Assembly: GCF_009831105.1 (NCBI RefSeq)
Contig: NZ_WUUQ01000007.1
Coordinates: 45,170 to 77,169, forward strand
Source of the DNA: Copranaerobaculum intestinale
GTDB taxonomy: Bacteria > Bacillota_I > Bacilli_A > Erysipelotrichales > Erysipelotrichaceae
Reading direction: 5' to 3'
Length of the DNA stretch: 32,000 nucleotides
The notes below the pieces were generated by a model. That model was not told where the DNA came from. It saw nothing but the letters and a program-made list of their open reading frames with translations, and searched no databases. The translations under genes were made by a program, and so were the position numbers. Each line of letters begins with the position of its first letter. Position 1 is the first letter of the stretch. Positions 1 through 32,000 of this stretch are shown one piece after another.

Positions 1-1
1 G

Positions 2-352
2 GATAGAGATTTCTGGCTTATTCTCGGATATTTTATCATTACCCCATTGGAAGCGATTCTATTATTCTATCTGACAATGACAGCTGTTCATACAAAGTAT
101 GTCAGAAAACATCGAGTGCTGATCGGCATCGCGCTGTACTTTGTTATCAGTTATGCGGTATCTTATGTAACGGATGTCATTCTGTCACTATCCAGCGGCG
201 CATTTGATACTGCCTTTTACCAGTCGGTATCGGTGGTTCAGTTCCGCAGTGAGGCACAAACATGGATGATGCTTGGATTCAGTGCTGTTTTGGCGGTCGT
301 ATATTTTATCGGCACCTGTTATATCCTGGATCATAAATTGGAAATTGAGTAA
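2..352 (+). CDS. Integral membrane protein, 5' partial (the reading frame is open from the window edge)
   Basis: The frame of the 47..352 ORF has no stop back to nt 2. The product is hydrophobic. Its TAA stop overlaps the next ATG (TAATG at 350-354). Confidence 0.5.
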   Translation, partial: DRDFWLILGYFIITPLEAILLFYLTMTAVHTKYVRKHRVLIGIALYFVISYAVSYVTDVILSLSSGAFDTAFYQSVSVVQFRSEAQTWMMLGFSAVLAVVYFIGTCYILDHKLEIE

Positions 353-564
353 TGAAAAATTGTCGCAGTACCATTGTAGCGACCATGATGGTATTTGTCT
401 GTAGTCTGCTTGCTATTTGTTATCGCTACCGCGATATTTTAATAAAGGATAAGGTATCACTGCTCCTTATCACGACAACCTTTGCAGTGATACTTTATTA
501 CTTCAAACGAACACTTGCTTATTCAAAAGTGAGTTTCCGATATAAAAGGAGGTTTCACCTATGA
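352..564 (+). CDS. Small two-TM membrane protein
   Basis: 70 aa with two hydrophobic segments. It overlaps both neighbours (TAATG upstream, ATGA downstream), which suggests translational coupling. Confidence 0.45.
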   Translation: MKNCRSTIVATMMVFVCSLLAICYRYRDILIKDKVSLLLITTTFAVILYYFKRTLAYSKVSFRYKRRFHL

Positions 565-914
565 AATTTGATCCTAATATTCCGATCTATTTACAGATCA
601 TGGATGATTTCAAAAAGGGGATTATTTCCGGCCTGTATCCACCGGCATCAAAAGTAGCTTCGGTGCGTGAACTGGCTGTCACATATGGGGTGAATCCCAA
701 TACGGTTCAACGCGCATTAGCGGAACTGGAGCGTACGGGAATGGTACGAAGTGAACGTACCAGCGGTCGTTTTATAACCAACGATGAAGAGCTTATCAAA
801 ACGCTGAGACAGGAAGTTGCCTTGGCACAGGTGAAACATTTCTTACAGGAATGTGAAGCAATGGGGCTTGGTCAGCAGGAAATTAAAGATATTTTAGCGA
901 CTCAATGGGACTGA
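561..914 (+). CDS. GntR-family transcriptional regulator, short YtrA-like subfamily
   Basis: Winged-HTH signature SVRELAVTYGVNPNTVQRALAELERTGMVRSERTSGRFI. Short (117 aa) with a helical C-terminus. AAGGAGG Shine-Dalgarno 8 nt upstream. Confidence 0.85.
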   Translation: MKFDPNIPIYLQIMDDFKKGIISGLYPPASKVASVRELAVTYGVNPNTVQRALAELERTGMVRSERTSGRFITNDEELIKTLRQEVALAQVKHFLQECEAMGLGQQEIKDILATQWD

Positions 915-931
915 TATACAGTCCCTTTTTT
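907..931 (+). terminator. Rho-independent terminator after the GntR gene
   Basis: GGGACTG-atata-CAGTCCC followed by TTTTTT. Confidence 0.65.
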
Positions 932-949
932 ATGGATAGTTGTTAACTG

Positions 950-1531
950 TCAATAATCGATCAAGCTGCTGACCTTCATCAGTTTTATCAGATATTGATG
1001 ATATAAAGGCATAAAAGTGGTAAACATCACTTCGGAAAGAGATGTGACACTGGCAAGCATGAGAATTGGCAGGGCACAGCCGATACAGATAAAGCAATAG
1101 CTCTGAAAGGCTTTCTGAAACAGCAGAATATCTGTCCTCATCGTTTTCAAGAGCAGCCCAAGAAAGAGCAGAATGTAACCTGCCGTTCCGCCGATTGCCA
1201 TTACCAAATGGATATTGGATAATAGCGGATAACGCTTTGGAAGGTAGGGAACGATGGTGGACAGCGGCATCATAATACAGCTGATCAGGATGCCCAACTG
1301 TAAGCCTCGATCACTGATATGCAGGCGTTTTAGAAAATAATGGAAGGAAAGGTAAAAATAGCTGCCGCTCAGTACGCCCCATCCGATGAAGCCAAAGCGT
1401 TTGTGTAGTGAATTTCCGATATAGGAAAGATTAAAATGAGTCAGCGGCATAGAAGCGGCCAGCAGAATAGACCAGATCGGCAAAATCCATGCTAGGGCAA
1501 TCATCATTGTCCGCAGCTTTTTTTCAGTCAT
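950..1531 (-). CDS. Polytopic membrane protein of unknown function
   Basis: About 6 hydrophobic helices. I chose the ATG at 1531 (MTEKKLRT...) because AAGGAAGGA lies just upstream. The track start at 1555 has no Shine-Dalgarno. Confidence 0.6.
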   Translation of the reverse strand: MTEKKLRTMMIALAWILPIWSILLAASMPLTHFNLSYIGNSLHKRFGFIGWGVLSGSYFYLSFHYFLKRLHISDRGLQLGILISCIMMPLSTIVPYLPKRYPLLSNIHLVMAIGGTAGYILLFLGLLLKTMRTDILLFQKAFQSYCFICIGCALPILMLASVTSLSEVMFTTFMPLYHQYLIKLMKVSSLIDY

Positions 1532-1600
1532 AAAATCCTTCCTTTCAACATGCAACAGTATAGTATATTTTCATAAAAATTGCCAGTTTATGTGAATGAA

Positions 1601-1630
1601 TTGACAAGTGTATGCATAGCATGCTATAGT
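1601..1630 (+). promoter_or_regulatory. Sigma-A type promoter for the riboswitch-ribU transcript
   Basis: TTGACA (1601-1606), 18-nt spacer, TGcTATAGT (extended -10, 1622-1630). Confidence 0.5.
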
Positions 1631-1637
1631 ACCGATG

Positions 1638-1752
1638 ACAAAACTTCAGGGTCGGGTGAAATTCCCAATCGGCGGTATACCCCGCAAGCCAAGGATGGCA
1701 GGAACCGGTGAAACTCCGGTGGCGACAGTAAAGTCTGGATGGAAGAAGTTGT
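1638..1752 (+). promoter_or_regulatory. FMN riboswitch (RFN element)
   Basis: Conserved RFN core strings CAGGGTCGGGTGAAATTCCCAATCGGCGGTA ... GGTGAAACTCCGG ... GCGACAGTAAAGTCTGGATGGAAGAAG. P1 pairs AACTTC (1642-1647) with GAAGTT (1745-1750). It sits upstream of a RibU-type gene. Confidence 0.9.
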
Positions 1753-1770
1753 TTTCTTTTTGATACCCCC

Positions 1771-1800
1771 AAAGGTTTTGTTGAAAAACCTTTTTTTGTT
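1771..1800 (+). terminator. Riboswitch expression-platform terminator
   Basis: AAAGGTTTT-gttga-AAAACCTTT followed by a T-tract, between the aptamer and the ribU Shine-Dalgarno. Confidence 0.65.
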
Positions 1801-1838
1801 TTCTGACAGAAAAAGGCTGACAAAGAGGAGGAGCATAT

Positions 1839-2459
1839 ATGTCAGAAAATCTTTCAACAAAAACAAAAAAGTCGATCTCCACTGCGATGATCGCCAAAAT
1901 CGCCATGCTGGGCGCACTGGCTGCGGTTGTGATGTTCTTTGAAGTACCGATTCCCTTTGTACCCCCGTTTTATAAACTGGGATTTGATGAGGTTATTGTG
2001 ATGATCGGCGGTTTTGCCTTTGGCCCGCTGCCGGCTATGGCGATCGAAGCAATCAAAATTCTGTTAAACTTTCTGATGAATGGCACCGATACCGGAGGGA
2101 TCGGAGAACTCTCGAATTTCTTGATCGGCTGTTCCTATGTTATTCCGGCAGCTTTGATTTATCGCCGTGCGAAAGATAAGCGTCATGCGTATCTCGGCTT
2201 GATCGCCGGCAGTATTTCCTTAGTGATTTTGGGAGCGCTGATTAATTATTATGTCATGCTTCCGGTTTATTCCAAGGTATTGGAACTGCCGATGGAGGTC
2301 ATCATTCAAGCTGGTTCAAAGCTGAATGGCTCGGTTGTCAATCTTGGCAGCTTCGTTTTGCTGATGACGACACCGTTCAATCTTTTGAAAGCAGTTCTTT
2401 GCTCATTGATCGTGCTTATTTCCTACAAGAAAGTATCTCCGCTGCTGCACCGTTCATAA
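1839..2459 (+). CDS. ribU: ECF-transporter S component for riboflavin (RibU/YpaA family)
   Basis: 206-aa, 6-TM protein with RibU-like N-terminal region (IAKIAMLGALAAVVMFFEVPIPF..FYKLGFDEV). FMN riboswitch directly upstream. AGAGGAGGAG Shine-Dalgarno. Confidence 0.85.
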   Translation: MSENLSTKTKKSISTAMIAKIAMLGALAAVVMFFEVPIPFVPPFYKLGFDEVIVMIGGFAFGPLPAMAIEAIKILLNFLMNGTDTGGIGELSNFLIGCSYVIPAALIYRRAKDKRHAYLGLIAGSISLVILGALINYYVMLPVYSKVLELPMEVIIQAGSKLNGSVVNLGSFVLLMTTPFNLLKAVLCSLIVLISYKKVSPLLHRS

Positions 2460-2486
2460 AAAAACCGATCAATTATCGGTTTTTTT
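2460..2486. terminator. Bidirectional terminator between convergent genes
   Basis: AAAACCGAT-caatt-ATCGGTTTT flanked by A and T tracts. Confidence 0.7.
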
Positions 2487-3255
2487 ATCGTTTTATGATA
2501 ATGGGTGACAACAAGCGGCAGCCACATTTTGCCTGCTTGACCGCTTCGATCAGAACACAGCGTGCATCTTCCTTTTGTTCATCGTAAACCGGCTGCACCT
2601 GTTTTACTTCCATATGAATTGCATGAAACCTTTCAATGATTTCACTTAATCGATCTGCGCGATGAACCAGATAACAATGGCCGCCGTCTTTCAACAGCCG
2701 ATTGATCTGATCAATCAGCGTTTTTAAATTTAGAGTTATTTCATGCCGGGCCATTTGCTTGGGTGTTGTTTGAATGCTTTGCTCGCTAAGGGGGAAATAG
2801 GGCGGATTGGAAATGATGACATCTACCGGCGTAATATCTACATCTTGAATATTCTGATGAAGAATCGAACATTGATCTTCCAGCTTATGAAGTCGGATGT
2901 TCTTTTTGGCGAGCAGACAGGCTTCGCCTTGCAGCTCGACCCCGATTATCTTCTGATCACTGTACTGCGCAGCCGCCAGCACCAATACACCATTGTTCGT
3001 GCCGATATCCAATACAGTATCATGCTTATGAATCCGCATGAAGCCAGCCAGCAGTACCGTGTCGGTATTGAAGCGAAACATCGTGCGGTGCTGATAGAGC
3101 TCTATACGAGGTTTCGGTAAATAATCATAGGTGAGGTTCAACGCTTCACATGCTGCTTTCCATTCGGCATACTGATTCAACCGCAATTCTGGCTGTTTGA
3201 TAGGATCAAACAGCAGTTCCTTCTGTATGATTTCTTCAATCTTTTTTATATTCAT
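2485..3255 (-). CDS. SAM-dependent N6-adenine methyltransferase, TrmN6/YfiC-like tRNA1(Val) m6A37 family
   Basis: Motif I VLDIGTNNGVL and motif IV ISNPPYF. I chose the start at ATG 3255 (MNIKKIEEII) with an upstream GAGG. The track's 59-aa N-terminal extension runs through the promoter region. Confidence 0.8.
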   Translation of the reverse strand: MNIKKIEEIIQKELLFDPIKQPELRLNQYAEWKAACEALNLTYDYLPKPRIELYQHRTMFRFNTDTVLLAGFMRIHKHDTVLDIGTNNGVLVLAAAQYSDQKIIGVELQGEACLLAKKNIRLHKLEDQCSILHQNIQDVDITPVDVIISNPPYFPLSEQSIQTTPKQMARHEITLNLKTLIDQINRLLKDGGHCYLVHRADRLSEIIERFHAIHMEVKQVQPVYDEQKEDARCVLIEAVKQAKCGCRLLSPIIIKR

Positions 3256-3391
3256 ATTTAACCTCGTTTCTCTTCCTATTTTATCATAACTGGCATGAAA
3301 CAGAAATCCCTTCGAAAAGGCAGAAAAAAGTGTATATGAACCGCTTGGAAACATGCTATAATGGGAACGTATGAATTGGGAGGTTAAAGGC

Positions 3392-3646
3392 ATGAATGAG
3401 AAAGAAAGAAGACGGGTAATCTTCTCGATCATCGCAGCGGCTGTATTTGTGATGACTTTGGTAGGAAGATTTGAGTTGAATATCGGTATGACATTTGGTT
3501 TCTTTATTCTTGGTATCAGTTTCCTGATGCAGGCAAATTATGCCCGCGAAGATGGATTGGATAAAGAGATGAAATCTAATACGATCGTCGGTTTGGTTGT
3601 ACTGGCAATCGGTGTATATTTCTTTGCATCCTGGCTGGCTGGATAA
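3392..3646 (+). CDS. Small membrane protein (3 predicted TM segments)
   Basis: GGGAGG Shine-Dalgarno before ATG 3392 (MNEKERRRV...). Hydrophobic product with a terminator directly after. Confidence 0.5.
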   Translation: MNEKERRRVIFSIIAAAVFVMTLVGRFELNIGMTFGFFILGISFLMQANYAREDGLDKEMKSNTIVGLVVLAIGVYFFASWLAG

Positions 3647-3670
3647 CACGGATTATTCCGTGTTTTTTTT
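3646..3670 (+). terminator. Rho-independent terminator
   Basis: ACACGGA-ttat-TCCGTGT followed by T7. Confidence 0.65.
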
Positions 3671-3828
3671 GGTTTTGCTTGACATTATAGTTACTATATC
3701 GTTTATGATGAAATAAAGGATGTGAAACTATGGCTGCCCAAACCGGCAGGCGATTACACAGTAATAAAGTAAGAGAGTACGGCTAGCGTGTTTCTTTCTG
3801 TTTTTGATGAAGAAAAGGAGAGAAAAAC

Positions 3829-4269
3829 ATGCAAGTCAGAACATTTAAACAAGACGATCAAACTGAATACTACCAAATGGCAGAAGCTTTTTATCACAGT
3901 GATGCGGCGGTAACCAATATTACAAAGGGACAACTGAGGCGGACTTTCCAGGAGATCATGAAGAATTCTCCGTATGTGAAAGGAATGATGCTTTGTGAGG
4001 CCTCTCAAATTGTCGGCTATGCGCTCCTCACATTTTCCTGGAGCTGTGAGATGGACGGCATCATTGTTACTGTTGATGAACTGTTTATCAAGCCAAAGTA
4101 CCGGAGTCATCGATATGGCTCACAATTTTTCAAATGGTTGGAAACCGCATATGATATTGATGATTATTCGTATTTTCTGGAAGTAAATCCGGAAAATCCC
4201 CGGGCTCGCAAGCTTTATGAACGCTTGGGATATCGAACCTGTCCCTATATTGCTATGCTGAAAAGCTAA
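3829..4269 (+). CDS. GNAT-family N-acetyltransferase
   Basis: 146 aa. Acetyl-CoA-binding-like segment LFIKPKYRSHRYGSQFF and C-terminal NPRARKLYERLGY. AAAAGGAGAG Shine-Dalgarno. Confidence 0.75.
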   Translation: MQVRTFKQDDQTEYYQMAEAFYHSDAAVTNITKGQLRRTFQEIMKNSPYVKGMMLCEASQIVGYALLTFSWSCEMDGIIVTVDELFIKPKYRSHRYGSQFFKWLETAYDIDDYSYFLEVNPENPRARKLYERLGYRTCPYIAMLKS

Positions 4270-4275
4270 ATTAAG

Positions 4276-4300
4276 AAAACTGCAGAATTCTGCAGTTTTT
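4276..4300. terminator. Bidirectional terminator
   Basis: AAAACTGCAG-aatt-CTGCAGTTTT perfect palindrome between convergent genes. Confidence 0.7.
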
Positions 4301-5118
4301 TAGCGGCTTTTGAGATATGCCTGATACTTATTGATGGCAATGGTTCGGTAAATGGCTTCCTGACGGCTTTCATACATCATCATTGCCCAACTGCACCAAA
4401 GCAAGTTGTGAAAGGTTTCCCAGACTGCCAGTTTCTCGTAGGGTATCGTTTGCTCAGCGAAATAGCGATGATAGAATTGTTCACGCTGGGCTGTGTCCGT
4501 AATATCGTTTTCAGTGAGAAAGCTCATAACGTCAAACAGGGGGTCATTATCAGCGGCATATTCGTAGTCGATCAAATACGTCTTAGCACCGCTGAAGAGA
4601 ATATTGCCGCTGACCCAATCATTGTGACAAAGTGTAGATGGTCTGTAGATATCCTGTGCCGCAGAAATGATTGTCTTGGGATCCGGCAATATCAGAAAGG
4701 GATTCTTCGTATAAGACTGATATTGCTTCAGCCGGGCAAATGGATCAAAACAGGAACCGATCGTTTGTTTCAACTGGTGAAGCCGGCGCATCAGATCGGC
4801 GGTTCGCTCCAACTTATGATCATCAGTACATTCCTGATATTCCAGGGCATCGGGCACAAAGTGCGTAATCCGGATGCCGGCAGCCGGATCAAAGTAATAT
4901 TCAGAAACATCCAGGCCTTTGTCCTGAATGATTTTTAGGGCTTTCTGCTCATCTTCAGCATGAATGATCTGTTCACTGTCTGAGCGTCTTATCCGAACCA
5001 TAAAGGTTTCCTGTTCAACCGTCAGCAAATAGTTGTCATTGGTTAAGCCCTTGTTTGTTTTGATAAGATTCAGCTGCTTACCTGGAAAGAGCAGTTGGAG
5101 CTGTTTTTCTAATTTCAT
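4300..5118 (-). CDS. Choline/ethanolamine kinase-family phosphotransferase (LicA/APH fold)
   Basis: Brenner motif HNDWVSGNILF plus LIDYEYA. N-terminal GLTNDNYLL. I chose the start at ATG 5118 (MKLEKQLQLL). The track's upstream extension overlaps the rdgB promoter region. Confidence 0.75.
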   Translation of the reverse strand: MKLEKQLQLLFPGKQLNLIKTNKGLTNDNYLLTVEQETFMVRIRRSDSEQIIHAEDEQKALKIIQDKGLDVSEYYFDPAAGIRITHFVPDALEYQECTDDHKLERTADLMRRLHQLKQTIGSCFDPFARLKQYQSYTKNPFLILPDPKTIISAAQDIYRPSTLCHNDWVSGNILFSGAKTYLIDYEYAADNDPLFDVMSFLTENDITDTAQREQFYHRYFAEQTIPYEKLAVWETFHNLLWCSWAMMMYESRQEAIYRTIAINKYQAYLKSR

Positions 5119-5191
5119 AGTATCACCGCTGTTATCATAGCATATTAACGTGAATTTTGGTAAAATAGGAGAAGTAAAAAGGAGTGGTTTG

Positions 5192-5779
5192 ATGAAAGAA
5201 ATCATGATTGCGACAAGCAATGCGCATAAAGTAAAAGAATTTAAAACCATGTTGGAACCGCTTGGCTATCAGGTAAAGAGTCTTTTGAATCTGGATGAAT
5301 CGATTGATATCGAGGAAAATGGAACGACCTTTGCCGAGAATGCGATGATCAAAGCAAAGACCATATACGATCTGCTGCATATAGAAGTACTGGCGGATGA
5401 TTCCGGGCTATGTGTAGATGCGATGGACGGAGCACCGGGAATTTACAGCGCCCGTTTCATGGGGCATGATACTTCCTATGCAATTAAGAATCGCTATATC
5501 ATTGAACAGTGCGAGGGAAAAGATCGCGGCTGCGCGTTTGTCTGTGCTATTGCCTATGTGGATAAAGAAGGAAACGGTCATGTGTTTGAAGGGGAGGTCC
5601 GCGGTACTGTGGCGCATGAGATCATCGGGGCAAAAGGTTTTGGTTACGATCCGATTTTTTATTACGAACCCTTTCATACAACCCTGGCAAATGTCAGTGA
5701 GGAACAAAAAAATGAGGTTTCTCATCGATCCAGAGCACTGGCAAAATTCTTATCGTATTTAAAGGAGGAAAATGTATGA
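5192..5779 (+). CDS. rdgB: Non-canonical purine NTP pyrophosphatase (RdgB/HAM1 family)
   Basis: IMIATSNAHKVKEF, DSGLCVDAMDGAPGIYSARF, GFGYDPIF and SHRSRA motifs. AAAAAGGAG Shine-Dalgarno before ATG 5192. Confidence 0.9.
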   Translation: MKEIMIATSNAHKVKEFKTMLEPLGYQVKSLLNLDESIDIEENGTTFAENAMIKAKTIYDLLHIEVLADDSGLCVDAMDGAPGIYSARFMGHDTSYAIKNRYIIEQCEGKDRGCAFVCAIAYVDKEGNGHVFEGEVRGTVAHEIIGAKGFGYDPIFYYEPFHTTLANVSEEQKNEVSHRSRALAKFLSYLKEENV

Positions 5780-6285
5780 TTCATGTTGTATTATATGAAC
5801 CGGAAATTCCTCAAAATACCGGTAATATCATGCGTACCTGCATGGCTGCCAATTTGAAGCTGCATCTCATCGAACCGCTTGGCTTTTATCTCGATGAAAA
5901 GCATGTTCGCCGCGCCGGCATGGACTATATCAAGGATTTGGATTACCGTGTTTATCCCAACTGGGAAGAATTTCTAAAGCTTCATCAAGACGGTGAATTT
6001 TATTATATGACACGATATGGTAAGAAAGCACCCTCGCAGTTTGACTTCACCCAGGCGAAACGTGATATTTATCTGGTTCTCGGCAAAGAAAGCACCGGGA
6101 TTCCAAAAGAAATTCTGTCTCAGCATCTGGACCGCTGTATGCGTCTGCCGATGGTACCGAACGCGCGTTCCTTAAATCTTTCCAATTGTGCCGCGATCAT
6201 TGTGTATGAGGTGCTGCGGCAGCTGGATTATCCGGGATTATGTACCCATGAAACACTGAAGGGTGAGGACTGGCTTACTCAATGA
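5776..6285 (+). CDS. trmL: tRNA (cytidine/uridine-2'-O-)-methyltransferase TrmL (SpoU/TrmH family, YibK type)
   Basis: VVLYEPEIPQNTGNIMRTC, LVLGKESTGIP and SLNLSNCAAIIVYE (knot region). 4-nt overlap with rdgB. Confidence 0.85.
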   Translation: MIHVVLYEPEIPQNTGNIMRTCMAANLKLHLIEPLGFYLDEKHVRRAGMDYIKDLDYRVYPNWEEFLKLHQDGEFYYMTRYGKKAPSQFDFTQAKRDIYLVLGKESTGIPKEILSQHLDRCMRLPMVPNARSLNLSNCAAIIVYEVLRQLDYPGLCTHETLKGEDWLTQ

Positions 6286-6863
6286 CCATGGATCGCTTCG
6301 TGGATACCCCATCAAAGCGGCGCTGCGCGTGGGTAGTATTAACTGCCTGTTTGCTTTTTGCGGGGGCAGTTCAAAACGGAAAGCTGGGACTGTCGATCCT
6401 ACCGGTCGAACGTTATGATGAACTGTTTGAGTTGCTGTCATCAAGAACCCTTTCCGGCAGTTATCTATCACGTACGATTTATACCGTGATCTCTCAGGCT
6501 TCGATTACGCCCTGGATCATTGCAAAAGCCGTGTTTGCCTCGCTGCAATTTTTTGAGATTTCGTTGATTGTGATCACGGGCGGTTTTCTCTTTATGAAGG
6601 GAAAGGACAGTAAGAGTCGGCGATGGCTGTATGTTGGTTTAAGCAGCTTTGTCATATTGCTTTTATTATGTATTTGGTGTGTCTGTCAGGGGTTATCTGC
6701 TGTATCCTTGAACATGGTAATCGATCAGCTCCATATCATTGGATTGCTTCTGATAGTTCAAAGCGGTTTTCAGATGCTTACATGTCTTGGCGCGATTTAC
6801 TGTTGTATCATGTATGACTATCTGCCGGCAATGAGAGTTACGGTAGAATATATCGAAGAATAA
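6282..6863 (+). CDS. Membrane protein of unknown function
   Basis: ATGA overlap with trmL. 4-5 hydrophobic helices. No motif recognised. Confidence 0.55.
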   Translation: MTMDRFVDTPSKRRCAWVVLTACLLFAGAVQNGKLGLSILPVERYDELFELLSSRTLSGSYLSRTIYTVISQASITPWIIAKAVFASLQFFEISLIVITGGFLFMKGKDSKSRRWLYVGLSSFVILLLLCIWCVCQGLSAVSLNMVIDQLHIIGLLLIVQSGFQMLTCLGAIYCCIMYDYLPAMRVTVEYIEE

Positions 6864-6866
6864 AAA

Positions 6867-6900
6867 AACAAGACGCTGATTGGTTCAGCGCCTTGTTTTA
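6867..6900. terminator. Bidirectional terminator
   Basis: AACAAGACGCTGA-ttgg-TCAGCGCCTTGTT (one mismatch), with an A-tract before and a T-tract after. Confidence 0.7.
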
Positions 6901-6902
6901 TA

Positions 6903-7145
6903 TTAGAACTCTTTCAGGTTCTTTAAGTTTGTGCTTTCGTCTCCGTCGTTCATACCGCGGATGTGACGTGCGCCGTCACGGCCGGTGAAAGGCAGAGCGT
7001 TTTCAATCAGGCCCTGTTCAACTGCTTCTAAAGCCTGTTCGTAGTCATACACTTTGCCAGTGCTGGATTTGAATTCTTTCAAAGTTCCATCAGAATTACG
7101 GCGTGCAGCTACGAAGCGTTCTTTTTTCTTGCTGTCTTTTTTCAT
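6903..7145 (-). CDS. Small soluble protein, DUF3892-like
   Basis: 80 aa. The pattern VAARRNSDGTLKEFKSSTGKVYDYEQALEAVEQG...GRDGARHIR...DGDESTNLKNL matches my recollection of the DUF3892 family. GGAGG Shine-Dalgarno. Confidence 0.6.
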   Translation of the reverse strand: MKKDSKKKERFVAARRNSDGTLKEFKSSTGKVYDYEQALEAVEQGLIENALPFTGRDGARHIRGMNDGDESTNLKNLKEF

Positions 7146-7208
7146 TTTTCTTTACCTCCTGACATTATTGTGAACAGCACCTGCATATTTATACACTGGA
7201 GGGATACT

Positions 7209-7898
7209 GTGAATTTTTGGAAATATCATGTGAACGGAAATGACTTTCTTTTGGTCCATCAAAAATCAAATATCAGTGAGAAACAAGGAATCCTGCTGTG
7301 TGATCGGCATAAAGGAATCGGAGCAGACGGCATTCTAATTGTGCGAGTTCACAAATTTGAAGTTTACTATCGCCATGTGAATGCGGACGGCAGTCATGCG
7401 GCGATGTGCGGCAATGGTATACGGTGTGTAGGGCACTGGTTTATGAGTCGCCATAAGTTGGATCGCTGTACGGTTCATATTGATGAAAGAGCGTATTCGC
7501 TTAGAATGAGCGGCGGGAATTTTGTAACACTGATCAGTGATATACCTGAGATATTGGGACGAAACCGCTACAACAGTGGGGTTGTGCATCTGATATCCTC
7601 CCGTTATCAGGCTCGAACGGATGCCAATGTGGATGTAGTTGAATATAGGGATCCACTGCATTTCCATATCCGTACGATAGAGCTGGGAGTAGGTCCGACT
7701 TTATCCTGCGGCACCGGTACCATGGCTGCATTTTATCACGGATACCGACATGGATATCTGCATCGTATCGCTATTGGAGCCAGTCCGGGCGGGGATAATC
7801 TGCTGCGTTGGGGAAACAACCAAATCTATATGTCGGCAATCGTTCATCCGGTTTTTCATGGTACCTGGATGGAAACCGAAAACGATAGCTTCCGATAA
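7209..7898 (+). CDS. Diaminopimelate epimerase-like protein (DapF fold, short and divergent)
   Basis: NGNDFLLV, the first catalytic-Cys motif MCGNGIRCV and the second SCGTGTMAA. GGAGGG Shine-Dalgarno 5 nt before GTG 7209. Only about 229 aa. Confidence 0.65.
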   Translation: MNFWKYHVNGNDFLLVHQKSNISEKQGILLCDRHKGIGADGILIVRVHKFEVYYRHVNADGSHAAMCGNGIRCVGHWFMSRHKLDRCTVHIDERAYSLRMSGGNFVTLISDIPEILGRNRYNSGVVHLISSRYQARTDANVDVVEYRDPLHFHIRTIELGVGPTLSCGTGTMAAFYHGYRHGYLHRIAIGASPGGDNLLRWGNNQIYMSAIVHPVFHGTWMETENDSFR

Positions 7899-7927
7899 TT
7901 GAAATATAAAGGTACTTCATGTATAAT
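7899..7927 (+). promoter_or_regulatory. Near-consensus sigma-A promoter
   Basis: TTGAAA (7899-7904), 17-nt spacer, TATAAT (7922-7927). Confidence 0.55.
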
Positions 7928-7945
7928 GTACCCGAGGTGAAAAAC

Positions 7946-8092
7946 ATGATTGAATGTATGGGCGATGTAATGTCTTTGCTCTGTCTGGTAAGCTTTCCAG
8001 TATTGATGATAATCATGTTTTTTGTGTCACTGCTGAAAAAGCGCAGGACAAAGCTCATTGCGAATCGCGAACAGTATTACAGGGAGTGGTAA
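7946..8092 (+). CDS. 48-aa single-TM small protein (not in the ORF track)
   Basis: GAGGTGA Shine-Dalgarno 5 nt before ATG 7946. Product MIECMGDVMSLLCLVSFPVLMIIMFFVSLLKKRRTKLIANREQYYREW. Its stop lies 3 nt before the TTG start of the next gene. Confidence 0.4.
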   Translation: MIECMGDVMSLLCLVSFPVLMIIMFFVSLLKKRRTKLIANREQYYREW

Positions 8093-8095
8093 AAA

Positions 8096-9382
8096 TTGGA
8101 TGACTCGCATATAGGACTCATTGTCATTGTATTAGTATTGTTAATTGTTTTATCCGCCTTATTTTCTTCATCAGAAACGGCATATTCTTCTTTGAATCAG
8201 ATCAGGCTGAAGCAAATGGCCAAGAACGGTGACCGCAAAGCAAAAATAGCCTACAATAATACGAAACGGTTTACGTCGTTGATAACAACCATCCTGATTG
8301 GTAACAATTTGGTGAACATCCTGGCTACCTCTATGGCAACCAGTTTGCTGACCTCGTTGTTTGGCGGGGCCGGTATCGCATTGGCTACTTTTTTCATGAC
8401 GGTCCTGATTTTGATATTCGGTGAAGTCATGCCTAAAATTATTGCGAAATCAAAAGCGGAAGCGACAGCTCTGCATATGGCGGTACCGCTGCACTATCTT
8501 CTGATCGTACTGCGTCCGCTGACATGGATTGTCGAATCTGCACAGACTCACTGGGAGAAAAAGCAAAATATTGAAAATGTTACCGCTACTGAGGATGAGC
8601 TGTTAGAGATTGTCTCAACGATCGAGCAGGAAGGCGTACTGGAACAGGATGAACGGGAGCTGATTGAGAGCGTTATCGAATTTGATGACAAGAATGTCCG
8701 TGACATCATGATTCCTAAAGAAGACGTAGTTTTTTTATATGACAATGCTACTTATGATCAGCTGAAAAATGTACTGAATACGTATAAGCTATCCCGAATA
8801 CCGATCATATCTTATGAAAAACTGCAGGTAGTCGGTGTGCTGCGAGTACGTGATGTATTAGACGCGCTGGTCAATGAACAGCCGATCGTGATTGCTGAAC
8901 TGATGCAGCCGCCGGTATTTGTATCGCAGCGCAAAAAGCTGCCGCAGGTACTGGAGGATATTCAGAAATCACGGGAACATATGGCTATCGTTATGGAGAG
9001 TCAGACATCTCATGTTTTTGTGGGTATCATTACTCTGGAAGATGTTTTAGAGGAACTGGTCGGTGAGATCTATGATGAATATGATCCGCTGCCGAATCAT
9101 GTAGTAGAATTTGGGCATCATACTTTTGAAATCGAGGGAAAAGTTTCTTTGATCGATTTCTTTGATCAGTATGCGGAAGATCAGGAACCGCCGAAAACCA
9201 AAGCCCGCAATTTTACCGCGTGGGTATATGAATTGAATAACCATCGGAAAGTTCGCCGAAATCGTGAACTCATTTATGAAAACTATGAAATCAGGGTTTT
9301 GGATACACAGGATGGCATGGCATCCAAAGTGGAACTGACCGTTAAATCATCAAATGATGAAGATGAATTGGAATTAGATTAA
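8096..9382 (+). CDS. CNNM/DUF21-CBS-CorC_HlyC family protein (TlyC 'hemolysin'-type, putative divalent-cation efflux)
   Basis: DUF21 N-terminus ending SALFSSSETAYSS. A CBS pair (VRDIMIPKEDVV..., HMAIVMES...VGIITLEDVLEELVGEI). C-terminal CorC_HlyC-like domain. TTG start with a GGGAGTGG Shine-Dalgarno; no in-frame ATG precedes the first TM. Confidence 0.85.
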   Translation: MDDSHIGLIVIVLVLLIVLSALFSSSETAYSSLNQIRLKQMAKNGDRKAKIAYNNTKRFTSLITTILIGNNLVNILATSMATSLLTSLFGGAGIALATFFMTVLILIFGEVMPKIIAKSKAEATALHMAVPLHYLLIVLRPLTWIVESAQTHWEKKQNIENVTATEDELLEIVSTIEQEGVLEQDERELIESVIEFDDKNVRDIMIPKEDVVFLYDNATYDQLKNVLNTYKLSRIPIISYEKLQVVGVLRVRDVLDALVNEQPIVIAELMQPPVFVSQRKKLPQVLEDIQKSREHMAIVMESQTSHVFVGIITLEDVLEELVGEIYDEYDPLPNHVVEFGHHTFEIEGKVSLIDFFDQYAEDQEPPKTKARNFTAWVYELNNHRKVRRNRELIYENYEIRVLDTQDGMASKVELTVKSSNDEDELELD

Positions 9383-9402
9383 TACAAACAGGAGGAAACA
9401 TT

Positions 9403-9873
9403 ATGTTTTTAAATGCAATCAAACCAGAAAAAGCACCAAAGGCATTAGGCCCGTACTCTCCGGCAGTTAAGCTTGGAGACTTCGTATACTTATCCGGACA
9501 GATCCCATTGGATCCGGAAACCAATGAAATTGCCGGTTCAACGATCGAAGAACAGGCTCATCAGGTTATGAAAAATATCGGTGTGGTACTTGCGGAAATG
9601 GGTCTGGAATACCGTCATATTGTCAAGACGACAATTTTTATGAAGGACTTGAATGATTTCAATACCTTGAATGAGATCTATGGTTCTTACTTGTCTGAAC
9701 CATATCCGGCACGCTCTTGTGTTCAGGTAGCGAAGCTGCCTAAGGATGTCTTGGTCGAGATCGAATGCATTGTCATCGATACCTTGATCTATGAGCAGCA
9801 GCTGGCTGCTCAGCAGGGCGGCTGTGAAGGATGCAGCGGCGGATGCTCCGAGGGCGGCTGCGGCGAATGCTAA
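9403..9873 (+). CDS. ridA: RidA/YjgF-family reactive-intermediate deaminase with a Cys/Gly-rich C-terminal extension
   Basis: APKALGPYSPAV, YLSGQIPLDP, PARSCVQVAKLPKDVLVEIECI. About 30 extra residues ending GGCEGCSGGCSEGGCGEC. Confidence 0.85.
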   Translation: MFLNAIKPEKAPKALGPYSPAVKLGDFVYLSGQIPLDPETNEIAGSTIEEQAHQVMKNIGVVLAEMGLEYRHIVKTTIFMKDLNDFNTLNEIYGSYLSEPYPARSCVQVAKLPKDVLVEIECIVIDTLIYEQQLAAQQGGCEGCSGGCSEGGCGEC

Positions 9874-9877
9874 TTTA

Positions 9878-9906
9878 AAAAGCCAGAGTTGATCTGGCTT
9901 TTTTTA
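9878..9906 (+). terminator. Rho-independent terminator
   Basis: AGCCAGA-gttga-TCTGGCT followed by T7. Confidence 0.7.
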
Positions 9907-9952
9907 TGTTAGGAAAGCTGCTGAATCCTTCGTATATCACTTGGGGTGAAGT

Positions 9953-10384
9953 ATGATTTTATATATCAAGGAGCTGGATGCAGAGCGATGCTTAATTGTT
10001 CTGGACAATCAGAATCGTTATGAATATTATGAGAATAAAATGGAAGTGCTGCTGGAACGGTTGTGTTTATCCTATGGATTTACGCTGCAGGGTGGAAAAA
10101 GAGCTGTCGCTGCGTATTTAAGAATTAAGCGAATGGTTCCTATCTGTTTAAGCGCTGAACAATCCTACATGTTATTTCCAATTATCGATCATGCTGCTCA
10201 TCAGCGAATCTGGTTCAATTACGCTTGGATCGAGACACATATTCATGTTGATCACTGCTGTACCGTTCGGTTTCGAAATGGCGAAGAATTGCAGTGCTCG
10301 GTTTCTAAACGAGTGTTTCAAAAGCAGCTGGACCGCTGTTATTTTTATTTGTATCTGCGTTATTGTTTGCTTAATCGGCGATAA
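9953..10384 (+). CDS. comK: ComK-family protein (short)
   Basis: By eye it aligns with B. subtilis ComK as I recall it. CLSYGFTLQGGKRAVAAYL matches CRFFGSSYAGRKAGTYEV. PICLSAEQSYMLFPI matches PPIMVDPSNQIFLFPT. VRFRNGEELQCSVSKRVFQKQLDR matches VTFSNGKTMELPISYNSFENQVYR. Confidence 0.6.
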   Translation: MILYIKELDAERCLIVLDNQNRYEYYENKMEVLLERLCLSYGFTLQGGKRAVAAYLRIKRMVPICLSAEQSYMLFPIIDHAAHQRIWFNYAWIETHIHVDHCCTVRFRNGEELQCSVSKRVFQKQLDRCYFYLYLRYCLLNRR

Positions 10385-10411
10385 AAAAACTTTCCGATTT
10401 TAATCGGAAAG
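10384..10411. terminator. Bidirectional terminator
   Basis: A7 followed by CTTTCCGAT-ttta-ATCGGAAAG, between convergent genes. Confidence 0.7.
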
Positions 10412-11608
10412 TCAGGTAATGTTGTGTACCCGCTGTTTTGTACGTGAGATGACGATACCTAACAGGAAGAATACGATCACAAACAGCCACTGGATGCCAT
10501 AACCCTGTAAAAGAGAATGCCAATTAGCGATGCTTGCGGAGTGAAAGTGGGGAAGCAGGTCATTGATCTTCACATACCAGTAATTCGGCAGAAACGCTGC
10601 GACATCCAGAACCTGTTTGGATAATACGGACTGCGGTACAAAGTTACCGCAAATAAAGCAGCTTCCTAATGCAAAAACATTCGTAATGCCATTGATCGCT
10701 TCCATATTATTGCGGACTCCCCTCAGCAGATTGGCAGCCATAAATGCAAAGCTGAGAGCTACCATTGTCATAGTAAAGGAATTGCCGGCATATAACAGCC
10801 CCTGCATAGTCAGCATTTCCTTGGTGTTCAGCAGAATGCTCAAAAGAGTAAACATCAACCAGATTCCTGTACCAAACACAATATTTGCTAAAAACAGCTG
10901 CAGATTGAAGGAAGTGTTGGAGATCGGCGAAGCAAGTGTACGAATATGCACTTCACTCTTGAAGATGCTCATCATGATACTGGCGCCTATTAAGATCATA
11001 AGGGATAAAAGGATATAACCCAGAGTATTGAAATACATAACATTCATTTCCTGCTTGAAGCTTAAATCCTTTTGGTCGACCATGGAGATGACTGCATGCT
11101 GCTGATAGACTTTTTTGATCTTTTTATCAATTGCTTGATAGCTTAAGCTCGGAGCTGCTTTTTTGTAGCTGGAAACGGAGCTGAGATAAGACTCCACCTT
11201 CTGCTCCGCTAAAAAAGCTTCAGTCGCATTTGCTTTCTTCTGAGTAATCAGCTTGAAATTACTGTTTTGTTCGAGAAAATGTTTCTCAAAGCCTTTGGGA
11301 ATCATTACGATATAATTGACTTCATTGGCAAATAAGGCATCTTTTAGTGCTTCCTCATTGGAATCAATAGTTTTTACCTTCATCGTATGTTTCAGATAAT
11401 TGGTAAAGGATCTGCTTAAATCGGAGTGATCTTGGTCGATATAGGCGATGCTGATCACGGTATTGCGAAACGGCGTATTGGCTTTATTAACATCTTTGGT
11501 ATTGATTGTAGACAAGCCAATCCAGATAATTGAAAAAATCAACAGATAGGTAAATAAGGTAGATCGCTTCTTATTCAGGATCTTCATATACAGTTTAAAG
11601 ACTTGCAT
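10412..11608 (-). CDS. ABC-2 type exporter permease (N-terminal TM, large extracytoplasmic domain, C-terminal 5-TM bundle)
   Basis: Topology read from hydrophobicity. Paralogous to the upstream permease. 14-nt overlap with it. Confidence 0.75.
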   Translation of the reverse strand: MQVFKLYMKILNKKRSTLFTYLLIFSIIWIGLSTINTKDVNKANTPFRNTVISIAYIDQDHSDLSRSFTNYLKHTMKVKTIDSNEEALKDALFANEVNYIVMIPKGFEKHFLEQNSNFKLITQKKANATEAFLAEQKVESYLSSVSSYKKAAPSLSYQAIDKKIKKVYQQHAVISMVDQKDLSFKQEMNVMYFNTLGYILLSLMILIGASIMMSIFKSEVHIRTLASPISNTSFNLQLFLANIVFGTGIWLMFTLLSILLNTKEMLTMQGLLYAGNSFTMTMVALSFAFMAANLLRGVRNNMEAINGITNVFALGSCFICGNFVPQSVLSKQVLDVAAFLPNYWYVKINDLLPHFHSASIANWHSLLQGYGIQWLFVIVFFLLGIVISRTKQRVHNIT

Positions 11609-12716
11609 ATTTTTTCCTCCTTAAGCGGAAGTAAGCGCATAGGAAACATATTGCTGTAAAGATCAGCAGTGAGATAAAATCATTCCAGAACCGAGGCCCT
11701 CCGCCGTAATAATAAACCGAATACAGTGCATCTGTGATCATATTGACCGGATTGATCTTAGCCAGCCAGGGAATCGTAGTTTCCACAAAATATTTAACAT
11801 TTACAGACATCATGCCTGACAGGAAGGAACACAGCAGGGTAAAGGCAGTTAATATCATGTTATTTACACCATAATTTTTGGTGGCATAACAGCTGGTAAA
11901 CATGCCGAGACTGATTCCGGCGCCTGATCCGGCAAAACTGATCAGCAGGATCATCCATAACTTATCGCCATAGCTGACGCCCAGCACGAATGAGGTATAC
12001 GCAATTAATATCATAATAATGGTAAAGTGAATGATGATATCAATCAGGATATCCACCATCATCGACCGCAGATGATGGGTGGGAGCTACACTGACCCGTG
12101 TGCCTTGAGGAGATTGATCGGCTCGCAGATCATAAATGCTGCGTTGTCCCCAATAGCCGCCCATTAAAGAGACCATACCAATAATGGTATAAAAGCTGAC
12201 GGCAAACAGCTGTGCGCTTTCTTCCTCGCTCTTTTGGATAAATGAAGTATCCTGCATCAGAGCCTTTTCAATCGCTTCCTGCGAAGCGCCCTGCTTAATT
12301 AAATCCATTATCATGGCTTCCTTTTGAATATAACTGTCCATGAATGTTTTTAATACGGATTCATTCATTCCGCTTCCCTCAACGAGCAATTTTTTCTTAT
12401 TGACGATGACACCGTCAACTTTATCATCCTTTAAGAGCTTTTCCGCCTCACTCTTTGATCCGGTCAGGGTAATGTTGAGGATTGCGTCCTCACCCGTGCT
12501 TACTTGCTTCAGCACGGCTTGAAAAGCTGTGTCGTTTTGATAGTCGGTATTGTTTACGACTGCCACATGTATAGCTTTAAAGGTATGATCGGTCAAAGCT
12601 GGCTTTAATGCTAAAGAGAAAAAGGTTGCCAGCATGAGCGGAAAGCATAGAGACCAGAAGATCAAGGTTTTATCAAGCAGCAGACATTTGAATCGATACA
12701 TCCAAGAATATCGCAT
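11595..12716 (-). CDS. ABC-2 type exporter permease (paralog)
   Basis: Same architecture as 10412..11608. It follows the ATPase gene by 10 nt. Confidence 0.75.
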   Translation of the reverse strand: MRYSWMYRFKCLLLDKTLIFWSLCFPLMLATFFSLALKPALTDHTFKAIHVAVVNNTDYQNDTAFQAVLKQVSTGEDAILNITLTGSKSEAEKLLKDDKVDGVIVNKKKLLVEGSGMNESVLKTFMDSYIQKEAMIMDLIKQGASQEAIEKALMQDTSFIQKSEEESAQLFAVSFYTIIGMVSLMGGYWGQRSIYDLRADQSPQGTRVSVAPTHHLRSMMVDILIDIIIHFTIIMILIAYTSFVLGVSYGDKLWMILLISFAGSGAGISLGMFTSCYATKNYGVNNMILTAFTLLCSFLSGMMSVNVKYFVETTIPWLAKINPVNMITDALYSVYYYGGGPRFWNDFISLLIFTAICFLCAYFRLRRKKYASL

Positions 12717-12726
12717 AAATTCCCTC

Positions 12727-13659
12727 CTAATCTCTTAACTCTTTCCCGGTGATTTCCAGGAATACATCATTCAGGGTCGGTTTTTCAGAATAAACTTTAC
12801 CAAATGCGACAGCTTCCCTTTGAAGTGTTTCCATTAAATGAAGCAAATTGTGATTACCGCCGGTGAATTTCGCTTCCAGTGTTTCTCCCTGGTAATTGCA
12901 TTCATAAAGATTTTCCAGCTGCTTCAGCTGAGCAATTTGCGGTGCGGTGATATGAATTTGCTCAACTGTAATTTTTTCTTTCAGGGCAATCATGTTTTTT
13001 AACTGTTCCTTAGTACCCTTCGCAATTTGTTTACCCTTATCCAAAACAATAATACGAGTGCATATTTGTTCTACTTCCTCCATGTAATGAGACGTATAAA
13101 TAATTGTAGTTCCAAGTGCGTTCAGTTTTTTGATTCCCTCCAAAATGGCATTACGGCTTTGCGGATCTACTGCAACGGTTGGTTCGTCCATGATTAATAA
13201 ATCCGGCTTATGGGCAATTCCACAGGCGATGTTTAAGCGCCGAAGCAAACCGCCGCTTAGCTTGGACGGCCGATATTTTGAAAATTCCTGCAATTCAACA
13301 AAACGCAAAGCTTCTTCAACCAGTTGTTTCCGTTTTGCTGATTCTTTGACATATAAGGAACAGAAATAATCGATATTTTCATAAACCGTCAGTTCTTCAA
13401 AAACAGCAACGTTTTGAAGAACCACCCCGATCCTGCGTTTAAGATCATAGGCATCCGGCGCCATTGGCTGATCAAACAGGGAAATGTTTCCCTTGTCATA
13501 TTGCAGCAGTGCCAGAATACAGTTGATTGCGGTAGTCTTACCGCTTCCGTTGGGTCCGAGCAAGCCTAAGATTTCTCCTTTTTCCACATCCATATTCAAG
13601 TGATCAAGCGCGAGCAGATCACCATATCGCTTTACTAAATTATCTACATGTACAATCAT
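12727..13659 (-). CDS. ABC transporter ATP-binding protein (ABC-2/DrrA-like, with a C-terminal accessory domain)
   Basis: Walker A GPNGSGKTT, signature LSGGLLRR, Walker B LLIMDEPT, H-loop TSHYMEE. AAGGAGGA Shine-Dalgarno. Confidence 0.9.
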   Translation of the reverse strand: MIVHVDNLVKRYGDLLALDHLNMDVEKGEILGLLGPNGSGKTTAINCILALLQYDKGNISLFDQPMAPDAYDLKRRIGVVLQNVAVFEELTVYENIDYFCSLYVKESAKRKQLVEEALRFVELQEFSKYRPSKLSGGLLRRLNIACGIAHKPDLLIMDEPTVAVDPQSRNAILEGIKKLNALGTTIIYTSHYMEEVEQICTRIIVLDKGKQIAKGTKEQLKNMIALKEKITVEQIHITAPQIAQLKQLENLYECNYQGETLEAKFTGGNHNLLHLMETLQREAVAFGKVYSEKPTLNDVFLEITGKELRD

Positions 13660-13734
13660 ATGGTATCCTCCTTAATGGTTATATCATAAAGGATCAGCAA
13701 TTTTGATAACAGTGATATTTCTCGTGAATTTATA

Positions 13735-13746
13735 TGACATTTGTCA
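13735..13746. promoter_or_regulatory. Perfect inverted repeat in the divergent ABC / two-component intergenic region (candidate operator)
   Basis: TGACA-tt-TGTCA, about 75 nt upstream of the ABC ATPase start on the minus strand. Confidence 0.3.
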
Positions 13747-13818
13747 CAAAAACTGAGTTCCTGTGATTGTGCAGGATGCTTTGCCATGGTAAACTGATTG
13801 CATATAGAGGATGAAGAA

Positions 13819-14895
13819 ATGACACATTTGATCAACCGCATGGTTTTGTTTTCAGTTTGTACGCTCCTATTAGTAACGGGAAATTTCGATCGGCTGCAGA
13901 TTATCCCGATTTTGTTTTGTCTGATTGTAGAACTGTATGAGCTTTACCGTCCGGATCGTAAGCTGTTTATGATAAACTATGTCGGATTCTGTATGCTGAT
14001 GATTCCGTTTCCGCAGCTGGCCTTTTTTCTGCCGCTGCGTATATATTCGCTGATTTCCTGGGATTTTCGAATTGGCTTATTAGGTTTTCTGGAGCTGCTT
14101 GTCATATATCCGCATGTCAATATTTTGCAGATACTCATTTTATCACTGATCAGCAGCCTGCTTGGTTTCTATGCGACAAAGCAGTTGGATATGCGGCAGC
14201 GGTTTCTGCAGTTTCGCGATACGCAAAGTGAGCAGGAGGCGGTTCTGAAACGTCATAATAAAGAATTGTTGGAAAAACAGGACTATGAAATCTATGCGGC
14301 CACTCTGCATGAGCGAAATCGCATAGCCCGTGAAATACACGATCATGTAGGGCATCAGCTTTCCAGCAGTATCCTGCAAGTAGCAGCACTTTCGACGATC
14401 GAACAGGATGAGCAGATGAAAGCGCATCTTAACACACTGAAACATACTTTGGATCAGGCGATGAATGATATTCGAAGCTCGGTACATGATCTGTATGATG
14501 AATCCTTCGATTTACGATCCAGTATTGAAAGACTGCTAATCCAGTTCTCATTTTGTGAATGGGATCTTGATTATGATGTACATAGCAGCTTGGAACGAAA
14601 ATTGAAGTTCAGCTTTATTGCCATTATCAAGGAAGCGCTGTCCAATGTCAGCCGGCATTCAGATGCAACGATGGTGCATATCCGTGTCATTGAGCATCCG
14701 GCGCTGATTCAGCTGCAGATCGATGATAACGGAAGCGGCATTCAACCGATACAGGAAGAAGGAATTGGACTGCTGAATATGCGGGATCGGGTAGCCAAGC
14801 TAAATGGACGCATTCAGATTAGCCAGCATGAAGGCTTTCATATATTTGTCAGTGTAGACAAGGAGGAGAAAGAGAATGAGAATTATCATCATTGA
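13819..14895 (+). CDS. Sensor histidine kinase, HisKA_3 (NarX/LiaS/DesK-type) with a multi-TM sensor and no obvious extracellular domain
   Basis: H-box ERNRIAREIHDHVGHQLSS, N-box KEALSNVSRHS, G-box DDNGSGI..GIGLLNMRDR. GAGGA Shine-Dalgarno 8 nt before ATG 13819. Confidence 0.85.
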   Translation: MTHLINRMVLFSVCTLLLVTGNFDRLQIIPILFCLIVELYELYRPDRKLFMINYVGFCMLMIPFPQLAFFLPLRIYSLISWDFRIGLLGFLELLVIYPHVNILQILILSLISSLLGFYATKQLDMRQRFLQFRDTQSEQEAVLKRHNKELLEKQDYEIYAATLHERNRIAREIHDHVGHQLSSSILQVAALSTIEQDEQMKAHLNTLKHTLDQAMNDIRSSVHDLYDESFDLRSSIERLLIQFSFCEWDLDYDVHSSLERKLKFSFIAIIKEALSNVSRHSDATMVHIRVIEHPALIQLQIDDNGSGIQPIQEEGIGLLNMRDRVAKLNGRIQISQHEGFHIFVSVDKEEKENENYHH

Positions 14896-15505
14896 TGATG
14901 ACCATCTGGTATTAAATTCTTTGAAAATGATTCTGGAAGCACAAAGCGATATAGAAGTAGTCGCGATCGGTGATGATGGAGAACAGGCGATTTCCCTGTA
15001 TCAGCAATATCATCCGGATGTATTGCTGATGGATATCCGTATGCAAAAAGTCAATGGTTTAGAGGCAAGCATGGCAATATTAAAGGCAGACAGCCAGGCT
15101 AGAATCCTGTTATTAACAACATTTAATGATGATGAGTACATTGTTCAGGCATTGCGGCTTGGGGTCAAGGGATATATCCTGAAACAGAATTATGATGTGA
15201 TCTATCCGGCTTTGAAAGCTGTCTGTCAGAATCAGCGCGTCTTTAATGATGAGATCATGATGAAGCTCCCAGACCTGATGAAACGAAGTGATCATCCGGA
15301 TTATGAGAAATGGCAGTTGAGTGATAAAGAACAGGAGTTGATTATCCAGGTAGCAAATGGTGCCAGCAATCGGGAGATCGCGAATAATCTTTGTCTCAGC
15401 GAAGGTACAGTGAGAAACTATTTGAGTGTCATAATGGAAAAAGTACAGGTACGTGACCGTACCCAGTTGGCGATATTTTATTATCAGCATATGTGGAAGC
15501 AGTAA
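14876..15505 (+). CDS. Response regulator, NarL/LuxR (FixJ) family
   Basis: Receiver domain (IIIIDDD..., VLLMDIRMQ, LLLTTF, KGYILK) plus a LuxR HTH (LSDKEQELIIQVANGASNREIANNLCLSEGTVRNYLSVIMEK). 20-nt overlap with the kinase gene. Confidence 0.9.
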   Translation: MRIIIIDDDHLVLNSLKMILEAQSDIEVVAIGDDGEQAISLYQQYHPDVLLMDIRMQKVNGLEASMAILKADSQARILLLTTFNDDEYIVQALRLGVKGYILKQNYDVIYPALKAVCQNQRVFNDEIMMKLPDLMKRSDHPDYEKWQLSDKEQELIIQVANGASNREIANNLCLSEGTVRNYLSVIMEKVQVRDRTQLAIFYYQHMWKQ

Positions 15506-15860
15506 GAAATTTCAATAACGGCTTATTTACTGAGAATGATGTTTTTATCGCTATATACAGGCAGATGGAAATCTCAATATGGTATTGAATATGTGACCCG
15601 CTTTTATTCGATGTTACAAGATACGAAGGCTTCTGTGATTTTACAAATCAAACTTACATGTCAAGACGCTTATGATATGATGAGCGGTTTCATGCAGGGA
15701 TGAAAGTATCGTGTTGTATTTTAACGCGATTATGATACTGCATTCATGGTTAATAGATAAAAAGAATAACGGTGTTTAAACAATAAAGTTATTTATCAAA
15801 AAGCATGGATTAAGATTCAGTTATTCTGATTTTAAAGTACGAGCTCTATATTCAAACGTA

Positions 15861-15892
15861 AAAGATGCAGATTAAATTTCTGCATCTTTTGC
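15861..15892. terminator. Hairpin overlapping the stop of the VanZ-RDD gene
   Basis: AAAAGATGCAGA-ttaaat-TTCTGCATCTTTT. The stop codon lies in the loop. Confidence 0.55.
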
Positions 15893-17173
15893 TTGTTCCT
15901 CATTGATGTCGACAGTATTATTTGATGGATTCTTATCGCTTGATTCTTGCTTTATACGATCTTTCGTTTTTACGATCACTTCATTTGAATCGGTATGATT
16001 GGTTTGAGATGAATGATGATCTTCTTGTTCGCTCGTATGGTTCACAACTGTACTGATCGTATGCAGCTTGGATAAACGGCTGTAATACGGAACATATCGA
16101 GAATCTATTAAGGAGATTACGATCTGACCAATCGAAAAAAGGAAAAATCCACTGGTGGCCAACGCGCTGATTAAGTAAAAAATTCGCTGTGTCGAAGTGA
16201 TGAGCAAAAATTGTGCGACCAGGTAATAGATCAGAAATGGCATTGGCAGGATCAACCCGTAAAGAATTCCATAATGTAGCAAATACTGATACCACTTTGC
16301 GGTATTCCCGTTAGTTTGGATGATCCGGATCCGTACAAAAAACTTACCGATTGTTTTACCTTTGGTTATAATCGGAATCAAAATATACAGTATCCATATC
16401 AGAATCAGATAGCCGACAATCATTATTTCATAATCGGTCGTTTGGTGAAGCATGATATCATATGTTACGATCAGCATCATTCCCATACTCAGAAATGCCA
16501 GATCGATCAGGAAAGCAAAGCCTTTACGAATAATAGAAATCTGCATACCTTTGCGATAAGCGCTTTGATCAAGCTCATCGCGGGTCGGCAGTATTTTAGC
16601 GGCCAAAGGAGCAACCAGATAACCCAGCATGCCTCCAAGGGTGTTCGTGATCAGATCATCGATATCAAACATGCGATAGGGACGGAGATATATGCCGAAT
16701 AGGGCACTGCGCTGAATACATTCAAAAGAAAGAGACAAAAGGAAGGTCAACAGTAAAGTTTTCTTCCAGCTGTACTGAAAGTAATAACGCATATAAATAC
16801 CAAACGGCATCAGCAGAAGGAGGTTGAACAGCAGCACATAGAAGGATGGCTGGTTCAAGGCAGGCAGATAGGTAGATAAATCATTCAGCATAAATGGAGT
16901 ATTTTCCAGAAATGTTGTCAAGGCTGTAAAAGGTATCAGCTGCATGGTCGGCGTTGTCAGCTCAGCGACCGATTCAGGATCGGGCAGCGGCAGCATTGTC
17001 AAAAGATAGGCACACAGTATATAGAAGATAAAGGAATATATGATCGCCGTTCTTAGCAAGAGTATCGAGCCGTATTTTCGATATTGAACAATCACATAAG
17101 GCATTGTGAAAAGTGCAGCAAGGAATGGAAACGCGATCATAGCGGTTTTAATTGGGATCAGATAAATAGCCAT
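15872..17173 (-). CDS. VanZ-like / RDD-domain fusion membrane protein with a polar, low-complexity C-terminal tail
   Basis: N-terminal half is VanZ-like (SFECIQRS...FDIDDLITNTLGGMLGY). Second half is RDD-like (RKGFAFLIDLAF...GKTIGKFFVRIRII). Tail is HTSEQEDHHSSQTNHTDSNE... Confidence 0.7.
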   Translation of the reverse strand: MAIYLIPIKTAMIAFPFLAALFTMPYVIVQYRKYGSILLLRTAIIYSFIFYILCAYLLTMLPLPDPESVAELTTPTMQLIPFTALTTFLENTPFMLNDLSTYLPALNQPSFYVLLFNLLLLMPFGIYMRYYFQYSWKKTLLLTFLLSLSFECIQRSALFGIYLRPYRMFDIDDLITNTLGGMLGYLVAPLAAKILPTRDELDQSAYRKGMQISIIRKGFAFLIDLAFLSMGMMLIVTYDIMLHQTTDYEIMIVGYLILIWILYILIPIITKGKTIGKFFVRIRIIQTNGNTAKWYQYLLHYGILYGLILPMPFLIYYLVAQFLLITSTQRIFYLISALATSGFFLFSIGQIVISLIDSRYVPYYSRLSKLHTISTVVNHTSEQEDHHSSQTNHTDSNEVIVKTKDRIKQESSDKNPSNNTVDINEEQAKDAEI

Positions 17174-17324
17174 GGCAGTCTCCTTTCATACCGTATAGTA
17201 TAGCATAAAATATTCATTAGCCGATATGGAGGATTTCTTGAAAACAGCTTTATTTATCATTCATGTAAATAATCGTCATAGGCGCCTGTTCTGCCGCATA
17301 CATTAAAGGCAGGAGGAATGTGAA

Positions 17325-19073
17325 ATGAAAGGTTTTCTATGTGTCCTTCAGGACAAGGATGCTGATCGTCTCATCACCAGGATCAGCAAACATGAAAATA
17401 CACTGATCGAAGGAGCTGACGGCTTTGTGAATTTCAAGCCGGTAACGATTCGTCAGTGCAGGTATCTGATTCATTTTCAGGGAGAATTGTATAACCGAAA
17501 AGAGCTGTGTCAGGATTTAACCTTGGCTGGCTGGGATTGCTTACAGGTCGACTATGCAGAGCTGATAGCATATGCCTATGTCCAATGGGGAAAATCATGT
17601 TTATATCATTTGAACGGTGCTTTCGCTTTGGTGATATATGAGCGTGGGGAACTGTTTGCGGCGAAGGACCACATGGGGCTGAAACCGTTATTTTATGCTC
17701 GATGCAAAAACAGCGGGCTGATTTTGGCCGATTCGATTGCCGGTATTTTGGCAGATGGTATGATTGAGCCCATCGTGGATGCGTCTGGTATTCGTGAAAT
17801 CTTCGCGCTTGGTCCTTCACTCAGCGAGGATAAAACGCTGTACCGGGATATTCATGCATTACCAATGGGCAGTTATCTGATTGCAAAGCATAATAATATC
17901 CGTGTGAAAAACTATTATCGTCCGACCACCAAACCGCATCTTGACAGCTTTAACGAAACGGTAGAAAAGGTACGCTTTCTGGTTGAAGATGCGATTATTC
18001 GGCAAGGTGAAAACAGCAATGCCTGTTTTCTGTCAGGCGGGCTGGACAGCAGTATCATCACCGCTGTTTGTGCGAAGAGCCATCCTAATTTAAAAACCTA
18101 TTCCTTGGATTATGAAGGGAACAGCGAGAATTTCGTCGGCAACATGTATCAGGTTTCGCTCGATAAGCCGTTTATCCAGGAAATGGTCGATCGCTACGAA
18201 TCGCATCATACACTGCTGACCATTACTCAGAAAGAACTGATCGATATGCTGAAACCGGCACTGATTGCCCGTAATCTGCCGGGTATGGCAGACGTCGATG
18301 CTTCCTTGTTGTGGATGTGTCAGCAGGTTAAGGATGACCACGAAAATATTATTTTAGGCGGTGAATGTTCGGATGAAGTATTTGGCGGCTATCCCTGGTT
18401 CTACAAACCGGAACTGAAAGATTTAGACAGCTTTCCATGGCTTCGTTCCATGGATGAGCGAATAGATCTGCTTCATGAGTCGATCCGCGGTTTCGGTTAT
18501 CATGATTATATGCAGAAGCAGTATGATGATACCGTACGTGACATTATCTTTCTGGATGAAGACAGCGAGGCAGATAAGCGGGCGCGTATTCATACCATGA
18601 TCTGTCTGCGTTGGTTCATGCAGACCTTGGTTACCCGTCAAATCACGATGGGCAACGCTGCCGATCTGAATGTACGCTCACCGTTTGCCGATGTCAGAAT
18701 CATTGATTATGTTTATAACATTCCATGGGAAATGCGCTATTACAAGGAGGAGGAAAAGGGAATTTTACGCACCGCATTTGAAGACATCCTTCCTGCGTCT
18801 ATTGCACACCGTAAAAAAAATCCATATCCGAAAACACATAATCCCCTCTATACTGAACTGATCAAAGAACGCATGCGCGAAGTATACCACGATGCAGACA
18901 GTGTTATTCATATGCTGTTTGACGATAAGCGTTTAAAGGAATTGATTAAAAGCGGCGGAGCTGCCTTCAAGCTTCCCTGGTACGGTCAGCTGATGAGCGG
19001 TCCGCAGCTGCTTGCTTATTTATATCAGCTTGACCTTTGGGTGAAGCAATATCATGTAAAATTTATGCTGTAA
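17325..19073 (+). CDS. Asparagine synthetase family protein (AsnO/AsnB-like) with an intact PP-loop synthetase domain but a degenerate N-terminal glutaminase domain
   Basis: PP-loop CFLSGGLDSSIITAV, LPGMADVDASLLW, GGECSDEVFGGYPWF, NPYPKTHNP. The N-terminus is MKGFLCV, not MCG. Strong AGGAGG Shine-Dalgarno fixes the start. Confidence 0.85.
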   Translation: MKGFLCVLQDKDADRLITRISKHENTLIEGADGFVNFKPVTIRQCRYLIHFQGELYNRKELCQDLTLAGWDCLQVDYAELIAYAYVQWGKSCLYHLNGAFALVIYERGELFAAKDHMGLKPLFYARCKNSGLILADSIAGILADGMIEPIVDASGIREIFALGPSLSEDKTLYRDIHALPMGSYLIAKHNNIRVKNYYRPTTKPHLDSFNETVEKVRFLVEDAIIRQGENSNACFLSGGLDSSIITAVCAKSHPNLKTYSLDYEGNSENFVGNMYQVSLDKPFIQEMVDRYESHHTLLTITQKELIDMLKPALIARNLPGMADVDASLLWMCQQVKDDHENIILGGECSDEVFGGYPWFYKPELKDLDSFPWLRSMDERIDLLHESIRGFGYHDYMQKQYDDTVRDIIFLDEDSEADKRARIHTMICLRWFMQTLVTRQITMGNAADLNVRSPFADVRIIDYVYNIPWEMRYYKEEEKGILRTAFEDILPASIAHRKKNPYPKTHNPLYTELIKERMREVYHDADSVIHMLFDDKRLKELIKSGGAAFKLPWYGQLMSGPQLLAYLYQLDLWVKQYHVKFML

Positions 19074-19090
19074 CAAAATCATATATTAAA

Positions 19091-19151
19091 AAAGAACCTT
19101 TCACTATTGGTGCTGTAACAATTTTGCCCAAAACGCAAGGGTTCTTTTTTT
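19091..19151 (+). terminator. Probable terminator with a large loop
   Basis: AAAGAACCTT ... AAGGGTTCTTTTTTT (10-bp stem with one bulge, about 36-nt loop). Confidence 0.4.
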
Positions 19152-19295
19152 ACTTTTTAATTTATGAAACAGTAAAAGACATAGCTATACAGGTTGCTAT
19201 TCTTTATAAATATTGAAACAAATTCCTAATATGCAGATTATTTTCTGATTCACGGCAGTTCTATGATATGCTGATGACGTTAAAGGAAAAGTTGC

Positions 19296-20567
19296 ATGAA
19301 GGTTGAATTAAGTATAGAAGACAAGCTTGAATTAGCAAAGATTTTTAAAATTCATCGAAATCATCTTGGCTGTACTCAGAAAGAATATATTCAGGATAGA
19401 CAGGGAATCCCAGTCTGTTCCATCAGCACCTATAGCCGGCTGGAAAATGGAATACCGATAAAATGTGATGAAATTTATGAAATACTGCTGTCAATGCGGA
19501 TGCATAAAACATTCAATTATCGATTTGATATACGCGTGCGGATGAAGAAAGACTTTCACCTGCTATATCAAATGATCGAAGCATATAATCTGCCGGAAGC
19601 GAAAACGGTTTTGTATCAGATTATGGCAGAATTGAAGAAGCAGGGAGATTTTATTATGAATGCCTGCTATCTGGCAGTGCTTACCCAGATCGAAGCATAT
19701 TATTTTCAGCAAAAGCCATTACAGCTGGCTTTGATTGATTGGGATATACTGAGCATATTTGATCGATATACGCAAGAAATATTAATTGATCTTTTATTTA
19801 AGGATGTGCTGCGAAGCAAGAAATCAATGCGGGAAGTTAACGTGTATGCGGAAAAATTGGAAATATCGAAATCAAAGACTTCTCTAAATTATTTGAATCG
19901 TGTGCTGCTTCATTATTATAACGATGAAATGCTGAGTGCCTTCCTAGAGCTGAAAACACTCATTCGGTATTTTGATACGCATGCTTTATTCAATCGACGG
20001 CTGGACGCCTATGATATTACGCTGTCGCTGTATGTGAATGTTCAGCCGCAGAATATTCCTGATTTATTACTTGAATATCATCGATTTGTTCAGGAGCATA
20101 AAGCCCAGCTGCATCCTAAGAAGCTTCGTCAAAGTCTTTATAATCAAGCAATGATTTTTCTGGAGATGCAAGAAGAAGCGGAAGCCTTGAAGCGCCTATC
20201 GCAAATAACGGATCGTGATGATGATCTGACGCTTAGAAAAACTGTTATATCCTGTTATTTATCATCGCATATGGATCTGCCGGCAGCACCGCTCAATGAC
20301 TTAAAATTTTCTTCTGTCAGTAACCCCGGAGCGCTGGCGCTTTTTACATTTTATCAGCACAAACAGGCCGGCGCGTCCTTTGCCGAGCTGGAGATGCTCG
20401 TACAGGAACAGATCTTAAGCAGCATCGATCCGGATGATGAAATTTTGATGGAAATTTTAAAAGAAGAAATTATGAAGCTGGCAAAAAGCAGTCATGAGAC
20501 GTATCTGCTTCAGCGATTTCAGCGGCTGCGTGATCATCACAGGTTTGAAAAAAATTCTGAAAACTGA
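19296..20567 (+). CDS. XRE-type HTH regulator with a long helical-repeat (TPR-like) C-terminal domain; RNPP-like peptide-sensing regulator candidate
   Basis: N-terminal HTH region (LAKIFKIHRNHLGCTQKEYIQ...STYSRLENG) followed by about 350 aa of helix-rich sequence. 423 aa in total. A small secreted-peptide gene lies immediately downstream. Confidence 0.65.
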   Translation: MKVELSIEDKLELAKIFKIHRNHLGCTQKEYIQDRQGIPVCSISTYSRLENGIPIKCDEIYEILLSMRMHKTFNYRFDIRVRMKKDFHLLYQMIEAYNLPEAKTVLYQIMAELKKQGDFIMNACYLAVLTQIEAYYFQQKPLQLALIDWDILSIFDRYTQEILIDLLFKDVLRSKKSMREVNVYAEKLEISKSKTSLNYLNRVLLHYYNDEMLSAFLELKTLIRYFDTHALFNRRLDAYDITLSLYVNVQPQNIPDLLLEYHRFVQEHKAQLHPKKLRQSLYNQAMIFLEMQEEAEALKRLSQITDRDDDLTLRKTVISCYLSSHMDLPAAPLNDLKFSSVSNPGALALFTFYQHKQAGASFAELEMLVQEQILSSIDPDDEILMEILKEEIMKLAKSSHETYLLQRFQRLRDHHRFEKNSEN

Positions 20568-20625
20568 AAATACCTTTCTTAAAATGATGATTTCATCAAA
20601 TTTAGAGAGGTATTTTTAATTTTTC
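20568..20625 (+). terminator. Nested inverted repeat directly after the regulator stop (weak terminator and/or operator)
   Basis: Outer arms AAATACCT (20568-75) and AGGTATTT (20608-15). Inner perfect palindrome TGATGA-tt-TCATCA (20585-98). Followed by TTAATTTTT. Confidence 0.4.
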
Positions 20626-20671
20626 CCGGTCTTTGTCCTTTCCTGATAGGCTGAACTCGGGAGGTACGGTC

Positions 20672-20803
20672 ATGCGATTAAAATTTAAGATTGCAGTGCT
20701 GATCGGTGCACTAGTTTTGGGAATCGGTGCAGCATTTCAGAGTCAAGCTGCAAATCAGCCGGAAGTAGCCGCAAAAGGGCGATCTTCACTTATCATTCTT
20801 TAA
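20672..20803 (+). CDS. 43-aa Sec-signal pro-peptide (candidate signalling-peptide precursor), not in the ORF track
   Basis: GGGAGG Shine-Dalgarno 7 nt before the ATG. Product MRLKFKIAVLIGALVLGIGAAFQSQA/ANQPEVAAKGRSSLIIL has a basic n-region, a hydrophobic core, an AxA-like site and a 17-aa tail. It has its own terminator. Confidence 0.55.
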   Translation: MRLKFKIAVLIGALVLGIGAAFQSQAANQPEVAAKGRSSLIIL

Positions 20804-20819
20804 ATCAACGGGGGAAACA

Positions 20820-20848
20820 GAAAGCGGATATTGTTCCGCTTTTTTATA
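20820..20848 (+). terminator. Rho-independent terminator after the peptide gene
   Basis: AAAGCGGA-tattgt-TCCGCTTT followed by a T-tract. Confidence 0.7.
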
Positions 20849-20918
20849 TTTGATCATGTGATGTGTATTTCCTGTTAAAATAGGATATAATAGGTATAAC
20901 AAAAAGGAAGGTGCTGAC

Positions 20919-21359
20919 ATGGATTATTATTTGATCGGATGGATTCTTGTGTTCTTCCTGATTTTATTCGTCGAGGGCTTATCACAGCAGCTGATCGCCG
21001 TGTGGTTTGCGGTAGGTGCAGTCGTTGCGATTATCGCAGAGCTGATGAGTGCATCATTCAATGTCCAGCTTTCCTGCTTTGTGATTGCTTCCATCATATC
21101 GCTGCTGCTGCTGCGCCCATATGTGAAAAAGGCAACGGCAGGTAAGATCGAACGCACGAACAGTGATGAGAACATTGGTAAAACAGCAGTGGTTATCGCT
21201 GATTTTGATGCGGCTACAAATGAGGGAAGAGTCATGCTGTCAGGTCTTGATTGGGCAGCTAAAAGCCTCAGCTCGGTAAAGCTGCTGAAAGGTGAACAGG
21301 TAACGGTAGTATCAATCAGCGGCGTAAAACTGCTGGTATCCAGAAAAGAGGAGGAATGA
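20919..21359 (+). CDS. NfeD-family membrane protein (C-terminal OB-fold)
   Basis: Three N-terminal TM segments plus the soluble domain GKTAVVIADFD...GRVMLSGLDWAAKS...GEQVTVVSISGVKLLV. 4-nt overlap with the SPFH gene. Confidence 0.8.
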   Translation: MDYYLIGWILVFFLILFVEGLSQQLIAVWFAVGAVVAIIAELMSASFNVQLSCFVIASIISLLLLRPYVKKATAGKIERTNSDENIGKTAVVIADFDAATNEGRVMLSGLDWAAKSLSSVKLLKGEQVTVVSISGVKLLVSRKEEE

Positions 21360-22270
21360 TTATGGATATCAAATTGATCATTTTATTAGTGTTTGTAATT
21401 CTGATTCTGGTTTTCATTTCAGCGCATATCCGTATTGTCAATCAGTCAGAGTCTTATGTAATCGAAAAATTGGGCGCATATAAAACCACATGGGGAACCG
21501 GCATTCATTTTTTAGTACCGTTTTTGGAACATGTATCAAAACGTGTTTCGCTGAAAGAGCATGTAGTTGATTTTGCCCCGCAGCCGGTCATTACCAAGGA
21601 TAACGTAACGATGCAAATCGATACCGTCGTATATTTTCAGGTAACTGATTCAAAGCTGTATACCTATGGTGTTAACAATCCAATGATGGCTGTTGAATCA
21701 CTGACTGCGACTACACTGCGTAATATTATCGGTGAATTGGATCTGGATGCGACCTTGACATCCCGCGACATCATCAATACCAAGATGCGCGCTATCCTGG
21801 ATGAAGCAACAGATAAATGGGGCATCAAGGTCAATCGTGTGGAAGTAAAGAATATTTTGCCACCGCGTGAGATTCAGGATGCCATGGAGAAGCAGATGAA
21901 AGCTGAGCGTGAGCGTCGTGAAGCGATTTTGCAGGCAGAAGGCCGCAAAAAGAGTGAGATTTTGATTGCTGAAGGTGAGAAGCAATCAACCATCCTTCGT
22001 GCTGAAGCAAATAAAGAAATGCAGATTAAACAGGCACAAGGTGAGGCAGAAGCAATACTGCTGGTTCAAAAAGCCTTAGCGGACTCTTTGACCATGCTGT
22101 CTGATGCAAAGACATCCGATGCTGTCATCAAAATCAAAAGCTTGGAAGCACTGGAAAAGGTTGCGGATGGTAAAGCTACCAAGCTGATCATTCCAAGTGA
22201 AATACAAAATTTGGCCGGATTGCTGAGTTCTATGAAAGAAGTTGTCAGCGACTCCGCTTCAAACGAATAA
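21356..22270 (+). CDS. SPFH/Band-7 (stomatin/prohibitin-like) membrane-scaffold protein
   Basis: N-terminal TM, a PHB domain (VITKDNVTMQIDTVVYFQVTD...LRNIIGELDLDATLTSRD), and a coiled-coil EAERERREAILQAEG. Confidence 0.9.
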   Translation: MIMDIKLIILLVFVILILVFISAHIRIVNQSESYVIEKLGAYKTTWGTGIHFLVPFLEHVSKRVSLKEHVVDFAPQPVITKDNVTMQIDTVVYFQVTDSKLYTYGVNNPMMAVESLTATTLRNIIGELDLDATLTSRDIINTKMRAILDEATDKWGIKVNRVEVKNILPPREIQDAMEKQMKAERERREAILQAEGRKKSEILIAEGEKQSTILRAEANKEMQIKQAQGEAEAILLVQKALADSLTMLSDAKTSDAVIKIKSLEALEKVADGKATKLIIPSEIQNLAGLLSSMKEVVSDSASNE

Positions 22271-22278
22271 GGTAACAA

Positions 22279-22304
22279 AAAGGATATCGATCTCGATATC
22301 CTTT
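22279..22304. terminator. Bidirectional terminator
   Basis: AAAGGATATCGA-tc-TCGATATCCTTT perfect 12-bp arms. Confidence 0.7.
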
Positions 22305-22316
22305 CCTTTTGCATAA

Positions 22317-22925
22317 CTATTGATTTGTCGGCTCAATCTGAATTGTTCCCTGAATCACCGCACCGCGGTTAATTTCAATATCCCGCGCGATAATGTTTCC
22401 GATAACACAGGATTCAGAGGTAAGAGTAACCCCGCCACTGGCATGGATATCACCCTTGATCTGACCGCCGCAAAGCAGTTCTTCAGTTTGAATATTGCCT
22501 TCGATAACTGTCTCCGGGCTTAGCTTGATATCACTTCGACAGGAAATATCACCGTAGATTTCCGCTTCTTCCATCTCAGCCGTATCACATTGAATATTAC
22601 CTTTGATCTTACCGGTAACTTCCAGTTTGCTATCGCATACAACGTCACCTTCAACAGTACCGTGAATTTCTAATGCATCCTCGGTTTCGATTTTACCGTG
22701 TAAAATAGTGTTTTTACTAATGCGCGTTGCAGTTTCAGCAGGCTCGGCATTAAAATAATTAGAATAAGATTCCGTATTCTGGAATTCCGTTTGCACCATC
22801 GCCGGTTTTACTCCTTCTTCAGGTGCTGATGTTTCCGTTCCATCATTTTGGGCAGTTGATTCCTGACCGCGTGATTCCTGTTCATTTTTTGTATACATTT
22901 CTTTTTGTTTTTCATACCATTTCAT
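22317..22925 (-). CDS. Bactofilin-family cytoskeletal protein with a roughly 75-aa disordered N-terminus
   Basis: Beta-helix repeat pattern: HGKIETEDALEIHGTVEGDVVCDSKLEVTGKIKGNIQCDTAEMEEAEIYGDISC...IEGNIQTEELLCGGQIKGDIHASGGVTL...VIGNIIARDIEINRGAVIQGTI. Confidence 0.8.
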   Translation of the reverse strand: MKWYEKQKEMYTKNEQESRGQESTAQNDGTETSAPEEGVKPAMVQTEFQNTESYSNYFNAEPAETATRISKNTILHGKIETEDALEIHGTVEGDVVCDSKLEVTGKIKGNIQCDTAEMEEAEIYGDISCRSDIKLSPETVIEGNIQTEELLCGGQIKGDIHASGGVTLTSESCVIGNIIARDIEINRGAVIQGTIQIEPTNQ

Positions 22926-23082
22926 GGGATTCCTCCTAGTTAATAATGAATAATTATGAATATATTATAAACATTATTTAGTAAGAAAGAAAGTATCCAG
23001 CCGCTGAAATATGAAATGATGTCCGATATTGGCATTGATTTTTAAGGTTTTCCTGTATTTTTATGTGGATTGAGATTAGTTA

Positions 23083-23091
23083 TGCTATAAT
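23083..23091 (+). promoter_or_regulatory. Extended -10 promoter element
   Basis: TGcTATAAT. It lies inside the track's 23063 ORF start, which favours the GTG 23117 start for the peptidase. Confidence 0.45.
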
Positions 23092-23116
23092 TCTTGATAG
23101 CAAAGGGGGCTTTCAT

Positions 23117-25108
23117 GTGGAAAAACAATTAAAGCGAGATGCATTTTTTCATTATCATTTTTTATCAGATGTAACCTATGCGCCAAACGGTAAGCGTTAT
23201 GCATATATTGATGCGCAGGCTGATACCGAACATAATGCGTATACAAGAAATCTTCATATCGGGGTTCAAGGCAAGACCACACCGCTTACTGCTGATGGAA
23301 AAGTTGAAGCATTTATCTGGGATGACAAGGACACTATCTTATTTTCGGCGATGCGTGATGAAGCGATCCGCAAAAAAGTTGAAGCTGGAGAAGAGTGGAC
23401 GAGCTTTTATCGGATTTCCATAAAGGGCGGAGAAGCACAGCCGGCTTTTGCTGTTCCGCTGAACGTTCAGAAAATAGAAAAGGTAAAAAAGGGTGTTTAT
23501 CTCTTGATGGTTTTATATGACCTGAATTATTCGGATATGTATGCCTGCAAGGAAAAAGCCAAAGGGCAGCTGCTGAAGCAGAAGCAGGATAGCCGTGACT
23601 ATGAAGTGATTGATGAACTGCCTTACACTTTTAATGGAATGGGGTATATCAACAAAAAACGCATGTCCTTATTTTTATATCAGGAAAGCAGTGGGAAGCT
23701 GACCAGAATCAGTGATCGAAATATGGCAGTATCCCATACTGCCTGGAATGATGATCATACGTTACTCTACTACAGCGGATATGCTTATCAAACAGTAAAG
23801 GAAGATAAAGAGGGAATTTATGCATATGATCTGACCGCAAAAGAAACTTCTGAAATTGTAGCACCTCATCAATACGAATTGTATGATCTGCAAGTGTGGA
23901 ATAATCAGCTGTTTTTTGCCGGAACGGAAACGAAACGGTATGGCTTGAATGAAAATCCGTGGTTTTATACAGTGGATGGAAATAAGTGCGTACAGCTGCT
24001 TGCTGAGAATGAAAATACACTGGGAAGCAGTGTTGGCAGTGACTGCCGGCTGGGAGCAGGGCGATATGCATTAATCATTCATGATCAATATTTTTATATC
24101 ACGACACAAAACGGCGATTCCTGCCTTTATGCAATGGATAAACAGGGCAGACAGCAAAAAATCGCTGCATACACAGGCAGTATTGACTGCTTCGACATCA
24201 ATCAAGAGGATATCATTTGGGTTGGTATGAAGGAACAGCAGCTTCAGGAAATCTATCACCAACAGCTAAATAGTTCAAATATGGAACAGCTGACACATAT
24301 ACATGCGAAAATGATGCAGGATGTTTATACGGCAAAACCGCAGCTAATTCAGTTTCATCGCGATGGCTATGATCTTCAGGGCTGGGTGTTGCTGCCAAAG
24401 GGTTATGATACCAAAAAGCAATATCCGGCAATTCTGGATATTCATGGCGGACCGAAAACCGTATATGGAGAAGTGTTCTATCATGAGATGCAGGTATGGG
24501 CCAATGAAGGTTATTTTGTGTGCTTTATGAATCCTCGCGGATCAGATGGCCGAGGCAATGCCTTCGCGGATATTTACGGTAAATATGGGACAGGTGATTA
24601 TGAAGATTTGATGATGTTTACGGATGAAGTACTGCGAGCGTACCCGCAGATCGATGAAAAACGGTTCGGAGTTACCGGCGGCTCCTACGGCGGTTTTATG
24701 ACCAACTGGATTATCGGTCATACCAAGCGCTTTGCGGCTGCGGCTTCTCAGCGTTCGATAGCCAATTGGATCGCTTTTGAGCATACTTCTGATATCGGAC
24801 CGGATTTCACGAAGGATCAGCAGCGTGCAAGTACCTGGGAGAACCTTGAAAAATTGTGGTTCCATTCTCCTTTGCAATATGCTGATCAAGTAGTCACACC
24901 AACCTTGTTTATCCATAGTGATGAAGATTACCGTTGTCCTTTAAGCGAGGGACAACAGATGGTATCGGCATTGATGGAGCATGGGGTAGAAACCAGAATG
25001 GTAATGTTCAAAGGAGAAAATCATGAGCTGAGCCGCAGTGGTAAACCGCTTCATCGGCTGCGCCGCTTGAATGAGATAACTGACTGGATGAATCATTATC
25101 TAAAATAA
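23117..25108 (+). CDS. S9-family serine peptidase (prolyl oligopeptidase / acylaminoacyl-peptidase type: beta-propeller plus alpha/beta-hydrolase)
   Basis: Nucleophile elbow GGSYGG, Asp in HSDEDYRCP, His in GENHEL. AAGGGGG Shine-Dalgarno 7 nt before GTG 23117. Confidence 0.85.
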   Translation: MEKQLKRDAFFHYHFLSDVTYAPNGKRYAYIDAQADTEHNAYTRNLHIGVQGKTTPLTADGKVEAFIWDDKDTILFSAMRDEAIRKKVEAGEEWTSFYRISIKGGEAQPAFAVPLNVQKIEKVKKGVYLLMVLYDLNYSDMYACKEKAKGQLLKQKQDSRDYEVIDELPYTFNGMGYINKKRMSLFLYQESSGKLTRISDRNMAVSHTAWNDDHTLLYYSGYAYQTVKEDKEGIYAYDLTAKETSEIVAPHQYELYDLQVWNNQLFFAGTETKRYGLNENPWFYTVDGNKCVQLLAENENTLGSSVGSDCRLGAGRYALIIHDQYFYITTQNGDSCLYAMDKQGRQQKIAAYTGSIDCFDINQEDIIWVGMKEQQLQEIYHQQLNSSNMEQLTHIHAKMMQDVYTAKPQLIQFHRDGYDLQGWVLLPKGYDTKKQYPAILDIHGGPKTVYGEVFYHEMQVWANEGYFVCFMNPRGSDGRGNAFADIYGKYGTGDYEDLMMFTDEVLRAYPQIDEKRFGVTGGSYGGFMTNWIIGHTKRFAAAASQRSIANWIAFEHTSDIGPDFTKDQQRASTWENLEKLWFHSPLQYADQVVTPTLFIHSDEDYRCPLSEGQQMVSALMEHGVETRMVMFKGENHELSRSGKPLHRLRRLNEITDWMNHYLK

Positions 25109-25128
25109 CTGCTTCGGCAGTTTTTTTT
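25107..25128 (+). terminator. Rho-independent terminator
   Basis: AACTGC-ttcg-GCAGTT followed by T8. Confidence 0.7.
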
Positions 25129-25196
25129 ATAAAAGACAAATGAAATGAAACAATTTGAAGGGCTGTGTGGTATAACAAGTGAAAGGGGTTGATAAT

Positions 25197-25685
25197 ATGG
25201 CTATACAGCGAAAGGAAGAGGCGGAGCGAATTGTTGACACATATGGTGATGCCGTTTATAAATTTGCCCTTTCTCTCACCCGTCATAAAGATGTTGCCGA
25301 TGATGTGTTCCAGGAGGTATTTCTGCGATATATGAAAAAACGTCCAGTTTTCGAAAATGAAAAGCATGCCCGCGCTTGGTTCTATATCGTTACGAAAAAC
25401 TGCTGCCGCACCCATTTTATGAGCGCCTTTATCCGTCACAGCGCTCCGCTCGATCAGGAAATCCCCTTTCTGAACGACCCTGATTATAAGCTGTATCAAT
25501 ATGTGCTGGAGCTGCCGGTGAAATACCGTATAGTCATTCATTTATTTTATTACGAAGGCTACTCAACGCGCGAAATAGCTGCCATACTCAAGAAGAAAGA
25601 GGCAACCGTCCGCACCCAACTGAAACGGGCAAGGACATTGCTGAAAAAAGGGATGGAAGGAAGTGATTCACTTGAAAACCTATAA
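25197..25685 (+). CDS. ECF-type RNA polymerase sigma-70 family factor
   Basis: Region 2 (YGDAVYKFALSLTRHKDVADDVFQEVFLRY...ARAWFYIVTKN) and region 4 (LPVKYRIVIHLFYYEGYSTREIAAILKKKEATVRTQLKRAR). Confidence 0.85.
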   Translation: MAIQRKEEAERIVDTYGDAVYKFALSLTRHKDVADDVFQEVFLRYMKKRPVFENEKHARAWFYIVTKNCCRTHFMSAFIRHSAPLDQEIPFLNDPDYKLYQYVLELPVKYRIVIHLFYYEGYSTREIAAILKKKEATVRTQLKRARTLLKKGMEGSDSLENL

Positions 25686-26400
25686 AGAAATCAATGAAAA
25701 AATAATGGTACCAAAGGAAGTAAGAAATGCAACTGTCGATAAAATGATATACAAACAAAAACCGAACTATGTAAAAGTGATTTTAAGCTTGGCCTGTATG
25801 CTGCTTATTGCGTTGGGCACCTTGCAGGTTATGAAAATGGTACAGTCCTCATCGCCGAAAATGGATACTGGGCAAACCGCAGTCAAGCATAAACAGTTTC
25901 ATATAAAAGATTATTTAGTACCAAAGCAAGATGAAGTATCAACATCAAAAATTTTTGGTATGATTTCAGATTTAGATACCGATCCGATGGGGAAAGAAAT
26001 GCTGGAAACCATTCAGAATGATTTTCCTACCGTAGAACATCTAATAGTACCGAAGGGTTTCGAATCGAAATTATTTTATCGCCAATTCAAACGTGGTGAA
26101 AACTATGAAAAATTGGAAAAGGGATATCCGTTAATCGATTATTATGCGGAAAAAGGTGATTATACACTGACCTTGCGAATCCAGGATAATCATATTCCTC
26201 AGTGTGTGATTCGAGATGGCGGAGAACCTTATCTGAAAGGCTACAAGGGTTATCAGATTGCTGTATCAGAAGGTACCGATCAGGAAGGAAATAAACTCTT
26301 TTGGGCATACGGCACTTATAAGAACTATGATATTGAAATTTATGCGATGGTTGAACGTGCCGCTGATTTTGAGCAGTTTATGCAAAGCTTCTTGAAATAG
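25663..26400 (+). CDS. Putative anti-sigma factor: short cytoplasmic N-terminus, one TM, extracytoplasmic domain of about 180 aa and unknown fold
   Basis: Overlaps the sigma gene by 23 nt. TM is VKVILSLACMLLIALGTLQV. No zinc-binding HxxxCxxC motif. The start codon is uncertain (GTG 25663 or ATG 25705). Confidence 0.5.
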   Translation: MIHLKTYKEINEKIMVPKEVRNATVDKMIYKQKPNYVKVILSLACMLLIALGTLQVMKMVQSSSPKMDTGQTAVKHKQFHIKDYLVPKQDEVSTSKIFGMISDLDTDPMGKEMLETIQNDFPTVEHLIVPKGFESKLFYRQFKRGENYEKLEKGYPLIDYYAEKGDYTLTLRIQDNHIPQCVIRDGGEPYLKGYKGYQIAVSEGTDQEGNKLFWAYGTYKNYDIEIYAMVERAADFEQFMQSFLK

Positions 26401-26473
26401 CATTCATTTTCATATGACAAATTCTAACCTCCCATGATATGATAATGCGGATGATAATTTAGGGAGGCTTTTC

Positions 26474-27334
26474 ATGAAACGTAGTCAAGCGAATGGGATA
26501 TTGATTCTGGTTGCAATGGTTTGGGGAGCGGGCTTTATTGCCACAGACGGGGCATTGGAGGGGTTTACTCCTTTTTGGATGGTGAGCATCCGATTTGTGA
26601 TTGCTGGTTTGCTTTTATTGCCCTTTGCCTGGAGCGGGCTTCGCGGGGTATCCTCCCATGATATCGGAAAGGGTTGTCTGGCGGGCATCCTGCTGTTTCT
26701 GGCATTTGCTTTTCAGACCATTGGGCTGCAATATACAACCCCCAGCAAAAACGCCTTTTTGACTGCGGTCAATGTTGTGCTGGTACCGTATTTGATTTGG
26801 CTGCTGATGAAGCATAGACCTACCAGAAAACAGGTGCTGTGTTCACTGACCTGCATGATCGGTGTAGCGCTGCTGACCTTAGATGGAGGCCTGTCTAACT
26901 TCTCTAAGGGTGATGTATTATCACTGATTTGTGCTGTATTTTTTGCTTTGCATATGATGTCACTGGAGCGCTATTCCCATATACCGCCGCTGTCGCTGAC
27001 TGCACTTCAGCTATTGAGTGCCGGCATATCCGCTACTCTGATTGCCTTATGCACAGAACCTTTTCCGCACTTACCGTCAACTAAGGCTTTCGGTTCTTTG
27101 CTGTTCTTGATTTTTGGTTCTACACTATTAGCTTATCTATTGCAAACATGGGCTCAGCAGCATACCAGTGCCAACACGACATCACTAATTCTTACAATGG
27201 AAGCCTTATTCGCGTCATTGTTTTCCTTTTTGCTTCTGCATGAAGTAATGAGTGTGAAAATGATTATCGGCGGACTGATCATCTTTGCTTCAGTTGTCAT
27301 CATGGAATGGCATCCAAAAGGAAATCAGTTATGA
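26474..27334 (+). CDS. DMT-superfamily transporter (two EamA domains, 10 TM)
   Basis: EamA-like repeats (GILILVAMVWGAGFIAT..., FQTIGLQYTTPSKNAFLT, TWAQQHTSANTTSLILTMEALFAS). Confidence 0.85.
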   Translation: MKRSQANGILILVAMVWGAGFIATDGALEGFTPFWMVSIRFVIAGLLLLPFAWSGLRGVSSHDIGKGCLAGILLFLAFAFQTIGLQYTTPSKNAFLTAVNVVLVPYLIWLLMKHRPTRKQVLCSLTCMIGVALLTLDGGLSNFSKGDVLSLICAVFFALHMMSLERYSHIPPLSLTALQLLSAGISATLIALCTEPFPHLPSTKAFGSLLFLIFGSTLLAYLLQTWAQQHTSANTTSLILTMEALFASLFSFLLLHEVMSVKMIIGGLIIFASVVIMEWHPKGNQL

Positions 27335-27538
27335 GTTTGGTTAACCATATGGCCGATCGCATATAGAATTGTACCAGGAGCTATTAATTAAGGCATTGGT
27401 CGGTGAGGGACAGCGTCATCAATTTGAATTATTAATCGCTGCTTCAGGCGTGAATGATGTTTTGTTTAATTTGATTGAAAATATATCGGTTATTTATGAT
27501 ATCAGGGTTAAAAAATTTATAAATAAAAATAGGCATAG

Positions 27539-27566
27539 CAAAGCAGGGTGAAAATCCTGCTTTTTG
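27539..27566 (+). terminator. Rho-independent terminator about 200 nt downstream of the DMT gene
   Basis: AAGCAGG-gtgaaaat-CCTGCTT followed by TTTGT. Confidence 0.6.
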
Positions 27567-27622
27567 TATTTTATGTTCTTTTTTTGATTTCTCAGATTAC
27601 TACTTTTCAATTTTGCCATTTG

Positions 27623-27631
27623 TGATATAAT
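27623..27631 (+). promoter_or_regulatory. Extended -10 promoter element upstream of the hydrogenase gene
   Basis: TGaTATAAT, about 50 nt upstream of the GGAGGAGG Shine-Dalgarno. Confidence 0.4.
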
Positions 27632-27683
27632 TAACATGCTTAAATTTTACAAGTAAACGGAAGGATTATGGAGGAGGAAAATC

Positions 27684-29138
27684 ATGTCTTTATTTGACCA
27701 TGAAGCACGGCAGTTTAAATTTGATGTTTTGCGTGAAGTTTCTAAGCGTACCTTTGAAGGAAAGCTGAATGAGGATGTGTGTGATGAACTGGCGCACATG
27801 CTGATTCCGACCAATCATGCAGAGTTTCGCTGCTGTGTATATAAAGAACGCGAGATTATTCGTCAGCGGGCCCGTATGGCAATGGGGAAAACACCGCAGG
27901 CGACAGGTAGCCATGACAGCAAGCAGATCGTTAAAGTAATTGAGGCAGCATGTGATGGTTGTACGATCCGTAAGATTCAGGTAACGGATAACTGCCGTAA
28001 ATGTATGGCAAAGGCCTGTGTTGCCGCATGTAAATTTGATGCGATGAAAATGGGGCCAGATCACGCCTATATTGATTATGCAAAATGTAAAGAATGCGGA
28101 GCTTGTGTCAATGCATGCCCGTTTAATGCAATCGTAGAAACGCAGCGTCCGTGCAAAAAGAGCTGCCCGGTAGATGCGATCAGCATGGATGATAACGGCT
28201 TGGCTGTCATCGATGAAAGCAAATGTATTAACTGCGGAGCCTGCCAGGCCAAGTGTCCATTTGGTGCAATTGAAGATATGTCATGGATGGTGCCGGTTAT
28301 CGAGCGTTTGAAACAAGATGATAAAGTAATCGCAATTGTTGCGCCGGCAATTCAGGGACAGTTTGAAAATGCGACCTTGCCGCAGATCAAGCATGCGATC
28401 CGCAGACTGGGCTTTTCAAAGGTATTGGAGGCAGCAATTGGCGCGGATGCAGTTGCCTGGTATGAAAAGGAAGATCTAAAAAAACATATCGCGGAAGGGG
28501 AAAAGCTGACTACATCCTGCTGCCCGGCATTTGTCAATATGGCAAAGCTGCATTTCCCTACTGTGTATGAAAAGAATGTATCGAAAATGGTTTCACCGAT
28601 GGTAGCGCTGGGACGTTATCTGAAACACGAGTATCCGGATCATGCAGTAGTCTTTATCGGTCCGTGCGTAGCAAAAAAACAGGAAGCGCAGGAGAATGAA
28701 TCAATCGATTTCGTTTTAACTTTTGAAGAATTAGCCGCCATGTTAATTTCTCAGAGCATTAATCCGGAGCAGGAAATCCCAGAAGAAGGAGACTTTGCTT
28801 CTGTTTACGGACGCGGCTTCGCAATTGGCGGCGGTGTTTCCAAAGCTGTCGTAGAAGCATTGAACGAAAATAACGATGATGTGAAAGTAACCGGAGTGTA
28901 TGCGGATGGCAGTGCAGAATGCAAAAAAAATCTGATGATCATGAAGGTTGGCCGGTTCCAAGCGGATATATTAGAAGGTATGGCGTGTGTCGGCGGTTGT
29001 GTCAGCGGGCCTGCTACGATTGAAAATGCCAATAAGACAAAACAGCGAATGGCGAAGGAAAACGCGGCTTTCAAGGACGATAAAATCTGCGGAACTCTCA
29101 AACATTTTGATTTTACTGATATTGATTTACACAAATAA
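27684..29138 (+). CDS. [FeFe]-hydrogenase family protein (N-terminal Cys-containing region, ferredoxin-like 4Fe-4S domains, compact H-cluster domain)
   Basis: Two CxxCxxCxxxCP motifs (CKECGACVNACP, CINCGACQAKCP) plus extra Cys clusters. H-cluster motifs are L1 TSCCPAFV, L2 GPCVAKKQE, L3 EGMACVGGCVSGP. Confidence 0.8.
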   Translation: MSLFDHEARQFKFDVLREVSKRTFEGKLNEDVCDELAHMLIPTNHAEFRCCVYKEREIIRQRARMAMGKTPQATGSHDSKQIVKVIEAACDGCTIRKIQVTDNCRKCMAKACVAACKFDAMKMGPDHAYIDYAKCKECGACVNACPFNAIVETQRPCKKSCPVDAISMDDNGLAVIDESKCINCGACQAKCPFGAIEDMSWMVPVIERLKQDDKVIAIVAPAIQGQFENATLPQIKHAIRRLGFSKVLEAAIGADAVAWYEKEDLKKHIAEGEKLTTSCCPAFVNMAKLHFPTVYEKNVSKMVSPMVALGRYLKHEYPDHAVVFIGPCVAKKQEAQENESIDFVLTFEELAAMLISQSINPEQEIPEEGDFASVYGRGFAIGGGVSKAVVEALNENNDDVKVTGVYADGSAECKKNLMIMKVGRFQADILEGMACVGGCVSGPATIENANKTKQRMAKENAAFKDDKICGTLKHFDFTDIDLHK

Positions 29139-29159
29139 GAGACGATATGTCTCTTTTTT
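29137..29159 (+). terminator. Rho-independent terminator
   Basis: AAGAGAC-gatat-GTCTCTT followed by TTTT. Confidence 0.7.
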
Positions 29160-29222
29160 AATTTCAACAGGTATCGACAGAATTCGCTGTAAATTCATGC
29201 TAGGATGATTCAAGGTGATGGT

Positions 29223-29603
29223 ATGAAATATCAATTATATGCAGTAAAGGATACCTTTCAGGAAATCATGCAAGATCGTGAAGAGCTGTTTTACGAGCTG
29301 CTGTCTCTGTGTGACGAACAGCAGCTTGATGTGATGCTGGAGCGCTTTGATGCGCAGGCGATCTATAAAGGATGTATCAGCCTGCTGGAGGATGATACTC
29401 TTGATCTTCAAAATAATGACATTACGATGTATCGTCCTTTTCATGATGAATTTTTCCATATGCGAGTATTTGATCATGTTATCGAATTGAATGATTATGA
29501 AAGCAGTCCGTTTTATCATTATCTGATGCGATTGCATCGGGAATACGTTATTGTAGACGAATTTGCACATGTTCATTATCAAAAGTATTGTAAAAACATG
29601 TAA
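29223..29603 (+). CDS. Acidic, His/Tyr/Phe-rich cytoplasmic protein of unknown function
   Basis: 126 aa from ATG 29223 (MKYQLYAV...). No TM and no motif recognised. The start could also be 29205. Confidence 0.5.
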   Translation: MKYQLYAVKDTFQEIMQDREELFYELLSLCDEQQLDVMLERFDAQAIYKGCISLLEDDTLDLQNNDITMYRPFHDEFFHMRVFDHVIELNDYESSPFYHYLMRLHREYVIVDEFAHVHYQKYCKNM

Positions 29604-29643
29604 TTAATAGTAGAATATTAAGGTATATGAGGAGGATTTATAC

Positions 29644-29865
29644 ATGGGATCAACATTTGTAACATCGCTGGTAAGTCTGATTGTTGGTGGTATCATCGGA
29701 GCAGTACTGGGCTTCTATTTCACCAAGAAAAAGTTTGAAAAAGAATTGAAGGAGAATCCGCCTATCAATGAGAAAATGATCCGCGCCATGTTCCTGCAGA
29801 TGGGTAGAAAGCCGTCGGAAGCACAGATCAAACAGATAATGAAATCAATGAATATCAACAAATAA
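29644..29865 (+). CDS. yneF: UPF0154 family small membrane protein (YneF-like)
   Basis: N-terminal TM followed by the conserved ENPPINEKMIRAMFLQMGRKPSEAQIKQIMKSM. GAGGAGGA Shine-Dalgarno. Confidence 0.8.
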   Translation: MGSTFVTSLVSLIVGGIIGAVLGFYFTKKKFEKELKENPPINEKMIRAMFLQMGRKPSEAQIKQIMKSMNINK

Positions 29866-29887
29866 AGTACCGGTGAGGTACTTTTTT
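29866..29887 (+). terminator. Rho-independent terminator
   Basis: AGTACC-ggtga-GGTACT followed by T6. Confidence 0.7.
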
Positions 29888-29933
29888 CTAACACAAATGT
29901 AAGATAGTAAACATTAATTCGGGTTATGTTATA

Positions 29934-30644
29934 ATGAAATCAGGTGATATGATGAAATATGTTAAGCGATTTCTTGTTGTCCTACTGGCATTGTTCATAC
30001 TGCTTGGTGTCACGCTTGGCGTAATCGGATACCGTGAATTTAAACGGGTGACAGACCAAATAAGCATACAAGACAAAGTAGCGGAGATCCGTGATCAGGA
30101 GCATTTTGTAAATTATAAAGATATAGCACCACAGCTGCTTCAGGCAACGGTTGCGATCGAAGATCGTCGTTTTTATGACCACGGCGGGATTGATGTGATC
30201 GGCTTGGGGAGAGCGCTGCTGGATAATATTACGGCAAAAAAAGTAGTTGGCGGCGGCAGTACGATTACGCAGCAGCTGGCGAAGAATATGTATTTTGGCT
30301 ATGAAACAAATATCACCAGAAAAATGGGCGAATTTTTTGTTGCCCGTGAACTCGAGAGTAAGTATACAAAAAAGGAAATTTTAGAATTATATGTAAATAT
30401 TATCAACTATGGTGATAATCATATCGGGATATGGGAGGCGAGTCAGGGCTATTATCAATGTATGCCTAGCGAGCTTACTTTGAAACAAGCATCTATGCTG
30501 GCGGGTATCCCACAATCACCATCTAATTTTCAGTTGAGTGATCATCTTGAAAGTGCTCGTACCCGTCAGAAAGCCGTGCTGGAAGCGATGGTCAAGGAAG
30601 ATATGATTACGTATGCAGAATCTGTTCAGGCGCGTGATCATTAA
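29934..30644 (+). CDS. Monofunctional peptidoglycan glycosyltransferase (GT51)
   Basis: N-terminal TM. GT51 motifs AIEDRRFYDHGGID, GGSTITQQLAKN, RKMGEFFVARELE and AGIPQSPS. The start is uncertain (29934, 29949 or 29952). Confidence 0.85.
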   Translation: MKSGDMMKYVKRFLVVLLALFILLGVTLGVIGYREFKRVTDQISIQDKVAEIRDQEHFVNYKDIAPQLLQATVAIEDRRFYDHGGIDVIGLGRALLDNITAKKVVGGGSTITQQLAKNMYFGYETNITRKMGEFFVARELESKYTKKEILELYVNIINYGDNHIGIWEASQGYYQCMPSELTLKQASMLAGIPQSPSNFQLSDHLESARTRQKAVLEAMVKEDMITYAESVQARDH

Positions 30645-30674
30645 TGCATTTATGATCAAAAGGAGGTTATGGCA

Positions 30675-31169
30675 ATGGAGAATGAGCTGCACTTTCGATA
30701 TGCAACCGCTGAGGATGTTCCTTTGATTCTAGAATTTATCAAAAAGCTCGCAGCATATGAAAAAATGCTGGATGAAGTTGTAGCAACGGAGGAGCTTTTA
30801 CAAGCGTGGCTGTTTGAAAAAGCAAAGGCTGAAGTAATTTTTGCTGTGAAGGGAAAACTGGAAATTGGCTTCGCGCTGTTCTTTCATAATTTTTCAACCT
30901 TTTTGGGACGTTCCGGCATCTATCTGGAAGATTTATATATTGAACCTGAATATCGCGGCAACGGATATGGTCGTGCTACCCTGAAGCAGCTTGCAAAGAT
31001 AGCGGTTGAGCGCGGCTGCGGTAGATTGGAGTGGTGGTGTTTAGACTGGAATCAACCCAGCATAGATTTTTATCGGTTGATGGGAGCAGAACCGATGAAG
31101 GATTGGACGGTATATCGCATCGCCGGTGATACGCTGAAGCAATTGACCGATTCCAATATTCCAGAATAA
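30675..31169 (+). CDS. GNAT-family N-acetyltransferase (diamine/SSAT-like)
   Basis: IYLEDLYIEPEYRGNGYGRATL (Q/RxxGxG/A motif) and NQPSIDFYRLMGA. AGGAGG lies 8 nt before ATG 30675; the ATG at 30669 is only 2 nt from the Shine-Dalgarno. Confidence 0.8.
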   Translation: MENELHFRYATAEDVPLILEFIKKLAAYEKMLDEVVATEELLQAWLFEKAKAEVIFAVKGKLEIGFALFFHNFSTFLGRSGIYLEDLYIEPEYRGNGYGRATLKQLAKIAVERGCGRLEWWCLDWNQPSIDFYRLMGAEPMKDWTVYRIAGDTLKQLTDSNIPE

Positions 31170-31473
31170 ATGTTTGAGTAACTGATATCGAAATTTGTTT
31201 AAAATGAATATAAGGATATGATGGTTATTATCATAAGATTTAATGCATTCTGATTGCAAGACTTCACAATGTTTGACAATGAAAAGTAAAAATATAAATA
31301 TAAGTTGATTTTCATAATAAGATAAACTTACCGCAAAAGCTCAAGCTAAAGCAGAATTGAAAGAACTTAGTGACGTTGAGGAATACATCAGACAAGCTAC
31401 CTGCTAAAACAGAAAAAGGGATGCATTGGATTCGGGGAACTGAGGATTTGTTACATATGTTGATATCATTATG

Positions 31474-31510
31474 AAAAAAATAGCAGCCATCTTAAATGAC
31501 TGCTTTTTTT
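31474..31510. terminator. Bidirectional hairpin downstream of tRNA-Leu
   Basis: A7 followed by AGCAGCCAT-cttaa-ATGACTGCT (one mismatch) and T7. Confidence 0.55.
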
Positions 31511-31515
31511 ATAAA

Positions 31516-31602
31516 TGGTGCCCGAGGCCGGACTCGAACCGGCATGGATTTAACTCCGCAGCATTTTGAGTGCTGTGCGTATACCAATTTCGCCACTCGG
31601 GC
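31516..31602 (-). tRNA. tRNA-Leu (anticodon CAA), type II with a long variable arm and encoded CCA
   Basis: Reverse complement is GCCCGAG-TG-GCGAAATTGGTATACGC-A-CAGCA-CTCAAAA-TGCTG-CGGAGTTAAATCCAT-GCCGG-TTCGAGT-CCGGC-CTCGGGC-A-CCA. All four stems pair and the T-loop is TTCGAGT. Confidence 0.92.
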
Positions 31603-31612
31603 ATGCCACGAT

Positions 31613-31641
31613 ATTATAGCTTATTTTTTTCAAAAGGACAA
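31613..31641 (-). promoter_or_regulatory. Candidate promoter for tRNA-Leu
   Basis: On the minus strand: TTGTCC, 17 nt, TATAAT. The -10 ends about 10 nt before the mature 5' end. Confidence 0.4.
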
Positions 31642-31854
31642 TCCATAAAATGAAAAAAATATAAATTTTTGTTTTCTGACTATAATTGGGGTAATAATAG
31701 CAGAAACAAAACGAATAGGAAAAAAATTCTAATTTCTGTATAGCAATTCTTAAAAAAATGATATATAATAATATCACCCTCGTTTCGGTTATACGAAAAC
31801 GAAGCATAAATCCATGTGTGATGAAACAAAATGTTAAAAAAGTTAACTTTCTTG

Positions 31855-32000
31855 TTGACACAGGGGTTTCCGCTTGCTATTATATACAAGCGCTCAAGCG
31901 AGGGCGACGATCTTTGAAAACTAAACAGAATACGTCAATTCAAAAGAAACTCAAGAAAACAGAAACGCGAAAGCGTAAAGAAGAGCTAAACAAACAATCA
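31855..32000 (+). promoter_or_regulatory. Strong consensus-like promoter plus leader, probably the start of an rRNA operon that continues beyond the window
   Basis: TTGACA (31855-60), 17 nt, TATTAT (31878-83), with an AT-rich UP-like region upstream. The downstream non-coding leader contains GATCTTTGAAAACTAAACAG, typical of Firmicutes 16S leaders. No ORF. Confidence 0.5.

Follow-up and report, generated by a model that had tools for sequence, protein, structure and literature searches.

A probable RRNPP-type receptor and pro-peptide gene pair in Copranaerobaculum intestinale

The window, i.e., the whole analysed stretch of DNA (32,000 nt), originates from Copranaerobaculum intestinale, a human gut bacterium. 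On its forward strand, an ORF encoding 423 aa (19296..20567) is followed, after a gap of 104 nt, by a same-strand ORF encoding 43 aa (20672..20803). The initial annotation had described both ORFs, a hairpin between them, a GGGAGG Shine-Dalgarno motif at 7-nt spacing, a separate terminator behind the second ORF and a Sec signal in its product. All of these are present at the coordinates given below, the Sec signal as a prediction whose features fit by rule.

The larger product was identified by a protein homologue search as the hypothetical protein GSF08_11070 (100% identity). Its length is within the range of 250-500 aa given for RRNPP receptors, and the full-length relatives in the family alignment (A3) have 401-436 aa. 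Searched alone, the window receptor gave no significant match to Pfam or NCBIfam, neither for an HTH nor for TPRs; the best TPR match was TPR_6 in Pfam (E 0.04, 15 bits versus a cut-off of 26.3). Some family members match the Pfam entries TPR_1, TPR_2, TPR_7, TPR_8, TPR_12 and HTH_3, with E-values down to 6e-8 for TPR_1 and TPR_2, and the profile of the receptor family matches consensus TPR proteins at residues 279-312. The window protein alone is sub-threshold in Pfam; its designation as an XRE-HTH plus TPR protein relies on family and structure evidence.

The HTH DNA-binding domain (19296..19520, approximately residues 1-75) is the best-conserved part of the family. In alignment A3, the positions R21, C41, S42, T45 and Y61 are invariant, and the signature R..L..TQ.....(x)CS..TYS.IENG is kept across the family. 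A profile of the N-terminal part aligns with DBP48 (E 0.03) and HipB (E 0.4), which are XRE-type HTH proteins, and HTH_3 is matched by 2 of the 16 family members (E 0.005). Compared to the orthologue, 8 of 75 codons in the HTH domain and 83 of 348 codons in the remainder of the gene are changed non-synonymously. The window receptor itself would carry an N-terminal XRE-type HTH, for which the single-sequence evidence is weak.

A long hairpin (20560..20623, forward strand) overlaps the stop codon of the receptor gene. It consists of two 31-nt arms (20560-20590 and 20593-20623), followed by a T-rich run, and its folding energy is -23.9 kcal/mol (z = -4.8 compared to shuffled sequences). The hairpin is conserved in the orthologous contigs L001 and L003, where one pair is compensatory and two changes are compatible with wobble pairing. 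It is a putative intrinsic terminator or attenuator, which would separate the receptor gene from the peptide gene.

The peptide gene starts with ATG at 20672, ends with the stop codon at 20801-20803 and encodes MRLKFKIAVLIGALVLGIGAAFQSQAANQPEVAAKGRSSLIIL, which is listed at NCBI as hypothetical protein WP_283809464.1. Its Shine-Dalgarno sequence GGGAGG (20659..20664) is located 7 nt upstream of the ATG and is identical in L001 and L003. An intrinsic terminator (20819..20844), formed by a 10-pair stem and a T run, is conserved in the orthologues; the promoter of the gene is weak and σ70-like. A longer form starting with TTG at 20633 (56 aa) was rejected, as it lacks a Shine-Dalgarno sequence and is not conserved in L001. 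Codons 1-26 (20672..20749) are predicted to encode a Sec signal peptide with the n-region MRLKFK (charge +3), a hydrophobic core of 16 residues and small residues at -3/-1 (SQA|A); a weak match of the 43-aa product to the signal region of DUF6520 was found (E 0.15). The predicted exported tail of 17 aa, ANQPEVAAKGRSSLIIL (20750..20800), is invariant in four natural variants. Its last 7-8 residues (GRSSLIIL, 20777..20800) form the predicted pheromone region, and RSSLIIL or GRSSLIIL at the C-terminus is probably the mature signal, a boundary which we infer.

As the signalling proposal of the initial annotation would have it, the small ORF is conserved. It is called as a gene and kept in three orthologous contigs (L001, L002 and L003) beside receptors with 78% identity, and the 17-aa tail is unchanged. 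Nine synonymous and four non-synonymous codon changes distinguish the ORF from its orthologues; all four non-synonymous changes are in the signal part, and the tail has four synonymous changes and none that is non-synonymous. Similarly, all six variable amino acid sites of the four natural variants are inside codons 1-26. This pattern indicates that selection acts on the protein and is purifying on the tail. Judged by its gene call, its conservation and its codon changes, the small ORF is more than a chance ORF.

A model of the receptor was calculated with AlphaFold2 using the 16-sequence family alignment and reached a pLDDT of 90.0 and a pTM of 0.85. It replaced a run on three close orthologues only, which was unusable (pLDDT 49). 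In the model, the helices of the HTH region (7-24, 28-31, 43-50 and 58-69) come first and about 18 helices, corresponding to about nine TPR-like motifs, follow in an all-helical superhelix. When the model was compared to the PDB using Foldseek, ranks 1-22 were exclusively RRNPP receptors, many of them solved with bound pheromones; among them are phage phi3T Rap, pLS20 Rap, RapF, RapJ, RapI, RapH, NprR, PlcR and ComR. Generic TPR proteins enter only from rank 23 with lower TM values. The Rap and NprR matches have TM values of approximately 0.5-0.59 over 360-385 columns; the Foldseek E-values are modest (about 7e-4) and the rmsd is about 7 Å. A structure search of BFVD returned generic TPR proteins only (TM ≤ 0.36). 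The RNPP-like fold, which had been suggested from the layout of the protein, was accordingly recovered in the model. At sequence level, a search of all PDB sequences with the family profile (hmmsearch) yielded generic TPR proteins only and no match to a solved RRNPP receptor. The likeness of the modelled receptor to the NprR, Rap, PlcR, AimR, Rgg, ComR and PrgX subfamilies is one of fold only.

RRNPP systems are well-known peptide-based cell-to-cell signalling systems of Gram-positive bacteria, and several of them resemble the window locus in a number of respects. In NprR-NprX of the Bacillus cereus group, a receptor of about 420 aa also has an XRE-type HTH followed by about 18 helices, a gene for a Sec-type pro-peptide (NprX, 43 aa) is located downstream on the same strand, and the mature signal, as is predicted here, comprises about 7-8 aa near the C-terminus of the pro-peptide. 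Two NprR chains, 5dbk and 4gpk, rank high among the fold matches (TM 0.47-0.58). The 18 helices of NprR build nine TPR motifs, and Asn275 in helix alpha-11, reported to be conserved in all RNPP proteins, contacts the peptide backbone (PMC3763537). In the window receptor, Asn283 in the helix 274-290 is a candidate counterpart of Asn275 and is an Asn in 10 of 16 family members; further Asn-rich alignment columns of the family are 201 and 231. The two systems differ in other respects: sequence similarity to NprR is not detectable, the peptides are unrelated (RSSLIIL in the window, SKPDIVG in NprX), the hosts belong to Erysipelotrichales and Bacillales, respectively, and the window has no nprA-like protease target alongside.

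For Rap-Phr of Bacillus, its phages and plasmids, the structural matches are best (phi3T Rap 8rsv, RapF 4i9c, RapJ 4gyo and pLS20 Rap 6t3h). Here too, a receptor gene is followed by a pro-peptide gene, whose product is Sec-exported with an active C-terminal peptide, as predicted for the window. The conserved basic residue near the predicted mature start ([GS]-R-x-x-x) recalls the Arg of the Rap-bound peptides SRGHTS and ERPVGT. However, Rap proteins have an N-terminal 3-helix bundle binding response regulators and no HTH, whereas the window receptor has an HTH; sequence similarity is absent, and the window system is outside mobile elements. In PlcR-PapR and TprA-PhrA, an XRE-HTH plus TPR receptor is likewise combined with a Sec-exported pro-peptide encoded downstream; the signal is the heptapeptide at its C-terminus, of which pherotypes exist. 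Two PlcR structures (2qfc and 3u3w) are among the fold matches, but the matched chains are far shorter (280-284), superpose poorly (TM 0.15-0.31) and have no sequence similarity to the window receptor.

The receptor family was difficult to reach. A word-indexed search returned three proteins, the profile version seven, and an exhaustive phmmer search was required, in which 1.84 billion representatives contained only 21 relatives at E ≤ 1e-3. Downstream of four receptor homologues, P0008 (locus L009), P0015 (L013), P0025 (L014) and P0026 (L015), the same strand carries an ORF of 36-45 aa whose product has a signal peptide. These homologues belong to three distant lineages and share about 20-24% identity with the window receptor. 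The order of receptor and peptide gene is the same in L001-L003, L009, L013, L014 and L015. In about half of the family that was examined, a signal-peptide ORF next to the receptor gene is absent, among others for P0004, P0009, P0006, P0010, P0011, L016 and L017. The survey of adjacency proposed by the initial annotation thus spoke for a signalling pair in part of the family. Receptors without pro-peptide genes are common in the known RRNPPA subfamilies, and a peptide is found beside only 40% of the NprR homologues (PMC9765709). L016 and L017 were obtained by searching for loci with the HTH domain only, which gave four genome loci; the other two, L018 and L019, encode shorter, unrelated HTH-TPR proteins and were discarded.

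A profile search with the peptide yielded 25 representatives of 36-46 aa. In this family the signal peptide is near-invariant, the motif (V/T/L)A(L/I)SR is conserved and seven residues at the C-terminus are hypervariable, a pattern expected of pheromone precursors. Members of the MKKL-type subfamily vary only in their last 7 aa, behind a conserved VA(L/I)SR, and in one cluster of 90% identity four of four variable sites are located in the last seven residues (P = 2.8e-4). Homology of the window peptide to the MKKL-type peptides is weakly indicated by the common architecture, 'VA' at -12/-11, a basic residue near -7 and the homologous receptors. The C-terminal motif GRS[SA]L is common to the window peptide and that of L009. 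Scans with the signal-peptide motif yielded no usable match in metagenome or viral contigs.

On sequence and predicted structure, which support the reading of the initial annotation, the locus is quite probably a chromosomal one-component peptide quorum-sensing cassette of the RRNPP type and belongs to a previously undescribed subfamily, which we read as centred on the Erysipelotrichaceae. The RRNPP signature comprises a pro-peptide of 10-100 aa, a Sec signal, a receptor of 250-500 aa, TPRs and direct neighbourhood of the two genes (Bernard et al. 2023, PMC10075063). All five features are found at the locus, the Sec signal by rule and the TPRs by family and model, and the same signature defines the candidate subfamilies listed by RRNPP_detector in that study. 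Its text and supplements contain neither the organism nor the locus tag nor the peptide sequence, and a literature search found nothing described that links RRNPP with Erysipelotrichaceae. A survey of RRNPPA receptors distinguished seven subfamilies, all detected solely within Bacillales and Lactobacillales (PMC9765709); receptors with experimental support have been described from Clostridium and Paenibacillaceae as well (PMC10075063).

According to the proposed mechanism, the 43-aa product would be exported through Sec and its signal peptide cut around SQA|A. Extracellular trimming of the 17-aa tail would then leave a peptide of about 7-8 C-terminal residues (RSSLIIL or GRSSLIIL), which an oligopeptide permease would re-import at high cell density. 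In the cell, the peptide may bind to the concave groove of the TPR superhelix and alter the receptor's conformation or oligomeric state, whereupon DNA binding of the XRE-type HTH would change. No opp genes are found in the 32-kb window. The genes flanking the pair are of a chromosomal type (VanZ/RDD, asparagine synthase, NfeD, SPFH, bactofilin and S9 peptidase, further a two-component system, an ABC transporter and an ECF sigma factor), and tblastn detected no receptor homologue in phage or plasmid collections. Both results agree with the chromosomal setting assumed before.

The receptor would most likely act directly on the peptide gene, which is situated behind the putative terminator hairpin and has a weak σ70-like promoter of its own. 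It might also control the neighbouring nfeD-SPFH operon, an idea that the analysis did not support. The AsnO-like gene and this operon had been put forward as candidate targets in the initial annotation; the neighbourhood is not conserved in other lineages. Two forward-strand sites of the form TTTCCTG...ATAGG are to be taken as leads only. Site 1 (TTTCCTGATAGG, 20639..20650), a possible operator, is directly 5' of the Shine-Dalgarno sequence of the peptide gene and identical in L001 and L003. Site 2 (20868..20884) is in the nfeD promoter region and adjoins a perfect TATAAT; its conservation is imperfect because the copy in L001 and L003 has two substitutions (TTTCCGGTTGAAATAGG). The pattern TTTCCTG(N0-8)ATAGG, which was defined post hoc, has two matches in the window compared to 0.03 expected.

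An unlikely alternative is that the HTH-TPR regulator senses something else, i.e., a foreign peptide (as an 'eavesdropper'), a protein partner or a metabolite, and that the adjacent peptide is a regulated output or an unrelated neighbour. The family members without a peptide gene and the orphan receptors common in other RRNPPA subfamilies speak for this explanation, as does the comparison of L014 and L015. These loci come from two near-identical strains and agree completely (100% identity) in HTH domain, flanks and peptide gene, but their TPR domains have only about 55% nucleotide identity, and the receptors (P0025 and P0026) are only 54% identical. Such a swap of the TPR domain is at odds with the lock-step co-variation expected for a cognate pair. 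On the co-variation of receptor and peptide, which the initial annotation had proposed to survey, the observations diverge. The tips are hypervariable, and those of P0015 and P0025 (receptors 41% identical) differ; on the other side, L014 and L015 share a single peptide, and the peptide tail is unchanged among window-clade receptors that differ by 22%. Strict co-variation is not supported. Against a different ligand stands the recurrence of the receptor-then-peptide order in four lineages (about 20-24% identity) with otherwise differing neighbourhoods. Furthermore, the focus of peptide variation on the C-terminal heptapeptide is hard to account for unless a specific receptor reads the tip.

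The 43-aa product could instead be a small membrane or secreted partner of the flotillin-like NfeD-SPFH module, or resemble a toxin or bacteriocin, and have no signalling role. This is very unlikely. The peptide gene is indeed located directly 5' of nfeD-SPFH in the window and its orthologues, and its product is hydrophobic at both ends (signal core and SSLIIL). However, the peptide gene has its own terminator and nfeD its own TATAAT promoter, and genes for modification, immunity or export do not adjoin the peptide gene. In L013, L014 and L015 the peptides are upstream of an ECF-transporter gene instead, so that the receptor is the sole constant neighbour. Finally, the small ORF might be unexpressed and only appear conserved over a cis-regulatory RNA region; nucleotide identity is high (82-93%) throughout the intergenic region, which makes the conserved ORF weak evidence by itself, but the excess of synonymous changes, strongest in the tail, the strong Shine-Dalgarno sequence at ideal spacing and the 25-member protein family with a coherent architecture in independent assemblies make this explanation highly improbable.

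If the locus is an RRNPP-type cassette, the pair brings a ready set of natural heptapeptide variants and, with it, a testable route into the signalling of poorly studied anaerobes; Erysipelotrichaceae are a common family of human gut commensals. The sequence-divergent receptor scaffold would also offer a new basis for comparing the reading of short peptides by TPR grooves. RRNPP signalling as a concept is unchanged by this system. A more far-reaching version, which we regard as unlikely, would make the locus the founding example of an Erysipelotrichales-specific RRNPP group. In this version, the TPR domain and the heptapeptide tip would each diversify as a recombining module of its own, and cell density in Copranaerobaculum would be coupled to the adjacent NfeD-flotillin membrane-microdomain operon via the shared TTTCCTG...ATAGG sites. 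Given the swapped TPR domain of L014 and L015, which have the HTH and the peptide gene in common, strains might be able to change from 'self-talk' to 'eavesdropping' and back.

Two further ideas were rejected. Downstream lipoproteins with DUF1307 or PrcB_C were considered as long pro-peptides of the subfamilies without a peptide gene, but their C-termini have no common motif; a DUF1307 lipoprotein is encoded downstream of both P0004 and P0009. A radical-SAM/RiPP link was dismissed owing to differing types of radical SAM proteins, differing orientations and their absence from the window. Radical SAM genes are located near P0010 and P0006, and a MiaB-like gene is located near P0004 and P0009.

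The receptor gene (19296..20567, plus strand) and the small ORF downstream of it (20672..20803, plus strand) probably form a functional receptor-pheromone pair of the RRNPP class, i.e., the Gram-positive peptide quorum-sensing receptors such as Rap, NprR, PlcR and ComR. The peptide quorum-sensing system proposed in the initial annotation is supported as far as computation reaches. The source strain of the window is Copranaerobaculum intestinale DONG20-135 (family Erysipelotrichaceae), and the receptor (423 aa) is 100% identical to the hypothetical protein GSF08_11070. An inverted repeat with 31-nt arms (20560-20623) overlaps the receptor stop codon and is followed by a T-rich run. Its folding energy is -23.9 kcal/mol (z = -4.8), and the orthologues maintain the pairing, with one pair being compensatory; the hairpin is read as the receptor gene's terminator or attenuator. 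The small ORF, which encodes MRLKFKIAVLIGALVLGIGAAFQSQAANQPEVAAKGRSSLIIL (WP_283809464.1), is preceded by the Shine-Dalgarno sequence GGGAGG (20659-20664), 7 nt upstream of the ATG at 20672, and followed by a terminator at 20819-20844. The flanks consist of ordinary chromosomal genes (VanZ/RDD, asparagine synthase, NfeD, SPFH, bactofilin, S9 peptidase, a HisKA_3/LuxR two-component system with an ABC-2 transporter, an ECF sigma factor and an Fe-only hydrogenase), and no phage or plasmid location of the system was found. The layout had been described accurately before, since ORFs, hairpin, GGGAGG, terminator and chromosomal flanks are all present.

The receptor alone gave no significant Pfam or NCBIfam match; the sole match was TPR_6 (E 0.04). 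A word-indexed search returned just two orthologues (78% identical each), and phmmer, run exhaustively against 1.84 billion representatives, returned 21 relatives at E ≤ 1e-3, most of them of 401-436 aa, aligning over nearly the full length with ~20-26% identity. In a family alignment of 16 sequences, all invariant residues are located within the N-terminal 65 (R21, C41, T45, Y61), where the XRE-type HTH pattern "Q..FI...G..ICS..TYS.IENG..IK.D.IY" is found. Two XRE-type HTH proteins, DBP48 (E 0.03) and HipB (E 0.4), align with the profile of this region, and two family members match Pfam HTH_3. The profile of the whole alignment matches consensus TPR proteins via a single canonical repeat (residues 279-312), and some members match TPR_1, TPR_2, TPR_7, TPR_8 or TPR_12. 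No RRNPP protein was detectable by sequence with the family profile.

AlphaFold2 yielded an unusable model from three sequences (pLDDT 49); hence, the 16-sequence alignment was used instead (pLDDT 90.0, pTM 0.85). Helices span residues 7-24, 28-31, 43-50 and 58-69 of the model, and about 18 more come after them; NprR has nine TPR motifs built from 18 helices (PMC3763537). The RRNPP-like fold suggested earlier was borne out by Foldseek, in which ranks 1-22 against the PDB are exclusively RRNPP receptors. Among these are the pheromone-bound Rap of phage phi3T (E 6.7e-4, TM 0.52/0.58 over 374 columns), the pLS20 Rap, RapF, RapJ, RapI, RapH, apo and NprX-bound NprR (TM 0.47-0.58), PlcR and ComR. 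The APC/C, COP9 and proteasome lid hits, which are generic TPR proteins, start at rank 23 and have lower TM. A search of BFVD, which served as a rough negative control, returned generic TPR proteins only (TM ≤ 0.36). Judged by the predicted model, the receptor is a fold-level relative of RRNPP proteins outside any named subfamily. Asn283 (helix 274-290) is Asn in 10 of the 16 family members; its position alone suggests equivalence to Asn275 of NprR, a residue of helix alpha-11 that bonds the peptide backbone and is conserved, as reported, in all RNPP proteins (PMC3763537).

Conservation of the small ORF in relatives, which the initial reading required, was confirmed. The orthologous loci L001, L002 and L003 (two orthologue types) keep the entire neighbourhood, with a 43-codon ORF in the same position encoding MRLKFKTAVLIGALVMGIGAALQSQTANQPEVAAKGRSSLIIL. 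Relative to the window, 13 codons are changed (9 synonymous, 4 non-synonymous). All four amino acid changes fall in the signal part, and the 4 codon changes within the 17-aa tail are all synonymous. Variation in the natural variants P0052 and P0053 is likewise confined to the signal part, and 6/6 variable sites of the window-type peptide lie at positions 1-26 of the 43 (P = 0.038). By this substitution pattern, the small ORF is a real gene under selection. The receptor differs from its orthologue at 22% of residues and is among the least conserved genes of the neighbourhood. Between the window and L001 (6001-7272), amino acid identity is 78.5% for the receptor, 78.1% for VanZ/RDD and 86-97% for the neighbours; nucleotide identity is 63% upstream of the receptor and 93% in the peptide-nfeD spacer.

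Peptide adjacency was surveyed in the contexts of ten receptor homologues and four loci from a genome scan, of which L016 and L017 are true family members; the contig of P0007 was too short for a judgement. Four distant receptors (P0008, P0015, P0025, P0026; ~20-24% identity to the window receptor, different surrounding genes) have a downstream same-strand small ORF preceded by a Shine-Dalgarno sequence and with a signal-peptide-like N-terminus. The products are MKRLFLMGALLSAGLIAANGLPVLLGYVGRSALFLA for P0008 (L009, 5441-5551), MKKLFVSALCGLCLMGAFVCAAQPAQGDSTTNGVALSRSRIAWRG for P0015 (L013, 4635-4772) and MKKLVISALCGLCLFGAFVCTSQPTADAAEKTALSRVRVGVRM for P0025 (L014, 4431-4562); the P0026 peptide (L015, 4655-4786) is identical to the last. 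The L009 and window peptides have a C-terminal GRS[SA]L motif in common.

A search with a profile built from these peptides returned 25 representatives of 36-46 aa. The MKKL-type peptides (n = 22) have an invariant signal peptide MKKLVISALCGLCL[FM]GA, then a variable spacer, a conserved (V/T/L)A(L/I)SR at -12 to -8 and a hypervariable stretch of the last 7 residues. In the P0038 cluster (P0054-P0064; 90% identity), residues 1-36 are constant and the tip occurs in at least eight forms (HANGVTS, AATAVTS, HATAVTS, HAIGVTS, AANGVTS, AANGVTA, HANGVTA, HATAVTA). The variable positions are 37 (H/A), 39 (N/T/I), 40 (G/A) and 43 (S/A), i.e., 4/4 within the last 7 positions (P = 2.8e-4). This variation looks like a standing pherotype polymorphism in one species. 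By analogy, a constant leader for export and processing, followed by a C-terminal tip that diversifies, looks like a pheromone precursor with pherotypes. When aligned from the C-terminus, the window peptide fits the layout of the peptide family, with V-A at -12/-11 and a basic residue immediately ahead of the last 6-8; its mature signal is therefore predicted to be RSSLIIL or GRSSLIIL.

The main alternative is that the receptor does not read the neighbouring peptide. An adjacent peptide ORF, for which the initial annotation had suggested surveying the orthologous regulators, was found at the four distant receptors named, and no adjacent peptide gene was found in the contexts of P0004, P0009, P0006, P0010, P0011, L016 and L017. 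These members weaken the case for a receptor-pheromone pair without refuting it; in known subfamilies peptide-less receptors are frequent, and a peptide lies beside just 40% of NprR homologues (PMC9765709). A DUF1307 lipoprotein gene is located downstream of P0004, P0009 and probably L017, and a PrcB_C lipoprotein gene downstream of P0010. In the P0004/P0009 branch, one to three DUF1307 genes follow the receptor (L004, 5408-8394; L011, 3482-3952; L017, 4399-4839, where the ORF is 146 aa long, as in L004, and the assignment is probable), and the related L016 is without one downstream. Possibly, these lipoprotein genes are regulated targets. Directly upstream of P0010, L010 (2204-3927) carries a highly basic ORF of 32 aa and a gene for a radical SAM/Fer4_12 protein of 431 aa, a layout not seen at the other loci. 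It resembles quorum-sensing-controlled radical-SAM RiPP operons.

Comparison of L014 (2704-4430) and L015 (3001-4654) also bears on which peptide is read. Flanking genes are ~99.7% identical and receptor codons 1 to ~88 (HTH domain) 100% identical; identity drops to just ~55% over the entire TPR domain and on through the intergenic region, and is back at 100% from ~95 nt ahead of the peptide gene. Therefore, the sensor domain appears to have been exchanged and the peptide not, which looks like modular sensor-domain replacement with an unchanged pro-peptide. The strict co-variation expected of receptor and peptide is not seen at this pair of loci. Both TPR variants may read the same peptide; alternatively, one of the strains may be an eavesdropper whose receptor and peptide are mismatched, or the contigs may be assembly chimeras.

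A receptor-pheromone pair is the preferred reading for the two window genes. The pair shows 5/5 features of the RRNPP signature of Bernard et al. 2023 (PMC10075063), with the Sec signal judged by rule. NprR-NprX is nearest in domain plan and size, whereas Rap-Phr is nearest in structural superposition; by sequence, the receptor falls outside all named subfamilies. No publication describing RRNPP systems in Erysipelotrichaceae was found, nor was the window system found in the available RRNPP_detector supplements of Bernard et al. 2023. The pair is a new member, representing a new subfamily, of a well-known system type; it is useful for gut-commensal biology but not conceptually new.

The pattern TTTCCTG(N0-8)ATAGG, defined post hoc after both sites were seen, occurs only twice in the 32 kb: upstream of the peptide Shine-Dalgarno sequence (20639-20650) and in the nfeD promoter (20868-20884), where the orthologues carry two substitutions. 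The two sites are a possible shared operator. In other receptor lineages, the nfeD-SPFH neighbourhood is not conserved. Elsewhere in the window (10412-15505), the minus-strand genes of an ABC-2 type transporter (one ATPase, two permeases) adjoin those of the HisKA_3 kinase and a LuxR/GerE-type response regulator (plus strand), a layout typical of modules that sense and detoxify peptide antibiotics. Kinase, regulator and the adjoining ATPase gene are syntenic in L001, which ends there.
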